Of a DNA stretch of 64,000 nt, positions 1 to 64,000 are shown in pieces. This stretch comes from Methanobacteriota archaeon (lineage in GTDB: Archaea; Thermoplasmatota; Thermoplasmata; SG8-5; DAIRED01): the NCBI GenBank assembly GCA_043799545.1, contig JAZDNO010000030.1, forward strand, positions 24,101-88,100, in the 5' to 3' direction. The translations under genes were made by a program, and so were the position numbers. The notes beneath the pieces are model-generated. The model ran no database searches and was not told the DNA's origin. It saw only the letters and a list, made by a program, of their open reading frames with translations. Every line of letters starts with the position of its first letter. Position 1 is the stretch's first letter.

Positions 1-1523
1 GGTGCAGGTTTTTCCGAACCTAATGACGGTTTATCGGCTCGGCGGGAGGTTATTCCAACGCCTGTTTTCTCACGCAAGAACGATTCGCTGATCTTTCCGA
101 CCAAGGCTTCGACGACGGTCCGGCGAAGCTCCTTGATTGCTCCGACTGGCGCGAAGCTCCCGGGAGCGATTGAAACGTCCAGCTTGCTTAATTCGAAGGG
201 GGTATCACCGAGCGCCCCGACGGCCTTACGCACGGCTTCCTCCGTCAGAGGGCGCTTCTCGGCCTTCACAGCCTCAGCGCCTTCAAGCTCGACGGAATAA
301 TCTCCTGTGCGCACGGAGATGCGCATCGGTTTCCCGGCTGCAACTTCCAGACTCATTCCCATAGCGCGCCTTTTGCCTGGCCTCGCCGAGCGCGCGGCTT
401 CGGCCAGCCTGGGCGAAGATGTGAGGAAGATGTCGTCTCCTGCCGTGGCCTTCGCATCAATTTTTAAGTCGAACAACCCGTCGACGGAATTCTCAATTGC
501 GAGGACTATGCCTCCGGTGGAGCCGACCTTGAGCCCGTCACCGGGACCGACCTTCATCCCTTCGAGCACCCTCGCCCGCATCCACTGGCCTCCCGCCGAA
601 ACGACCTTTCCGAGCCTCAGCCCGGCGTTGTTCTGCACCGAGTGGTTCGTCAGGTTTGCGTGCCTGGCGCCGAGCATGTACCCGCGCGTGAACTCCCTGT
701 TGAACGCGAGCGCCAGCATCTTCGCCTGCTCGCCGTCGGGCATCTCGCCCGTGTCCAGCGCGCGCCTGTACGCGGCGGTCGCGAGGGCGACGTATTCTGG
801 GGACCGCATCCTGCCCTCTATCTTCAACCCGCTTACGCCGGCCTTGACGATTTCATCCAGGCGTTGCAGGGTGTTGAGGTCGCGGGTGCTGAGAAGATAC
901 GGGCCAGTGTTGCGAACTTCCTTGATTTCGTATTCCATCCTGCATGGTTGCGCGCAGCCACCCCTATTGCCGCTGCGCCCTCCGATGAAGGAGGACATGA
1001 GGCACTGGCCGGAGTAGGAATAGCAGAGCGCGCCGTGGACGAAGACCTCAGTTTCGATGGCGCTGGAAATCTCGGCGACGTCCGCGATGGGAAGCTCCCT
1101 CGCTAGTATCGCCCTGGTGAATCCCAGCTCCATCGCGGCGAGCGCCCCGTTGACATCGTGGACGCCCCACTGGGTCGAGGCGTGGAGCTCGATGTGGAAT
1201 GAATCGCGGGCGAGGGAAACGAGCCCCAAATCCTGAACGATTGCGGCGTCCGCGCCCCAGGAATAGATGTCGGCGAGAAAATCGAGCGCGTCGGGCAGCT
1301 CGTCGTCGAAGAGGAGCGTGTTCACGGTTACGTATGCCTTCGCCCCGGCAAGATGGACGTATCTCAGGGCCTCCTTCAGCTCGTCGTCTGAGAAGTTGGC
1401 CGCGCTGCGCCTGGCTCCGAACCTTTTCCCCGCGAGGTAGACGGCGTCCGCGCCAGCTTCGATGGCGGCGCGGAGCGACTCGGGCGAGCCGGCGGGGGAA
1501 AGAAGCTCGGGCTTATTCGACAT
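1..1523 (-). CDS. U32 family peptidase-like Fe-S protein with DUF3656 domain (RlhA/TrhP-like); runs off the left window edge
   Basis: Manual translation from ATG 1523 (SD AAGGAGG): MSNKPELLSPAGSPESLRAAIEAGADAVYLAG, HASTQ, VFVHGALCYSYSGQCLMSSFIGGRSGNRGGCAQPCR, then AEKRPLTEEAVRKAVGALGDTPF. Missing from the ORF track because there is no stop in the window. Confidence 0.9.
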   Translation of the reverse strand, partial: MSNKPELLSPAGSPESLRAAIEAGADAVYLAGKRFGARRSAANFSDDELKEALRYVHLAGAKAYVTVNTLLFDDELPDALDFLADIYSWGADAAIVQDLGLVSLARDSFHIELHASTQWGVHDVNGALAAMELGFTRAILARELPIADVAEISSAIETEVFVHGALCYSYSGQCLMSSFIGGRSGNRGGCAQPCRMEYEIKEVRNTGPYLLSTRDLNTLQRLDEIVKAGVSGLKIEGRMRSPEYVALATAAYRRALDTGEMPDGEQAKMLALAFNREFTRGYMLGARHANLTNHSVQNNAGLRLGKVVSAGGQWMRARVLEGMKVGPGDGLKVGSTGGIVLAIENSVDGLFDLKIDAKATAGDDIFLTSSPRLAEAARSARPGKRRAMGMSLEVAAGKPMRISVRTGDYSVELEGAEAVKAEKRPLTEEAVRKAVGALGDTPFELSKLDVSIAPGSFAPVGAIKELRRTVVEALVGKISESFLREKTGVGITSRRADKPSLGSEKPA

Positions 1524-1612
1524 CTCTCCTCCTTGATGACGGTATCGTCAATTCCATGCCAGTCTGATTGCGCTGCCCCCATATATTTACTTCGACGTGC
1601 GATGAGTCTACG

Positions 1613-1643
1613 CCCACCCACCCGCCACTCCGCCCTCCATCCC
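1613..1643 (-). other. Putative G-quadruplex-forming tract
   Basis: Minus strand GGGATGGAGGGCGGAGTGGCGGGTGGGTGGG has five GGG runs; it shares a core with 59294-59322. Confidence 0.45.
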
Positions 1644-1664
1644 AGGAAATTACATGTAATTGAA

Positions 1665-1776
1665 GCCTCCCGCAGGAGGTACGGTCGAGGTGATCTGGTG
1701 AGGCCGAGGCTTTTGGGATACCATACACCTTTTCCCCGTAGGCCGAGCCAGAGAGCCGAGACAGGAAAAGGGGTTG
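1665..1776 (-). repeat. Dispersed structured repeat, copy A
   Basis: CAACCCCTTTTCC-loop-GGAAAAGGTGTATGGTATCCCAAAAG...TCGACC plus terminal hairpin CCTCC-TGCG-GGAGG; matches 16833-16924 and 42069-42182. Confidence 0.85.
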
Positions 1777-2313
1777 TTAAGACATCCCCCATTTCGCGAA
1801 CTTCAAATCCTTCCGCTTGTTCTCCAGGAAATGGTAGACCGCCGCATGCTCGCTCCCGTCCAACAACATCTCGACCGCTCTCCGCGCCACGTCGAGGGCC
1901 AGCAAATCTCCGATTATAGCGACAGTGTTGTAGAACACGGAGACTTCGACCTCTGCCAGCTCCTCGACGAGCTTGCGCGTGCGGCCTTCGGCGCCGATGA
2001 CGCGCGCTCTGACCCGCTGCACATCCTTGAGGTCCTTTCCCGCAAAGTCCCGGATGTCGTAGGCGAAGAAGTAGTAGTCGTTGTCGAACAGCTTGAACGC
2101 CTTCTCCGGAGAGAAACCGGCCGCTATCGCAGAGACGACATCCCTGGCATCCAGCTGCAACTCCGGGTGCTCCCCGTCGGTGATGGTGACGTCCCCGGTT
2201 TTCGATTCGATAAGCAACCTGCAGCCGCTCCTTTCCTCAATCTGTTTCTTCACGGAGCCTTCGGGGCCTATGAGCGCGCCCAGCCTTTCTGGTTCAACCC
2301 TTACGTACATCAT
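1777..2313 (-). CDS. KH-domain RNA-binding protein (Dim2/Pno1 homolog)
   Basis: Two KH GxxG loops (LIGPEG, VIGAEG); GSEHAAVY C-terminus; conserved aIF1A-Rio1-KH synteny; SD GAGGTGA before ATG 2313. Confidence 0.9.
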   Translation of the reverse strand: MMYVRVEPERLGALIGPEGSVKKQIEERSGCRLLIESKTGDVTITDGEHPELQLDARDVVSAIAAGFSPEKAFKLFDNDYYFFAYDIRDFAGKDLKDVQRVRARVIGAEGRTRKLVEELAEVEVSVFYNTVAIIGDLLALDVARRAVEMLLDGSEHAAVYHFLENKRKDLKFAKWGMS

Positions 2314-2314
2314 C

Positions 2315-3082
2315 TCAATCACCTCTAACATATCTCAGGCACTGCTCCAAATCCCTCTTGACGCCCAGCCTTTCGAAAAACTTGAGCAGGTTCGCCACGT
2401 CCCTGCGAAGGTACTCGGGTGAGTTGGGCTGGTCCGATGTGACGGCCTGGCCCACGTCGATTAGATAACCTTTCTGCCTCTGGACGAGGATGTTGTACTC
2501 GCTCAGGTCGCAGTGGACCAGCTGAGCCTCGACGTAAACCTTCCGAATCTGCTCCAGCATATCCTCGAGAAAGTTCTCCGGGTCCTTCGGAATCGCCTCC
2601 TTCAGCATCGGCGCCGGCCTCGCGGGCGTTCCGATGTAGCTCATGACCAGCACGTTCTTCCTGCAGGCTATTGGCTCGGGGCAGCGGACGCCGTGCTCCC
2701 GCATTCGCGAGAGGTTCTTGAACTCCTTGGAAGCCCATGCGTAAATCATCTTGCGGCGGTTCCCGTGGAGCCCTTTGAAGCGCGGGTCGCCGAGTATGTA
2801 TTTCTGTATCGTGTTGAAGGTGGCGTTCGTCGTCCTGAATATCTTCACTGCGACGTAACCGCCGCCAGAGACGTTCGCCCTGAAGACGTTCCCCTCCTTG
2901 CCTGTGGAAATTGGGAAGTCCAGTATGTCGAAGACCTTGTTCGTCATCAGGTCGTAGATTATCATGAGCGTCTGGTGGTCGAAGACCTCGTCAAGAGTGC
3001 GCCTGTCGTCCGTGCCCTTGGTGTGGATGCGCAGCTCTCCCAATTTGACATCCAGCAGCCGGTCGGCGCGCTCGTCACGCAT
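2315..3082 (-). CDS. rio1: RIO1 family serine kinase/ATPase
   Basis: ISTGKEGNVF, AVKIF, VHCDLSEYN, LIDVGQAV motifs; ATG 3082 with SD GAGGTG. Confidence 0.93.
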   Translation of the reverse strand: MRDERADRLLDVKLGELRIHTKGTDDRRTLDEVFDHQTLMIIYDLMTNKVFDILDFPISTGKEGNVFRANVSGGGYVAVKIFRTTNATFNTIQKYILGDPRFKGLHGNRRKMIYAWASKEFKNLSRMREHGVRCPEPIACRKNVLVMSYIGTPARPAPMLKEAIPKDPENFLEDMLEQIRKVYVEAQLVHCDLSEYNILVQRQKGYLIDVGQAVTSDQPNSPEYLRRDVANLLKFFERLGVKRDLEQCLRYVRGD

Positions 3083-3090
3083 CTCCCACC

Positions 3091-3435
3091 TCAAAAGATG
3101 TCTATCGCCTGCGGGAGCATCTTCTTCCTGCTTAGGTAGACTGCCTGGGTTCGCGTGTACCTGTAGCGAATCTCTGCCTTCTCGTCCTGGAACTCCCAGG
3201 GCCTGATGATGAGGAGGTCCCCCTCCCGAATCCACATGCGCTTCTTCAGCTTTCCGGGTATCCGGCCCATGCGGGTCTTGCCGTCGGCGCACATCACTCG
3301 TATCTTGGACGCACCCAGGAGTTGGTCCGCGACGCCGAAAAGCTCTCCCTCCTTGTGCCTGGGCATGGCCACCCTGATGTTCGGGTCTGCGATGTCCAGC
3401 GGCGTCTCGTCCTTGTCCCTGAAATTCGGCCTCAA
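3091..3435 (-). CDS. eif1a: Translation initiation factor aIF-1A
   Basis: GRIPGKLKKRMWIREGDLLIIRPWEFQ signature; TTG start. Confidence 0.95.
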   Translation of the reverse strand: MRPNFRDKDETPLDIADPNIRVAMPRHKEGELFGVADQLLGASKIRVMCADGKTRMGRIPGKLKKRMWIREGDLLIIRPWEFQDEKAEIRYRYTRTQAVYLSRKKMLPQAIDIF

Positions 3436-3486
3436 TATTTACCTCTATGCCCCATTGTCATACTTCTATAAAAAGGCTGGCTCAAA

Positions 3487-4125
3487 CTATATGTAAATGG
3501 TGAAATATTCATCGTAGTCGTCGACCAAGACCCTTTCATGGCCTTCTCTAACCCCGCAGACGACTTTGATTGTATAATACTCGCCGACTTCAAGATATTC
3601 CACGAATACCACAGAATACCACCATACGCTTGAAGCCGCCAATTCGTCGTCGACATACAGGTAGCAGGTCCGATTGTATAATTCATCATAGCCATCCAAG
3701 ACGCATGCCTGTATCTGGACTGTTGAGACATTCCCGAGCTTTAGGCGTAACGACGTTGTCTGTTGAAGGGTGACCAGCGCATTCTCGATTTCCGATTTCC
3801 GTCCTGTTTCGTCCCTGACTTGGACGGCGTGGGTTCTACCGGCGCGAGCCTCGACTGGCTCGAATGTGATGTTATCGTTGCCGTAATAGCCATAGCCGTA
3901 GTAACCGTTGGGGTCAATCTCAGCTTTTTTCACTCCATCCACATAAAGGTAGAACATGGTGCCGTTGCCGTACTGTCCGACGTGAGTCTCGCAGGTGACC
4001 GATATCCGACCCATGTTGAAGTCGCTGTTTACGAATGCCACCGTGGCCATGGACGATGTGACAATCCCGATGGCGAGAAGATAGACCCATATCTTCAACG
4101 CTTTCCCAAGCCTGTGGTCTCTCAA
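3487..4125 (-). CDS. Hypothetical exported/membrane-anchored protein with an internal repeat
   Basis: N-terminal hydrophobic segment; repeated YLYVDG/YLYVDD motif; AT-richer than neighbours; TTG start after GAGGTGA. Confidence 0.7.
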   Translation of the reverse strand: MRDHRLGKALKIWVYLLAIGIVTSSMATVAFVNSDFNMGRISVTCETHVGQYGNGTMFYLYVDGVKKAEIDPNGYYGYGYYGNDNITFEPVEARAGRTHAVQVRDETGRKSEIENALVTLQQTTSLRLKLGNVSTVQIQACVLDGYDELYNRTCYLYVDDELAASSVWWYSVVFVEYLEVGEYYTIKVVCGVREGHERVLVDDYDEYFTIYI

Positions 4126-4131
4126 CGAGCC

Positions 4132-4488
4132 TCACCTCAATATGTGCTGGGCCAGCACGTATATTGTCAGGGCCATGATGACGGCGCCCGACCCCACCAG
4201 CATGCCATAAAAGCCGACGATTTCCTGACCCAGTTTATCGCGCTCGACAATCAATCCGAGTGACGCGGCGGCGCCGAGCGAAGCTGCGAAGCCCCCCAAC
4301 CCGAAGACGAAAAGTAAATGTTCCGGCCCTGTCAGGACCATGGGCAGCCACATGAACGAAGCGCCTACGATACCTATTGCCAAGGACGCCCAGCCGGAAA
4401 CGCTGGCAATGACCCCGTCCCGCCTCTCCTGCGTTGGGATTAGCTTCGTGCTCCCATCGATGACCATGTATGGAAGGTTTTTGGCCAT
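4132..4488 (-). CDS. Small membrane protein, DUF4190-like paralog
   Basis: Three Gly/Ala-rich hydrophobic helices; start ATG 4488 directly after the upstream stop. Confidence 0.6.
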   Translation of the reverse strand: MAKNLPYMVIDGSTKLIPTQERRDGVIASVSGWASLAIGIVGASFMWLPMVLTGPEHLLFVFGLGGFAASLGAAASLGLIVERDKLGQEIVGFYGMLVGSGAVIMALTIYVLAQHILR

Positions 4489-4489
4489 C

Positions 4490-4897
4490 TCACGCCCCCA
4501 GGCAATAGTAGTAGCCAGGCTCATACCAGCCATTCATAAGGACACCCATTATGATGACTATGACGGCGACCAGCCCGAGGACCGCACCGGCCACCCCCAT
4601 CCCAAAGGTCTTGTTCACGATGCGCTGCATTCGCGCCCCCAGAGCCCCGCAGACAATCGCCGCCACGGCCATCGGCAGCCCCGAGACCAGAGCGAACCTT
4701 ATCGCGCTGTATCCAAATCCGGCGAAGCTCCCGAATATGATGCCGAGAAGCCCCATGATGAATGCGGCCATCGAGAGGCCGTCGCCGACCTTCGACCGGG
4801 CGATTATCTCGGCGGTCACCGTCCCGTTCATTCCGTTTTGCCCAGCTCCGCGCACACCTTGCTGATCGGCGCCCACGGGCCCGTCATCTGCGAACAT
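4490..4897 (-). CDS. DUF4190-like membrane protein
   Basis: SMAAFIMGLLG...AIVCG...GMGVAGAVLG pattern; TATA-like TTTATAT at 4930-4936 fits ATG 4897. Confidence 0.65.
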   Translation of the reverse strand: MFADDGPVGADQQGVRGAGQNGMNGTVTAEIIARSKVGDGLSMAAFIMGLLGIIFGSFAGFGYSAIRFALVSGLPMAVAAIVCGALGARMQRIVNKTFGMGVAGAVLGLVAVIVIIMGVLMNGWYEPGYYYCLGA

Positions 4898-4944
4898 CTT
4901 CTGCACCGTATGTCCATTCGCGGGTGTGGATATAAACCTTCCTT

Positions 4945-4954
4945 TCACATGTGA
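4945..4954. promoter_or_regulatory. TCACATGTGA palindrome, candidate regulator site
   Basis: Perfect 10-bp palindrome 8 bp upstream of the minus-strand TATA; an identical site is 7 bp upstream of a TATA at 11856-11865. Confidence 0.4.
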
Positions 4955-5003
4955 GTTCCCAGTCCGGCTCAAGGTTAAATATGGCCGCCCATATCCCGCA
5001 TCG

Positions 5004-5657
5004 ATGAAATCCCGCTTCGACCTCGTCGCATTCGACCTCGACGGAGTTCTCGCCGAGCCCGAGAGCTCGTGGGTCTACGTGCACCAGCACTTCGGTGTCT
5101 CGAACAAGGCCGCGCTTGAGGCGTTCATCGCGGGCGAGATAGACGACATGGAGTTCATGCGCCGGGACATAGCGCTGTGGCGGCTCGCGAAGCCAGGCGT
5201 GTGCGCGAGCGACCTCGACGCAATTCTCGAGCGGATCGCTGTCACGAACGGAGCCCGCGAGGTGGTCCAGGCAATCAGGGCCGCAGGGGCGAAGACCGTA
5301 ATAATAAGCGGAGGGCTGAGATATCTGGCCGAGAGGGTCGCGAGGCTCACGGGGGTTGACCATGTGCTGGCCAACGACGCGGCCTGCGGCCCGGACGGAA
5401 AGCTTAGCGGGGAAGGCGTGCTGGAGGTGGAGCTGCTGGCAAAGGGCAAGGCGCTCGCGGCGTTACGAAAGCGCCTCGGCGTCCCCAAGGAGAGGTGCGC
5501 GGCCGTGGGGAACAGCTTCATCGATGCCCAGATGTTCGAGGAGTCCGCGATGGGGATAGCTTTCAACCCGGTTGACGACAGGACGCGGGAAGCGGCGGAC
5601 CACGTCGTAGAAGGGAAGGACCTCAGGCTGATTCTGCCCTACCTGCTCGTGGACTAA
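5004..5657 (+). CDS. HAD-IB family phosphatase (phosphoserine phosphatase-like)
   Basis: FDLDGVL motif I, IISGG motif II, K and GNSFID motifs; TTAAATA about 23 nt upstream (leaderless start). Confidence 0.85.
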   Translation: MKSRFDLVAFDLDGVLAEPESSWVYVHQHFGVSNKAALEAFIAGEIDDMEFMRRDIALWRLAKPGVCASDLDAILERIAVTNGAREVVQAIRAAGAKTVIISGGLRYLAERVARLTGVDHVLANDAACGPDGKLSGEGVLEVELLAKGKALAALRKRLGVPKERCAAVGNSFIDAQMFEESAMGIAFNPVDDRTREAADHVVEGKDLRLILPYLLVD

Positions 5658-5679
5658 TCATTCCGGCAGGCAAAGAACG

Positions 5680-6567
5680 CTATTTGCCAGAGGACTCGGA
5701 GCGCGAACCGCGCCCGCCGTACCACCTCACGGCTTTCGCGTAAGCTCCGTCGAGCCTCCCCCAGAACCCGTCGCTGTAGCGCTCGGTGAGGAATACCGAG
5801 ACTGCCGCCACAGCCATCCCGGCGAAGATGTCGGTTATCCAGTGCACGCCGAGGTAGATTATGGCTACCGCAATCAGAGCAGTCATGACGCCGAGGAACC
5901 ATTTGTAGAGCCTGAAGCCAGGAACGCTCCGGACCAGGATCAGGAGGATGGCGAACGGGACGGCCACGTGCAGAGAAGGGAAGCAGTTGTCGAACGGGTC
6001 GTGGAGCACGAAGAACTCGTTGACCTGGGGGCTGTAGTTGTAGGCCAGCGCCTGCATGCCCGGGACCACGGCGCCCCCCCCCTGCCCGGCCATGAATGGC
6101 CAGCTCGTCACATACACGGGGAAGAACCAGTAGAAAGGTATCGAGATGACGAGGATGATGAGGTTGTTGAATATCACGTCGTTGGCGACCTTGCGCCTGT
6201 CCATGTATGCGAAAAGGGCGAATGAGAAGTTGTAGAGGAAGATGTATCCAATGAGGTAGACTATGAGCAGAAACAACGTCATCCCGTCGCTCAGCAGCGC
6301 CCGTTGGACGTGAAGCACGGCGTCCCCTTCGATGGAGAAAATCAAAGGCGTGAAGTCTAGATTGAGAGCCTCCTTGATGGGGTCGTTGAGCATGTCCAGC
6401 GCGCTCTTCATCACGAGGATGCCGAGTAAAATCGCGAGGTGGATGCGGTACCTGCTGAACATCATCACGCCGCCCTCGAGCGTGAACTTGGCCCGGCCAA
6501 ATATGTAGAACGCCACGGGAGAGAATCCGAACAGGAACGCCAGTAGCGCAAGGTCTATCGGGTTCAT
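5680..6567 (-). CDS. PAP2-superfamily membrane protein (AUR1/IPC synthase-like)
   Basis: Multi-TM; NCFPSLH and YLGVHWITD catalytic motifs. Confidence 0.85.
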   Translation of the reverse strand: MNPIDLALLAFLFGFSPVAFYIFGRAKFTLEGGVMMFSRYRIHLAILLGILVMKSALDMLNDPIKEALNLDFTPLIFSIEGDAVLHVQRALLSDGMTLFLLIVYLIGYIFLYNFSFALFAYMDRRKVANDVIFNNLIILVISIPFYWFFPVYVTSWPFMAGQGGGAVVPGMQALAYNYSPQVNEFFVLHDPFDNCFPSLHVAVPFAILLILVRSVPGFRLYKWFLGVMTALIAVAIIYLGVHWITDIFAGMAVAAVSVFLTERYSDGFWGRLDGAYAKAVRWYGGRGSRSESSGK

Positions 6568-6591
6568 CGAAGGGAGGAACGCCTGGCGATA

Positions 6592-7233
6592 TTATACCTT
6601 GTCGCTGATTAGCGGGACGAAGGCGACGCCCCCGTGGTTCTCCATCGCAAGCCTTCCAGCCTTTTTGGTGGCAAGCATCAGCTCCTGGTAGCGCCCGCCG
6701 CCCAAGGGTATTGCGAGCCTCCCGCCCTCGGCGAGCTGCGCGGTCAGCGCCTCGGGGATTTTCCGAGCCGCGCAGGCGACCAGCATGCAATCGTACGGGG
6801 CGCGCTCCAGGTGCCCCAGCGCTCCATCGCCCTCTATAACCATCACGTCCGGGTAGCCGGCTTTGGCCAGGTTCTCCCTGCAAATGACCGCGAGCTCGTG
6901 AATCCGTTCGATAGTCACCACCAGGCCATCCATCCCCACCAATTCGGCCATTACCGCTGCATGATAGCCAGTCCCCCCGCCGACTTCGAGGACCTTCTGC
7001 CCAGGTTCCGGCGCAAGGAGCTCGGCCATCATCGCCACCATGTGCGGCGCGGATATGGTCTGGCCATTGCCGATGGGCAAAGGGGTGTCCCGGTAGGCTT
7101 CAGAGACCGCGTTCTCCGGCAGGAAGAGGTGCCTCTCGACCTTCAGCATCGCGTCGCGGACGCGCTCGCTTCGGACGTGGCCGTTCGATTCCAGCCGCGC
7201 GACCATCCGCGCCCTCTCGTCATCCCTCGCCAT
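6592..7233 (-). CDS. pcm: Protein-L-isoaspartate O-methyltransferase
   Basis: GQTISAPHMVA, VLEVGGGTGY, GDGALG and APYD motifs. Confidence 0.95.
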   Translation of the reverse strand: MARDDERARMVARLESNGHVRSERVRDAMLKVERHLFLPENAVSEAYRDTPLPIGNGQTISAPHMVAMMAELLAPEPGQKVLEVGGGTGYHAAVMAELVGMDGLVVTIERIHELAVICRENLAKAGYPDVMVIEGDGALGHLERAPYDCMLVACAARKIPEALTAQLAEGGRLAIPLGGGRYQELMLATKKAGRLAMENHGGVAFVPLISDKV

Positions 7234-8137
7234 CGCCACTGCCGCCGAACGCACGCCTCCAGCGCCCCAAAGACATCGAGCGGACCTTGAAAGGATAGTC
7301 AACGGCCAGCTCGAACTTCGAGACGAAGGCCCAGGCACTGACTCCGAGCGCTAGCCCAGCCCCGACGTCGATCAGCCAGTGAACGCCCAGGTACATGGTA
7401 GCCAGGACGACGGAGACGCCGACCCAGGCAGCGAACGCGCCCCAAAGCCTCTCGCGCCCCTTGAGCACGACCAGGGGGACGAAGACGGATATCGCCGTGT
7501 GCAGCGAGGGAAAGCAATTGTCAATGCTGCTGAACGAGTACGACGCGTCGAGGTTTGTAGCGCCCATGTCGTAGAGGACCCCGTGGATGTCCGTGTATCC
7601 GTAGGCCGGAATGCCGTTTGCGGCGTTGTATCCGGCGTAGGCAGCGTTCGTGGTCCAGACCTCGTTCACGGGGAATAGGAGGAAGAATGGCAGCGCGATG
7701 GCGTAGATTATGCAGTAGCCGACCACGAGCCTCTTGACAATCGTCCCCTTGTCCACAGCCATGAAATAAATCACGGTTCCATAAAACAGAACGACGAACA
7801 GCACCATGTACATGGCGTAGAAATAGATGTCCAGCACATCGTTTTGGAAGCTCGACTGGAGCCAGCCCGAAGCCCCTCCCTCGGCGGAGTGGACGGCAGG
7901 AGTGAAATCGAGGCCCAGCGCGTCCGTGATGGCGTGGTCCAGCACGACAGATTCGAGAATCATCAGCATCAGAAGCCCGGTGAGGAGCAGGAGCATCGGG
8001 AACTGGCGCCTGAGAATCCGCACCCCATCGGAGAACCAGTGGTCGGGCGGCATCCGGCGGGCGAGCCGTTCGAGGAACGGCTGCGCGAGCACCGGGACGG
8101 CTATCAGGGCCGCAATGGCGATGGCGATGTCTGGCAA
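7220..8137 (-). CDS. PAP2-superfamily membrane protein (AUR1/IPC synthase-like), second paralog
   Basis: NCFPSLH and YLGVHWLID motifs; shares LGLDFTP/LNLDFTP with 5680-6567; TTG start after AGGTGAGG. Confidence 0.85.
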   Translation of the reverse strand: MPDIAIAIAALIAVPVLAQPFLERLARRMPPDHWFSDGVRILRRQFPMLLLLTGLLMLMILESVVLDHAITDALGLDFTPAVHSAEGGASGWLQSSFQNDVLDIYFYAMYMVLFVVLFYGTVIYFMAVDKGTIVKRLVVGYCIIYAIALPFFLLFPVNEVWTTNAAYAGYNAANGIPAYGYTDIHGVLYDMGATNLDASYSFSSIDNCFPSLHTAISVFVPLVVLKGRERLWGAFAAWVGVSVVLATMYLGVHWLIDVGAGLALGVSAWAFVSKFELAVDYPFKVRSMSLGRWRRAFGGSGDGEG

Positions 8138-8226
8138 TCCTCACCTGCATTAATTCGAATGGCTAAGGCGTATAATACACTATCCGACAGCGAAACTCTT
8201 TAACCGGTGAGGGCATTCTCCAGGCG

Positions 8227-9738
8227 ATGCCCCCCAGGATGAAGCGCAGGCCCAGAAGCAAGATACACGATTCAGGCAAGGGCGCCACGAGGCAGATTCT
8301 GAACTTCGCCAGGGCCGCGCGCGACGACCCGGATTCTCTCATACCCGATTGCGCGGGCGAGTGCGCCCGCTGCCCACGCGAGGCGCTCATCCAGCGCCTG
8401 CGCAAGCTGTCTTCGATGGCGGGCAACAAGAGCGGGCTGGAATGGGCCTCCCGCTGGGGCGGGGACCTGGAACGGGCTTACGCGAGCCTCGTGCTGATCG
8501 CAGGGGAGGAGGACATAATGGCCGTTGCGAACCTCAACCTGGGCGGCAAGGTCGTGAGCTACGCCGTGAGGGGCCACCCGCCAGCCCTGGCCGTGGCGGG
8601 GCTTCAGAACTGGGACGACCCGGAGGTCAGGCTTCTGGCGTACAGGAAGACCGCCGGGAAGCTGGGCATCAGCCTATACTCGACGGACGATTCGCTTCTT
8701 TGCACTGGAACGGAATCGCGGCCTCCGAAGGCGTATCTTGATGAGGTGGCCAAGGTGGCTGGGTACGGAGGCCTGTCGTGCGGCCACAAGGCCCCGTCGC
8801 CGGTCAAGCTGAGGATTGCGTTTCCAGGAGACCTTTCGTTCGAGGCTTGCGAGGGGTGCGCGGCCGAGAGCACCAGCTTTGTCTCCGCGTACATGTCCAG
8901 AAGCTGCGAGAAGAGGCCGCTTTCCAGCGCAAGCTTCAACTTCGTGCTTGAGCCGGAGTGCGACGGCAAATGCGGCGATTGCCCATCGGAGGTCAGCACG
9001 CAGCTGGAGCCGAAACAGCTCAAGCCCTATCTGGCCCGCAACCTCAGCGACAGGAAATTGCTGTCGTCGGCGAGGGCCGCGCTGCTCAGGCTCCTCGAAC
9101 CAGGGACGGTCGTGGCCGGGGGCAGGTGCTTCGGCAAGGGGTCCGCGCGGATAGTCGCCGAACTGGCGGCTGACGACCTGGAGCGGCTGGCGCTCGAAAC
9201 CGCCTTGACAGAACAGGGAAGCCCAGTGCTTGTAGATTCGATGACCGTAAACAAGCTTTTAAACGCTGTCTGGGGCGACCGCGGAGAGGCTGTGCTCCGG
9301 GCAGTCGCGGGCGAGGAGGCGGCCAAGCTCTACGACCCCGCGGACGAGCAGCCGATGAACACGCTTCGCCAGGCGGCCGCGCGCGCGAAACGGGCGAGCA
9401 TGAACGCGGCGCTTCCCAGGTACAAGGCCCTCGGTCCCGTGGGGACGCTGGCGGACGAGACCGCGCGGGCTTACAAGGAAAGCGGCCAGGCGGGGGCCTG
9501 CGACCACCTCGACCGGCTGAAGACGCTCGGACACAGGGAAAATTCGGTGGCGCTCGCTTTCTACATCGCAATGGAGCAGGAGGCGAACAGGATGTGGAAG
9601 TACAGCAAGGAGGAAAGCGATTTGGGGGCGTCCCTGGCGCCCATGGCGAAGGACATGCTGGAATCCAGCGGCGGCGCCTACGACCGGGCGCTGAGGCACC
9701 TTCTGAAGATGTCCGGTTCCAGCGAGGAACCGGCATAA
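8227..9738 (+). CDS. Conserved Cys-rich hypothetical protein (503 aa)
   Basis: Long ORF with host codon bias; two C-x3-C-x2-C clusters; GLQNWDDPEVRLLAY segment I recall from Thermoplasmata-conserved proteins. Confidence 0.85.
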   Translation: MPPRMKRRPRSKIHDSGKGATRQILNFARAARDDPDSLIPDCAGECARCPREALIQRLRKLSSMAGNKSGLEWASRWGGDLERAYASLVLIAGEEDIMAVANLNLGGKVVSYAVRGHPPALAVAGLQNWDDPEVRLLAYRKTAGKLGISLYSTDDSLLCTGTESRPPKAYLDEVAKVAGYGGLSCGHKAPSPVKLRIAFPGDLSFEACEGCAAESTSFVSAYMSRSCEKRPLSSASFNFVLEPECDGKCGDCPSEVSTQLEPKQLKPYLARNLSDRKLLSSARAALLRLLEPGTVVAGGRCFGKGSARIVAELAADDLERLALETALTEQGSPVLVDSMTVNKLLNAVWGDRGEAVLRAVAGEEAAKLYDPADEQPMNTLRQAAARAKRASMNAALPRYKALGPVGTLADETARAYKESGQAGACDHLDRLKTLGHRENSVALAFYIAMEQEANRMWKYSKEESDLGASLAPMAKDMLESSGGAYDRALRHLLKMSGSSEEPA

Positions 9739-9758
9739 TCTGCACGCGCTGAGTGAAT

Positions 9759-10535
9759 CTAAATCAAGCGTACGTGCGATCGAACTTGCTTCTGCCTTCG
9801 CCTGTTTCTCAGGGCCTCGGCCATCGTCATGCGTCCGTCGGCCACCGCTTCAGCTTCCGCTTTCGAGAGCGTCAGCGAACCGGCGCTCTCGATTCTGGAC
9901 TTGCGCTGCAGGTCGCGGACCTTGCCTGGCTTGGGCGCGACCTTCCTTGGCATGGTGACCGGGTAACCCGCCGTCCGGGCGATGTCTATCGCGGAGTCCA
10001 TGTCCGTCGTGCTTGGCGAGGAGGTCGTCGATTCGTCGACTATCTCGCACCTCTCGGCGGTTCCGCATATGCGCCTCAGTATTCTGTCCCTGTTGTCAGC
10101 GTCGCCGTGGCCGATGCGCACGACCGTGCGCCTGGCCGCGTAATCGTCCCTGATTTCCAGAACCCGGTCCGCCGCATCCTCGGGAGACATGGCGCGCTGA
10201 GTCTCGAGGACTCGTCCTTTTAGCACGACGGCAATTCCAGGCATCTCCCCGGGGTCCACGCCTATGAAAAGAAGCTCGACCTGCCCCTTTCCAGCGATGA
10301 ACGTCAGCCCTTTTCGGATTCCGGATTTGACGTTTCCGGCGACAGCGACCTTCGGCTCGAAGAAGACGTCGGCCAGCTCGCGCTCCGACGTCAGCACTAC
10401 GCCCACGTGCTGCGGGACGCGTCCGTCGAACGTGAGGCTCGTGAACTGCAACCCCATCGACTTGAGCGCCTCCGCCAGGTCGTAGAAGAGGCGGAAGTCG
10501 CTCGTCATGATGCCGATGGTTTTGGCGTGGGTCAT
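9759..10535 (-). CDS. Uncharacterised RNase H-like (RuvC/YqgF-type) fold protein
   Basis: FIGVDPGEMPGIAV, VRIGHG, IVDES and DMDSAIDIA motifs. Confidence 0.75.
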   Translation of the reverse strand: MTHAKTIGIMTSDFRLFYDLAEALKSMGLQFTSLTFDGRVPQHVGVVLTSERELADVFFEPKVAVAGNVKSGIRKGLTFIAGKGQVELLFIGVDPGEMPGIAVVLKGRVLETQRAMSPEDAADRVLEIRDDYAARRTVVRIGHGDADNRDRILRRICGTAERCEIVDESTTSSPSTTDMDSAIDIARTAGYPVTMPRKVAPKPGKVRDLQRKSRIESAGSLTLSKAEAEAVADGRMTMAEALRNRRRQKQVRSHVRLI

Positions 10536-10610
10536 CAGAATCCCCGTACACAGTCGAAATTACATAATGGTGTTGCCGTCTTTAGTGGGATCGTCTGTAC
10601 GATTATTTTC

Positions 10611-11837
10611 CTACCTAGACCAGGGAGACATTATAAAAAAATAATTGTAGGGTGAAATTAAAGTCAATGTGAGGAGCGTTTCACTCCAATTATCTGAGAC
10701 TGAAAAAAAATCGCCAGACGACAGGGTCCCTGAATTGTCTATGTCCACGAAACTCAATTCCTGTTCAGGGTTATTCATCAAATCCTTCAGTTTTCCTGAA
10801 TAATAGCCCATATCAAAAAACATGTACCGGCCATTGACCTGGACATTGATATTTTCAAGCGAGAAACACTTGGCCAGTTTAGCACCGTCCCCACCAATGA
10901 ATTCGGTATTCTCAATAAAGACTCTTGTTTCATTGTAGACCCATTCTTCCCGAGAGCCAAGTTCTGGTCCCCAGACGTGGAAAAGTCTGTTCGGAACTAT
11001 AATATATATTGAAGATGTTGTGTCCCAAGGTGTCAAGCTAATGACATCTCCTTTATCCAAATAATTCGTGCGATTTGAATCCGTAATTCGGAAACGTGCA
11101 GATCCGCTTGGAATATCTCGCAAGGCATCCTCGAACAGGATTTTTTGTTGGGAATCACTCGCATTTAATCGATTCCCCATAACTCGAATAATTACATTCG
11201 AATAGGAAAAATTGTTGAATTTCGTGTCAGGGGGCGTCGCCCTTAAAAATGCATCATAGATTGTTATCATTATTTCATTATTGGCTTCAGTTCTTGTAGA
11301 AAATTCCATTGCTGGTTCTGGAGACGGCGGGCTCCACATGGAAAACCTGGAATAAGGGTTGATGCGGCTGACTAAGACCACGCCTTCAGTGTTGCTGGTA
11401 ATATTTGAATCGATTGTCAACATATCCCCTATGGACAGAGTGTTGGAGTTATCGTTGTCCAAATAGCATATCCCTTCGGTTCCATTTAAAAAATTCTCAA
11501 AAGTATCATTGTATGTCACATTGAATGATCTATCATAAAATTGCAGAGCTAATTTTGATATGTCGGTGTAGACGATTGTATCGTGATCTGAGGCATAATG
11601 GACGTTGACAGAATTGAAGGATAATTCAATCTGTGAAGCGCTTTCATTGGTTATTGTTACAGATGCCCAGACATCATAATTCCTGTTGATAAATGAATCG
11701 TTTTTGACCACGTAATAGAAAGAAGAAAAAATCACAATTAAAAGCACAATAACGGCGAAAACGATTCGGAGAGTGTTATTACGGGGGATTTGAGATTGTT
11801 CGTCGTTCATTTTTATCGTAGCATCTATCGGAACCAT
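10611..11837 (-). CDS. AT-rich membrane-anchored surface protein with three D-x-D/N-x-S/T...GD repeats
   Basis: Single N-terminal TM; DNDNSNTLSIGD, DSNRTNYLDKGD, DIDNSGTLSSGD; true start may be ATG 11810. Confidence 0.75.
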   Translation of the reverse strand: MVPIDATIKMNDEQSQIPRNNTLRIVFAVIVLLIVIFSSFYYVVKNDSFINRNYDVWASVTITNESASQIELSFNSVNVHYASDHDTIVYTDISKLALQFYDRSFNVTYNDTFENFLNGTEGICYLDNDNSNTLSIGDMLTIDSNITSNTEGVVLVSRINPYSRFSMWSPPSPEPAMEFSTRTEANNEIMITIYDAFLRATPPDTKFNNFSYSNVIIRVMGNRLNASDSQQKILFEDALRDIPSGSARFRITDSNRTNYLDKGDVISLTPWDTTSSIYIIVPNRLFHVWGPELGSREEWVYNETRVFIENTEFIGGDGAKLAKCFSLENINVQVNGRYMFFDMGYYSGKLKDLMNNPEQELSFVDIDNSGTLSSGDFFSVSDNWSETLLTLTLISPYNYFFIMSPWSR

Positions 11838-11855
11838 TACTATTAAAATTACCTG

Positions 11856-11865
11856 TCACATGTGA
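11856..11865. promoter_or_regulatory. TCACATGTGA palindrome, second copy
   Basis: Lies 7 bp upstream of minus-strand TTTTAATA (11841-11848). Confidence 0.4.
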
Positions 11866-11869
11866 ATAG

Positions 11870-12979
11870 TTAGCTGAATATCCCTTTCTTCTTCCCAGCT
11901 TCCTCAAAATCCCGGAGAAGGCGCTTCTGCTCCGAGTTCAGTTTTGTGGGCACCTGGACGCTCACGTTGACGTGAAGGTCGCCCTGGCCGCGCCCCTCCA
12001 TCGAAGGCATCCCCTTGCCGCGGAGCCTGAATGTGGTCCCTGGCTGCGTTCCCGGCGGTATCTTGAGCAGGGCCTTTCCATCGAGCGTTTCTATCTCGAC
12101 CTCCCCGCCCATCGCCGCCGTGGCGAAGCCTATGGGATGCGATGCCAGCAAATGCGGGCCGTGTCGCTCGAAGCGCGCGTGCTCCCTCACGTGTATGACG
12201 ACGTAAAGGTCTCCAGAGGACGTCCCGGCGGGCCCTGGCATCCCCATCCCCGGGAGCCGCAGCCGCGTGCCCGTCTCCGCCCCGGCGGGGATCTTAACCT
12301 CCAGGTCGCTCGTCTTCTGGACCTTGCCTGTGCCCCTGCAATTCGAACAGGGGTTCTTGAGGAATCGTCCGCTTCCGCCGCACTGGCGGCACGGGCCGAC
12401 CGAGATGAACTGCGTGTAGCCGCGGGTCGAGACGTTTCGCACCTGGCCTGCTCCGTTGCACGCGGCGCAGACCGCAGGCGCGGCCTTGTCCTTGGAGCCT
12501 GTCCCGCCGCACGCCTGGCAGCTCTCTGCCCTCGGCACGCGGAGCGTCCTCTTCGCCCCCCGGTAGGCGTCCTCCAGCGTCAGCTCCACGTCTATCCGGA
12601 GGTCTTCGCCCCTCCGGGAGCGCCGGCGGCCGACAGCGCCCCCGAATATCTGCTCGAAGATGGAGCCTCCGAATCCACCGAAGATGTCCTCGACGTCCGC
12701 CTGGCGCGTGAAATCCTGCCAGTTGAAACCTCCCGGGCTGAAGTTCGAGGCGACCCCGTCGTGGCCGAGCTGGTCGTAGCGGGCGCGCTTGTCCGTGTCC
12801 GCCAGGACCTCGTAGGCTTCGGAGAGCACTTTGAACTTCTCCTCCGCGGCCTTGGGGTCGTCCTTGTTCATGTCGGGGTGGTGCTTCTTCGCAAGCTTCC
12901 GGTATGCTGATTTAATTTCGTCCTGGCTCGCGCTCTTCTCCACCCCGAGAATCTCGTAGTAGTCTCGCTTGGCTGCCAA
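11870..12979 (-). CDS. dnaJ: Chaperone DnaJ
   Basis: J domain with HPD, G/F region, four CxxCxGxG repeats. Confidence 0.98.
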
Positions 12980-12998
12980 CCGGGTTTAGGCCTCCGTT

Positions 12999-14909
12999 CT
13001 ATTCTTTCTTGACTTCCTTGAAGTCCGCGTCGACGTAGCCGCCGCCATCTGGCCCTGCGACGCCCTCTTGACCCGAGCCGCCGTCCTGGGCATCTCCGGA
13101 GCCGCCCTGCGGGCCGGCACCTTGCGGGCCAGCCTGGGCGGCTTGCTCGGCCTGGTACTTCGCCGCCGCGTCCTGGTAGAGCTTCGTCGAAACTTCGGAC
13201 ACCGTCTTCGTCAATTTATCGATTTCGGCCTTGACCTTCTCGGCGTCCTTGGACTTCATCGCTTCCTCGAGGTCGGCAATGCCCTTTTCGATTGTGGACT
13301 TCTGTTCCGCAGAAATCTTCTCGCCAAGCTCCTCCAGCATCTTGCGCGTCGAGTAAACGAGCGTGTCGGCGCGGTTCATGGTCTCGATTTCGTCGCGCTT
13401 CTTCTTGTCCTCGTCCGCGTGCTTCTCGGCGTCCTTGACCTTCTGCTCAATCTCCTCCTTGGAGAGGTGGCTGGATGCCGTGATTGTAATCTTCTGCTCC
13501 TTGCCCGTGCCGAGGTCCTTCGCCGAGACGTTGACTATTCCGTTTGCGTCGATGTCGAACGAGACCTCTATCTGCGGGATGCCGCGGGGCGCCGGAGGTA
13601 TTCCCACGAGGTGGAACCTTCCAAGCGTGATGTTTCCGTGGGCCATCTCGCGCTCTCCCTGGAGCACGTGTACTTCGACCGACGTCTGGAAGTCCGCGGC
13701 CGTGGAGAATATCTGGCTCTTGCGTGTCGGTATCGTGGTGTTGCGTTCTATCAGCTTCGTCATCACGCCGCCCAGGGTCTCGACGCCGAGCGACAACGGC
13801 GTTACATCCAGCAGGACGATGTCTTTGACCTCGCCGCCGATGATGCCGGCCTGGATTGCCGCGCCCATCGCGACGCACTGCATCGGGTCGACGCCGCCCT
13901 CGGCCTTCTTTCCGATTATCTTCTCGAAAGTGTCGCGCACGACGGGCATCCTCGTCGGACCGCCTACCAGTATGACCTTGCCTATTCCGGAGAAATCGAG
14001 CTTCGCGTCCTTGAAGGCGTCCTCTATCGGCTTCTTGCAGCGGGCCAGAATCGGAGCGACTATCTGTTCCATCTTCGCGCGCGTGAGCTTCATCTCTATG
14101 TGCTTCGGCCCGGTCGCGTCCTGCGTCACGAACGGCAGGCTGATTGTGGAGCTCATCGAGCTGGACAGGTCCATCTTCGCCTTCTCGCAAGCGTCCCGTA
14201 TCCGCTGGAGGGCCCCCTTGTCCTTCGAAAGGTCTATGCCCTCCTGCTTCTTGAATTCTGCAAGTACGTAGTCCGAGAGCGCGCCGTCCATGTCCGAGCC
14301 GCCGAGCTGCGTGTCCCCGCTCGTCGACACGACCTCGAAAACGCCGTCCCCGATGTCCATTATCGTCACATCGAATGTCCCGCCGCCCAGGTCCAGCACG
14401 ACTATCTTCTGGTTGCCCGCTTTCTCAAGGCCGTAAGCTAGCGCGGCCGCCGTCGGCTCGTTGACTATCCTAATCACGTCGAGGCCGGCTATCTTGCCGG
14501 CGTTCTTCGTGGCCTGGCGCTGGTTGTCGTTGAAGTAAGCTGGCACGGTTATGACCGCCTTCTCGACCTTCTCGCCCAGGTAAGCCTCGGCGTCATGCTT
14601 TATCTTCTGCAGTATCATGGCGCTGATTTCCTCCGGCGAATGCGTCTTGTCGTCTATCGTGACGCGGTAGTCCGTGCCCATCTTGCGCTTTATCCTCGAT
14701 ATGGTCCGCTCCGGATTGAGAACGGCCTGGCGCTTCGCTGACTCGCCTATCAGCCTCTCCCCGTCCTTCGTGAACGCAACCACGCTCGGGAAGTTCTTCC
14801 CGCCGTACGTGTTGCCCTCGGCGCTCGGAATAACGACCGGGCGCCCTCCCTCGAGGTAAGCCGCCTCGCTGTTCGTAGTCCCCAAGTCTATTCCAACTAT
14901 CTTTGCCAT
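12999..14909 (-). CDS. dnaK: Chaperone DnaK (Hsp70)
   Basis: [17 protein letters not shown] and LVGGPTRMP motifs. Confidence 0.99.
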
Positions 14910-14911
14910 TT

Positions 14912-15499
14912 TTATCCCTCCTTCGTCTCTCTCGCTGATTTCCTTGAAACCTTAACCTTCGCACAGCGCAGCACCTTCCCGTTGAGGACGTACCCGCTGC
15001 ATATCTCACCCGCGATTGTCCCGTCGTCCAGGGAATCGTCGCAGGCCTGCTCAACAGCCTCGTGCCACCTTGCGTCGAACTTCGCCCCGCAGGTCTCGAT
15101 GCGTCTGAGCCCGTGCCTCTCCAGGACAGACCATATCTGGGACCTGGTCAAGGCCACGCCGTCCCGAAGTTTCTTCACGCTCTTCACGTTCTTGGCCGAT
15201 TCCAGCGCCCTGTCCAGGTTCTCCACGGGTTCGATTATGTCATGGATGATCCGCTCGGAGGCCGCCTTGGCGAACTCCTCCCGCTCCTTCAGCATTCGCT
15301 TCCTGTAGTTGTCGAAGTCGGCAATGGTGCGCTGGAGCTGGGCGAAATAGCCAGCAGCGTCCCCCTCGGCCTTGGCGAGCCTGGCTGCCAGCTCATCCGA
15401 GGAGGGCTGGACGGATCTCGCCTGCACATCGACTGCTGGCTGCTGCCCGTCATCGGCGCCGTTCTCGTCCAATTCCTCTTCTTCTTTTTCGTACGTCAT
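14912..15499 (-). CDS. grpE: Nucleotide exchange factor GrpE
   Basis: [29 protein letters not shown]. Confidence 0.97.
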
Positions 15500-15506
15500 T
15501 GCATCA

Positions 15507-16058
15507 CTACTCTATCCTTATCTTCTTCTCCGGACCGTGCCCGGATTTGCACAACGTGATGTCCAGCACGCCGTTGTTGTACGTCGCTTTGGTGCTGTTA
15601 GGGTCCACGTGCGTGGGCAGCTGCACTTCCTTGAAGTAGCGCCTCTCCGCCGAATCGACCTTGATTTTCAGGATCTGCCCGACGACGGACAGGTCGATGT
15701 CCTTCTTCTCGACCCCCGGTATCTCGACGGTGATGGAGATCGTTTTTGAGTCCTCTATCACGTCAGTCAGAGGTTCGCGCTCGCCGGGATTCTCCTCCAG
15801 GCGCTCGCTCCTCTCGTGTCTAGTCTGCGCGAGCTCCCTGGTGTCCCCGAACTTCTGCATCACCGGCTTGCCGTCAGGCCCCATGCGCATCGAGAAACCG
15901 TATACGAACGGCCCGGACTCCTCCGTCCCAGCTTCTCCGCTGGCCATCTGCTCGACGAGCCTGGACATGTACTCCCTCATCTCCTCGAACTGGTCCTCGA
16001 AGCCGTCGATGCCGAACGGGTCTCGCTCCTCGTCGCCGTGCCTCCTCTTCTTATTCAT
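15507..16058 (-). CDS. hsp20: Archaeal small heat shock protein Hsp20
   Basis: GPFVYGFSMRMGPDGKP, EIPGV and YNNGVLDI alpha-crystallin motifs. Confidence 0.93.
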   Translation of the reverse strand: MNKKRRHGDEERDPFGIDGFEDQFEEMREYMSRLVEQMASGEAGTEESGPFVYGFSMRMGPDGKPVMQKFGDTRELAQTRHERSERLEENPGEREPLTDVIEDSKTISITVEIPGVEKKDIDLSVVGQILKIKVDSAERRYFKEVQLPTHVDPNSTKATYNNGVLDITLCKSGHGPEKKIRIE

Positions 16059-16713
16059 CCGAATCGACCTCCCTGAACAATCCCAGAGCCATCAACCGCT
16101 TGAGCGCGACTCTCGCGGCCTTCTCGCGTATGTTGAGTGCCTCCGCAATCGAGTCAACATCCGTCTCGCCTCCCTCGATGATGTGGCGCAGGACGCGCTT
16201 CGTGTCCTCGTCGTCGCAAGCCTTGTCCGCCAGCTCGTAGGCGGTCTTCATCAGGCGCTCCTTCTCGTCGAGGAGCAGGGTGCGCCTGGCATCGAGGTCT
16301 TCCATCGCCGCCCCGACGCGCTCGAGCCCGTCCAATATATCGGCGAGCATCTCGCGCGCCTCGTCCGGCTCGTGGAAATCGCCCTCTCGCTCGACCTCGC
16401 CGCCGCTCTCCCCGAACGTCCTTACGACTTCCTCGAAAAGGCCCGGACCCATGTCTATCGTCACTGAGAAACGCTTCGAGGCCAGGTAGCACTTGCGCGG
16501 CGGCCCTCCGGCGTCGCTCTTCTCGACAATCACGCGGACCATCTCGCGGTCCTCCATCACCCTGAGGTGCTTCATTATGGCCTGCTGGCTGACGTTGAGC
16601 ATCTGAGCAAGCTGCAGCGAGTACCGTGGCTCGCGGGCCAGCTCCCGGAGTATCATGCGCCTCGTGGGATTCTCGAGGACCTCCAGGATCTCGTCGATGT
16701 CGTTCTCCGCCAT
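16051..16713 (-). CDS. ArsR-family wHTH regulator (Phr/HSR1-like heat-shock regulator candidate)
   Basis: LENPTRRMILREL...VSQQAIMKHL...GGPPRKCY; heads the hsp operon; the ORF-track extension to 16908 is intergenic. Confidence 0.88.
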   Translation of the reverse strand: MAENDIDEILEVLENPTRRMILRELAREPRYSLQLAQMLNVSQQAIMKHLRVMEDREMVRVIVEKSDAGGPPRKCYLASKRFSVTIDMGPGLFEEVVRTFGESGGEVEREGDFHEPDEAREMLADILDGLERVGAAMEDLDARRTLLLDEKERLMKTAYELADKACDDEDTKRVLRHIIEGGETDVDSIAEALNIREKAARVALKRLMALGLFREVDSDE

Positions 16714-16759
16714 TACACAACCTCGGGTTGTATACCTAATGTTCGTGGGGGTATAAAAA
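16714..16759 (-). promoter_or_regulatory. Heat-shock operon promoter with two inverted repeats
   Basis: TTTTTATA at 16752-16759; ACAACC-N3-GGTTGT (16717-16731); TATACC-N13-GGTATA (16731-16755). Confidence 0.55.
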
Positions 16760-16766
16760 CCTTCCG

Positions 16767-16825
16767 CCAAACGCTTTCTTTGCGTCTCGCTCCGCTGGCT
16801 GGCTTTCGCCAAAGAAAGCATTTGG
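16767..16825 (+). repeat. Hairpin carrying the repeat-family loop on a different stem
   Basis: CCAAA-C-GCTTTCTTT / AAAGAAAGC-A-TTTGG stem enclosing GCGTCTCGCTCCGCTGGCTGGCTTTCGCC. Confidence 0.7.
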
Positions 16826-16832
16826 AGCACGA

Positions 16833-16924
16833 CAACCCCTTTTCCTGTCTCGCTGTGCTGGCTTGGGCTCGCGGAAAAGTGGCATGATATCCCAAAAGGC
16901 TCGCCCAAGCCTGCTCGCTCGACC
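16833..16924 (+). repeat. Dispersed structured repeat, copy B
   Basis: CAACCCCTTTTCCTGTCTCGCTGTGCTGGCTTGGGCTCGCGGAAAAGTGGCATGATATCCCAAAAGGCTCGCCCAAGCCTGCTCGCTCGACC; opposite orientation to copies A and C. Confidence 0.85.
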
Positions 16925-16949
16925 TATATCGAAGTTCAGAAACCGTCAC

Positions 16950-18095
16950 CTATTTGGTACCTACTAGTTCCCTAGCAATAACCATCCTTTGGACCTCTGA
17001 CGTGCCCTCGCCTATTTCGTAGAGCTTCGCGTCGCGGAGGAATCGCTCGACCGGGTAGTCCTTCGTGTATCCGTAGCCGCCGTGAATCTGTATCGCTTTG
17101 AGGGCCGTCTGCGTCGCCATGGTCGATGCGAAGAGCTTGGCCATCGAGGCCTGGAGCGTGAATCGCTTCTTCTGGTCGTCCATCCAGGCTCCCCTGTAAA
17201 CGAGCAGGCGCGCCGCGCTTATCTGCGTCGCCATGTCCGCCAGCATCCACTGTATCGCCTGGTTCTTGCATATCGGCTTGCCGAACTGCTCGCGCTCCTT
17301 CGAGTACTTCACGGCCTCGTCCAGCGCTCCCTGCGCCAGCCCGACCGCGAGCGCCGCGATAGCCACTCGGCCCTTGTCCAGTATGTTCATAGCGCCGACG
17401 AAACCGTCCCCCGCCTTCCCGAGGAGGTTCTCCTTCGGCACCCGGCAGTTTTCGAAGACCAGCTCTGAAGTTATCGTCCCGCGCATCCCGATTTTGTCCT
17501 CGTTCAGCCCGTATCCGAAGCCGGGCGTTCCCTTCTCGACGATGAACGCGCTGATACCCTTGGCCCCCTTCGTTGGGTCCGTAATTGCCATCACGACGAC
17601 TACCTCGGCGACCGCGCCCTGGGTGATGAAGCACTTCGTGCCGTTGATGACCCACTCGTCGCCCTCCAGCTTGGCGCTCGTCCTCAGTCCGCCAGAATCG
17701 GAGCCCGCGCCGGGCTCGGTCAGAGCCCACGCCGCCAGCGCTTCGCCCGTCACCAGCTTCGGGATGTACTTCTTCCTCTGCTCCTCGGTCCCCTTCTCGT
17801 AGACGTGGCCGATTCCGAGCGTGTTGTGTGCTTCCATCGTCAGGCCAGTCGAGGCGCAGACCCTGCCGACCTCCTCGAGCGCCAGCATATATGAAATCGT
17901 ATCCGAGCCGGTCCCTCCGAGCGATTTCGGAACGGTCATCCCCATGAGGCCGACCTTCCCCATCTTCTTGAAGCTATCCCAGGGGAACTCCTTCTCCTCG
18001 TCCACGCGCTGAGCGATTGGCCTTAGTTCCTTCTCCGCGAATTCGCGTATCGTCTGCCTTATCATCTCGTGCTCTTTGCTGAGGTTGAAGTCCAT
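16950..18095 (-). CDS. Acyl-CoA dehydrogenase (short-chain/butyryl-CoA type)
   Basis: [40 protein letters not shown]. Confidence 0.95.
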
Positions 18096-18097
18096 TT

Positions 18098-18883
18098 CTA
18101 TGCCCCCTTGAAGGCCTGTTTTCGCTTATCCAGGAAAGCGGCCATGCCCTCCTTCTGGTCACCTGTTGAGAAGCAAGCTCCAAACGCCTCCGCCTCGGCC
18201 GCGCACCCCGGTTCCAGCGGGACGTCGCCCGCGAGGTTTATCAGGCCCTTCGCCGACGAGACTGCCAGCGGGCTTTTCGCAGCGATACACTCGGCCATTC
18301 TCCTCGCAACCTCCATGAGGCGCTCGTGGGGGACCACCTTTTCCACCAAGCCGATGCGAAGTGCTTCAGCTGCACCGATGGCCTCCGCCGACATCAAAAG
18401 CTCCTTCCCCCTGCCTCTGTTGACGAGCCTGGGCAGGCGCTGAGTGCCGGCGAAGCCTGGTGTGATGCCGAGGCCGACCTCGGGCTGGCCCATTATAGCC
18501 TTGTCCGAAGCGATGCGGATGTCGCACGCCATTGCGATTTCCGTTCCGCCGCCGAGCGCGTATCCGTTTATGGCCGCGATGACGGGCTTCGGGCAGCGCT
18601 CGATGGCGAATAGGGCGCTCTGGCCGGCGAGACCGTACTCCTTTCCCGCTTTGGGATTCTTGACGGACATCTCTGCGATATCCCCGCCGGCGACGAAAGC
18701 CTTTTCTCCCGCGCCAGTGAGTATGATGCACCTGACGGAATCGTCTCGCCCAAGCTCCGTGAACGCCGCCTCTATCTCGGCGACTGTCGCGGTGTCCAGC
18801 GCGTTGAGGACCTTCGGCTTGTTGATAGTGACGACTGCGACGGAGTCTGCGCCCTTCTCCACAATCAGCCTATCGAAGTTCAT
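18098..18883 (-). CDS. crt: Enoyl-CoA hydratase (crotonase)
   Basis: [39 protein letters not shown]. Confidence 0.93.
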
Positions 18884-19001
18884 GATGACCCAGGAAATGC
18901 ACCCGGGCATTAAAACCCTTCGACTGGTGATGCGGCATCACTATGCGCACCAACGCCAAATAGCCGAAACCTTTATCTCGCGCCAATAGGTCGCCAGCCC
19001 G

Positions 19002-19736
19002 ATGCTCACAATCGTAGGCACCGGCCACGTTCTCGACATTGGAAAGCCCGTCAGGGCAATCGTGAAGGCGCGCGCGCCCTCCGTCGTGGCGCTCGAGCTG
19101 GACCCCCCGCGCTTCCACGGGCTCCAGCACCCGGAGCTGCGTGGGCGCGCCCCTCTCCCGTACATGATAATGGCTTTCATCCAGCGCAGACTCGCCAAGG
19201 ATTACGGAGGCCAGGCGGGGGACGAGATGCTCGCCGCCGCAGACGAGGCAAAGAAAAACGGGGCGTCCGTGGCGCTCGTGGACAAGGATGCCAGGCTCGT
19301 CTTCGAGGAACTGAACCGCGAGATACCGATCAAGGAGAAGGTGAAGATCGGCTGGGCGATGCTGGCGAGCCTTTTCTTGATAGGCGGGACGACCGTGGAC
19401 GCAGAGATGGAGCGTTACAAGAGCGACGAGGCGTCGTACCTGGAGGAATTCGGGAAGGAGTTCCCGGCCATCAAGGAAATCCTCCTGGACCGGAGGAACG
19501 AGCACATGGCGCGCGCCCTGCGGGAGCTGGACGGCAAATACCCGAGCACTGTGGCCTTCGTGGGGGACGGCCACGTGGAAGGACTGCGGAGGCTGCTGGC
19601 GGACCTCTCGCCGGAGATAATCCGCCTGAAGGACCTGACCCGCGAGGGTTTCGAGCCGGAAGATATACATTTTATGTCAATGTGTACGGTGTCGGATGAT
19701 TCTAACTCAAACTGTAATATACAATTTCAGTTATAA
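19002..19736 (+). CDS. TraB/PrgY family protein
   Basis: IVGTGHV, VALELDPPR, LDRRNEHMA, FVGDGHVEG. Confidence 0.85.
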   Translation: MLTIVGTGHVLDIGKPVRAIVKARAPSVVALELDPPRFHGLQHPELRGRAPLPYMIMAFIQRRLAKDYGGQAGDEMLAAADEAKKNGASVALVDKDARLVFEELNREIPIKEKVKIGWAMLASLFLIGGTTVDAEMERYKSDEASYLEEFGKEFPAIKEILLDRRNEHMARALRELDGKYPSTVAFVGDGHVEGLRRLLADLSPEIIRLKDLTREGFEPEDIHFMSMCTVSDDSNSNCNIQFQL

Positions 19737-19785
19737 TCCGACAAAATCCTTATAATCAGAACTTCCCTGTAGGGTTGAGTTCGTC

Positions 19786-20649
19786 ATGAAAGTACGATTA
19801 ATTTCCGCAACGAGAGACGCAGAACGATTAGTGGCAATGGCTGCGAGATCAACGCACACATTAAAATTCCCTGACCACATTTCGGACGTTGAACAAATAG
19901 CCATTATCTCGAATGCCCTAGAAATGGGAATATATACTAAGTCGCAAAAAACTATTATGGATTATTTGCCGAAAAATGAACGGGAATATGGTAAAAGGAT
20001 TCATGATAATGAAGCGACAAGTATGGTAGAAAAAATTAATGCGCTGGGACATACAAGTGTTTTCGAACATGCATCATTCACATTTTCTATTGAAGGGGTA
20101 AGCAGAGCCTGTACGCATCAACTAGTTCGCCACAGAATAGCCTCATATTCTCAACAGAGCCAAAGATACGTTGAAATAAAGGATTGGAAATTTGTGGTGC
20201 CACAATCAATAGAAGGTAATGCCGAAGCAAAACAATGCGTAGATGAATTTAATATTCATGTGAGAAATATTTATATCAAGCTACGTGAACTTGGGATTGA
20301 ACCGCAAGACGCCAGGTATATGTTGCCGAATTCAATGACGACAAACATTGTAGTTACGATGAATGCGCGCGCACTATTAAATTTCTTTGAGCTCAGGACA
20401 TGCTTGAAAGCGCAATGGGAAATTCGCCAAATGGCAATATTAATGCTAAAAGAGGTTCGTAAAAAAGCACCAAATATATTTCAAAATGCTGGCCCCCAGT
20501 GTAGAAAATTAGGCTATTGCCCAGAACGTGATGATAACTGTACAATGAATCCAAGGCACATGAGGGGCGGGAAAAAAATAAAGATTGAAAAAGACACTTC
20601 GCAGCAAATTCAGGAGGTGGCGAATCACAATGTTCCTTCTAACGAATAA
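19786..20649 (+). CDS. thyX: FAD-dependent thymidylate synthase ThyX
   Basis: GHTSVFEH, HQLVRHRIASYSQQSQRY, DARYMLP, AQWEIR; AT-rich. Confidence 0.95.
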   Translation: MKVRLISATRDAERLVAMAARSTHTLKFPDHISDVEQIAIISNALEMGIYTKSQKTIMDYLPKNEREYGKRIHDNEATSMVEKINALGHTSVFEHASFTFSIEGVSRACTHQLVRHRIASYSQQSQRYVEIKDWKFVVPQSIEGNAEAKQCVDEFNIHVRNIYIKLRELGIEPQDARYMLPNSMTTNIVVTMNARALLNFFELRTCLKAQWEIRQMAILMLKEVRKKAPNIFQNAGPQCRKLGYCPERDDNCTMNPRHMRGGKKIKIEKDTSQQIQEVANHNVPSNE

Positions 20650-21163
20650 AAAGATAATCGATTATATGGAGGAAGGTCTATTAGATATTGAAAATTTTAA
20701 ACAAGAATTACTCAGTCATACCTACTATAATTTTCGATTGGGAAACCTCTATCGATTATGGGATTCCGAAAAAGAAGACTGGCAGATTAATGAACTAGAT
20801 GGAGGGAAAAACAATATCCTTTTTATTCCACCCGGGGGATATGCACTTATCAAATCCTATGAGCGATTTTATTGTTCAAAAAAGGTTATGGCAATTTTTG
20901 GGCAAAAGTCCAATTTGCAACAAATGGGTTTGTCGCTGAACCATTCACCAAGCATCGATCCTGGCTTTAGAGGTTATTTAGAACTTGGCCTTGTGAATTA
21001 CTTATCAAAGCCTGTAGAGATATGCGTCGGCGAGATAATTGGGAAGGCGCTATTCTTCGATGTCTCAGATACATATCCTGTTGGGCCAATAAATCCTCTA
21101 GATGAAGCAAATTACTTGCGCAGACAGAAATTAGAAGACGGGCCGATACAAAGCAATAAATAA
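20630..21163 (+). CDS. dCTP deaminase/dUTPase superfamily protein lacking deaminase catalytic residues
   Basis: NFRLG and IDPGFRGYLELGLVN motifs; SD GGAGGTG before ATG 20630; AT-rich. Confidence 0.8.
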   Translation: MFLLTNKKIIDYMEEGLLDIENFKQELLSHTYYNFRLGNLYRLWDSEKEDWQINELDGGKNNILFIPPGGYALIKSYERFYCSKKVMAIFGQKSNLQQMGLSLNHSPSIDPGFRGYLELGLVNYLSKPVEICVGEIIGKALFFDVSDTYPVGPINPLDEANYLRRQKLEDGPIQSNK

Positions 21164-21164
21164 A

Positions 21165-22226
21165 TTACCCTGGCACGAAGATGCCCAGCACGCAGAACAC
21201 CCCCGTGACCGCCCACATCGCCGTTGTGGCCTGCTTTTCGTTCATCCTGTAATAATACGGCAGGATCCACTTCAGCGTGTACGGGTTGGGCACCTCCAGC
21301 GTGCCGTCCTCGCGGACCTTCGAGAACTTTGCGGTGGCGTAGCGCGGGTCGTCGGGCAGGCGCTTGTTCTGCGCGCGCCAGTATACGTAGAGGACGAAGT
21401 TCGCTATGTGCGGGATGAGCATGACCGTCCCCGCCCAGAGGTAATGCTTCGAGACGATTATCGCCCCCAGGGCACCCCCGACTGCCATGGAGCCGATGTT
21501 GCCCTCGAACGCCCGCGAAGGATATTTGTTGTACCAGAGGAACACGAGGAGGGCGCCGGCGATGGCCGCCGCCGTGTAGAGGTTATCGAGGTCGTCCTCG
21601 ACCCAGGCCTTGAGAAGCACCGCGACCAGGACTATGAATGCGCAGCCCGACTGCAGGCCGTTGAAGCCGGAGTGCATGTTCTTCAGGTTGGCCACGACCA
21701 TGATGTAGACGGGAACTATGATGTACCGGATGAACGTGCTTCCAGTGACCTCGCCGAAACCCCAGAGGTCGAAGCTGTACTGCGCGCTCTGTATGACCCC
21801 GACGCCGGGAATCCAGGGGTCCCATCCAGTCAGGACCAGGACGAGCGGGTACGAGAAGAGAAGCGGGAGGATTATCTTGGAGGTCCTGCCGACGTCGATG
21901 AAGTCGTCTAGCACACCGTAGAAGGCGTACATCAAAAGGACGATGAGGATTGCGTTGTCTATGTCAGACGGGTCGCGCGGAAGGAATCCCTCGCCCGCGA
22001 ACCTGTTGACGAACCTGAAGACCAGCGGCAGGAAGATGACCGTTATCAGCACAACGAAAAGGGTCAGGATGCCCGCGTTCGTCGCCACCTCCCGCCCGTC
22101 CGGCTTGTGCATGTCATTGACGACGACGCGCTTGACGGACATCTTCCATATGAACCAGTGCATGAGCCTGGCCGACATGAGCACGGCGACGATGAATGTC
22201 AGCAGCAGCCCGTAATCGATTTCCAT
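21165..22226 (-). CDS. UDP-GlcNAc:dolichyl-phosphate GlcNAc-1-P transferase-like protein (GT4/MraY/AglH family)
   Basis: DMHKP, GVLDDF, NLKNMHSGFNGLQ, YNKYPSRAFEGNIGS. Confidence 0.85.
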   Translation of the reverse strand: MEIDYGLLLTFIVAVLMSARLMHWFIWKMSVKRVVVNDMHKPDGREVATNAGILTLFVVLITVIFLPLVFRFVNRFAGEGFLPRDPSDIDNAILIVLLMYAFYGVLDDFIDVGRTSKIILPLLFSYPLVLVLTGWDPWIPGVGVIQSAQYSFDLWGFGEVTGSTFIRYIIVPVYIMVVANLKNMHSGFNGLQSGCAFIVLVAVLLKAWVEDDLDNLYTAAAIAGALLVFLWYNKYPSRAFEGNIGSMAVGGALGAIIVSKHYLWAGTVMLIPHIANFVLYVYWRAQNKRLPDDPRYATAKFSKVREDGTLEVPNPYTLKWILPYYYRMNEKQATTAMWAVTGVFCVLGIFVPG

Positions 22227-22276
22227 TTAGTTCAGCATGAACGCGAGGGGGAATATATATATTTCCTTCGGGCGCC

Positions 22277-23002
22277 CTACTTCTTCTCCGAGCCATGGGC
22301 GCCTTTTCGAGCCAGCTCCTCGAGGATTTCCGTCTGTATCTGCTGTATCTCCAGGAGGCGCTGCCACTGGTTCGAGACCATGTTGTCCATCTTCTCGTTG
22401 AGATGCCTTATCTCCAGCTCGGCCTTGAGGTTCACCTTGTAATCCTCCTGGGCGCGCAGCCTGTCGCGCTCGGCCTGGCGGTTCTGGCTCATGATGATTA
22501 TCGGAGCCTGCATTGCGGCCAGGGTCGACAGGACGAGGTTCAGCAAGATGTATGGATACGGGTCGAAAGGCTCGCTCAGGAGCGCGATTGAGTTGGCCGC
22601 GACCCACGCGATGATGATGGCGCTGAAAATACCTATGAAAGTCCAGCTGCCGCCGAATGCCGCCACGCGGTCGGCCAGGCGCTCCCCGAATGTCAGATGG
22701 CGCCGGAACTCGGTCTCGACGTTCTTCGAAAGGATTTCGTTCTCTGTGACTCCCCTCACGACGTCCTGCTCGAGGGAGGTTATCTCGACCTTCTCGGCCT
22801 CCAGCACCGCCCTGACCGCTTCGGCCCGGAAGAAGTTCACGTCCTCCCGGCATATGTAGCCTGAACGGGCCCAGTCCGGACGCCTCTTGGAAATCTCCCT
22901 CGCCACGCTTTCGCGCACCAGCTCTCCGAGAACGCACTCGGACGCCTTCTTCTGCCTGCCGCAAATCTGGCAGGCGACAATTTCGTGAGGTTTCCTGGCC
23001 AT
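22277..23002 (-). CDS. DUF1003 membrane protein
   Basis: TFGERLADRVAAFGGSW, FDPYPYILLNL, APIIIMSQNRQ. Confidence 0.9.
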   Translation of the reverse strand: MARKPHEIVACQICGRQKKASECVLGELVRESVAREISKRRPDWARSGYICREDVNFFRAEAVRAVLEAEKVEITSLEQDVVRGVTENEILSKNVETEFRRHLTFGERLADRVAAFGGSWTFIGIFSAIIIAWVAANSIALLSEPFDPYPYILLNLVLSTLAAMQAPIIIMSQNRQAERDRLRAQEDYKVNLKAELEIRHLNEKMDNMVSNQWQRLLEIQQIQTEILEELARKGAHGSEKK

Positions 23003-23060
23003 CCCGTCACATCCCTTCCTTGCCTGCGGACAGGGGGTGCGCGTAGAATAAACTGCCGAA

Positions 23061-23612
23061 TCAGAACAGGGCGGAGATGCTCTCGCAAACCTTTTCGAGG
23101 AAGGCGCGGTCCTCAGCCGAGAAAGCCCTCGGCGCGTGGGAATCTATGTCCAGTTCTCCGGCGATTTCCCCCCTGGCCATGATGGGAACGACGATTTCCG
23201 AGCGGACGTACATGCTGCAGGCGATGTAGTTGGATTCTTGAGAGACGTCGTCCACAACGAACGTTTTTCCGCTCTCGGCCGCCTGGCCGCAAATCCCGCT
23301 TCCGAACGGGATGTGCGTGTGCTCGGTCGGCTCGCCAACGTATGGACCCAGTACGAGCTGCCTGTCCCTCGTCGCGATGTAGAACCCGACCCAGTTGTAA
23401 CTGGGGAACTTGCTGTTGAGCAGCCAGCAAATCTCCAGCATCTTGGCCTCGCACCCCGCCTCCTTGGCGACGATGGCCTTGACTCTATCGTATGCGTCGA
23501 GAAAATGTCCGGAAAATTTGGGTGCCTTGGCGGTCTTTGTGACCGCTTTGGGCTTTATCGCCTTCATTGGTTTCGGTGCTGGCGCTTTCTTTCCCGACTT
23601 CTTCTTGGGCAT
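23061..23612 (-). CDS. msrC: GAF-domain protein, free methionine-R-sulfoxide reductase-like
   Basis: WVGFY, GSGICG, YIACS, SEIVVP, ELDIDS; Lys/Ala/Pro-rich N-terminal tail. Confidence 0.8.
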   Translation of the reverse strand: MPKKKSGKKAPAPKPMKAIKPKAVTKTAKAPKFSGHFLDAYDRVKAIVAKEAGCEAKMLEICWLLNSKFPSYNWVGFYIATRDRQLVLGPYVGEPTEHTHIPFGSGICGQAAESGKTFVVDDVSQESNYIACSMYVRSEIVVPIMARGEIAGELDIDSHAPRAFSAEDRAFLEKVCESISALF

Positions 23613-23666
23613 TCGTCACCTGTCCCCTTAATGTTTTTCCGGCAGATAACCTTTGGGCAGGCGCGC

Positions 23667-26600
23667 TCAATATTCGTCCCACGCCTTCACTTTCAAATCT
23701 TCGGGGGCCAGGGTCGTCAGGGCCTCGCACAGCCTCTTCGCAAGCTGGAGGTTCGTGATGAGCGGCACGCCGAAGTCGACCGCCTTGCGCCTGATGAGGT
23801 AGTCGTTCTCCAGCTCCGTGCGCTCGACGTTCTTCGGGATGTTGATGATGAGGTCCAGCTTCCCTTCGGACGTCCAGGTCAGGACGTTCGGCTCCTCGCC
23901 GTCCAGGGGCCAGTGGAGGGGTTTGACCTTCACGCCTTCTTTCGAGTAGAAATCGGCGGTGCCCTTGGTCCCGTAAAGCTCGTAGCCTTTTGCCTCCAGC
24001 GCCCTGATGCCGGGCAGCAGCTCCGCCTTGCTCTCCACGGGACCGGTCGACAGGAAAACCGTCTTCTTCGGTAGCCTGAAGTTCACGGAGAGGAGGCTCT
24101 TGAGGAAAGCTTCAAGGAAATCGTCGCCCAGGCACGCCACTTCTCCCGTCGAGACCATCTCCACGCCAGACACGGGGTCGGAGCCCTTGAGCCTGGTGAA
24201 CGAGAACATCGGGGCCTTCACCCCCACGTAGTCCAGGTCGAAAGACGACTTGTCCACCTTCGGCACGCGCCTTCCCATCATTATTTTCGTTGCGATGTCA
24301 ACGAAATTCACCTTGAATACCTTTGACACGAACGGGGTGCTCCGCGAGGCGCGGAGGTTGCACTCGATGACCTTCACCTCGTTGTTCTTGCAGATGAACT
24401 GGATGTTGAACGGGCCCGTTATCTTCAGAGATTTGGCTATCTGGGCGGTTATCTTCTTTATGCGCCTCATAGTCTCCAGGTAAGTCCTCTGGGGGGGCAG
24501 CACCAGCGTGGCGTCGCCGCTGTGGACGCCCGCGTTCTCCACGTGCGCCGATATGCCGTAGCAGTACAGCTCGCCCTTGTTCGCCACTGCGTCTATCTCG
24601 ACCTCCTTCGCCCCCGCGATGAACTTGCTTATGACAACGGGCGCGTCCGCGCTGACGTCCGAAGCCTTCTTCAAATACTGGCGCAACTCTGATTTCGAGA
24701 GCGCCACCGACATCGCCGCCCCGCTGAGCACGTAGCTCGGGCGAACCAGCACCGGGTATCCGACTCGCTCTGCGAACGCTTCCGCCTCCTCGACGCTCGT
24801 GAGCTCCTCCCATTCCGGCTGGTCAATGCCGAGCTTGTCCAGCAGCGCGGAGAACTTGTGCCTGTCCTCGGCGATGTCGATGCTCACGGGGGACGTGCCG
24901 AGAACCTTCACCCCGGCGGCGTGCAGCTTCAAGGCGAGGTTGTTGGGCGCCTGGCCTCCCATCGAGACGATTGCCCCCAGCGGGCGCTCGTGCTCGAATA
25001 CGTCCATCACTCGCTCGAGGCTCAGTTCCTCGAAGTACAGCTTGTGGCATACGTCGTAATCTGTGCTCACGGTTTCGGGATTGCAGTTGATGACTATGGG
25101 CTTGAACTTCATCCTCTCCAGAGCCTGGACGGCGTTGACGCAGCACCAGTCGAACTCCACCGACGAGCCTATGCGGTAAGGCCCGCCTCCGAGGACGACC
25201 ACCTGGCCCTTCTCCCCCCTTTTGATGTCGTCCTCATCGCCGTTGTATGTCATGTAGAGGTAGTTCACCCCCGCCGGATATTCGGCGGCTAGAGTGTCAA
25301 TCTGCTTGACGCAGGGGATTATCCCGTGCTTCTTGCGGAGCTCTCTAATTTTCAGCTCGGTGGCGTCCGTGGCGATTGCGACCTGTCTATCCGAAAATCC
25401 CATCCTCTTCGAGCGGAGGAGCGTCTCTGGAGCGAGGGGCTTCGACCCACGGAGCTCCCGCTCCATCGCTATGACGTTCTCCATCTTCTGGAGGAACCAG
25501 GGGTCTATCCTCGACAGCTCCGATATCTTCTCCACGGAAAAACCTCTGCTGAACGCCTCGGCGACCGCGAACATCCTCCTGTCCGTGGGAACGGAAAGCG
25601 CCTTCTCCAGGTCGTCGAAGGGCGCGTCGTTGCATGCCAGGCCGTTCATGCCCGCGTCCAGCATCCGTATCGCCTTCTGGAGGGCCTCCTCGAAGCTCCG
25701 GCCGATGGCCATCACCTCGCCGATGGACTTCATCTCGGAGCCCAGAATCATGCTCACGTTGCGGAACTTCTGGAGGTCCCATTTCGGGTACTTGACGACG
25801 ATGTAATCCAGCGCGGGCTCGAAGCAGGCGAAGGTCTCGCCCGTTGCGACGTTCCTTACCTCGGCCAGGGATTGCCCGAGGGCGAGCTTCGTTGCTATGA
25901 ATGCGAGAGGGTAGCCGGTGGCCTTCGATGCGAGCGCGGAGCTGCGGCTGAGGCGCGCGTTCACCTCTATTATGCGGTACTGGCTTGACCGGGTGTCCAG
26001 GGCGAACTGGACGTTGCACTCCCCCACTATCCCGAGCGACCGGATGAGCTTGATGGCCAGCGAGCGCAGGAAGAAGTTCTCGCCCGCCGTGAGCGTCTGG
26101 ACCGGGGCGACTACGATGCTCTCCCCAGTGTGGATGCCCATCGGGTCGACGTTCTCCATCGTGCAAACGACGATGCAGTTGTCGTGCCTGTCCCGGACGA
26201 CCTCGTACTCCAGCTCCTTCCAGCCGTAGAGATACTCCTCGATCAGTATCTGTTTCGCGTGGGAGAGCGCCTTGGCGGCCATCTCCTCGAGCTCGCGCGC
26301 ATCGTGGGCCGCGCCCGAGCCCAGCCCGCCGAGCGCGTAGGCGATGCGGCACATGACTGGGTAGCCGATTTTCTCCGCGGCTGCCAGCGCCTCGGCGACG
26401 GTCGCCACCGCGGCGCTCTCGGGGACTTCCATTCCCACGCCACGCACCCTTTCCGCGAAACGCTCGCGGTCCTCGGTGTCCCGTATCGCCTCTATCGGCG
26501 ATCCCAGCACAACTATCCCGTATTTGGCGAGGACGCCGCTCTCCGCGAGAGCCAGCCCGACGTTGAGCGCGGTCTGCCCGCCGAAGCCGAGCATTATGGC

Positions 26601-26843
26601 GTCCGGGCGCTCCTTCTCTATCACGCGCTCCACGAAAGCCGGGTCGACCGGAATCAGGTAAATCTTGTCCGCCATGCCCTCCGAGGTCTGGATTGTCGCG
26701 ATGTTCGGGTTGACCAGGACGGTCTTGATGCCCTCCTCCTTAAGGGCTTTTATGCACTGGCTTCCCGAATAGTCGAACTCTCCCGCCTGGCCGATGCTGA
26801 TTGCGCCGGAACCGAGCAGCAGGACCTTCCGGACCTTTTTCAT
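23667..26843 (-). CDS. carB: Carbamoyl-phosphate synthase large subunit
   Basis: IGQAGEFDYSGSQ, two ATP-grasp domains, C-terminal MGS domain. Confidence 0.99.
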   Translation of the reverse strand: MKKVRKVLLLGSGAISIGQAGEFDYSGSQCIKALKEEGIKTVLVNPNIATIQTSEGMADKIYLIPVDPAFVERVIEKERPDAIMLGFGGQTALNVGLALAESGVLAKYGIVVLGSPIEAIRDTEDRERFAERVRGVGMEVPESAAVATVAEALAAAEKIGYPVMCRIAYALGGLGSGAAHDARELEEMAAKALSHAKQILIEEYLYGWKELEYEVVRDRHDNCIVVCTMENVDPMGIHTGESIVVAPVQTLTAGENFFLRSLAIKLIRSLGIVGECNVQFALDTRSSQYRIIEVNARLSRSSALASKATGYPLAFIATKLALGQSLAEVRNVATGETFACFEPALDYIVVKYPKWDLQKFRNVSMILGSEMKSIGEVMAIGRSFEEALQKAIRMLDAGMNGLACNDAPFDDLEKALSVPTDRRMFAVAEAFSRGFSVEKISELSRIDPWFLQKMENVIAMERELRGSKPLAPETLLRSKRMGFSDRQVAIATDATELKIRELRKKHGIIPCVKQIDTLAAEYPAGVNYLYMTYNGDEDDIKRGEKGQVVVLGGGPYRIGSSVEFDWCCVNAVQALERMKFKPIVINCNPETVSTDYDVCHKLYFEELSLERVMDVFEHERPLGAIVSMGGQAPNNLALKLHAAGVKVLGTSPVSIDIAEDRHKFSALLDKLGIDQPEWEELTSVEEAEAFAERVGYPVLVRPSYVLSGAAMSVALSKSELRQYLKKASDVSADAPVVISKFIAGAKEVEIDAVANKGELYCYGISAHVENAGVHSGDATLVLPPQRTYLETMRRIKKITAQIAKSLKITGPFNIQFICKNNEVKVIECNLRASRSTPFVSKVFKVNFVDIATKIMMGRRVPKVDKSSFDLDYVGVKAPMFSFTRLKGSDPVSGVEMVSTGEVACLGDDFLEAFLKSLLSVNFRLPKKTVFLSTGPVESKAELLPGIRALEAKGYELYGTKGTADFYSKEGVKVKPLHWPLDGEEPNVLTWTSEGKLDLIINIPKNVERTELENDYLIRRKAVDFGVPLITNLQLAKRLCEALTTLAPEDLKVKAWDEY

Positions 26844-26943
26844 CTATGGCGCCTCCGGAAGGAGGCCTCGGATTCCAGAGCCGAGCGGGAGAACCTTTTT
26901 GATTTTCCTCTTTCGAGCGACCTCGTGAACGGGAGGAACCGTC

Positions 26944-28020
26944 TCATTTGAAAGCCCTCCCGAAGATGTCGAAGATGAACTCCGTGTCGTCCGGGCCAGG
27001 CGACGCTTCGGGGTGGAACTGCGCGCCGAAGAACGGCTTGGAGATGTGATGGATCCCCTCGTTCGTGCCGTCGTTGTTGTTTCGGAACCACTCGCGCCAG
27101 TCCTCGGGAAGGGTCGCCGAGTCGACAGCGAAGCCGTGGTTCTGTGATGTGATGTAGCAGCGCTTCGTTCCCGACTCGAGGCAAGGCTGGTTCTGCCCCC
27201 TGTGGCCGTAGCTGAGCTTGTAGGTCTTGGCTCCGGCCGCGAGACCGAGTATCTGCGAGCCCAGGCAAATCCCCAGCAGCGGCCTGCCAGATTCCATGTA
27301 GCGCCTGGTGTTCTCCACTGTTCTGTCCATCCGCTTCGGGTCCCCGGGGCCGTTGGAGAGAACCGCGCCGTCGCAGTCCTCTTTCGAGAAATCGCAGTCC
27401 CACGGCACGCGGACGACCTTCATTCCGCGCTTCAGGAACGCCCGCAGGATGTTGTTCTTGACCCCGCAATCCACGACCGCGATTTTGCGTTTCCCCCGGC
27501 CGTATTCGACGGGTTCGCGCACGCCTGCCTCCGCAGCGAGGTTGCCCTCGTTGGGGTCGGAAAACTTGCCAGGTTCCTGGCCAGGATGCGTTATCTTGCC
27601 GAGCGCCGTCCCCCTTTCCCTCAAATGCTTGGTCAGGGCGCGCGTATCCACGCCGGAAATCCCGGGTATCCCCCGCTCGCCGAGCCAGTCGGAGAGAGAC
27701 TTCTTCGCGCTCCAGTGCGAATACCTTGCCGAATGCTCGGAGACCACCAGCCCCCTGACGTGGATGCCGTCCGATTCGAAATTCCGCAGAAGGCCGTTCT
27801 CGCGCTCGTCGCCGGGCACGCCGTAGTTGCCCACGAGCGGGTACGTCATGGCGAGTATCTGCCCCCTGTACGATGGGTCCGTGAGGGTCTCCGGGTATCC
27901 AATCATCCCCGTGTTGAAAACGACCTCGCCGTCCGTCTCCGTTTCCGCGCCGAACCACTCCCCCTCGAAGGTCCGCCCGTCCTCGAGGACCAACCGGGCG
28001 GGTCTGGCTCGCTCAGACAC
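26944..28020 (-). CDS. carA: Carbamoyl-phosphate synthase small subunit
   Basis: GEVVFNTGM, SNGPGDP, GICLG, QFHPE. Confidence 0.98.
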   Translation of the reverse strand: MSERARPARLVLEDGRTFEGEWFGAETETDGEVVFNTGMIGYPETLTDPSYRGQILAMTYPLVGNYGVPGDERENGLLRNFESDGIHVRGLVVSEHSARYSHWSAKKSLSDWLGERGIPGISGVDTRALTKHLRERGTALGKITHPGQEPGKFSDPNEGNLAAEAGVREPVEYGRGKRKIAVVDCGVKNNILRAFLKRGMKVVRVPWDCDFSKEDCDGAVLSNGPGDPKRMDRTVENTRRYMESGRPLLGICLGSQILGLAAGAKTYKLSYGHRGQNQPCLESGTKRCYITSQNHGFAVDSATLPEDWREWFRNNNDGTNEGIHHISKPFFGAQFHPEASPGPDDTEFIFDIFGRAFK

Positions 28021-28177
28021 GGAGGGCCCTCCCTTCGGGAGGCGATGGTGTGCGCTGGAAAACGCGATGGCTAAAAACCCCCCAAACCGTCTGGTCCATT
28101 GGGAGGATGTGATACGCCTCGGAGATATAAATCTAATCTACGCAATCTATTTCTTCTTCCAAAGCAATGCATGCCTC

Positions 28178-28528
28178 ATGGAAGCGGATGTGTTGAAGGC
28201 GGAGATTGTCGAAACGGGGAAGGAAGGCAATACAAGGCTGGTGGACACAGACCGCCTGGGGCAGTCGTTCATGCTCCTCGGGGCAATCGTGCTCTTCATC
28301 CACCTTTCGCTCACTGTCCTGTCGCTTGCGGTTCCGGCAGAATCGAGCTGGATGGTTTTCAACATGTGGGGCATCAACAGGTTCGTTTCCGTCACAGTCG
28401 TTTGCTGCGTGATTATCGCCATAGGGTGGATGCTCTGCAGGAAGGCCGGATGCTCTTTTCTAGGGGACGAGCCTCAGCCTGTCCCTGGGGAAAAGAACGC
28501 ACTCCCTGATGTTCGGGAGCCCCAGTAG
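28178..28528 (+). CDS. Possible small two-TM membrane protein
   Basis: Two hydrophobic segments; overlaps the aspS 3' end by 69 nt on the opposite strand; no family recognised. Confidence 0.35.
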   Translation: MEADVLKAEIVETGKEGNTRLVDTDRLGQSFMLLGAIVLFIHLSLTVLSLAVPAESSWMVFNMWGINRFVSVTVVCCVIIAIGWMLCRKAGCSFLGDEPQPVPGEKNALPDVREPQ

Positions 28529-29791
28529 CTTGTGGACGAACCTCTCGATTCCCAGGCCGAAGCCGCCGTGCGGCGGCATGCCGAAGCGGAACGCCTTGAG
28601 GTAGAACTCGAAAGCGGCTGGGTCCATGCCGTTCTCCGCCATCTGGCTCAGCAGGACGTCCAGGCGGTGCTCGCGCTGGCCTCCCGAGACCAGCTCTTCT
28701 CCGTCGTATTCGAGGTCGAAGTATCCCGTCAGCCCGGGGTTCTCCGGTTTCCTCATCGCGTAGAACGTCGTCCGCTTCAGCTCGGTCGGGAAATCTGTGA
28801 TGAAGAAGAACTGGTGGTTCGTCTCTTTCTTCACTATCTCTCCCAGGACCTTTTCGCCAGTGGTGTCGATGTCGTTGTTTGCGGGGACGGGGTGGCCCGC
28901 CGCGCGGAGCATCTCGGCGCACTTGGCGTGCGGGATGCGCGGGAATGGCAAGGCGGGCTTCTCCAGCTTGATGCCGAGCAGTTCCAAATCCTTTGCGCAT
29001 CCCTCGATAACGCGCCCAATCCCGGCGGCCACGAGCCCCTCCAGGAATTTCATCACGTCCTCTGAGGAATCGATGAACGCCATCTCAACGTCCAGCGAGG
29101 TGAATTCCGAGAGGTGGCGCACGGTGTCGCTCGCCTCCGCCCGGAACGCCGGGGCGATTTCGTAAATCCTGTCGAGCCCGGTGGACATCAGGCTCTGCTT
29201 GTACAGCTGCGGGCTCTGGGCCAGGTAGGCCTTCTTGTCGAAGTAGGTGATGGGGAAAAGGGTCGCGCCGCCCTCGGCCCCGGCAGCCACGATTTTAGGT
29301 GTGTGAACTTCGACGAACCTCTGCGAAGCGAAGTGCTCCCGCAACCCTTCCAGCAGGACGGAGCGGATGCGGAACACCGCGCGGACCTCATCCTTGCGCA
29401 GGTCCATGAACCTGGCGTTGAGGCGCGTGTCCAGGTCGACGTTGACCTTGTCTATGACGCCGAGAGGCAGCGGGGCCTCCGCCGGGCTGATGAGGGTCCA
29501 GCTATCGGGCAGGAGCTCGACGCCGGCCTTGGCCTCCTTGTTGGCCTTCAGGGAGCCGGTGAAAGAGACGACGCTTTCGCGCATCACGCCGGACATTTCC
29601 TTGAACGGCTCCGGGCCGAGCTTCTTCTTCAGGAGCGTGACCTGGACGATGCCGGCCGAATCGCGCAGCTGGACGAAGGCTATGCCTCCGAGGTTGCGCA
29701 CGTCCTGCACCCACCCGGCGACCGTGACGTTCTGCCCGTCCAGCGCTGGACCGAGTTCCGAGGCCATCTTTCTCGATGAGAGCTGCGCCAT
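28460..29791 (-). CDS. aspS: Archaeal aspartyl-tRNA synthetase
   Basis: OB-fold N-terminus, LAQSPQLYKQ, FRAE, PPHGGFGLGIER. Confidence 0.97.
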   Translation of the reverse strand: MAQLSSRKMASELGPALDGQNVTVAGWVQDVRNLGGIAFVQLRDSAGIVQVTLLKKKLGPEPFKEMSGVMRESVVSFTGSLKANKEAKAGVELLPDSWTLISPAEAPLPLGVIDKVNVDLDTRLNARFMDLRKDEVRAVFRIRSVLLEGLREHFASQRFVEVHTPKIVAAGAEGGATLFPITYFDKKAYLAQSPQLYKQSLMSTGLDRIYEIAPAFRAEASDTVRHLSEFTSLDVEMAFIDSSEDVMKFLEGLVAAGIGRVIEGCAKDLELLGIKLEKPALPFPRIPHAKCAEMLRAAGHPVPANNDIDTTGEKVLGEIVKKETNHQFFFITDFPTELKRTTFYAMRKPENPGLTGYFDLEYDGEELVSGGQREHRLDVLLSQMAENGMDPAAFEFYLKAFRFGMPPHGGFGLGIERFVHKLLGLPNIRECVLFPRDRLRLVP

Positions 29792-29868
29792 GAGTCCTGG
29801 GATTGCTCCGGGCTATAAAAATGTGAGTGGTGAAACGATAAATAACCGAAACGCCTAGAGACGTTGAA

Positions 29869-31197
29869 ATGAAAGTGCTGCTGGTGTACCCGCCGTTCTG
29901 CGCCCCCACGGTGCCTCCTTACTCGATAACATATCTTCAGTCGTTCTTGTCCGCGAATTCCGACGTGGATGTAAAATGCATCGATTTGAACGCGAAATTC
30001 CATATGTGTAGAATGGCATCCTTGTACAACGGCCTGGAAAAAGCGAAAAGGAATTTAAAATCATATTCCGAACTGCTTGAAAAGTACTCCAGCAAGGCAA
30101 AGAAGGTTCACAGGGAAAACATCGTGAAAATATCCGAGGGAGCAGCGCCCGAACTATTCAAGGAGCTGGCTGGGCTGCTTCTGAAAGAAAAGCCCGATGT
30201 GGTCGGGTTCAGCATCGTTTACAACAGCCAAATATTCTACAGCCTGTCGCTCATCGAGAAGCTCACCGATAATGGAATTACTTGCGTGGCCGGCGGCCCC
30301 GCCGCGAGCCAACTTGTTCGAGAGCGGGTGAAGGTGCTGGATGACGAGGTCGCGCTCCTGAGATTCCTGACCAAAAAGGAAAAATGCAAGGCACCCCGCG
30401 CTCTGGATTTCAGCCACTACCCGGAAGAAGACTATCTTTCAAAAGAGATGATATACCCCATCAGAAGCTCGTATGGCTGCTTCTACCGGGCATGCGCTTT
30501 CTGCACCCATCACGGCAACGTTGCCTACAGGGAAATCGATGTGAAAGAAATCAAAAAGTCTATTCTTAAAAACAGGATGAAAAACATTTTCTTCATCGAT
30601 GACACGATTCCTGCGAGAAGACTTTCCGAGCTCGCGGACATGCTCAAGCCGCTTAAAGTACGGTGGTGGTGCCAAACCCGGCCCACGCAAGACCTGCTCG
30701 GGCTTTTCAACAAGCTGAGGGAAACCGGGCTGGTGGCAATCTCTTTCGGCGCCGAGTCAGGAAACCAGAGGATGCTGGACCTGATGAGAAAAGGCACGAG
30801 AGTGGATGACGTCAAAAAAGTACTCTCTGAGAGCCACAATGCCGGCATAAAAAACATAGTTTTCATAATGTTCGGATTTCCGGGAGAAGACGAATCCTCT
30901 TTCATCGACACGGTGAATTTCCTCAGGGACAACCGCGGGAACCTCGACATCGTATCGGCTTCCATGTTCGGCCTGCAGAAAGGAAGCTGCGTCTTTGACA
31001 ATCCAGGCGAGTTCGGGGTGTTCGACATTATGGAACATGGCGCGCCGCTTGGCGAAATCATCCGGTTTGAGGTCAGAAACGGGCTCGGTGAAAAACAGGC
31101 AAAGGCAATGAAAGAAAATGTTGCGAAGGAGCTGAGGGCGATGAACAAGCTTCCCAAGATATTCTGCCTGTTGAAAGAACAGAGTTTGTTTTTTTAG
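29869..31197 (+). CDS. B12-binding-domain radical SAM protein
   Basis: N-terminal PDVVGFS/GGP cobalamin-type domain; GCFYRACAFC; FFIDDT; GAESG. Confidence 0.85.
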   Translation: MKVLLVYPPFCAPTVPPYSITYLQSFLSANSDVDVKCIDLNAKFHMCRMASLYNGLEKAKRNLKSYSELLEKYSSKAKKVHRENIVKISEGAAPELFKELAGLLLKEKPDVVGFSIVYNSQIFYSLSLIEKLTDNGITCVAGGPAASQLVRERVKVLDDEVALLRFLTKKEKCKAPRALDFSHYPEEDYLSKEMIYPIRSSYGCFYRACAFCTHHGNVAYREIDVKEIKKSILKNRMKNIFFIDDTIPARRLSELADMLKPLKVRWWCQTRPTQDLLGLFNKLRETGLVAISFGAESGNQRMLDLMRKGTRVDDVKKVLSESHNAGIKNIVFIMFGFPGEDESSFIDTVNFLRDNRGNLDIVSASMFGLQKGSCVFDNPGEFGVFDIMEHGAPLGEIIRFEVRNGLGEKQAKAMKENVAKELRAMNKLPKIFCLLKEQSLFF

Positions 31198-31287
31198 CTT
31201 TCAAACCCATTCTTGCGGAGTTCCTCGCAGGAGGCCGAAATCAAAGCCCCGACGTTCAGTTATGCTCCGCCAGAGAAGCTAGGAATC

Positions 31288-31298
31288 AAAAAGAAAAA
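31288..31298 (-). terminator. Oligo-T terminator of the C/D sRNA
   Basis: TTTTTCTTTTT directly after the 3' arm of the terminal stem. Confidence 0.6.
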
Positions 31299-31428
31299 CC
31301 TGCGTCCTCAGCACTCATGGGGTCAATCATCCGGCCTTAGCCCGCGAACCGAAGTCCGCAGCGTGGTTCCAGACCTTCGGGGTCGAAACCGCCGTCATCT
31401 GACCCTCTTGTCATCACAGAACAAAGGC
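31298..31428 (-). ncRNA. Box C/D guide sRNA with structured internal insert (predicted targets tRNA-Met C34 and 23S C1920)
   Basis: Box C GTGATGA (31411-31417), D' ATGA (31395-31398), C' GGATGA (31327-31332), D CTGA (31308-31311); terminal stem GCCTTTGTTC/GGACGCAGGT; TATA-like TTTTATTA (31445-31452); oligo-T terminator. Confidence 0.75.
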
Positions 31429-31517
31429 GTATCCGCGCACAAGATAATAAAATGCACCTTTCCGAGTAGTGGTAATGTTTATCTACACCTGCTCACCTAC
31501 GCCACAATGGTGGAACC

Positions 31518-31736
31518 TTGTTCCGCGACATCATTGGGTTCGCGTCCGACGACCCGGCATATTCGATCGCGCAGTTCAGGGCCGACATTAGTCAGTCGAC
31601 GGCAGTCGTCGAGACGTTCGACGCCGCTGCGGTGCCATACCTGACCAGCATCATGAACGCGGGCGACTTCTTCTTCCCGGGCCGGGGATACTGGGTCTGG
31701 GTCCCGACGGACGTCGTGTGGGACAAGCCCTTCTGA
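31518..31736 (+). pseudogene. Orphan C-terminal fragment of a surface protein (GWNL...GYW module)
   Basis: IIGFAS...VETFDAAAVPY...FFPGRGYWVWVPTDVVW aligns with the last repeat of 53140-54381 (LVGYPS...VESFDPAELY...LTPGYGYWMHVSADTVW); in-frame stop at 31473; WNLV sits just upstream in another frame. Confidence 0.55.
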
Positions 31737-31789
31737 TGGCCAATAAAATATATATATAGTCGGACATATAGCTCGCCCGAGGACAGGAC

Positions 31790-34211
31790 ATGCAGATTCC
31801 CAGCGGCAAGATATTGGCGACGTCTTTCGGAGGGCCCAAGGCGTTCGCGGAGGCCTTTGCCAGGATGAGCTCGGAATCTCTGGACGGGTTCGTGAGGACC
31901 TCGCTGGCGAGCAGGAAGGGTTACGCGATTGGAACGCTGGTCTTCAAGGGTGGCAGGGCCATCCTGGTCGCGCACAAGACAGCCGGGCATGAAACCCTAG
32001 GCGACGATGCCGTCCCGCTCGTGGCAGCAGATTCTCTCTCCGAGGATTGCGTCATGGAGATTCACACTTACGGCTTCAAATCATCCAGCATCAGCGTAGG
32101 GCACCTCGAGACCCGGTTTTCCGACGCCGCAGTCACCTACGACATCGACCCTGCGGAGGAGGTCAGGGGCGCGGAAAAGGCCACGAGCGAGGAGGCCGAG
32201 AAGTCCCGGAGCGCCGCCTCGATAGACCGTATGCGCGACGCGGGAATCGAATCCAGGGAGCGCGAGCTGGCCGAGAAGAAGCGACTGCTCGACGAAGAGC
32301 GCCAGCGTTCAGCCGAGCGCGAGGGCTCCATAGAGCGGTTGAGGCAGGAGCTCGACTCCGTAAAAGCGGGAAGCGTCTCTCTTTTCAAGCATTTCACAGA
32401 AGACCGAAAGGGGCTCACCCAGCAGGACGTCCTCGCTCTCGCGGACAAGCGCGTGGAGGAGATGCGCCTCGACTCGAAGCGCGAAGAGCTCGACAAGCGC
32501 GAGAAGGTGTTGAAATCCGAGGAGGCCACCCTGAGGGAGCTGGAAGGCCAGCTGTCTGCCAAGGACGGCTCGATGCGCGAGCGAGAGGCCTCCATCCGAA
32601 CCGAGGAGAGCGCACTGGCCAGGGAGCGCGCCGAACTCGCAGAGCTATGGAAGCGCATAGGCCAGGAGACGGAGAAGCACAAGTCTTCCGAGGAGGAGCT
32701 GGAGCGCAGGCTCGAGGAGTACCTCGTCAAGGAGCGGAAGCTGCTGAAGCTCGAGGACGGCCTGGAATCCCGCGAGGCCGAGATGAAGTCCGCGCAGGCG
32801 AGCCTGGAGAAGGGAGCCAAAGCCCTCGAGGCGAAACTGGATGACGTTTCAAAGCGCGATGCCAAATTGACTGAGCGCGAGAAGGCGCAGACTGACGGCG
32901 AGCGCCAGGCCAAGGCAAAGGCCAAGGAGCTGGCGAAACTCGAAACATCATTGAAGAAGGAGTCGGACGCGGTCGAAAGGGAGAAGCGCCGCGCAGCTTC
33001 CGAGCTGGCCGAGCTGAACGCCCTCAAATCCGAGCTCGAGAAGGGCCGCGAGCGGCTGGAGGCGGACGAGTCGTCTCTTGCGGAGGAGCGAGACTCAGTT
33101 GCGGAGAAAGGCAGGGAATTGAAGGAGCGCGAGGAGAGCATCGGGGAGCTCCAGGCGGCGATGGCGTCGGAGAAGGCCGCGCTGAAGTCCATGTCGAAGG
33201 ACATCGCCAAGCAGGCCAAGGCCATAGAATCCGAGAGGCGCTCGCTGGACGACTGGCGCGCCGAGATGGACAAGGCCGAGGCCGTGGCGGAGAAGCTCAA
33301 GCGCGAGATGGCGCACCGGGAGAAGGGACTGAAGAAGGCCGAGAAGTCCGCAGAGAAGGCGGAAGAGAGGCTGGCCGCGGAGATGGAAACCGTAGCGAAG
33401 CTCCAGGAGGAGCTCGGCGCGAAGGCCCAGAGCCTATCCGACCGCGAGGAGGACCTGAAGGACCGGGAGGAGCAGGCCGCCTTGCGCGAAAAGGAGCTCG
33501 ACGATTCGATTTCGAAAGCCAAAACGTCAATCGCCAAGGACAAGTCGAAGCTGGCGGAGCAGCTCAAGGAGCTGGCTTCTCGCGAGGACGCGCTGTCGGA
33601 CGGCGAGGACGCGCTCGAGAAGCGCGCGGGAGAACTGAACGCGAGGGAGAAGTCCCTCTCGTCCGAGGCCGCGGCCAACGAGGCGAAGGCGTCGGAGCTG
33701 GCGGCCCGGAGCGAAGAGCTCGACGAGCGCGCGGAGTCGCTGGACGCTCGTGAGAAGGAGTCTGAGGCGTCGGCGGCGCGGAGGGAGCAGCAGTTCGCGG
33801 AGCGCAAGGAGGACCTGGACAAGCGGTCCAAGGAGCTGGCTTCCGCGCAGCGCAAGGCCCAGTCCGAGCTGAAGAAGCTCCAGGAGAAGGAGTCGCAGCT
33901 GGCGGCGAAGGAAACCGGCGTGAAGAAGGAGTTCGCGGCCGTACTCAGGGAGCGCGAGGAAATTGACGGGGCGCGGGCCGAGCTCGACGAGCGAGAGACC
34001 CAGTTGAAGGACGCCCCAGGACAAGCTCAAGGCGCGCGAATGGCAGCTCGAGAAGATGGAGAAGGAAATCCGCGTCGAGGCCGAGGGGAAGCTCGCGGAG
34101 CGCGCGAGGGAGCTCGACGAGCGCGAGGAAGCCATCGAGAAGGCGGAGAGCGCGTACAAGAAGCGCCAGAGCGACCTGGCGAAGCTGCGGGAAGGGCTAA
34201 AGGGATTGTAA
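31790..34211 (+). CDS. Long coiled-coil protein with globular N-terminal domain; apparent +1 frameshift at 34014-34017
   Basis: About 700 aa of E/K/R/L/A heptads; removing one C from GACGCCCCAGGAC restores ...DAQDKLKAREWQLEKMEKE...REGLKGL* ending at TAA 34209-34211. Confidence 0.8.
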
Positions 34212-34307
34212 CAGTCTGGGCTTCGCAAGAGCCCGGGGTCAGGCGGCTCCCGGGATACGTATAAATATTGACTCAAACGTTGACGGGCAAGCGCGCGGGG
34301 ATTTGAA

Positions 34308-35975
34308 ATGCTAGATTACGATTTGATTGTCGTTGGCGGGGTCGCCGCTGGAACGAAGGCCGCCGCCAAAGCCCGCCGCGAGAGGCGCGACTGGAAAATA
34401 GCAGTCATAACACAGGAGTCGGACGTATCTTACGCGGGTTGCGGGCTGCCTTACTATCTGGGAGGAGTCATCCCGGAGCGCAGCTCGCTGATTGTCAAAA
34501 CCCCCGAGAAGCTCAAGACCACCAACGACCTGGACATCATGGTCCGGCACAGGGTCCTTTCCATAAACCGGGACACCCACACGCTCGCTGTAAAGTCCCT
34601 GGATGCCGGAGAGGAATTCCAGATGAAGTACGGCAAGCTTTTCCTGGCGACGGGGGCGCAGCCAATCCGGCCTCCGATTCCTGGCGCGGACGCTCCGTGC
34701 GTGAGCTCGCTTCGGACTATTGCGGACGCCGATGCGATTCTCGGGCGCATGGCTGGCGTACGGAAGGGCAAGGCCGTCGTCGTTGGCGGCGGATTCATCG
34801 GGGTCGAGGTGGCCGAGAACCTTTCATTCCGCGGCTGGGAGGTCGCAATCGTTGAGATGCTGCCGCAAATCCTTCCGCCTTTCGACGAGGAGGTCGCGCT
34901 ATATTTCCAGCGCCACCTGGAGAAGAAAGGAATCCAGGTTTTTACTGACGCGAAGGTCACGTCAATCGCCGGCAGAGGGGCAGGAGCGACGGTCAACACA
35001 TCGAAGGGAAACGTCGATGCGGACCTCGTCCTGATGTCCGTCGGCGTGAAGCCGGACACGGAGCTGGCCAAAGCTGCCGGGCTCGAGCTTGGGGCGCAAG
35101 GCGCGATACGGGTCGACCGCGCTGGCAGGACGAGCGACCCGGACATCTACGCTTCGGGCGATTGCGCGACGACGTTTGGCTTGGTATCAAAGTCAGAGCT
35201 GTGGGCGCCGATGGGCTCCACTGCGAACAAGCAGGCGAGGGCGGCGGCGCTGGCATTGACTGGCTCGGCGGGGGATTTCCCCGGAGTGCTGGGAACGATG
35301 GTTGTGCGGGCGTTCGAGGTATCGGCGGCCAAGACTGGCCTCTGCGAGCGGGAGGCAAGGGAGGCAGGTTTGGACGTCGTTGCAGCGACTGTTCCAGCGG
35401 ATGACCGGGCACACTACTATCCAGGAAGCCAGAAGATTGCCATCAAGCTCGTGGCGGAGCGCGAGACCGGGAAAATCCTGGGGGCGCAGGCGTACGGGCC
35501 AGGAGTTGTGGACAAGCCGATAGACGCGTTCGTCGCCGGTATAACGATGGGCGCGGCCGTCCGAGACCTGGCAAACGCCGACTTCGCTTACGCGCCGCCT
35601 TTCTCGACCGCGATAAACCCTGTGAACCTGGCGTGCAACGTCCTATTGAACAAAATGAAGGGCAAGATGGAAGGAATCGACTGCATCGCGGCGAAGGAGA
35701 TGATTTCCCGCGCAGGATGGGACGGCCTCGTGCTGGACAACAGGGATGTTCGGGAGTACGAGTCGGGAAGCCTTCCCGGCGCGGTCAACATTCCCAACGC
35801 CGAAATCAAGGCCAGATTGAGCGAAATCGAGCGATTCAGAGACAAGGACATTCTGGTGGTCTGCAACTACGGTCGGGGAGCGTACGACGGCTACCTCCGC
35901 CTGAAGCATCTCGGGTTCTCTAGGGTGTATGTGCTGGAAGGCGGAGCGAGGTTCTGGCCGTACGAACTGGCTTGA
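34308..35975 (+). CDS. CoA-disulfide/persulfide reductase-type flavoprotein with C-terminal rhodanese domain
   Basis: GGVAAG, SYAGCGLPY redox Cys, GGGFIG, YAPPFS, rhodanese VVCNYG. Confidence 0.9.
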   Translation: MLDYDLIVVGGVAAGTKAAAKARRERRDWKIAVITQESDVSYAGCGLPYYLGGVIPERSSLIVKTPEKLKTTNDLDIMVRHRVLSINRDTHTLAVKSLDAGEEFQMKYGKLFLATGAQPIRPPIPGADAPCVSSLRTIADADAILGRMAGVRKGKAVVVGGGFIGVEVAENLSFRGWEVAIVEMLPQILPPFDEEVALYFQRHLEKKGIQVFTDAKVTSIAGRGAGATVNTSKGNVDADLVLMSVGVKPDTELAKAAGLELGAQGAIRVDRAGRTSDPDIYASGDCATTFGLVSKSELWAPMGSTANKQARAAALALTGSAGDFPGVLGTMVVRAFEVSAAKTGLCEREAREAGLDVVAATVPADDRAHYYPGSQKIAIKLVAERETGKILGAQAYGPGVVDKPIDAFVAGITMGAAVRDLANADFAYAPPFSTAINPVNLACNVLLNKMKGKMEGIDCIAAKEMISRAGWDGLVLDNRDVREYESGSLPGAVNIPNAEIKARLSEIERFRDKDILVVCNYGRGAYDGYLRLKHLGFSRVYVLEGGARFWPYELA

Positions 35976-36035
35976 GAGAACGGGTTCCGCCCCATTCCCA
36001 AAAACCTTAATTCCCACCTCCACATCCCATCGCCG

Positions 36036-36923
36036 ATGAACGACGTCCATTACGACAAGCCATCCGCTCGTTTCATGCTCACGAGGGTCGGCGTCTCCGG
36101 AATAAAGAAACCGATTCGCGTCACGCGCCCGGGAAAGGAGACGCAGCTCACGGCCACAATCGACCTGTACGTCGACCTTCCAGCGACCCACAAGGGTTCG
36201 CACATGTCCAGGAACGCAGAGGTCCTGGAGGATGCGATAACGGACGCCTCATCAGGTCCGACTGGAGGGCTCGAGATATACGCGGCGGGGCTCGCCCGCG
36301 CGCTGCTCCAGAGGCACGAGTACGCCACATTCTCCGAGGTACACATCTCGGCGGACTATTTCCTGGACAAGGCAGCGCCGTCGGGCAGGAAGACTACCGA
36401 AGTCTACGGGCTGGAGGCGAGCGCTTTCGGCACCAGGGAGCCGGGCAGAACGAGGGTGAGGAAATCGATAGGTGTCAAGGTCGTAGGCATGACCTCGTGC
36501 CCGTGCGCCATGGAGGGCGTGCGCGAGCTCATGAGCGCGGACAAGCCCGAATGCGCCCTCGCGCTCCGCTCGATACCGGTCATAACGCACAACCAGCGCA
36601 ACGTCACCTCCCTGAAGATGGACGTGCCGGACGGTTCCGACGTCGAGGCTGACGTTCTAATAGAAATTGTGGAGAATGCGCTCAGCAGCCCCACGAGGGA
36701 GATACTGAAGCGCAGGGACGAGGCCGAGCTGGTGTACGCGGCCCACCAGAACCCCAAGTTCGTCGAGGACGTGGTCCGCGGCGTGCTGGAGCAAGTCGTC
36801 GCGAGATTCGCGGCCTTGCCCGGGGAGGTCGAGGTGGCGGTCAGGAGCGTGAGCGAGGAATCGATTCACAAGCACGACGCGATGGCAGAGCGCGTCACGA
36901 CTCTGGCAGAGCTGAGGAGCTGA
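36036..36923 (+). CDS. mptA: GTP cyclohydrolase IV (MptA/FolE2 family)
   Basis: KGSHMSR, TSCPCA, THNQR, NPKFVEDVVR, EESIHKHDA. Confidence 0.92.
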   Translation: MNDVHYDKPSARFMLTRVGVSGIKKPIRVTRPGKETQLTATIDLYVDLPATHKGSHMSRNAEVLEDAITDASSGPTGGLEIYAAGLARALLQRHEYATFSEVHISADYFLDKAAPSGRKTTEVYGLEASAFGTREPGRTRVRKSIGVKVVGMTSCPCAMEGVRELMSADKPECALALRSIPVITHNQRNVTSLKMDVPDGSDVEADVLIEIVENALSSPTREILKRRDEAELVYAAHQNPKFVEDVVRGVLEQVVARFAALPGEVEVAVRSVSEESIHKHDAMAERVTTLAELRS

Positions 36924-36927
36924 GAAT

Positions 36928-37074
36928 ATGGGAACTGTTGTCGGAGCCTGCCACATATGTGCCTCGCCCACCGTGATCGAGTGCAGGTTCTGCGGGAAGC
37001 CCGCCTGCGGCGCGCACTTCGACGCGGCCAGCGGTGCGTGCTCCGTCTGCGCGGGTTTCAGGGGAGCGAACTGA
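36928..37074 (+). CDS. Small zinc-finger protein (48 aa), not in the ORF track
   Basis: MGTVVGACHICASPTVIECRFCGKPACGAHFDAASGACSVCAGFRGAN*; CxxC, CxxC, CxxH, CxxC; fills the gap between two genes exactly. Confidence 0.8.
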   Translation: MGTVVGACHICASPTVIECRFCGKPACGAHFDAASGACSVCAGFRGAN

Positions 37075-37076
37075 GG

Positions 37077-38039
37077 ATGGGTGAGACGGGAGCGCCGACT
37101 AAGGATGACATAATCCGGTCGGCAGAGAGGATTGCGGCTTTCGCGAACCGCACCCCCGTCATGACCTCCCGCACGCTGGACGAGCGCCTGGGAGCCGAGG
37201 TTTTCTTCAAGTGCGAGAACTTCCAGAGGGTCGGCGCGTTCAAGTTCCGAGGCGCGTGCAACGCCGTTTTTTCTTTGAGCGAAGATGAGGCTAGAAAGGG
37301 AGTGGCCACGCATTCGTCCGGAAACCATGCGGCCGCTCTGGCGCTGGCCGCCAGATTGCGAGGGATAAATGCGCACGTGGCAATGCCTTCGAACTCGTCG
37401 AAGGTCAAGGTCGATGCGGTCAAAGACTATGGCGCCAAGATAACGTTCTGCGTTCCGACGCTGGAGGCGCGCGAGAGCACGCTCGCGGAGGTTGTTGCGA
37501 GGACGGGGGCGCACGTAGTCCATCCTTACGACGACGTCCGGATTATCGCCGGGCAGGCGACTGCCGCGAAAGAATTGCTGGAAGATGTTCAAGACTTGGA
37601 CATTCTAATTGCGCCGGTCGGCGGCGGCGGCCTCCTAAGCGGCACGGCGCTGAGCGCCAAGCATTGGTCCACAGGCACGCGCGTTTTCGGGGCGGAGCCT
37701 GCGGGCGCGGACGACGCCTTCCGCTCGTTCGAGGCAGGCAAGCTGATTCGCCAGACGGACCCGCGGACGATTGCGGACGGGCTGCGAACTTCTCTCAGCC
37801 CGCGGACGTTCAAGATAATCCGCGAGAATGTGGCGGGCATCGCCACCGTCGGCGAGGGCAAGATAATCGAGGCGATGCGGTATCATTCCGAGCGCATGAA
37901 AATTGTCGTCGAGCCGTCGGGGGCGGTGCCGCTGGGGGCGCTGCTCGAGGGGAAGCTGGACGTCGCGGGAAAGCGAGTCGGGGTAATCATATCGGGCGGA
38001 AACGTTGAGTCCAAATTCTTTTCAGAGTGCACAAGCTAA
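37077..38039 (+). CDS. PLP-dependent threonine/serine dehydratase (serine racemase-like)
   Basis: FKCENFQRVGAFKFRG, SSGNHA, PVGGGGL, ISGGN. Confidence 0.92.
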   Translation: MGETGAPTKDDIIRSAERIAAFANRTPVMTSRTLDERLGAEVFFKCENFQRVGAFKFRGACNAVFSLSEDEARKGVATHSSGNHAAALALAARLRGINAHVAMPSNSSKVKVDAVKDYGAKITFCVPTLEARESTLAEVVARTGAHVVHPYDDVRIIAGQATAAKELLEDVQDLDILIAPVGGGGLLSGTALSAKHWSTGTRVFGAEPAGADDAFRSFEAGKLIRQTDPRTIADGLRTSLSPRTFKIIRENVAGIATVGEGKIIEAMRYHSERMKIVVEPSGAVPLGALLEGKLDVAGKRVGVIISGGNVESKFFSECTS

Positions 38040-38077
38040 GTAGTGCTGTCAATAAAAAAGCTGTTAGCGGATTTTGT

Positions 38078-38578
38078 TTATTTCATTTCCGCCATGAGCG
38101 CCTTTGCCTTCTCCGGGCTGAGGTTTATCGCCTTGAGCAGGTACTCTATCGACTTCTTGTGAATCATGGCCATCGTCTTGTCGTCGAGGAACTTCTCGTA
38201 AACCACAGGCGCCTTCATGTAATATCCGATTGCGAACTCCGAGAGGTACAGGGGGGCGCTCTCCTCGTCCAGCTCCGTCGCCTTGTTGTACGATGCCTCC
38301 GCGTCCTGGAACTTGCCGACGTCTAGGCAGAAGTTACCGTAGCTCGTCAGGTAGAAGACGTTCTTCGGGTCGAGCTCGATTGCCTTCTTGTACCATTCGA
38401 TGATGTGGTCGACGCTGACCTTCGGCTCGCCCAGGGCGGACTCGGCCTTCCCGAAGTAGCCCCGAGGGTCTCCTGGCGCGGCCTTGATGACCTTCTCGTA
38501 GGCCGACATGGCCTTCTTCGTCTCGCCCGCTCCGAGCAACATTTCCGCTTCCTGCAAGGTGTCGTCGATTCCCGCCAT
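38078..38578 (-). CDS. Tetratricopeptide repeat protein
   Basis: YEKVIKAAP, YKKAIELDP, YNKATELDE TPR pattern. Confidence 0.85.
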   Translation of the reverse strand: MAGIDDTLQEAEMLLGAGETKKAMSAYEKVIKAAPGDPRGYFGKAESALGEPKVSVDHIIEWYKKAIELDPKNVFYLTSYGNFCLDVGKFQDAEASYNKATELDEESAPLYLSEFAIGYYMKAPVVYEKFLDDKTMAMIHKKSIEYLLKAINLSPEKAKALMAEMK

Positions 38579-38673
38579 TTGAACCCCTCAACACAAGTAT
38601 CGTCGGAGGCTTCTTAAGGCTTTTGCTGGACGGAAGGAAAAAGGATAAATAAGCATATACTGACGGAGGGTCG

Positions 38674-41385
38674 CTATTGGCGCTTTTTGCGGAAAATGAA
38701 GGAGGCGATTGTCACTCCCACGGCAATAACACCGATGACGCCCAGGATAACTGGAATGTTAGTCTCAAACGAGCAACAAGGTGCCGAAACATCAGCGGAG
38801 CCGTTCAATAATAGAATCACCACAGAGCAATCACCTGAATCAGCAAAGCTTGGATGTCTTACTGATATTTCAATTCTGATATCCTCACTCTCGACGACTT
38901 TATTCGGAGCCGTCAAAGTCAGAATGGTTTTGCCATCGATGTCTGTCGTTGTGTTCCCATCTATAGCGATACCCTCATCGGATGTTTGCGCCTCGATGGT
39001 CGCACCAGCGATAGGCAAACCATCCTGGTCTCGCACGGTCACGGTCATGGGCGCGGTATCACCAGGGTCGAGGACATCGGGCTCGACAACGGCTCGCACC
39101 CTGAGGAATTTCGTGTCATCCGGTTTGACCGTGACGATGACAACTTTCGATGGAGCGGGGTTATAATTCATATCGCCAGTTATTTTTGTCGCTCCTAGCA
39201 AGCATATATCCACCTTCATGTCGCTAGTCGCGTTCGCTGCTACATGGGGCGCAGTCCATGATGTCACAACTTTGCCATTCGAAAGCGTTGTAGAGTTGTA
39301 TGTCCTCAATCCATTAGCGAATGTGCCATCGGTACAAGCGAGCTCGACGCGAGCACCCTCGATGATGGTTCCCCACTGGTCGGTTACTGAGACACTTATT
39401 TCTGAAATACCCTCAGACAGGACTGGAGATTCCACGGATAGGGATGCCCGCAAGCCTGGACAGGTATGCGGATATATCCCGATTAGCGACCTCCAAGAGA
39501 ATATCGAGCCAGATGGTCCGACGCTCCAGTTTAGAAACCTATCCGAGTTGTATGCCTCGATGCTGGTCTTAGAATAGAGGGCGCTTATTGGCTGGTCGTA
39601 TACGATGGATGCTTGGCAGTCCTTTATGGCTTTCTGGCGTTCTTGGATTTTCGGGGCGGAGCGCGCTTTTTCGATCAACGAGTCGCAGCTGCTGTTTTGA
39701 TATCCGGCATAATTTAATCGGGTTCCCGCCATCGAAGAATGGAACATATCGTGCAGATAGGTTGGTGGTTCCGTTTCGAAAACATTGCTCGTAATTGCCA
39801 TCTCGAAGCTCGACGATTGTATTCTGTCGACGACAGCAGAGAAGTCGATGGGATTGGACTCAGCATTGATACCAATTTGCTGCAATGATGTTGATATCAT
39901 AATTCCAGCTTGTGCCAATATGGGGTCATAGTCCGCTGGAGGTGTCAAGATTCCAATGCGACCATCGTCTCCCGATCCGATAGGCGTCCCATCCGGATTC
40001 TTCCACCAATTTCCCTTGCCAGCTGGCTTAGTGGGGTCGGTAAGTTTGTAACCCGCATCTGCAAGGATGCGAACCGCCTCGTCTGGACCGTATCCGAACT
40101 GTGGCAGGGAGTTGTTGTACCATGCTGTGTCGATAGGGCTGACTGGTCCGTCCGCGGCTATCCCGAAGCCTTGGAGCAATCGTTCGACAATCACTTTTTT
40201 ATTGATACATTGCGTAACAGCTTCCCGCAGCGGCTTACCATAATCGCCTTGCAGCGGATCGTTGTCTGGGTATCCGAACGATTTCTTCCTCATGTTGAAA
40301 GCGAGGTACGTGAACCCTCTTTCGCTCGCCTGGGTTAGACAGATGTCTTCGTTATTGATGAGGTCTGGCACATATGTTGGCGGCAGCGACCAATGAAGGT
40401 AGTCCAAGTTATCGTACCATCGACCAGCCAGGTATCCCGTGCTTCCCATATTCTTGAAATAGACTCCATCTATGGAGGTGCGGAGTTTGGAAAAATGCTC
40501 GCGCCAAGTGGATATCTTGAAATCCACACCTGGGGTCCTATTCTCGAATTTGAACGCCCCCGAGCCGACAGATGTCGGATTCTCATAAACGAATGCCTTC
40601 GATTTGTTCCACGCATTGGCATCGCCGGGTGGGAGCATAGGGTCGGTAGAATCGGTCAGCTGGCCGCTGACCTTTGTGCCCCATATGTGCTTGGGTAAAA
40701 TCATTGGAGACAGTGTTTCATTGACGAAATTATAGAATGGTACCTGGATGTAGAATCGGAGCGAAGTATCGGAAAGCTTCTTGATGCCAAGCCAATGCGT
40801 CGCGGTATAGTTGCTCGTTCCATTTCCGCCATCGTCTTTCAGGCACAGCATAAAGGACGACCATTTCGCCACCTGCGCTGCAACGCCGTAGGAAAAGAGC
40901 ATGTCGTCAATGTCCATCTGGTGCCCGTCGTGGAACTTGACTCCGGTGAATTTGTAATGAACCGTCATCTGCCCTGCGATAGCGAGCGGTTCCCAATCGC
41001 TTTTATTATCCTGGTTGAATAGCGAATCTGACGTACAGTTCGCGGAGCTCACAGCGATGTAGGGAACAGGCTCCCCGGAAATGACATCCCGGTAGACTGG
41101 CGAATCGTATAACCATCGAATCGCATCCCAAGTCCAGATGTCGTTGGCTGCGATTGGATTCAGGGTTTTGACATCTTCGAGCATGCCGACCCGAAGGTAA
41201 ATTGGAACATCCCCAATTTGAGCCGCGCCGGGGGAAAATGCGAGGGGGCTGGACAGAAACATCACCGCAACGGCCAGCGCCATCACTGCCTTTTTCCTGG
41301 AACCCTTCATGTCCGGTGAATGGGCTTCAGGATATTTAAACAGATTTGTAAAGCGTTTTGTGAAGCCACTCAGCTCGCCCATCAT
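38674..41385 (-). CDS. Family 5 ABC substrate-binding protein with C-terminal Ig-like domains and TM anchor
   Basis: VKTLNP, FHDGHQMDIDD, VGSGAF, YLAFNMR, invasin-like VTDQ/VRDQDG segments, C-terminal TM plus RKKRQ. Confidence 0.85.
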   Translation of the reverse strand: MMGELSGFTKRFTNLFKYPEAHSPDMKGSRKKAVMALAVAVMFLSSPLAFSPGAAQIGDVPIYLRVGMLEDVKTLNPIAANDIWTWDAIRWLYDSPVYRDVISGEPVPYIAVSSANCTSDSLFNQDNKSDWEPLAIAGQMTVHYKFTGVKFHDGHQMDIDDMLFSYGVAAQVAKWSSFMLCLKDDGGNGTSNYTATHWLGIKKLSDTSLRFYIQVPFYNFVNETLSPMILPKHIWGTKVSGQLTDSTDPMLPPGDANAWNKSKAFVYENPTSVGSGAFKFENRTPGVDFKISTWREHFSKLRTSIDGVYFKNMGSTGYLAGRWYDNLDYLHWSLPPTYVPDLINNEDICLTQASERGFTYLAFNMRKKSFGYPDNDPLQGDYGKPLREAVTQCINKKVIVERLLQGFGIAADGPVSPIDTAWYNNSLPQFGYGPDEAVRILADAGYKLTDPTKPAGKGNWWKNPDGTPIGSGDDGRIGILTPPADYDPILAQAGIMISTSLQQIGINAESNPIDFSAVVDRIQSSSFEMAITSNVFETEPPTYLHDMFHSSMAGTRLNYAGYQNSSCDSLIEKARSAPKIQERQKAIKDCQASIVYDQPISALYSKTSIEAYNSDRFLNWSVGPSGSIFSWRSLIGIYPHTCPGLRASLSVESPVLSEGISEISVSVTDQWGTIIEGARVELACTDGTFANGLRTYNSTTLSNGKVVTSWTAPHVAANATSDMKVDICLLGATKITGDMNYNPAPSKVVIVTVKPDDTKFLRVRAVVEPDVLDPGDTAPMTVTVRDQDGLPIAGATIEAQTSDEGIAIDGNTTTDIDGKTILTLTAPNKVVESEDIRIEISVRHPSFADSGDCSVVILLLNGSADVSAPCCSFETNIPVILGVIGVIAVGVTIASFIFRKKRQ

Positions 41386-41524
41386 TCATCACTTTATCAG
41401 AATGTCAGTGCTCATCATCGTGGCGCTCGCAGATTGCCTTTCGCGGAGATAATGTTTTCGACGTTTATGGTACGGTTCTTGCGACACGCATAAAGATTTC
41501 TATCCGCGAGCCGATGGGGTCCCC

Positions 41525-42046
41525 ATGCGCCTCTACGTCGTCGAAGGCAACCAGTGCGACCCGAAGAAGTGCACGGGCGCGAGATTAATCCGCTTCGGAT
41601 ACGCCCAGCCGCTGCGAGCCCCCAAGGCGCTCCCGCGCGGCTCGGTCGTTCTAACGCCAGTCGCCGAAATTGCGCTGTCTCCAGCGGATGCCGCTGCAGC
41701 CTCAAAGCGCGGTCTCGCGGTCCTGGACTTCTCATGGAACAAGACGGAAGACGACTTCCCCGAGATTCCGAGAGACTGCTCCGGGCGCGCCCTGCCGTTC
41801 CTCGTCGCCGCCAATCCGACGAACTACGGAAAGCCGTTCAAGCTGTCGAGCGCGGAGGCGCTGGCATCCGCATTGTCGATATTGGGCGAATCGCAAAAAG
41901 CCGAAGAGCTGATGACGAAGTTCAAGTGGGGGCTGTCGTTCCTGGCGCTGAACCGCGAGAGGCTCGAAGCCTATGCAAAATGCAAGGACTCGACCGAGGT
42001 GGTAGAGGCACAGCGGAAAATCGTCGAGGCGATGGGCGGGGCATAA
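41525..42046 (+). CDS. tsr3: 16S rRNA aminocarboxypropyltransferase Tsr3 (DUF367)
   Basis: QCDPKKCTG, LDFSW, RALPFLVAANPTNYG, LSSAEALA, FKWG. Confidence 0.95.
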   Translation: MRLYVVEGNQCDPKKCTGARLIRFGYAQPLRAPKALPRGSVVLTPVAEIALSPADAAAASKRGLAVLDFSWNKTEDDFPEIPRDCSGRALPFLVAANPTNYGKPFKLSSAEALASALSILGESQKAEELMTKFKWGLSFLALNRERLEAYAKCKDSTEVVEAQRKIVEAMGGA

Positions 42047-42068
42047 AGATGAGAACCACCAACCTGCA

Positions 42069-42182
42069 GCCTGGCCAGCAGGCCAGGTAAGGTCGAGCGA
42101 GCAGGCGAGGGCGAGCCTTTTGGGATACCATACACCTTTTCCGCGAGCCCGAGCCAGCGCAGCGAGACTGGAAAAGGGGTTG
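42069..42182 (-). repeat. Dispersed structured repeat, copy C
   Basis: Starts at the trm112 TAA; CAACCCCTTTTCCAGTCTCGCTGCGCTGGCTCGGGCTCGCGGAAAAGGTGTATGGTATCCCAAAAG...TCGACC plus hairpin CCTGGCC-TGCT-GGCCAGG. Confidence 0.85.
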
Positions 42183-42365
42183 TTACTTATGCATCTCAGG
42201 CGGAAGCAGGTTCGGTATGCTGTCCTCTATCGGATAATCGAATTTGCACTTCTCACAATACAGGCCACCCTCTATGATTTCCTTCGCGTCCTCTTTCTTT
42301 ACGGTCAGCTTGAGGTCTCCTTTGCAGACGGGGCAGCAGAGGATGTCCATCAGGGAGCGCTTCAC
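42183..42365 (-). CDS. trm112: Trm112-family methyltransferase activator
   Basis: LMDILCCPVCKGDL...CEKC...YPIEDSIPNLLP. Confidence 0.92.
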   Translation of the reverse strand: MKRSLMDILCCPVCKGDLKLTVKKEDAKEIIEGGLYCEKCKFDYPIEDSIPNLLPPEMHK

Positions 42366-42369
42366 AAGC

Positions 42370-42759
42370 TCACTTCCTCATCTTGTGGACTTCCATCTGG
42401 TCCCAGTCCACCTGGTGCTTGAAGCCCTTCTGGTTGAGGTAGCTGGACAGGGATTCGGCCACCTTCACAACGTCGTTCGTCTTGGAGGCGTTGTAGTGCT
42501 TGTAGACGTAGAACTCGACCCCCTTGTCCAATATCGGGAATATCATGCGCATCTTGCCCTGGCGGTTGAACCCCTCGGGCTTGCGGTTCCGCTCCAGGTC
42601 GAGCATGTTCTCGAACACGAGCATGTCCAGGACTTCCTCGTCCTCGGGCATCTGGCCGCTCTTGTCGAGGAAACGGGTGTACATCTCCTTGAATATCGGA
42701 GCCAGGTCCTTGTATTTCACGTTCCTCTCGAATTTGATATGGGCGCTTCGTACTTTCAT
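42370..42759 (-). CDS. Conserved hypothetical protein (129 aa)
   Basis: Clean ORF with host codon bias inside the rnz-trm112 operon. Confidence 0.8.
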   Translation of the reverse strand: MKVRSAHIKFERNVKYKDLAPIFKEMYTRFLDKSGQMPEDEEVLDMLVFENMLDLERNRKPEGFNRQGKMRMIFPILDKGVEFYVYKHYNASKTNDVVKVAESLSSYLNQKGFKHQVDWDQMEVHKMRK

Positions 42760-42807
42760 GTTAGCACTAGTCCTAAATGAGGCGGCTCATTATATAAAGT
42801 TTGGCCG

Positions 42808-43722
42808 TCATTCCGCGGGCAGGGAAACCTCGACCTCGTCCAGGTCCTTCGGCAGGATGCAATTCGGGTGGACGGCCTTCGCCTCCTCCAGGAGCGGAGA
42901 GGCGTCATCGTATCGCGGGCTGACGTGGACGAGGGCCAGCATCTTCGCCCCGGCCTTCGATGCCAATGCGGCCGCCTGCCGAGCGGAGGCGTGGCCGTAC
43001 GTGTTGGCCTTGTCCTCGTTGTCTGCGGCTGCTGTTGCGTCATGTATCAGCAAGTCGCAACCGCCAGCAAGCGCCTCCACGGAATCGCACGGCTTGGTGT
43101 CTCCGGAAAAGACGAGCTTCCGGCCCTTGCGCGGGGAGCCGAGCACCATCGAAGGCTCCACCACCTTCCCGTCCGCAAGAGTGACGCTCTCGCCGGACTG
43201 GAGCTTGCTGAACATCGGCCCCTCCGGGATTCCCAGCTCCAGGGCTTTGGTCTTGTTGAATTTACCAGGCCGCTGCGACTCCTCGATGGCGTACGAATAG
43301 CAGGGCACTGTGTGGTCTCCCAGGGCGCAGGAGACAGAGTAGCGCTCGAAGGTCACGCGCTCTCCAGGCTCAAGCTCCTCGACGCACACTTCGAACGTCG
43401 GTTTGAAATACCCCAGCCCCAGCAGGGACTTCATTAGCTCCACGACGCCTGTCGGGCCGTATATCTCCAGCGGCTCCTTCCGGTCGTTCAGCGCCATGCT
43501 CTGGATGAGCCCAGGCAGGCCGAGGAAGTGGTCGCCGTGGAAGTGCGTGACGAAAACCTTGGAAATCTTCATGAAAGACACTGAGGTGCGCATGAGCTGG
43601 CGCTGCGTGCCCTCGCCGCAATCCAGCAGTACGACTTCGGGGCCGATGCGGACCGCAATCGATGTGACGTTCCTTTCCGGGGAAGGCCACGAACCTCCCG
43701 TGCCCGCGAACACGACGTGCAT
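42808..43722 (-). CDS. rnz: Ribonuclease Z
   Basis: LDCGEGTQRQ, THFHGDH, SGDT, HVSPRY; alternative GTG start at 43740. Confidence 0.95.
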   Translation of the reverse strand: MHVVFAGTGGSWPSPERNVTSIAVRIGPEVVLLDCGEGTQRQLMRTSVSFMKISKVFVTHFHGDHFLGLPGLIQSMALNDRKEPLEIYGPTGVVELMKSLLGLGYFKPTFEVCVEELEPGERVTFERYSVSCALGDHTVPCYSYAIEESQRPGKFNKTKALELGIPEGPMFSKLQSGESVTLADGKVVEPSMVLGSPRKGRKLVFSGDTKPCDSVEALAGGCDLLIHDATAAADNEDKANTYGHASARQAAALASKAGAKMLALVHVSPRYDDASPLLEEAKAVHPNCILPKDLDEVEVSLPAE

Positions 43723-43834
43723 AGCGACCCGTATCCGCACATGCTAATATTATTTGTGCGTCGTTTGCCAGCAAAGCTGGGGGGCGAGGGCGGTTTAGGT
43801 TACCTTTAAATCCATCACCGCCATCCATCCGACG

Positions 43835-46021
43835 ATGGCAAAGATATTCATCGGCGTCGCCTGGCCGTACGCGAACGGGCCGGTCCACGTCGGCCACATA
43901 GCCGGGTGCAACCTTCCGCCCGATATATTCGCGCGGTACCACCGAATGGCCGGAGACGAAGTTCTGATGGTCTCCGGCAGCGACATGCACGGCACGCCGG
44001 TCACGGTCAAGGCCGAGCAGGAGGGGATACCCCCGGCAGAGCTTGCGCAGCGCTATCACGAAATGAACGCAGCGGCATTCGCGAATTTCGGCATCGTCTT
44101 CGACCTCTTCCTGACCACGGAAGACCCGACGCATAAATCTGAGGTCCAGAAGTTCTTCCTCAAGCTGCTGGAGCGGGGCTACCTTTACGAAAAGGAGATG
44201 GAGCTGCCCTACTGCCCGAAATGCGCGCGCACCCTACCGGATCGCTACGTCGAGGGCACATGCCCCTTCTGCAGCTACGACAAGGCGAGAGGCGACCAGT
44301 GCCCCGAATGCGGCAAGCTCCTCGACCCCGAGACGCTGAAGATGGCGCACTGCAAGACCTGCGGCACGACACCTGAGCCAGTAGTTAGAAAGCACTTCTT
44401 CTTCAAGCTGAGCGCGCTCGAAAAGCCGCTGCTCGAATGGCTGTCGGACAAGAATTACTGGCGGCCGCACGTGACGAGCTTCGCCCGCAACTTCATCGAG
44501 AGCGGCCTCAAGGACCGTCCGGTCACGCGAGACACAGAATGGGGCATCGAAATTCCCGTGCCAGGGTACGAAGACAAGCGCATCTACGTCTGGTTCGAGG
44601 CGTTCATGGGGTACTACACAATGGCGGTGGAGTGGGCGAGGCGCCAGGGGAGGCCGGAGGCGTGGCGCGAGTTCTGGCAGAACCCGGAATGCAGGCATTA
44701 CTACTTCCTGGGAAAGGACAACGTCCCCTTCCACGCGATATTCTGGCCCGCGGTTCTGATGGCGCACGGCGGCCTGAACCTGCCTTACGACGTTCCAGCC
44801 AACGCATTCCTGAGGATGGACGGAGAGCAGTTTTCCAAGTCCAGGGGCGTAACCCTGAACGCCGCGGACCTGCTGGAAAAGTACGGCCCGGATTCGCTGC
44901 GCTACTACATATCCGCGATAATGCCAGAGAGCCGCGACGCGGAATTCTCGTGGGAGGAGTTCGTCGCGAAGACCAACAACGAGCTCGTGGCGACGCTGGG
45001 CAACTTCGTCCACAGGACGCTCACGTTCACGGAGAAGAACTACGGCGCGATACCGGAGATGGGGACGCTCGCGGAGGCGGACAAGGCCGCGCTGGCCACG
45101 ATTGAGCGCGCGCAGGCGGAGGTCGCCCGCTGCATTTCCTTATGCGAGTTCAAGAACGGCCTCAAGGCCGCTATGGACCTTGCCCGCGAGGGGAACAGGT
45201 ACTTCGATTCGGTCGAGCCGTGGGCGCTCGTCAAAGCCGACAGGGCGAGGTGCGGGGCGGTCCTGCACGTGTGCCTGAAGTTCGCCAAAGCGCTCGCAGT
45301 GCTCACGATGCCGTACATCCCCCACGGCGCTGCGAGGATATGGAACGCGATCGGCTGCGAGGGCGAACCGACGAGCTGGGCTCAGGCAATCGAACCGCTG
45401 GAGGCGGGGAAACCCCTGAGGAAGCCCGATGTGATATTCAGGAAGCTGGAGGCCGAGAAGAAAGAGGAAGCCTCGCCCTTGGCAATGCTGGACATACGGG
45501 CCGGGAGGATAAAGTCCGCCGCAGACCACCCCAACGCGGAGAAGCTGGTGGTGCTGAACCTGGATGTCGGCGAGGAGCGCCAGATAGTGGCCGGCATAAA
45601 GCAGCACTACTCAATCGAACAGCTCGCCGGAAAAAACATCCTCGTCGTATGCAACCTACAGCCGGCAAAGCTGAGGGGCGTGGAATCGAACGGGATGCTG
45701 CTGGCGGCGGACGACAACGGCGTCGTCAGCCTGCTCGCTCCTCCGGAAAGCGCCGCGCCTGGGGAGCGGCTCGACGGCTGCGCCCCGGCCGCACAGATTG
45801 ATTTCAAGAGGTTCCAGAGCGTCGTGTTCATCGCTGGCAAGTTCTCGCAGGGCAAGATGGACATAGGCCGGCCGGTGGCCACGGACGCGAAGGGATTGCC
45901 CGATGGTGTCGTCGTCCCGTGCGTCGTGTCCGCGGACATGAAGTGCGCGGACCCGCTGGCGATAGGCGGAAAGCACGCTGCTTTCGACAAGCCTGTCAAC
46001 CAGGGGGCGAAAATCCGATGA
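43835..46021 (+). CDS. metG: Methionyl-tRNA synthetase with C-terminal tRNA-binding domain
   Basis: PYANGPVHVGH (HIGH), Zn knuckles, FSKSRG (KMSKS), GVESNGML. Confidence 0.98.
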   Translation: MAKIFIGVAWPYANGPVHVGHIAGCNLPPDIFARYHRMAGDEVLMVSGSDMHGTPVTVKAEQEGIPPAELAQRYHEMNAAAFANFGIVFDLFLTTEDPTHKSEVQKFFLKLLERGYLYEKEMELPYCPKCARTLPDRYVEGTCPFCSYDKARGDQCPECGKLLDPETLKMAHCKTCGTTPEPVVRKHFFFKLSALEKPLLEWLSDKNYWRPHVTSFARNFIESGLKDRPVTRDTEWGIEIPVPGYEDKRIYVWFEAFMGYYTMAVEWARRQGRPEAWREFWQNPECRHYYFLGKDNVPFHAIFWPAVLMAHGGLNLPYDVPANAFLRMDGEQFSKSRGVTLNAADLLEKYGPDSLRYYISAIMPESRDAEFSWEEFVAKTNNELVATLGNFVHRTLTFTEKNYGAIPEMGTLAEADKAALATIERAQAEVARCISLCEFKNGLKAAMDLAREGNRYFDSVEPWALVKADRARCGAVLHVCLKFAKALAVLTMPYIPHGAARIWNAIGCEGEPTSWAQAIEPLEAGKPLRKPDVIFRKLEAEKKEEASPLAMLDIRAGRIKSAADHPNAEKLVVLNLDVGEERQIVAGIKQHYSIEQLAGKNILVVCNLQPAKLRGVESNGMLLAADDNGVVSLLAPPESAAPGERLDGCAPAAQIDFKRFQSVVFIAGKFSQGKMDIGRPVATDAKGLPDGVVVPCVVSADMKCADPLAIGGKHAAFDKPVNQGAKIR

Positions 46022-46686
46022 GGCTCGACCTCCACGTCCACTCGTTACATTCCAGCGACGGCTCCGCGACGCCGAGCGAGATAATCCGGCAGGCGAGGAA
46101 ATACGGGCTCAACGGCGTCGCGATAACCGACCACAACTCCCTCGATGGGGCAAACCAGGCGAGGTCTGAGGCTGCGGAGATGAAGGACTTCGTCGTCGTC
46201 CGAGGCATGGAGGTCTCCGCGAAGGAGGGGCACGTCCTCGTCTACGGCACAGACGAGACTATGTCAAAGGGCCTGGCTGCGGCGGAAGTGGTCGAGCGGG
46301 CGCGGGAGCTTGGCGGAATAGCGGTCGCGGCGCATCCGTTCCGCTTCTGGACAGGCGTCGGTGAAAAGGTCGTGAGAAATGTCGCTTTCACGGCAGTCGA
46401 AGGTTTGAACAGCCGTTCGCACAAGGCGGCCAACGCGCGCGCTAGGGAGATTGCCCTGGAGCTGCAAAAGCCAGCAATAGGCGGAAGCGACGCGCACGAC
46501 CTGGGAATGGTCGGAGTGGGAGTCACGGTTTTCGAGTCCGCAGCAGAGAGCGAGGCGCAAGCCATCGAGTTGATTTCAAAAGGCCAGTGCCACCCAGAAG
46601 GGATGAGCGCGTCTCCGGCGATGGGCATCAGGACGGCGTTTGGCAATCTGACAAGCGGCTTTCATCGCGGCGTCAAAAAGATATAG
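46018..46686 (+). CDS. PHP-domain metallohydrolase
   Basis: DLHVHSLHSSDG, ITDHN, AHP, GGSDAH; ATGA overlap with metG. Confidence 0.9.
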   Translation: MRLDLHVHSLHSSDGSATPSEIIRQARKYGLNGVAITDHNSLDGANQARSEAAEMKDFVVVRGMEVSAKEGHVLVYGTDETMSKGLAAAEVVERARELGGIAVAAHPFRFWTGVGEKVVRNVAFTAVEGLNSRSHKAANARAREIALELQKPAIGGSDAHDLGMVGVGVTVFESAAESEAQAIELISKGQCHPEGMSASPAMGIRTAFGNLTSGFHRGVKKI

Positions 46687-46688
46687 GA

Positions 46689-47048
46689 TCAGAGAAACTC
46701 TTCCATCTTCTGCACTTGTTGCCTGATATCCGCAAGTATTTTCTCGGAATCGGTCTCGGGGTTCAGCTTCAGAACGAGTAATGCTCTCGCGCTTATCGTG
46801 GCTATTACGATTGTGGACCTGTCCAACTCGATGTTGACGTGCTTCAGCTTCTCCTTCAGTTCGGACGTGGCCGTTTCCGCCGCACCGAGAAGTATGGCCG
46901 ACATCGCGACGAAGGTCTCCGTGTGCGCCCCTTTCGGCACGTCTCCTGCTATGTGCATGCCGCTTCTGGATACAAGCAGCGCGTCAGAAACGCCATCGAC
47001 TTTTTCGATGCCCACCAGAATCTCTTCCAGATTTTCAACGTTGGTCAT
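46689..47048 (-). CDS. Roadblock/LC7 domain protein
   Basis: LLVSRSGM...FVAMSAILLGAAETATSEL. Confidence 0.85.
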   Translation of the reverse strand: MTNVENLEEILVGIEKVDGVSDALLVSRSGMHIAGDVPKGAHTETFVAMSAILLGAAETATSELKEKLKHVNIELDRSTIVIATISARALLVLKLNPETDSEKILADIRQQVQKMEEFL

Positions 47049-47205
47049 TCAATGCCACGAGCCCTTCTATTGTAAGCGTTGTAACACAAATCATGTTCAT
47101 AAACCTTTTGATATGATTATCTGCGATTTTTCGGGCTAGTTTGGCGCCGGCACGATATAATATATATTTTCTGCGATTCCCTTATATAGTTAATATACTT
47201 TATAG

Positions 47206-51871
<4,666 letters not shown>

Positions 51872-51890
51872 ACGCTTCCCGGTTCCACAC

Positions 51891-52517
51891 ATGGCCGAGA
51901 GAAAGAGGTTGAAGGCCCCGAGGCTTGAGACGGCGCGGCTCGTCCTGCGGCCGATAACAAGGCGGGACATCCCTTTCCTCCTCAAGCTGTTCGGGAGGCC
52001 GGAAACCCTGCGCTACGTCCGGGACGAACCTCTAGAGACGCTGGCCCAGGCCCAAGCGTTGTACGACGAGGGGATGCGCCCGGTGCCGACGCGCTTCAGG
52101 CTAGTCGCAACCCTGAGAGAGACCGGGGAGCCGATAGGAACCCTTGGTATGTTCCTCTACGACGCCGAGAACGGCTCGGCCCATATCGGGTACGACCTCC
52201 TCAAGGAGCACTGGGGGAACAGATACATGACGGAAGCGGTGCGAGCCTTGCTGGAATGGGGCGTGACGGCAGGAGGCATCAACCGAATCCAGGGGAACGC
52301 CGACCTGCGCAACTCGGCTTCGCTGCGCGTGATGGAGCGCATCGGGATGAGGCGCGAGCTGGTGATGCGCCAGGTCACGTTTTTCAAAGGCGCATTTCGG
52401 GACATTGTTTTCTACTCTTACCTGAAGGAAGACATGGCGCGGGAGAACGCCGCAAAGAAATCGCATGGGACGGGCAAAGAGGATCGGCCTGGCGCACGCG
52501 GGAGGCGCCGCCCATGA
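51891..52517 (+). CDS. RimJ/RimL family GNAT acetyltransferase
   Basis: ETARLVLRP, HWGNRYMTEA, NSASLRVMERIG. Confidence 0.9.
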   Translation: MAERKRLKAPRLETARLVLRPITRRDIPFLLKLFGRPETLRYVRDEPLETLAQAQALYDEGMRPVPTRFRLVATLRETGEPIGTLGMFLYDAENGSAHIGYDLLKEHWGNRYMTEAVRALLEWGVTAGGINRIQGNADLRNSASLRVMERIGMRRELVMRQVTFFKGAFRDIVFYSYLKEDMARENAAKKSHGTGKEDRPGARGRRRP

Positions 52518-53071
52518 GCCCGAAGCGCGCGCCTGTGCGAGTCCCTAGAATCGAGACGCAGCGCCTCATCATGCGCCAGCTCACCGCGCGCGACGTCAAG
52601 TTCGTCTACGACCTCTTCAGCCTCGAGGAGACCAACAGGTACGTTTCGAACCCTCCGGTGAAAGACATGAAGGCGGCGCGGGGAATATACGAGAAGTACT
52701 GCCGCCCGAAGCCGTACCTATTCCGTGTCGGGATAATCCTGAAGGAGACCGGTAAGCTCGTCGGGACGCTCGGGCTCTACTCCATCAACATGGAAGACAA
52801 ACGCGCGACGCTGGGCTTCGACCTCCTGCCGGAGCACTGGGGGAAAGGCTACATGACGGAGGCCTGCCGCGGATTGCTGAATTGGGCGTTCAAGGAGCTG
52901 AAGCTAAACAGGATACAGGCGTCGGCGGAGCCGGCGAACGTGCGCTCGCTGGCAGTGATGGAGCGCCTCGGATTCCAGCGCGAGGGCGTGCTGCGCCAGC
53001 TCGATTACTACAAAGGCGCGTACCACGACGACGTGGTGTATTCGCTTCTGAGGGAAGAATGGATTGGTTGA
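52514..53071 (+). CDS. RimJ/RimL family GNAT acetyltransferase, tandem paralog
   Basis: ETQRLIMRQ, HWGKGYMTEA, NVRSLAVMERLGF; ATGA overlap. Confidence 0.9.
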   Translation: MSPKRAPVRVPRIETQRLIMRQLTARDVKFVYDLFSLEETNRYVSNPPVKDMKAARGIYEKYCRPKPYLFRVGIILKETGKLVGTLGLYSINMEDKRATLGFDLLPEHWGKGYMTEACRGLLNWAFKELKLNRIQASAEPANVRSLAVMERLGFQREGVLRQLDYYKGAYHDDVVYSLLREEWIG

Positions 53072-53139
53072 CCAAAGACGGCATTACAATTAGACATAAC
53101 AATCAATAAATATGCCTCAAAACAATATATTCCATCGGT

Positions 53140-54381
53140 GTGCATGACATGGTGCGAATAGAAAGAGCGACAATCGTCGGAACGGTCGCTATCGTAGTAT
53201 TCGCGATGCTGACACAGTCGCTCGGTAGTGTCTCCACGGCCAAGGACGGCCCCATGGAAAGCCAATTTATTCCGACAATTATTCAACCATCGAACGGAGC
53301 GGTCGTAAGCGGCTCAGTCCAGATTGCATGGTCCGGGTATATCGATTATGAAGACACCTGGTACGTAGCCTGCGACCAAGATGGCGCCTATCCATACGAT
53401 TATATTATTGCCACACTTTGGGCGCAAAACTACCCTTTCCCTACGACCTATTGGTCGTGCATTTGGAACACGGCTACGGTTCCGAATGGAGCGTGGGAAA
53501 TTGTTGTGATTGAACTTGGCTTTTTCAATATTAATCCTGTAGGCGCGTCAATCAACGTCGTCGTAGCCAACCCAGATATTACGGCTCCCATGCACTCAAG
53601 CGAGTATCCTCTCGTTTCCTCATACACCCGGAGCAGGACGCCAACGGTTTCTGTGAAAGTCGCTGACCCGAGTGGGGTTTCCCTGTCATCCGTGAAACTC
53701 TGGCTTGACGGCACAGAGGTAGCATACCAGTCGGGTACTATCACCTCCGGGTACAACATCTCTTACGCTGTGCCGGAGGAGATAGACGAGGGGTCCATTG
53801 TGCTGTGCCGCATATATGCCCAGGACATAAGCGGGAACGCGCTCGATTTCGCTTGGCAATTCACGGTGCTTCACTCTGCCAACATCATTCTGAACCAGGG
53901 CTGGAACCTCGTCTCGCTGCCGCTGGCCCAGGTCGATGCGACGGTAGGGGCTTCGCTCAGCACCATTGCCGGAAAATGGAGCGCTATTATGACGTACAAC
54001 GCAACCTCCAACGACCACTGGAAAACCAACATCGCATCGAGGGCCGATGCGCTCGACGACTTGAAATCCCTGAACCACCGTTCCGGGTACTGGATAAACG
54101 TCACGCAGGCAGGCGGCTGCACTTTGGCGGTATACGGATTGCCTCCATCGTCGACAGCAATCCAGCTTCGTGCCGGATGGAACCTCGTCGGATACCCGTC
54201 TTCGCGGGGTGACTTGGCTGCGGCCATCGCCCTTTGGGGCACAGGCGCTGATTCGGTGGAGTCTTTCGACCCTGCGGAACTCTACATGACGTCCGCGATG
54301 GGTGCGATGCAAACGCTTACCCCTGGCTATGGATACTGGATGCACGTCTCCGCTGATACGGTGTGGACTGTCACGTACTAG
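53140..54381 (+). CDS. Secreted Ig-like surface protein with tandem C-terminal GWNL...GYW module
   Basis: Signal peptide; WNTATVPNG and YAQDISGN Ig-like segments; GWNLVSLP...GYW and GWNLVGYP...GYW repeats. Confidence 0.8.
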   Translation: MHDMVRIERATIVGTVAIVVFAMLTQSLGSVSTAKDGPMESQFIPTIIQPSNGAVVSGSVQIAWSGYIDYEDTWYVACDQDGAYPYDYIIATLWAQNYPFPTTYWSCIWNTATVPNGAWEIVVIELGFFNINPVGASINVVVANPDITAPMHSSEYPLVSSYTRSRTPTVSVKVADPSGVSLSSVKLWLDGTEVAYQSGTITSGYNISYAVPEEIDEGSIVLCRIYAQDISGNALDFAWQFTVLHSANIILNQGWNLVSLPLAQVDATVGASLSTIAGKWSAIMTYNATSNDHWKTNIASRADALDDLKSLNHRSGYWINVTQAGGCTLAVYGLPPSSTAIQLRAGWNLVGYPSSRGDLAAAIALWGTGADSVESFDPAELYMTSAMGAMQTLTPGYGYWMHVSADTVWTVTY

Positions 54382-54383
54382 AG

Positions 54384-55583
54384 TCAAACCATAACTTTCT
54401 TAAGTATCCCCACCGCCTCGTCCACCTGCTCTTTCGTAATGACCAGCGGCGGCGCGAAACGGATGGTCGTGGTGTGCGTCTCCTTCGCCAGCAGGCCGTT
54501 GCGCATGAGCGCCTCCGTGTATTTTCGCGCTGGGCCGGCCTTCTCGGTGAGCTGGACGGCTATTAGCAACCCCTTGCCGCGCACTTCCTTGAAGAGAGGA
54601 TTGTGAAGCTCCTGGAGCTTCTTCATGAAGTACGCGCCCATCTCCTCCGCGCGCTTGTCCAGCTTCTCGTCGATGAGGACGTCCAGCGAGGCGCTGGCGA
54701 CGGCGCACGCCAGCGGGTTTCCTCCGAAGGTCGAACCGTGCGTACCGGGTGTGAATACGCCCATGATTTCCTTCGAGCTCAAGACCGCGGAGACGGGCAC
54801 GATTCCACCGCCGAGCGCCTTCGCCAAGAGCATCACATCCGGCTTGATGCCGTCGTGCTGGAAACAGAACATCTTCCCGGTGCGGCAGAAGCCTGTTTGT
54901 ATCTCGTCGACGACCAGGAGCACGTTGTGCTTCGTGCAAATCTCCCGAACCTTTTTGAGGTATCCCGCGGGCGGGACTATGACCCCGGCCTCGCCCTGTA
55001 TCGGTTCGACTAGGAACGCCGCCGTGTTTGGCGTGATGGCCTTCTCCAGCGCCTCGGCGTCGCCATATGGGATTACCTTGAATCCCGGCGTGAACGGGCC
55101 GTAGTTCGTCTGCGCGTCCGGGTCCGTCGAGAAGCCTACGATGGTGGTCGTGCGCCCGTGGAAGTTCTCGGCGCAGACGATAATCTCCGCCTTGTCCTTC
55201 GGTATCTTCTTCTCCTCGTACCCCCAGCGCCTGGCCAGCTTTATCCCCGTCTCGACGGCTTCCGCACCGGTGTTCATAGGGAGCATCATCTCCATGCCCG
55301 CGAGCTCCGTGAGCTTCTTCATGAACGCGCCGAGTTTGTCGTTGTAGAAAGCGCGGGATGTCAGAGTCAAGACGTCGAGCTGGTCCTTCGCCGCCTTCAC
55401 GATTCTCGGGTGCCTGTGCCCCTGGTTGAGCGCCGAGTAGCAGGAGAGCATGTCGATGTAGCGCTTCCCCTCCGGGTCCCAGACGTATACGCCCTCGGCC
55501 TTCGCGATGACGACCGGTATGGGGTGGTAGTTGTGCGCTCCGTACTTCGCCTCGATATCCATGTACTCCTTCGACGTTGGCAT
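54384..55583 (-). CDS. rocD: Ornithine aminotransferase
   Basis: [42 protein letters not shown]. Confidence 0.95.
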
Positions 55584-55646
55584 AGGAGAACCTCCTGGTT
55601 CTGTCCTACGAATCGACGAGGATGTATTAAAATGTGGGGATATATA

Positions 55647-55841
55647 TTATTCGTCGAAGATGAACAGCTCTTCCACAGTGGTCTGGAGAGCCACGGCGAC
55701 GTCGTGCGCCAGCTTCAACGACGGATTGTAGCTGCCCTTCTCCATGAATAGTATCGTCTCGCGCCTCACCCCGACCTTTCGAGCGAGGTCGTCCTGCGTC
55801 ATGTCGTACCTCGCTCTCAGCTCCTTGATGCGGGTCCTCAT
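55647..55841 (-). CDS. XRE/Cro-family HTH regulator (COG1476-like)
   Basis: [17 protein letters not shown]...YNPSLKLA. Confidence 0.92.
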
Positions 55842-55850
55842 GGAATCGCC

Positions 55851-56285
55851 TCAGTCCAGGGATGGCATCCTGCTGAAGTACGCCCACATCGCCACGAACG
55901 AAATCGCGCCGCCAAGGATGCTGATGCCGGTGATGTCCGTGGCTTTCAGCGTCGAATTGACGCTGTCGCAATAAAGCCCGAGCGCCAGCATCAGGTATAT
56001 CAGGAAGATGAAGGAGTTGCTCGCGGCTTTCTCCTTTATCCTCTGCGAGCGCTCGTCATCGACGGGCAGCCCCGCCTTGATGTTCCTCACCATCGACCCC
56101 CCGATGAATATCATGATGAGCGCTGCTATCCCCACGATTATGAACGTAGTAGCGGCGACAATCGAATCGTCCAGAAGACCATCGAACATCGCCCAGGCGA
56201 CCGCTGAGGTTATCACTGCAAGCGAGACCCCAATGAGCGCTATCACGCGAACCTTGTCCTGCGCTGTCTTATCCATCTTTTTCAC
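55851..56285 (-). CDS. DUF2178-like membrane protein
   Basis: DDERSQRIKEKAAS between TM helices; typical partner of COG1476 HTH genes. Confidence 0.8.
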   Translation of the reverse strand: MKKMDKTAQDKVRVIALIGVSLAVITSAVAWAMFDGLLDDSIVAATTFIIVGIAALIMIFIGGSMVRNIKAGLPVDDERSQRIKEKAASNSFIFLIYLMLALGLYCDSVNSTLKATDITGISILGGAISFVAMWAYFSRMPSLD

Positions 56286-56289
56286 CCCT

Positions 56290-56347
56290 GTTAGAAAAAT
56301 CCAACATATTGTTAGAGATTTCCAACTTAATGTTAGATATAGTTAAC
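56290..56347. promoter_or_regulatory. Three tandem 16-bp imperfect palindromes with 21-bp period (candidate XRE operators)
   Basis: GTTAGAAAAATCCAAC (56290), GTTAGAGATTTCCAAC (56311), GTTAGATATAGTTAAC (56332). Confidence 0.7.
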
Positions 56348-56409
56348 ATTGTATTTAATGGTTTCTGCAGTAAATATATAATTTAAGGGTTTTAACAGCG
56401 CATGGTGAT

Positions 56410-57744
56410 TTACAGCCCGGTCTTCCTCTCCACGAACTTTATCCCGTACTTTTCCAGTTCGTTAAGAATCGGGTTGTATATCTGCGGGTCCACGGGGATG
56501 AGCACGCCTGGCTTCGTTATCTTCTTCTCCAGTATCATGCGCACCGCGATGGCCGCCGGCACCGAGACGGTCCGCGCGATGGCGGTGTCACCGCCCACCT
56601 CGCCGTAGTCCACGAACGTCGACGTTATGAGCTCGCGCTTCCCGCCTTTGTACTCCGCGATGAACTCGTGGTTCATCACTATCATGTCCTTGTCCTTCTT
56701 GCCAATCTCCATCTTCTCCAGCGAGATGACGTTGAGGTAGTCCAGGGGGTTGTCCCTGTCCTTTGGCAGTGGCTTGTCCGAGAAAAGGCCCAGCCATTCC
56801 AGGCGCTTCACGATTGCGGCGTGGTGCGGCAGGTCCAGGAAGTCGGCGACTGCGCACGCCAGGCAGTCCTTGGGCTTCGCCTTCACCAGCGCCCTCGTCA
56901 CGTCAGCGTAGGTCTTGCCTTTGAACCCTTTCAAAGGCTTGTCCTGGAGCCAGCCGAGCGCGACAATCGCCCGCAGCGTCTCGCACCATCCGGTCATGCG
57001 GAACGTGCCTCGGTATACGGTCTCGGCATCCTTCAGGCAATAGATTTTCTTGTAAGGCACGGAGTTGCGGTTCGGGTAGTTCTCGAACGCGCCAGCTCCC
57101 GGCACGTCCTCGATGACGTAGTTCTCGAAAAGCTCTTCTCCGGGGATTTTTATTGTCTCCCCGTCCTCCAGCCACTCCGCTGAATTGCGCGAGGCCAGCA
57201 GCACGCCGCGGGGCGCCCACGAGAACTTGTAGCCGAACGGGTTGTTGTTCGCCTCGTGCGACGGCAGCGCTCCGGTGGTCGACCGGAACGACACGACCTT
57301 TCCGCCCTTCTTCTCTACCGCGTGGATTACGCGCATGGCGGACATGTGGTCGATGCCAGGGTCCAAGCCGGCCTCGTTGAGGAATACCAGCTTCTTCTTC
57401 TTCGCCTCCTTGTCAAGAGCCATCATCGGGTCTCCGACGTACGACGTGGTCACGAGGTGCTTGTTGAACTTCAGGCACAGCTTCCCGATGGCCGGGTGGT
57501 TCGCCGGGGGCAGCAGGCTCACGACGAGGTCGCTGTCCTTCACCATCTTCTGGATGGCTCCGTCGGGGAACTTCTTCTCGTCGTAAGTCCAGGCGACGGC
57601 GCTGCCGTTCCTGTTCTTCCCGACGAGGGCCTTCGCCTTGCTGACAGTCCTGCTCGCAACCGTGACCTGGAACCCGTGGTCCAGCAGATACGCGACCATC
57701 GGACGCGAGACCATTCCCGCGCCGAGCACCAACACTTTTTTCAT
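56410..57744 (-). CDS. Saccharopine dehydrogenase (SDH/Lys9-type)
   Basis: VLVLGAGMVS, EAGLDPGIDHM, NPFGYKFSWAPRGVL, YRGTFR, IARTVS. Confidence 0.9.
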   Translation of the reverse strand: MKKVLVLGAGMVSRPMVAYLLDHGFQVTVASRTVSKAKALVGKNRNGSAVAWTYDEKKFPDGAIQKMVKDSDLVVSLLPPANHPAIGKLCLKFNKHLVTTSYVGDPMMALDKEAKKKKLVFLNEAGLDPGIDHMSAMRVIHAVEKKGGKVVSFRSTTGALPSHEANNNPFGYKFSWAPRGVLLASRNSAEWLEDGETIKIPGEELFENYVIEDVPGAGAFENYPNRNSVPYKKIYCLKDAETVYRGTFRMTGWCETLRAIVALGWLQDKPLKGFKGKTYADVTRALVKAKPKDCLACAVADFLDLPHHAAIVKRLEWLGLFSDKPLPKDRDNPLDYLNVISLEKMEIGKKDKDMIVMNHEFIAEYKGGKRELITSTFVDYGEVGGDTAIARTVSVPAAIAVRMILEKKITKPGVLIPVDPQIYNPILNELEKYGIKFVERKTGL

Positions 57745-57888
57745 GTACGCACGCTCCTTTGCGCATCCTGAGCCCGAATCGCGTGCCCAGAGCAGCGCAG
57801 TACGGCCGTATGCCGAGGAGGTAAAAGAGGGTTTTGGCCAGGAGAGTGAGACAAACGGCCCGGCAACCGACGTGTGGCGTGCGGCGCG

Positions 57889-59187
57889 TCACAGATACTT
57901 CTGTATGTATTCGTAATCTGGCGTGAGCTTGCCCTCGTGAACTATGACCGCTCGCTTAATCGGCGTCGGCAGGTAGAGGTCCGCGAAGCTCTTGTGGTAG
58001 TCTGCCCTGGCTATGTCTATCACGAACGGCAGGAGCTGGTTGCCGAAGTAAGTTGACGCCTCGCGCGGCAATTCCGATGGCAGGGTGTCCACGGCCATAA
58101 TCACCGGGCCGTTCCCCTCCCAGCCGTCCGCGACAGCGCCGGTTTTGACATCGAAGGTGAATATCGGGTTTCCCGGGTCAGCCGCCTTTTCCGACGCCTC
58201 GATGGCGCCGTTCACGTCGATGCTGATGTCCCCTATGACGCGCAGCATCTTTCCCTTCACCCAGTGGGCTTTGAGCCAATCCTTCGTGACGAGGCGGGGG
58301 TAGCGGCTGTCCCAGTAGATGCAGTTGACCAGAACGGCCAGATGCTCAAGGTATCGGTCGAAAACGCCTCTGTACTTCTCAGGGTGCTTGAAGTAATCTT
58401 GAAGCTCGAATGCATCGTCCGGCTTGACAGGCACGACCATGTCCTTCTCGTAGAAGACGACCTTGTACACCTTGTGGCGGGAGAGCTTTCCGCTCTTTAC
58501 CATCACGGCAAGCTTCTCGGGAGCAATCTCCTCGTGCGGGAGGATGTCGAAAATCTCCTGCGCCCCCTTCGAAACGTTCCCGTAGCCAGCGAAGCCGACA
58601 ATCAGAGGCGAGATGTTTTCAGGCAACCCGTCGATTTCAATCCATTTGCCTATCACGGCCAGCGCGGCCTTCGCCTCTCCGAGGCTCGCGTATTCCAGCG
58701 GGCGCTTCAGCGCGGAGAACGGCGACCTGATACCTTCCCACTCCAACCGCTTGCCGAGGGTGTAGAACGTCTCCAGCATCCCGGCCAAACCCGCGTAGTT
58801 GCCGAAGAAGATGAGCCTGCGGTTTGCGTCGTCAGTCACCTTCTCGTAGTCCAGCAGCGTCCCGCCGACATCCATGAGCCTCTTGAGCATGGGCATGTTG
58901 TACTTCTGTCCCTTGATTACGTGGGCGAAGAACATGTACGCCTGGTCCTCCATGAAAATGGATGAGGGCATCTCCTTGATTCCGAAGACGACATCGCATT
59001 CGGAGAGGTCATCCTGCACGAGGGCTCCGGCCTTCTCGTATTCTTCGTCGGGGAAGACCCTAATTCTGGAAGGCTGGACGTGCACCTCGACTCCATGCTG
59101 TATCAGGTCTTTAACGTGGTCGGGCGTGAACGGGACCCTGCGCTCCCATTCGTTCTTGTCCTCGCGGCGGATGCCTATTGCGGGCAT
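57889..59187 (-). CDS. Lysine-ketoglutarate reductase (LKR domain, AlaDH/PNT fold)
   Basis: IRREDKNEWERR, FFAHVIKGQ, LDYEK, FGNYAG, GYGNVSKGA, DISID, VDTLPSELP. Confidence 0.88.
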   Translation of the reverse strand: MPAIGIRREDKNEWERRVPFTPDHVKDLIQHGVEVHVQPSRIRVFPDEEYEKAGALVQDDLSECDVVFGIKEMPSSIFMEDQAYMFFAHVIKGQKYNMPMLKRLMDVGGTLLDYEKVTDDANRRLIFFGNYAGLAGMLETFYTLGKRLEWEGIRSPFSALKRPLEYASLGEAKAALAVIGKWIEIDGLPENISPLIVGFAGYGNVSKGAQEIFDILPHEEIAPEKLAVMVKSGKLSRHKVYKVVFYEKDMVVPVKPDDAFELQDYFKHPEKYRGVFDRYLEHLAVLVNCIYWDSRYPRLVTKDWLKAHWVKGKMLRVIGDISIDVNGAIEASEKAADPGNPIFTFDVKTGAVADGWEGNGPVIMAVDTLPSELPREASTYFGNQLLPFVIDIARADYHKSFADLYLPTPIKRAVIVHEGKLTPDYEYIQKYL

Positions 59188-59248
59188 TGTTGCACCTCGG
59201 CACCCAGATGGCAATGAGGGATAAAAAGGGTGGCGATGAGAGTCCTCT

Positions 59249-59322
59249 CCCGCCCGCCACCCCCACCACCGTCTCGTTTGTCGAACATTGCCTCCACCCA
59301 CCCGCCCCTCCACCCGCCCTCC
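59249..59322 (-). other. Putative G-quadruplex tracts upstream of the LKR promoter
   Basis: Minus strand GGAGGGCGGGTGGAGGGGCGGGTGGG plus a second G-rich block; about 20 bp upstream of TTTTTAT (59221-59227). Confidence 0.45.
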
Positions 59323-59559
59323 TACGTTCACATGTCTCGGAGCGAGTCACAAAATTCTTCAAGCAGACGTGGCTGCCGATAAAGGACGCTTATTATTACC
59401 CGCTCTACCTCTTCGCAGCCATGCTGAGCATCTCGATAATCCAGATAGCCATCGCGTTGCATTATAATTACGCGAAAGCGCTGGATGGGTGCTTCTGCGC
59501 AATTTTATTCCTAAGTGTTTTCGCAATCTACTTGATAGCATTGAGCATGTCTATCTTCT

Positions 59560-60342
59560 CTAAACGTACCGCAAATCCCCGCCCGTGACGGCCTTCTCCT
59601 CTTTTCCGGTGTCCACCACGAGCGCCCCCTCCGGCGTGACGCGCTTGGCGTTGCCCTTTACATTGCCGGACGCGTCCGCAATCTCGACATTCTTGCCTAT
59701 CGTGTCGGACAGCTTCGTCCACTCCTCTATCACCGGCGCGAACCCGACGTGCGCGGCGCGCTGGTATAATTTCTCCATCTCAAGCAGAACGTAAGCCAGG
59801 AGCTGCGGCATATCTGCGTCCTTGCCTAGGAGGTCCCTGACGCTCGTCGGTTGGACCGCGTTTTTGTCGATCGCCAGCTTCGACGCCTCGTTGTTGACGT
59901 CCATGCCTATGCCGACGACGATGTAATCGAGCTTTTCCCCCTGGAGGGACGCCTCGCTGAGGATGCCGCAGAGCTTCTTTCCGTCGACCAGGACGTCGTT
60001 TGGCCACTTGACCATCGCGTTTATGAAATGGAGGTCGCGCAGCGCCTTGGCGACGGCCAGTCCAGCCAGTAGCGATATCGCCGGTGCCGAACTCGGTGAA
60101 AAGGACGGCCGCAGGAGCACTGAAAACCACAGGCCGCCCGCGGGCGAATCCCATTTGTGGCCGGCCCTCCCGCGCCCCTCGGTCTGGACCTCCGCCACAA
60201 CAACCAGGCCTTCCGGCGCGCCCGTCTTTGCCAGGTTCTTGGCGACCGCGTTCGTGGAATTGGTCTCCTTGAAGCATACCAGGTTGCGCCCGAGAATCTC
60301 GGTCTTCAACTGTGACTTGATAGTCGTCAGGTCCATGTTCAT
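59560..60342 (-). CDS. birA: Biotin-protein ligase
   Basis: TNSTN, QTEGRGRAG, KWPNDV, KKLCGIL; TGATG overlap with the cupin gene. Confidence 0.95.
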   Translation of the reverse strand: MNMDLTTIKSQLKTEILGRNLVCFKETNSTNAVAKNLAKTGAPEGLVVVAEVQTEGRGRAGHKWDSPAGGLWFSVLLRPSFSPSSAPAISLLAGLAVAKALRDLHFINAMVKWPNDVLVDGKKLCGILSEASLQGEKLDYIVVGIGMDVNNEASKLAIDKNAVQPTSVRDLLGKDADMPQLLAYVLLEMEKLYQRAAHVGFAPVIEEWTKLSDTIGKNVEIADASGNVKGNAKRVTPEGALVVDTGKEEKAVTGGDLRYV

Positions 60343-60680
60343 CAGATGAACGTCGGCGGCGTGCCGATGGTCAGGTAGACCGCCTTCTCGTGGCCCGGGT
60401 TCTTCACGTGGTGCGCCACGTCGGACTTGTGCCACAGCCAGTCGCCTTTGCCGAGGAAGAATTTGTGGTCTCCCACGTGGACCTCTATCTGCCCTTCGAT
60501 GACGAACTTGAATTCCTCGCCCGCGTGCAGGCTCTCCTGGGGGAACGAGTCGCCGGGGGAAAGCTCCACCGAGACGACCTCCATCAGCGCGCTCTTCGCC
60601 AGGAGCTTGACCTTCTTGGCGAAAATCTCGCGCTCCTCGACCTTCGCTTCCCTGCTGCTTATCGCATCCTTCATCATCAT
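60342..60680 (-). CDS. Cupin-domain protein
   Basis: HAGEEFKFVIEG and GDWLWHKSDVAH cupin motifs. Confidence 0.88.
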   Translation of the reverse strand: MMMKDAISSREAKVEEREIFAKKVKLLAKSALMEVVSVELSPGDSFPQESLHAGEEFKFVIEGQIEVHVGDHKFFLGKGDWLWHKSDVAHHVKNPGHEKAVYLTIGTPPTFI

Positions 60681-60683
60681 GCT

Positions 60684-62147
60684 TCACTTACCCCCCTGGG
60701 ACATCGCGTTGATTACCGCTCCGACGCCGGCCATTGCCGCCGCGGTCTTGGGACCGGAACTCTGTTCCTTCTTCGCTTTCACGTACTCCGTGACCTTCTC
60801 GAGTATATGGTATTGAGGGATATAAGAAGTGTTGTAATTCCCCGATTTGAAGACCTGTTCGTTCATGACAACCTCGTGGAACGGTATGTTGTGGCGCACG
60901 CCGGATATCTGGAACTCCCAAAGCGCCCTCTTCACGCGCTCGATGCAGCGCGGCCTGTCCTCCGCCCAGACAATGAGCTTGGCAATCATCGAGTCGTAGT
61001 ACGGGGGAATCTCGAATCCGGCGTAGACGCCGCTGTCGATGCGTATCCCGGGTCCGCCTGGCTCTGCGTAGCGGATTATCTTTCCCGGAGCCGGCGCGAA
61101 GTTGTTCAGCGGGTCCTCGGCGTTTATCCTGCACTCGATGCAGTGCCCGCGCGCCTTCACGTCCTCCTGCTTGTACTGAAGCTCGTAACCAGACGCCACC
61201 CGCAGCTGCTCCCGCGCGAGGTCGATGCCGGTGATTTGCTCGGTAATCGGGTGCTCGACCTGCAGCCTTGTGTTCATCTCCAGGAAGTAGAACTTCCCGT
61301 CCTTGAACATGAACTCGCAAGTACCCGCGTTCCAGTAACCGACGGCCTGCGCCGCCGTCACCGCCGCCTTGCCCATCTCCGCGCGAATCTCGGGTGTGAG
61401 TGCGCATGAAGGCGTCTCCTCGATGAGCTTCTGGTGCCTCCTCTGCATGGAGCACTCGCGCTCGTTGACGTGAATCATATGGCCGTGCTTGTCGCCGATG
61501 ACCTGGAACTCGATGTGCCGCGGGTCGATGACGCACTTCTCGATGAACACAGTGTCGTCGCCGAAGGAGTTCTTGGCTAGCTGGCGGTTGCTCTCCAGGG
61601 CCTTGTCCATCTCGTCCTCCTTGTCGACCTTCTTGATGCCGATTCCGCCGCCGCCGGCAGCGGCCTTTATCATGACCGGGTATCCGACCTCCCTGGCAAT
61701 TCTCTTCGCCTCAGCGGAGTCGCTCACAGGCTCGACGGTTCCGGGCACGACCGGAACGTTGTGGGCAATCATCGTCTTCTTGGACTCAATCTTCGAGCCC
61801 ATCGCCGCCATCGCGTTCGGCGGCGGCCCGATGAACTCAATCTTCGCCTCTCCGCACATCTTGGCGAACTGCTCGTTCTCCGCAAGGAATCCGTATCCCG
61901 GGTGTATGCCGTCGACGCCGGCCTTCAGCGCCACGTCGATGAGCTTTTCCTTGACAAGGTAGGACATCCGCGCCGGTCCGGGTCCGATGCAGTATTTCTC
62001 GTCGGCGTACTTGACGAAGAGGGCGTGCGCGTCGGCCTCGGAATAGACTGCGACCGTGGGGATTCCAAGTTCCTTGCAGGCGCGGAAAATCCTCACGGCT
62101 ATCTCGCCGCGGTTCGCGACCATGACCTTGCTGAGCAGTTTGGCCAT
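60684..62147 (-). CDS. pycA: Biotin carboxylase subunit (pyruvate carboxylase subunit A)
   Basis: ANRGEIA, HPGYGFLAEN, GGGGIG, FLEMNTRLQVEH, YDSMIAK. Confidence 0.93.
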   Translation of the reverse strand: MAKLLSKVMVANRGEIAVRIFRACKELGIPTVAVYSEADAHALFVKYADEKYCIGPGPARMSYLVKEKLIDVALKAGVDGIHPGYGFLAENEQFAKMCGEAKIEFIGPPPNAMAAMGSKIESKKTMIAHNVPVVPGTVEPVSDSAEAKRIAREVGYPVMIKAAAGGGGIGIKKVDKEDEMDKALESNRQLAKNSFGDDTVFIEKCVIDPRHIEFQVIGDKHGHMIHVNERECSMQRRHQKLIEETPSCALTPEIRAEMGKAAVTAAQAVGYWNAGTCEFMFKDGKFYFLEMNTRLQVEHPITEQITGIDLAREQLRVASGYELQYKQEDVKARGHCIECRINAEDPLNNFAPAPGKIIRYAEPGGPGIRIDSGVYAGFEIPPYYDSMIAKLIVWAEDRPRCIERVKRALWEFQISGVRHNIPFHEVVMNEQVFKSGNYNTSYIPQYHILEKVTEYVKAKKEQSSGPKTAAAMAGVGAVINAMSQGGK

Positions 62148-62156
62148 TTTCACACC

Positions 62157-63980
62157 TTACAGTATTTGCATGAGCAGGTCGCCCGGTTTGACGGCCACGC
62201 CTTCCTTCACGAAGACTTCCTTGACCTCTCCAGCCTTCTCGGACTTTATCTCCTGCTCCATCTTCATGGCCTCGATTGTGGCTATGACCTCGCCCACCGC
62301 GACCTTGTCTCCCTTGCACTTCTTCACCTTGAGGATGGTTCCCTGCATCTGGCTCTTCACGCCACCCTCGACTTCCTTTGGCGCGGCGGCTGTCGCACCG
62401 CAAGCTCCGCCTGACACAATGTACCCGCCTGTTGGCTTGACCTTCACCTCGAAAGCCTCGCCGTCCACCTCCACCGCGAACTCGGTCGGTATCGAGGCCG
62501 GGCCTCCCGGAGCCTTCGGTTCCTCACCGTAGATGAAGACCTGCTTGAGCTCCGGCAGGAATGACTTGACCATCGCCTTGGTGTACTCGTGGTCGATGGG
62601 CAGCGGCAGCTGGCTGGAGGTGAACTCCGGCGGTGCCTCGCCCTTGAAGAACTTCACGGCTACCTTCGGGTAAAGCGCGTATGTGATGACGTCCTCCTCC
62701 TTCTTCAGGAGGCCCATCTCATACAATTCCTTCTTCCTCTGGTCGAACTGCGGCTTGAGCAAATCTGCGGGCCGGCAGTCGATGACCTCGTCCTTCCACT
62801 TCGGGCCGAGGACTTTTTCGTAGATTTCCGGCTTGATGGGGACCGGCGTCTTGCCGTACATCCCGCGGACGTAATCCTTCGTTTCCTGGGGGATGTTCTT
62901 GTACCTGCCGAACAGGACGTTCATGACGGCCTGGACTCCGACCACCTGGCTCGTCGGTGTGACAAGGGGCGGGTAGCCGAGTTCTTCACGAACTTTCGGG
63001 ACCTCGTCCAAAACGGCCTGGTAGGCGTTTCCCGCGCCCTGAAGCTCGAGCTGCGAGACTAGGTTGGACAGCATCCCGCCCGGAATCTGGTGGACAGTGA
63101 CGGACGGATCCGGCCGAATTGCCTCCATCCTGTGCAGGTGCCTGTACTTCTTCCAAATTTCCATGAAGTACTTGCGTATCTCCATCAGGAGATGGATGTC
63201 GTACTTTGTGTCGTACTCGGTGTCCTTGAGCGCCTGGACGATGGATTCCGTGGGCGGAGCGGCCGTTCCGCCAGACAGCGGCGACATCGCTGTGTCGAGC
63301 AAGTCGACGCCTGCGTCGAGCGCACGGGCAAATCCAATTCCCTCCATACCGCTGGTGCAGTGCGTGTGCAAGTCGAATGGCAGCTTTCCGCCAGCGTCCT
63401 TGTAACCCTTGATGATGTCGTAGGCGTGCTTGGGGAAGACCATCCCGGCCATGTCCTTGATGCAGACGCTGTCGCATCCCATCTTCTCCAGCTCCATCAG
63501 GGTGTCCACGAAGCGCTCCGTGGTGTGCACGGGGCTGATGGTGTATGAGATGCAGCCCTGGGCGTGCCCGCCGACCGCCTTTACGAATTCAATCGGCTTC
63601 TTCATGTTCCTCAGGTCGTTGAGCGCGTCGAATATCCTGAAGTTGTCCACGCCGTTCTTCTTGGCGTAGAAAATGAACTTCTGGACGATGTCGTCGGGGA
63701 AGTTCCAGTATGCGACGATGTTCATTGCCCTCTCGAGCATCTGCATCTTCGTGTTCGGCATCGCCTTCTTGAGCTGGTTTATCCTCACCCAGGGGTCCTC
63801 GTTCAAGTATCGTATCGGGACGTCGAAAGTGGCTCCGCCCCAGACCTCCAGGGCCCAGAATCCGACCTGGTCCATCTTTGCCGCGATGGGCAGCATGTCC
63901 TCGGTCCTCATTCTCGTTGCTAGCAGGGACTGGTGCGCGTCCCTGAACGACAGGTCTATTAGTTGTACCAATTCAGTCAC
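62157..63980 (-). CDS. pycB: Pyruvate carboxylase subunit B (carboxyltransferase plus biotin carrier)
   Basis: RDAHQSLLATR, WGGATFD, CIKDMAG, HTHCTSG, GYPPLVTPTSQ, EAMKM. Confidence 0.93.
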   Translation of the reverse strand: MTELVQLIDLSFRDAHQSLLATRMRTEDMLPIAAKMDQVGFWALEVWGGATFDVPIRYLNEDPWVRINQLKKAMPNTKMQMLERAMNIVAYWNFPDDIVQKFIFYAKKNGVDNFRIFDALNDLRNMKKPIEFVKAVGGHAQGCISYTISPVHTTERFVDTLMELEKMGCDSVCIKDMAGMVFPKHAYDIIKGYKDAGGKLPFDLHTHCTSGMEGIGFARALDAGVDLLDTAMSPLSGGTAAPPTESIVQALKDTEYDTKYDIHLLMEIRKYFMEIWKKYRHLHRMEAIRPDPSVTVHQIPGGMLSNLVSQLELQGAGNAYQAVLDEVPKVREELGYPPLVTPTSQVVGVQAVMNVLFGRYKNIPQETKDYVRGMYGKTPVPIKPEIYEKVLGPKWKDEVIDCRPADLLKPQFDQRKKELYEMGLLKKEEDVITYALYPKVAVKFFKGEAPPEFTSSQLPLPIDHEYTKAMVKSFLPELKQVFIYGEEPKAPGGPASIPTEFAVEVDGEAFEVKVKPTGGYIVSGGACGATAAAPKEVEGGVKSQMQGTILKVKKCKGDKVAVGEVIATIEAMKMEQEIKSEKAGEVKEVFVKEGVAVKPGDLLMQIL

Positions 63981-64000
63981 CCTCTGCTGGGAGGTATGGC

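Follow-up and report, generated by a model that had tools for sequence, protein, structure and literature searches.

A predicted tRNA-Met/23S rRNA methylation guide with a branched expansion of its internal kink-turn stem in an uncultured Thermoplasmata archaeon

Introduction

Does the long, branched insert in a box C/D RNA gene of an uncultured Thermoplasmata archaeon have a function of its own, or is it an expansion that the guide particle tolerates, and which RNAs are addressed by the two guides on either side of it? A tRNA-Met guide, GCCCUAUGAGUG, with the target CACU-Cm-AUAggg was described in haloarchaea, Methanosarcinales, Thermococcales and methanogens by Grosjean et al. (2008; PMC2584109 Additional file 5), and the name sR-tMet was subsequently given to its Haloferax representative (Joardar et al., 2011, RNA Biol 8:782, as cited in PMC4033218). 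Helices 68–71 of 23S rRNA are a hotspot of guide-directed methylation in archaea (PMC4644070). The locus studied here lies in a window of 64,000 nucleotides (the whole stretch of DNA that was analysed), which belongs to contig C29 of the genome that we call G000, a metagenome-assembled genome (MAG) of 2.06 Mb in 31 contigs with 59% GC and 94% completeness. A preliminary description of the window had proposed an unannotated dual-guide box C/D sRNA directed at C34 of elongator tRNA-Met and at C1920 of 23S rRNA, and had suggested that its large insert may carry an extra function. We conclude that the locus probably encodes an independently transcribed box C/D guide RNA of ~130 nt, the Thermoplasmata ortholog of the sR-tMet/sR41 family, in which the insert is a tolerated expansion. 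The guide family is already known; the G000 locus stands out in that its C'/D' kink-turn stem has a branched expansion.

Results

Anatomy of the gene

The elements of the gene are given below in the 5' to 3' order of the RNA, with positions in the window.

31444–31463, minus strand: promoter-like region ~35 nt 5' of the C box, with a purine-rich BRE-like GGAAAGG (31463–31457) and a TATA-like AT-rich octamer AUUUUAUUAU (31453–31444)
31419–31428, minus strand: terminal stem, 5' strand GCCUUUGUUC, stem I of the C/D kink-turn; nine of its ten positions pair with 31298–31307
31411–31418, minus strand: C box, the kink-turn bulge UGU and then GAUGA; reads GUGAUGA at 31417–31411
31399–31410, minus strand: D' guide CAAGAGGGUCAG, 12 nt; positions 2–11 pair with 23S helix 69 UGACCCUCUU and position 5 is G31403
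31395–31398, minus strand: D' box AUGA, of which nucleotide 1 covaries with C' box position 6
31332–31394, minus strand: 63-nt expansion of the C-stem of the C'/D' kink-turn (fold prediction)
31324–31331, minus strand: C'/D' kink-turn bulge GAU (31331–31329) and C' core GAUUG (31328–31324); the C' box is A-UGAUUG (31330–31324)
31312–31323, minus strand: D guide ACCCCAUGAGUG, 12 nt, ending in AUGAGUG; position 5 (G31316) lies opposite C34 and position 8 (C31319) opposite A37
31308–31311, minus strand: D box CUGA
31298–31307, minus strand: terminal stem, 3' strand GGACGCAGG(U), pairing with GCCUUUGUUC
31288–31298, minus strand: T-rich tract UUUUUCUUUUU, likely an archaeal transcription stop

With the exception of the C' box, for which the register had to be corrected (see below), the elements of a dual-guide box C/D sRNA lie on the minus strand where the preliminary description had put them. 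The boxes GUGAUGA and CUGA, the 3-nt bulge UGU and the stem GUUC.../GGAC... make up a kink-turn, and after the correction both spacers (C–D' and C'–D) are 12 nt long. A T-run is found at the equivalent place in the same-genus relative. Genes for fibrillarin (PF01269, 244.2 bits), Nop5 (PF01798, 175.7 bits) and an L7Ae-family protein (PF01248, 95.8 bits) are present in the G000 genome, and we infer that the RNA is transcribed and assembled into an RNP.

A DNA search recovered both guide halves, adjacent to one another, in 21 of 60 relatives ranging from the same genus to the same class, and these together with G000 make up the 22 members of the family alignment. Both guides and all four boxes are retained in the 21 relatives, with exceptions for the D' guide in G004, G015, G012, G018, G046 and G045, and UGAUGA of the C box and CUGA of the D box are invariant (22/22). 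The inner four pairs of the terminal stem are paired in 82–91% of cells, using several pair types, and give a covariation score of 0.442 compared with 0.225 for shuffled alignments (none of 500 shuffles reaching that value) and no more than 0.207 after sliding of the partner columns. Conservation of boxes and stems in relatives had been named beforehand as one of the points on which the identification would stand or fall, and they proved to be conserved. The sRNA and its counterpart in the same-genus relative can be aligned over their whole length, apart from the linker between D' and C', and an AT-rich octamer lies ~35 nt 5' of the C box in most relatives, which fits an independent archaeal promoter. 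Anatomy and conservation together indicate that this is a genuine methylation-guide RNA gene, on the minus strand at ~31298–31428.

The neighbourhood of class II aminoacyl-tRNA synthetase and radical SAM genes is shared with G001/L033 and L155, and the synthetase is also a neighbour in L034 and L038. The synthetase gene, of the Asp/Asn/Lys type, lies downstream of the sRNA across Thermoplasmata (window 28460–31197; L033, L034, L038, L155), with a B12-binding radical SAM gene lying between the two on the opposite strand in the closest relatives. On the other side, an 824-aa ORF (31790–34264, plus strand) and an overlapping 132-aa ORF (31592–31990, minus strand) adjoin the sRNA promoter, neither of them with a Pfam match.

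At curated thresholds no tRNA or Rfam family was found in the window, and the Rfam comparison that the preliminary description had recommended gave no match reaching the gathering score of RF02163 (sR-tMet) or RF01126 (sR41) at the locus. A permissive scan of 31200–31550 (E up to 10) returned only weak C/D-box matches, among them sR41 with just 14.7 bits over the D half, because the insert splits the match. The compact relatives score 47 and 44 bits with sR41, 45.8 bits with sR3 and 39 bits with sR-tMet; they too fall below gathering (sR41 47/54 bits, sR-tMet 39/50 bits), the models being drawn from Pyrococcus and haloarchaea only.

The C' box and the internal kink-turn

In the preliminary description the C' box was read as GGAUGA, followed by a 15-nt D guide. 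This is 3 nt out of register: homology with the 21 relatives places the box at A-UGAUUG (31330–31324), with a spacer of 12 nt between the C' box and box D, as in all 22 members. The register is confirmed by the covariation of nucleotide 1 of the D' box with position 6 of the C' box, which are C-G in 10 members, A-U in eight (including G000, where U31325 of the C' box pairs with A31398 of the D' box), U-A in one, U-G in one and unpaired in two; with 20 of 22 members paired, the covariation score is 0.965 compared with 0.280 for shuffled alignments (0/500 as high). Once the register has been corrected, the earlier statement that the stem closing the insert has no K-turn bulge turns out to be wrong. 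CGGC/GCCG is the canonical stem, GAU (31331–31329) is the standard 3-nt bulge and the sheared G-A pairs are formed by the GA of the D' box and the GA of the C' box, a canonical arrangement, and on this reading the C'/D' motif is a kink-turn of the usual kind.

The D' guide and 23S helix 69

The 23S rRNA gene of G000 is at C30:100323–103173, and its helix 69 contains ...GGUAACUAUGACCCUCUUAAGGUAGCG.... Positions 2–11 of the D' guide are complementary to UGACCCUCUU of this rRNA over ten contiguous Watson–Crick pairs, and position 5 stands opposite the first C of CCC, which we take to be C1920 in the E. coli numbering of helix 69. Complementarity of at least 10 bp in the allowed register on the organism's own rRNAs is reached by 0.5% of shuffled and 1% of random 12-mers. 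The helix 69 sequence on which the preliminary description had relied (AUGACCCUCUUAAGG) was correct for this genome, including the placement of D'+5 on C1920. The 23S half of the guide RNA is intact.

The sequence AAGAGGGUCA is retained in 16 of the 22 aligned members and other D' guides are present in six. In the latter (the six relatives named above) the D' guide has been swapped for other sequences and the tRNA-Met D guide is unchanged, so that the helix-69 guide is the more dispensable half. A dual guide for a tRNA and an rRNA had been thought unusual, but since the combination is kept in the 16 members, G000 included, it is the usual state in this class.

The window also contains a second, compact box C/D sRNA candidate at 41370–41418 (minus strand; 49 nt plus a 5-bp terminal stem), with the order AUGAUGA, 11-nt guide, CUGA, 5-nt K-loop, UGAUGA, 12-nt guide, CUGA. 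Its D guide matches the A-loop region of 23S rRNA, UUCGCCCAUUAA, over 11 bp (two of them G-U) and its D' guide matches another 23S site over 10 bp (again with two G-U).

The D guide and pre-tRNA-Met

The elongator pre-tRNA-Met gene of G000 was located with Infernal and by inspection at C13:21076–21185; it has a 37/38 intron, and its anticodon arm reads UCGGA-CUCAUA and then enters the intron, GGGAUUC.... ARAGORN calls the same interval tRNA-Ser(aga), with a 37-nt intron placed at position 34, although the anticodon is in fact CAU; automated tRNA counts for this MAG would therefore lack elongator tRNA-Met. An intron-containing elongator tRNA-Met gene is found in 48 of the 60 relatives, and the G000 tRNA shares 99% identity with its counterpart in the same-genus relative.

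The proposal that the D guide is of the sR-tMet type, with C34 of elongator tRNA-Met at D+5, is upheld by the register in which it fits its own pre-tRNA, and the suggestion that part of the guide might pair with the intron is also borne out, as positions 9–11 pair with the first three intron bases, GGG. In register and in 11 of 12 bases the G000 D guide agrees with the published alignment of tRNA-Met guides. The target that had been deduced as the complement of the guide was ACUCAUGGGG; the actual pre-tRNA-Met reads ACUCAUAGGG, and the G000 duplex therefore consists of 6 bp, a C-A mismatch at position 8 (A37) and then 3 bp. In the relatives the guide, CCCUAUGAGUG, forms ten contiguous base pairs with its own pre-tRNA-Met, ACUCAUAGGG, in 17 of 19 cases and nine in the other two, and in all 19 the duplex occupies guide positions 2–11, with C34 at position 5, and spans the exon–intron junction. 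Only in G000 is guide position 8 a C rather than a U; the nearest relatives, G001 and L155, have U. The core of the relatives' D guide is identical to the published haloarchaeal, Methanosarcina and Pyrococcus tRNA-Met guides and that of G000 differs by one base. An uninterrupted duplex of at least 9 bp is thus present in 19 of 19 relatives and absent from G000, and where the preliminary description had asked for at least 9–10 nt of complementarity in one guide or the other, the D' guide provides it (10 bp) and the D guide, with its 6 bp, mismatch and 3 bp, does not.

A search of the G000 assembly, which is 94% complete, revealed no second tRNA-Met guide. The interrupted pairing suggests that guiding of Cm34 is probably weakened in the G000 lineage, and in G000 itself it may be lost.

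Four other candidate targets of the D guide were rejected. The only 11-nt exact genomic match, on C28 at the end of a protein gene, is at chance frequency; pre-tRNA-Ser(GGA), with 10 bp including two G-U, is at chance level (~0.3 expected); the CAU tRNA at C12:19769–19842 is Ile2-like by reading of its sequence and offers ~6 bp only; and the CAU tRNA at C24:15642–15709 is initiator-like, with GGGCUCAUAACCC. The last of these comprises the 3' part of an initiator-type tRNA-Met (the GGGCUCAUAACCC anticodon arm, T arm and CCCCGCU acceptor strand; a low Infernal score of 31.6 bits). The expected 5' acceptor and D-arm sequence does not directly precede it, and this may be an interrupted or split gene.

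The 63-nt insert

The insert comprises 63 nt with its closing stem, 55 of them beyond the 4 bp of that stem, and it is predicted to fold as a three-way junction made up of the following parts.

31394–31391 (CGGC) and 31335–31332 (GCCG), minus strand: closing stem, 4 bp
31390–31365, minus strand: arm 1, a bulged 10-bp arm with a CCGAA loop
31364–31362, minus strand: junction ACG (predicted fold)
31361–31342, minus strand: arm 2, 8 bp with a UUCG loop
31341–31336, minus strand: junction GCUAAG (predicted fold)

The closing stem and the two arms, with their CCGAA and UUCG loops, are as first described. The predicted minimum free energy is −28.6 kcal/mol, with a z-score of −1.6 relative to shuffles that is not significant alone and that comes from a single sequence.

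At the insert site the nearest relatives, G001 of the same genus and L155, have a 16-nt hairpin (L155, the one syntenic metagenome contig with the sRNA, likewise lacks the insert), and the G000 linker is 47 nt longer than the relative's. The D'–C' segment differs along the family: G033, G041 and G052 have a 6-nt K-loop, most members have a hairpin of 2–7 bp and in a few the segment is long. Neither an exact 26-mer nor two gapped family patterns gave a match in the public genome and metagenome contigs scanned; an exact look-up of the neighbouring radical SAM protein gave none either, its nearest homologs being only 73% identical. In a scan of one genome for each of 185,579 species, with a long distance from C box to D guide as the criterion, only two other true long members were recovered (82 nt in G021/L214 and 48 nt in L199), in addition to chance bacterial matches. 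G021 (L014/L214, Methanobacteriota archaeon CSMAG_991) has an 82-nt Y-shaped insert with a closing stem and two arms and a z-score of −2.95; L199:2929–3025 (Thermoplasmatota archaeon STD1_48) has a 48-nt irregular hairpin. The 48-, 63- and 82-nt inserts are unrelated in sequence and occupy the same D'–C' site, and as the same-genus relative of G021 has a 20-nt hairpin only, the long expansions arose independently. The Y-shaped inserts of G000 and G021 agree in having two arms on a closing stem, with 6 nt in the 3' junction, and this shared layout could be a hint of selection rather than drift.

Other identities for the insert were considered and rejected. It is single-copy in G000: blastn-short against the whole assembly finds the insert itself and otherwise only chance 12–14-mers, which excludes a repeat, a MITE or a second copy of the gene. 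It is not a bulge-helix-bulge intron, as its flanks form opposed AUGA/GAUGA loops around a 4-bp helix and not two 3-nt bulges on opposite strands. The Rfam scan of 31200–31550 (E up to 10) gave C/D-box families only and so revealed no known RNA family within the insert. The opposite-strand ORF at 31213–31644 is not a likely protein gene since it has no Pfam match and the 47-nt difference from the relative breaks its frame.

Discussion

In the mode of action that we propose, L7Ae would bind the two canonical kink-turns, the terminal C/D and the internal C'/D', and Nop5 and fibrillarin would then assemble on the L7Ae-bound kink-turns. The D' guide would base-pair with helix 69 of 23S rRNA, on its 3' strand, and bring the 2'-OH of C1920 into the fibrillarin site. 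The D guide would anneal to elongator pre-tRNA-Met before splicing, over the junction of A37 and the intron, and so place C34. We regard the 63-nt Y-shaped insert as a C-stem of the C'/D' kink-turn that has grown longer in this lineage. Because the particle has two-fold symmetry, this stem should be the counterpart of the terminal stem and, judging from the published architecture of archaeal C/D particles, should point away from the catalytic core, so that its length would be free to drift. The insert is probably a tolerated, near-neutral expansion that at most stabilizes the kink-turn, and we regard this as the most economical reading because the C-stem, as the symmetry mate of the terminal stem, would project away from the guide–target duplexes.

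It is unlikely that the insert is instead a selected functional module that gave the guide RNA a second activity, either as a docking platform for a protein or RNA or by converting a weak K-loop into a rigid kink-turn. Such a role would suit a compact three-way junction that is closed exactly at the kink-turn and carries a stable UUCG tetraloop, and would also suit the independent 82-nt insert of G021, with its equal overall topology and z-score of −2.95, and the third lineage with its 48-nt hairpin at the same place. However, the insert is missing in both nearest relatives, the three long inserts have no common sequence, the folding energy in G000 is within the range of shuffles, Rfam at E up to 10 yields the C/D boxes only, and no complementarity of at least 15 nt to the insert is found elsewhere in the G000 genome. 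More doubtful still is a broader version in which the internal kink-turn stem is a recurrent graft site for structured domains and the Y-shaped domain has its own job. It might, for example, bring a tRNA-processing or ribosome-assembly factor to the methylation particle or keep that particle on pre-rRNA, and eukaryotic snoRNAs such as U3 or U8, with their accessory domains, would offer a parallel.

Decay of the gene, with an insertion in the internal loop and a mutating tRNA guide leading to a pseudogene or to a single-guide RNA for 23S rRNA only, we consider very improbable. Two derived changes do coincide in the G000 lineage only, namely a linker longer by 47 nt and a U-to-C substitution that interrupts the otherwise universally conserved 10-bp tRNA duplex. 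Yet no damage is seen in any of the four boxes, in either kink-turn stem, in the 12-nt spacers or the D' guide, or in the promoter-like box and the T-run; the closing stem of the insert is perfect and in register with the kink-turn, and no replacement tRNA-Met guide was found in the assembly. That the insert or the guide substitution, or both, should be artefacts of metagenome assembly or consensus calling is scarcely credible, for although the genome is a 31-contig MAG and the insert was recovered in no other public contig scanned, its ends coincide exactly with the D' box and the kink-turn bulge, it forms a closing stem of its own, the assembly contains no second copy from which it could have been spliced, and the flanks align cleanly with the relative on both sides. 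None of these explanations (decay, artefact or functional insert) does better than a tolerated expansion in accounting for boxes, spacers, a closing stem and flanks that are all intact.

With this gene an unannotated RNA is added for an uncultured Thermoplasmata lineage of which little is known. The occurrence of the tRNA-Met wobble guide, familiar from haloarchaea, methanogens and Thermococcales, extends across this class too, usually together with a guide for helix 69 (C1920). The family also provides, at one site, a natural series from K-loop to hairpin-capped kink-turn to expansions of 48–82 nt, some of them branched, and this series marks the C-stem of the C'/D' kink-turn as structurally permissive in archaeal particles. 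The same stem is permissive in eukaryotic snoRNAs. The single-base break in an otherwise invariant guide–tRNA duplex amounts to a natural experiment on the pairing that is needed for guiding of Cm34. Neither the dual guide nor the insert implies a new mechanism.

Among known systems the closest is sR-tMet of Haloferax volcanii with its haloarchaeal and Methanosarcina homologs (RF02163), in which the D guide (G/A)CCCUAUGAGU(G) pairs with CACUCAUAggg of an intron-containing pre-tRNA-Met with C34 at D+5. These RNAs also have a terminal stem, and the D'–C' linker is already extended in the haloarchaeal examples (~20 nt). They differ in that the haloarchaeal D' guides have no complementarity to helix 69 and the haloarchaeal boxes are UGACGA/CCGA, whereas the G000 RNA has a linker that is three times longer and branched and a C, not U, opposite A37. 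Pyrococcus sR41 (RF01126, Thermococcales), the best Rfam match of the compact relatives, shares the D guide core GAGCCCUAUGAGcg followed by CUGA and has an equal target, but is only 53–58 nt long with a 4-nt K-loop and an unrelated D' guide. In bacteria the same mark on the same nucleotide of helix 69, Cm1920, is made by TlyA, a stand-alone protein methyltransferase that is not RNA-guided. Human SNORD97 and SCARNA97, as presented by Vitali and Kiss (2019; PMC6601510), are likewise box C/D RNAs that guide 2'-O-methylation of C34 in elongator tRNA-Met; in that account, however, these eukaryotic RNAs act on a mature-type tRNA with no intron junction and have no rRNA guide. Finally, in the C/D guide within the haloarchaeal pre-tRNA-Trp intron (PMC2584109 Additional file 4) the D'–C' segment is a ~25-nt hairpin and not a K-loop. 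That guide is encoded in an intron and directed at C34 and U39 of tRNA-Trp, with an unbranched hairpin far shorter than the G000 insert, but it shows that helices are tolerated at this site.
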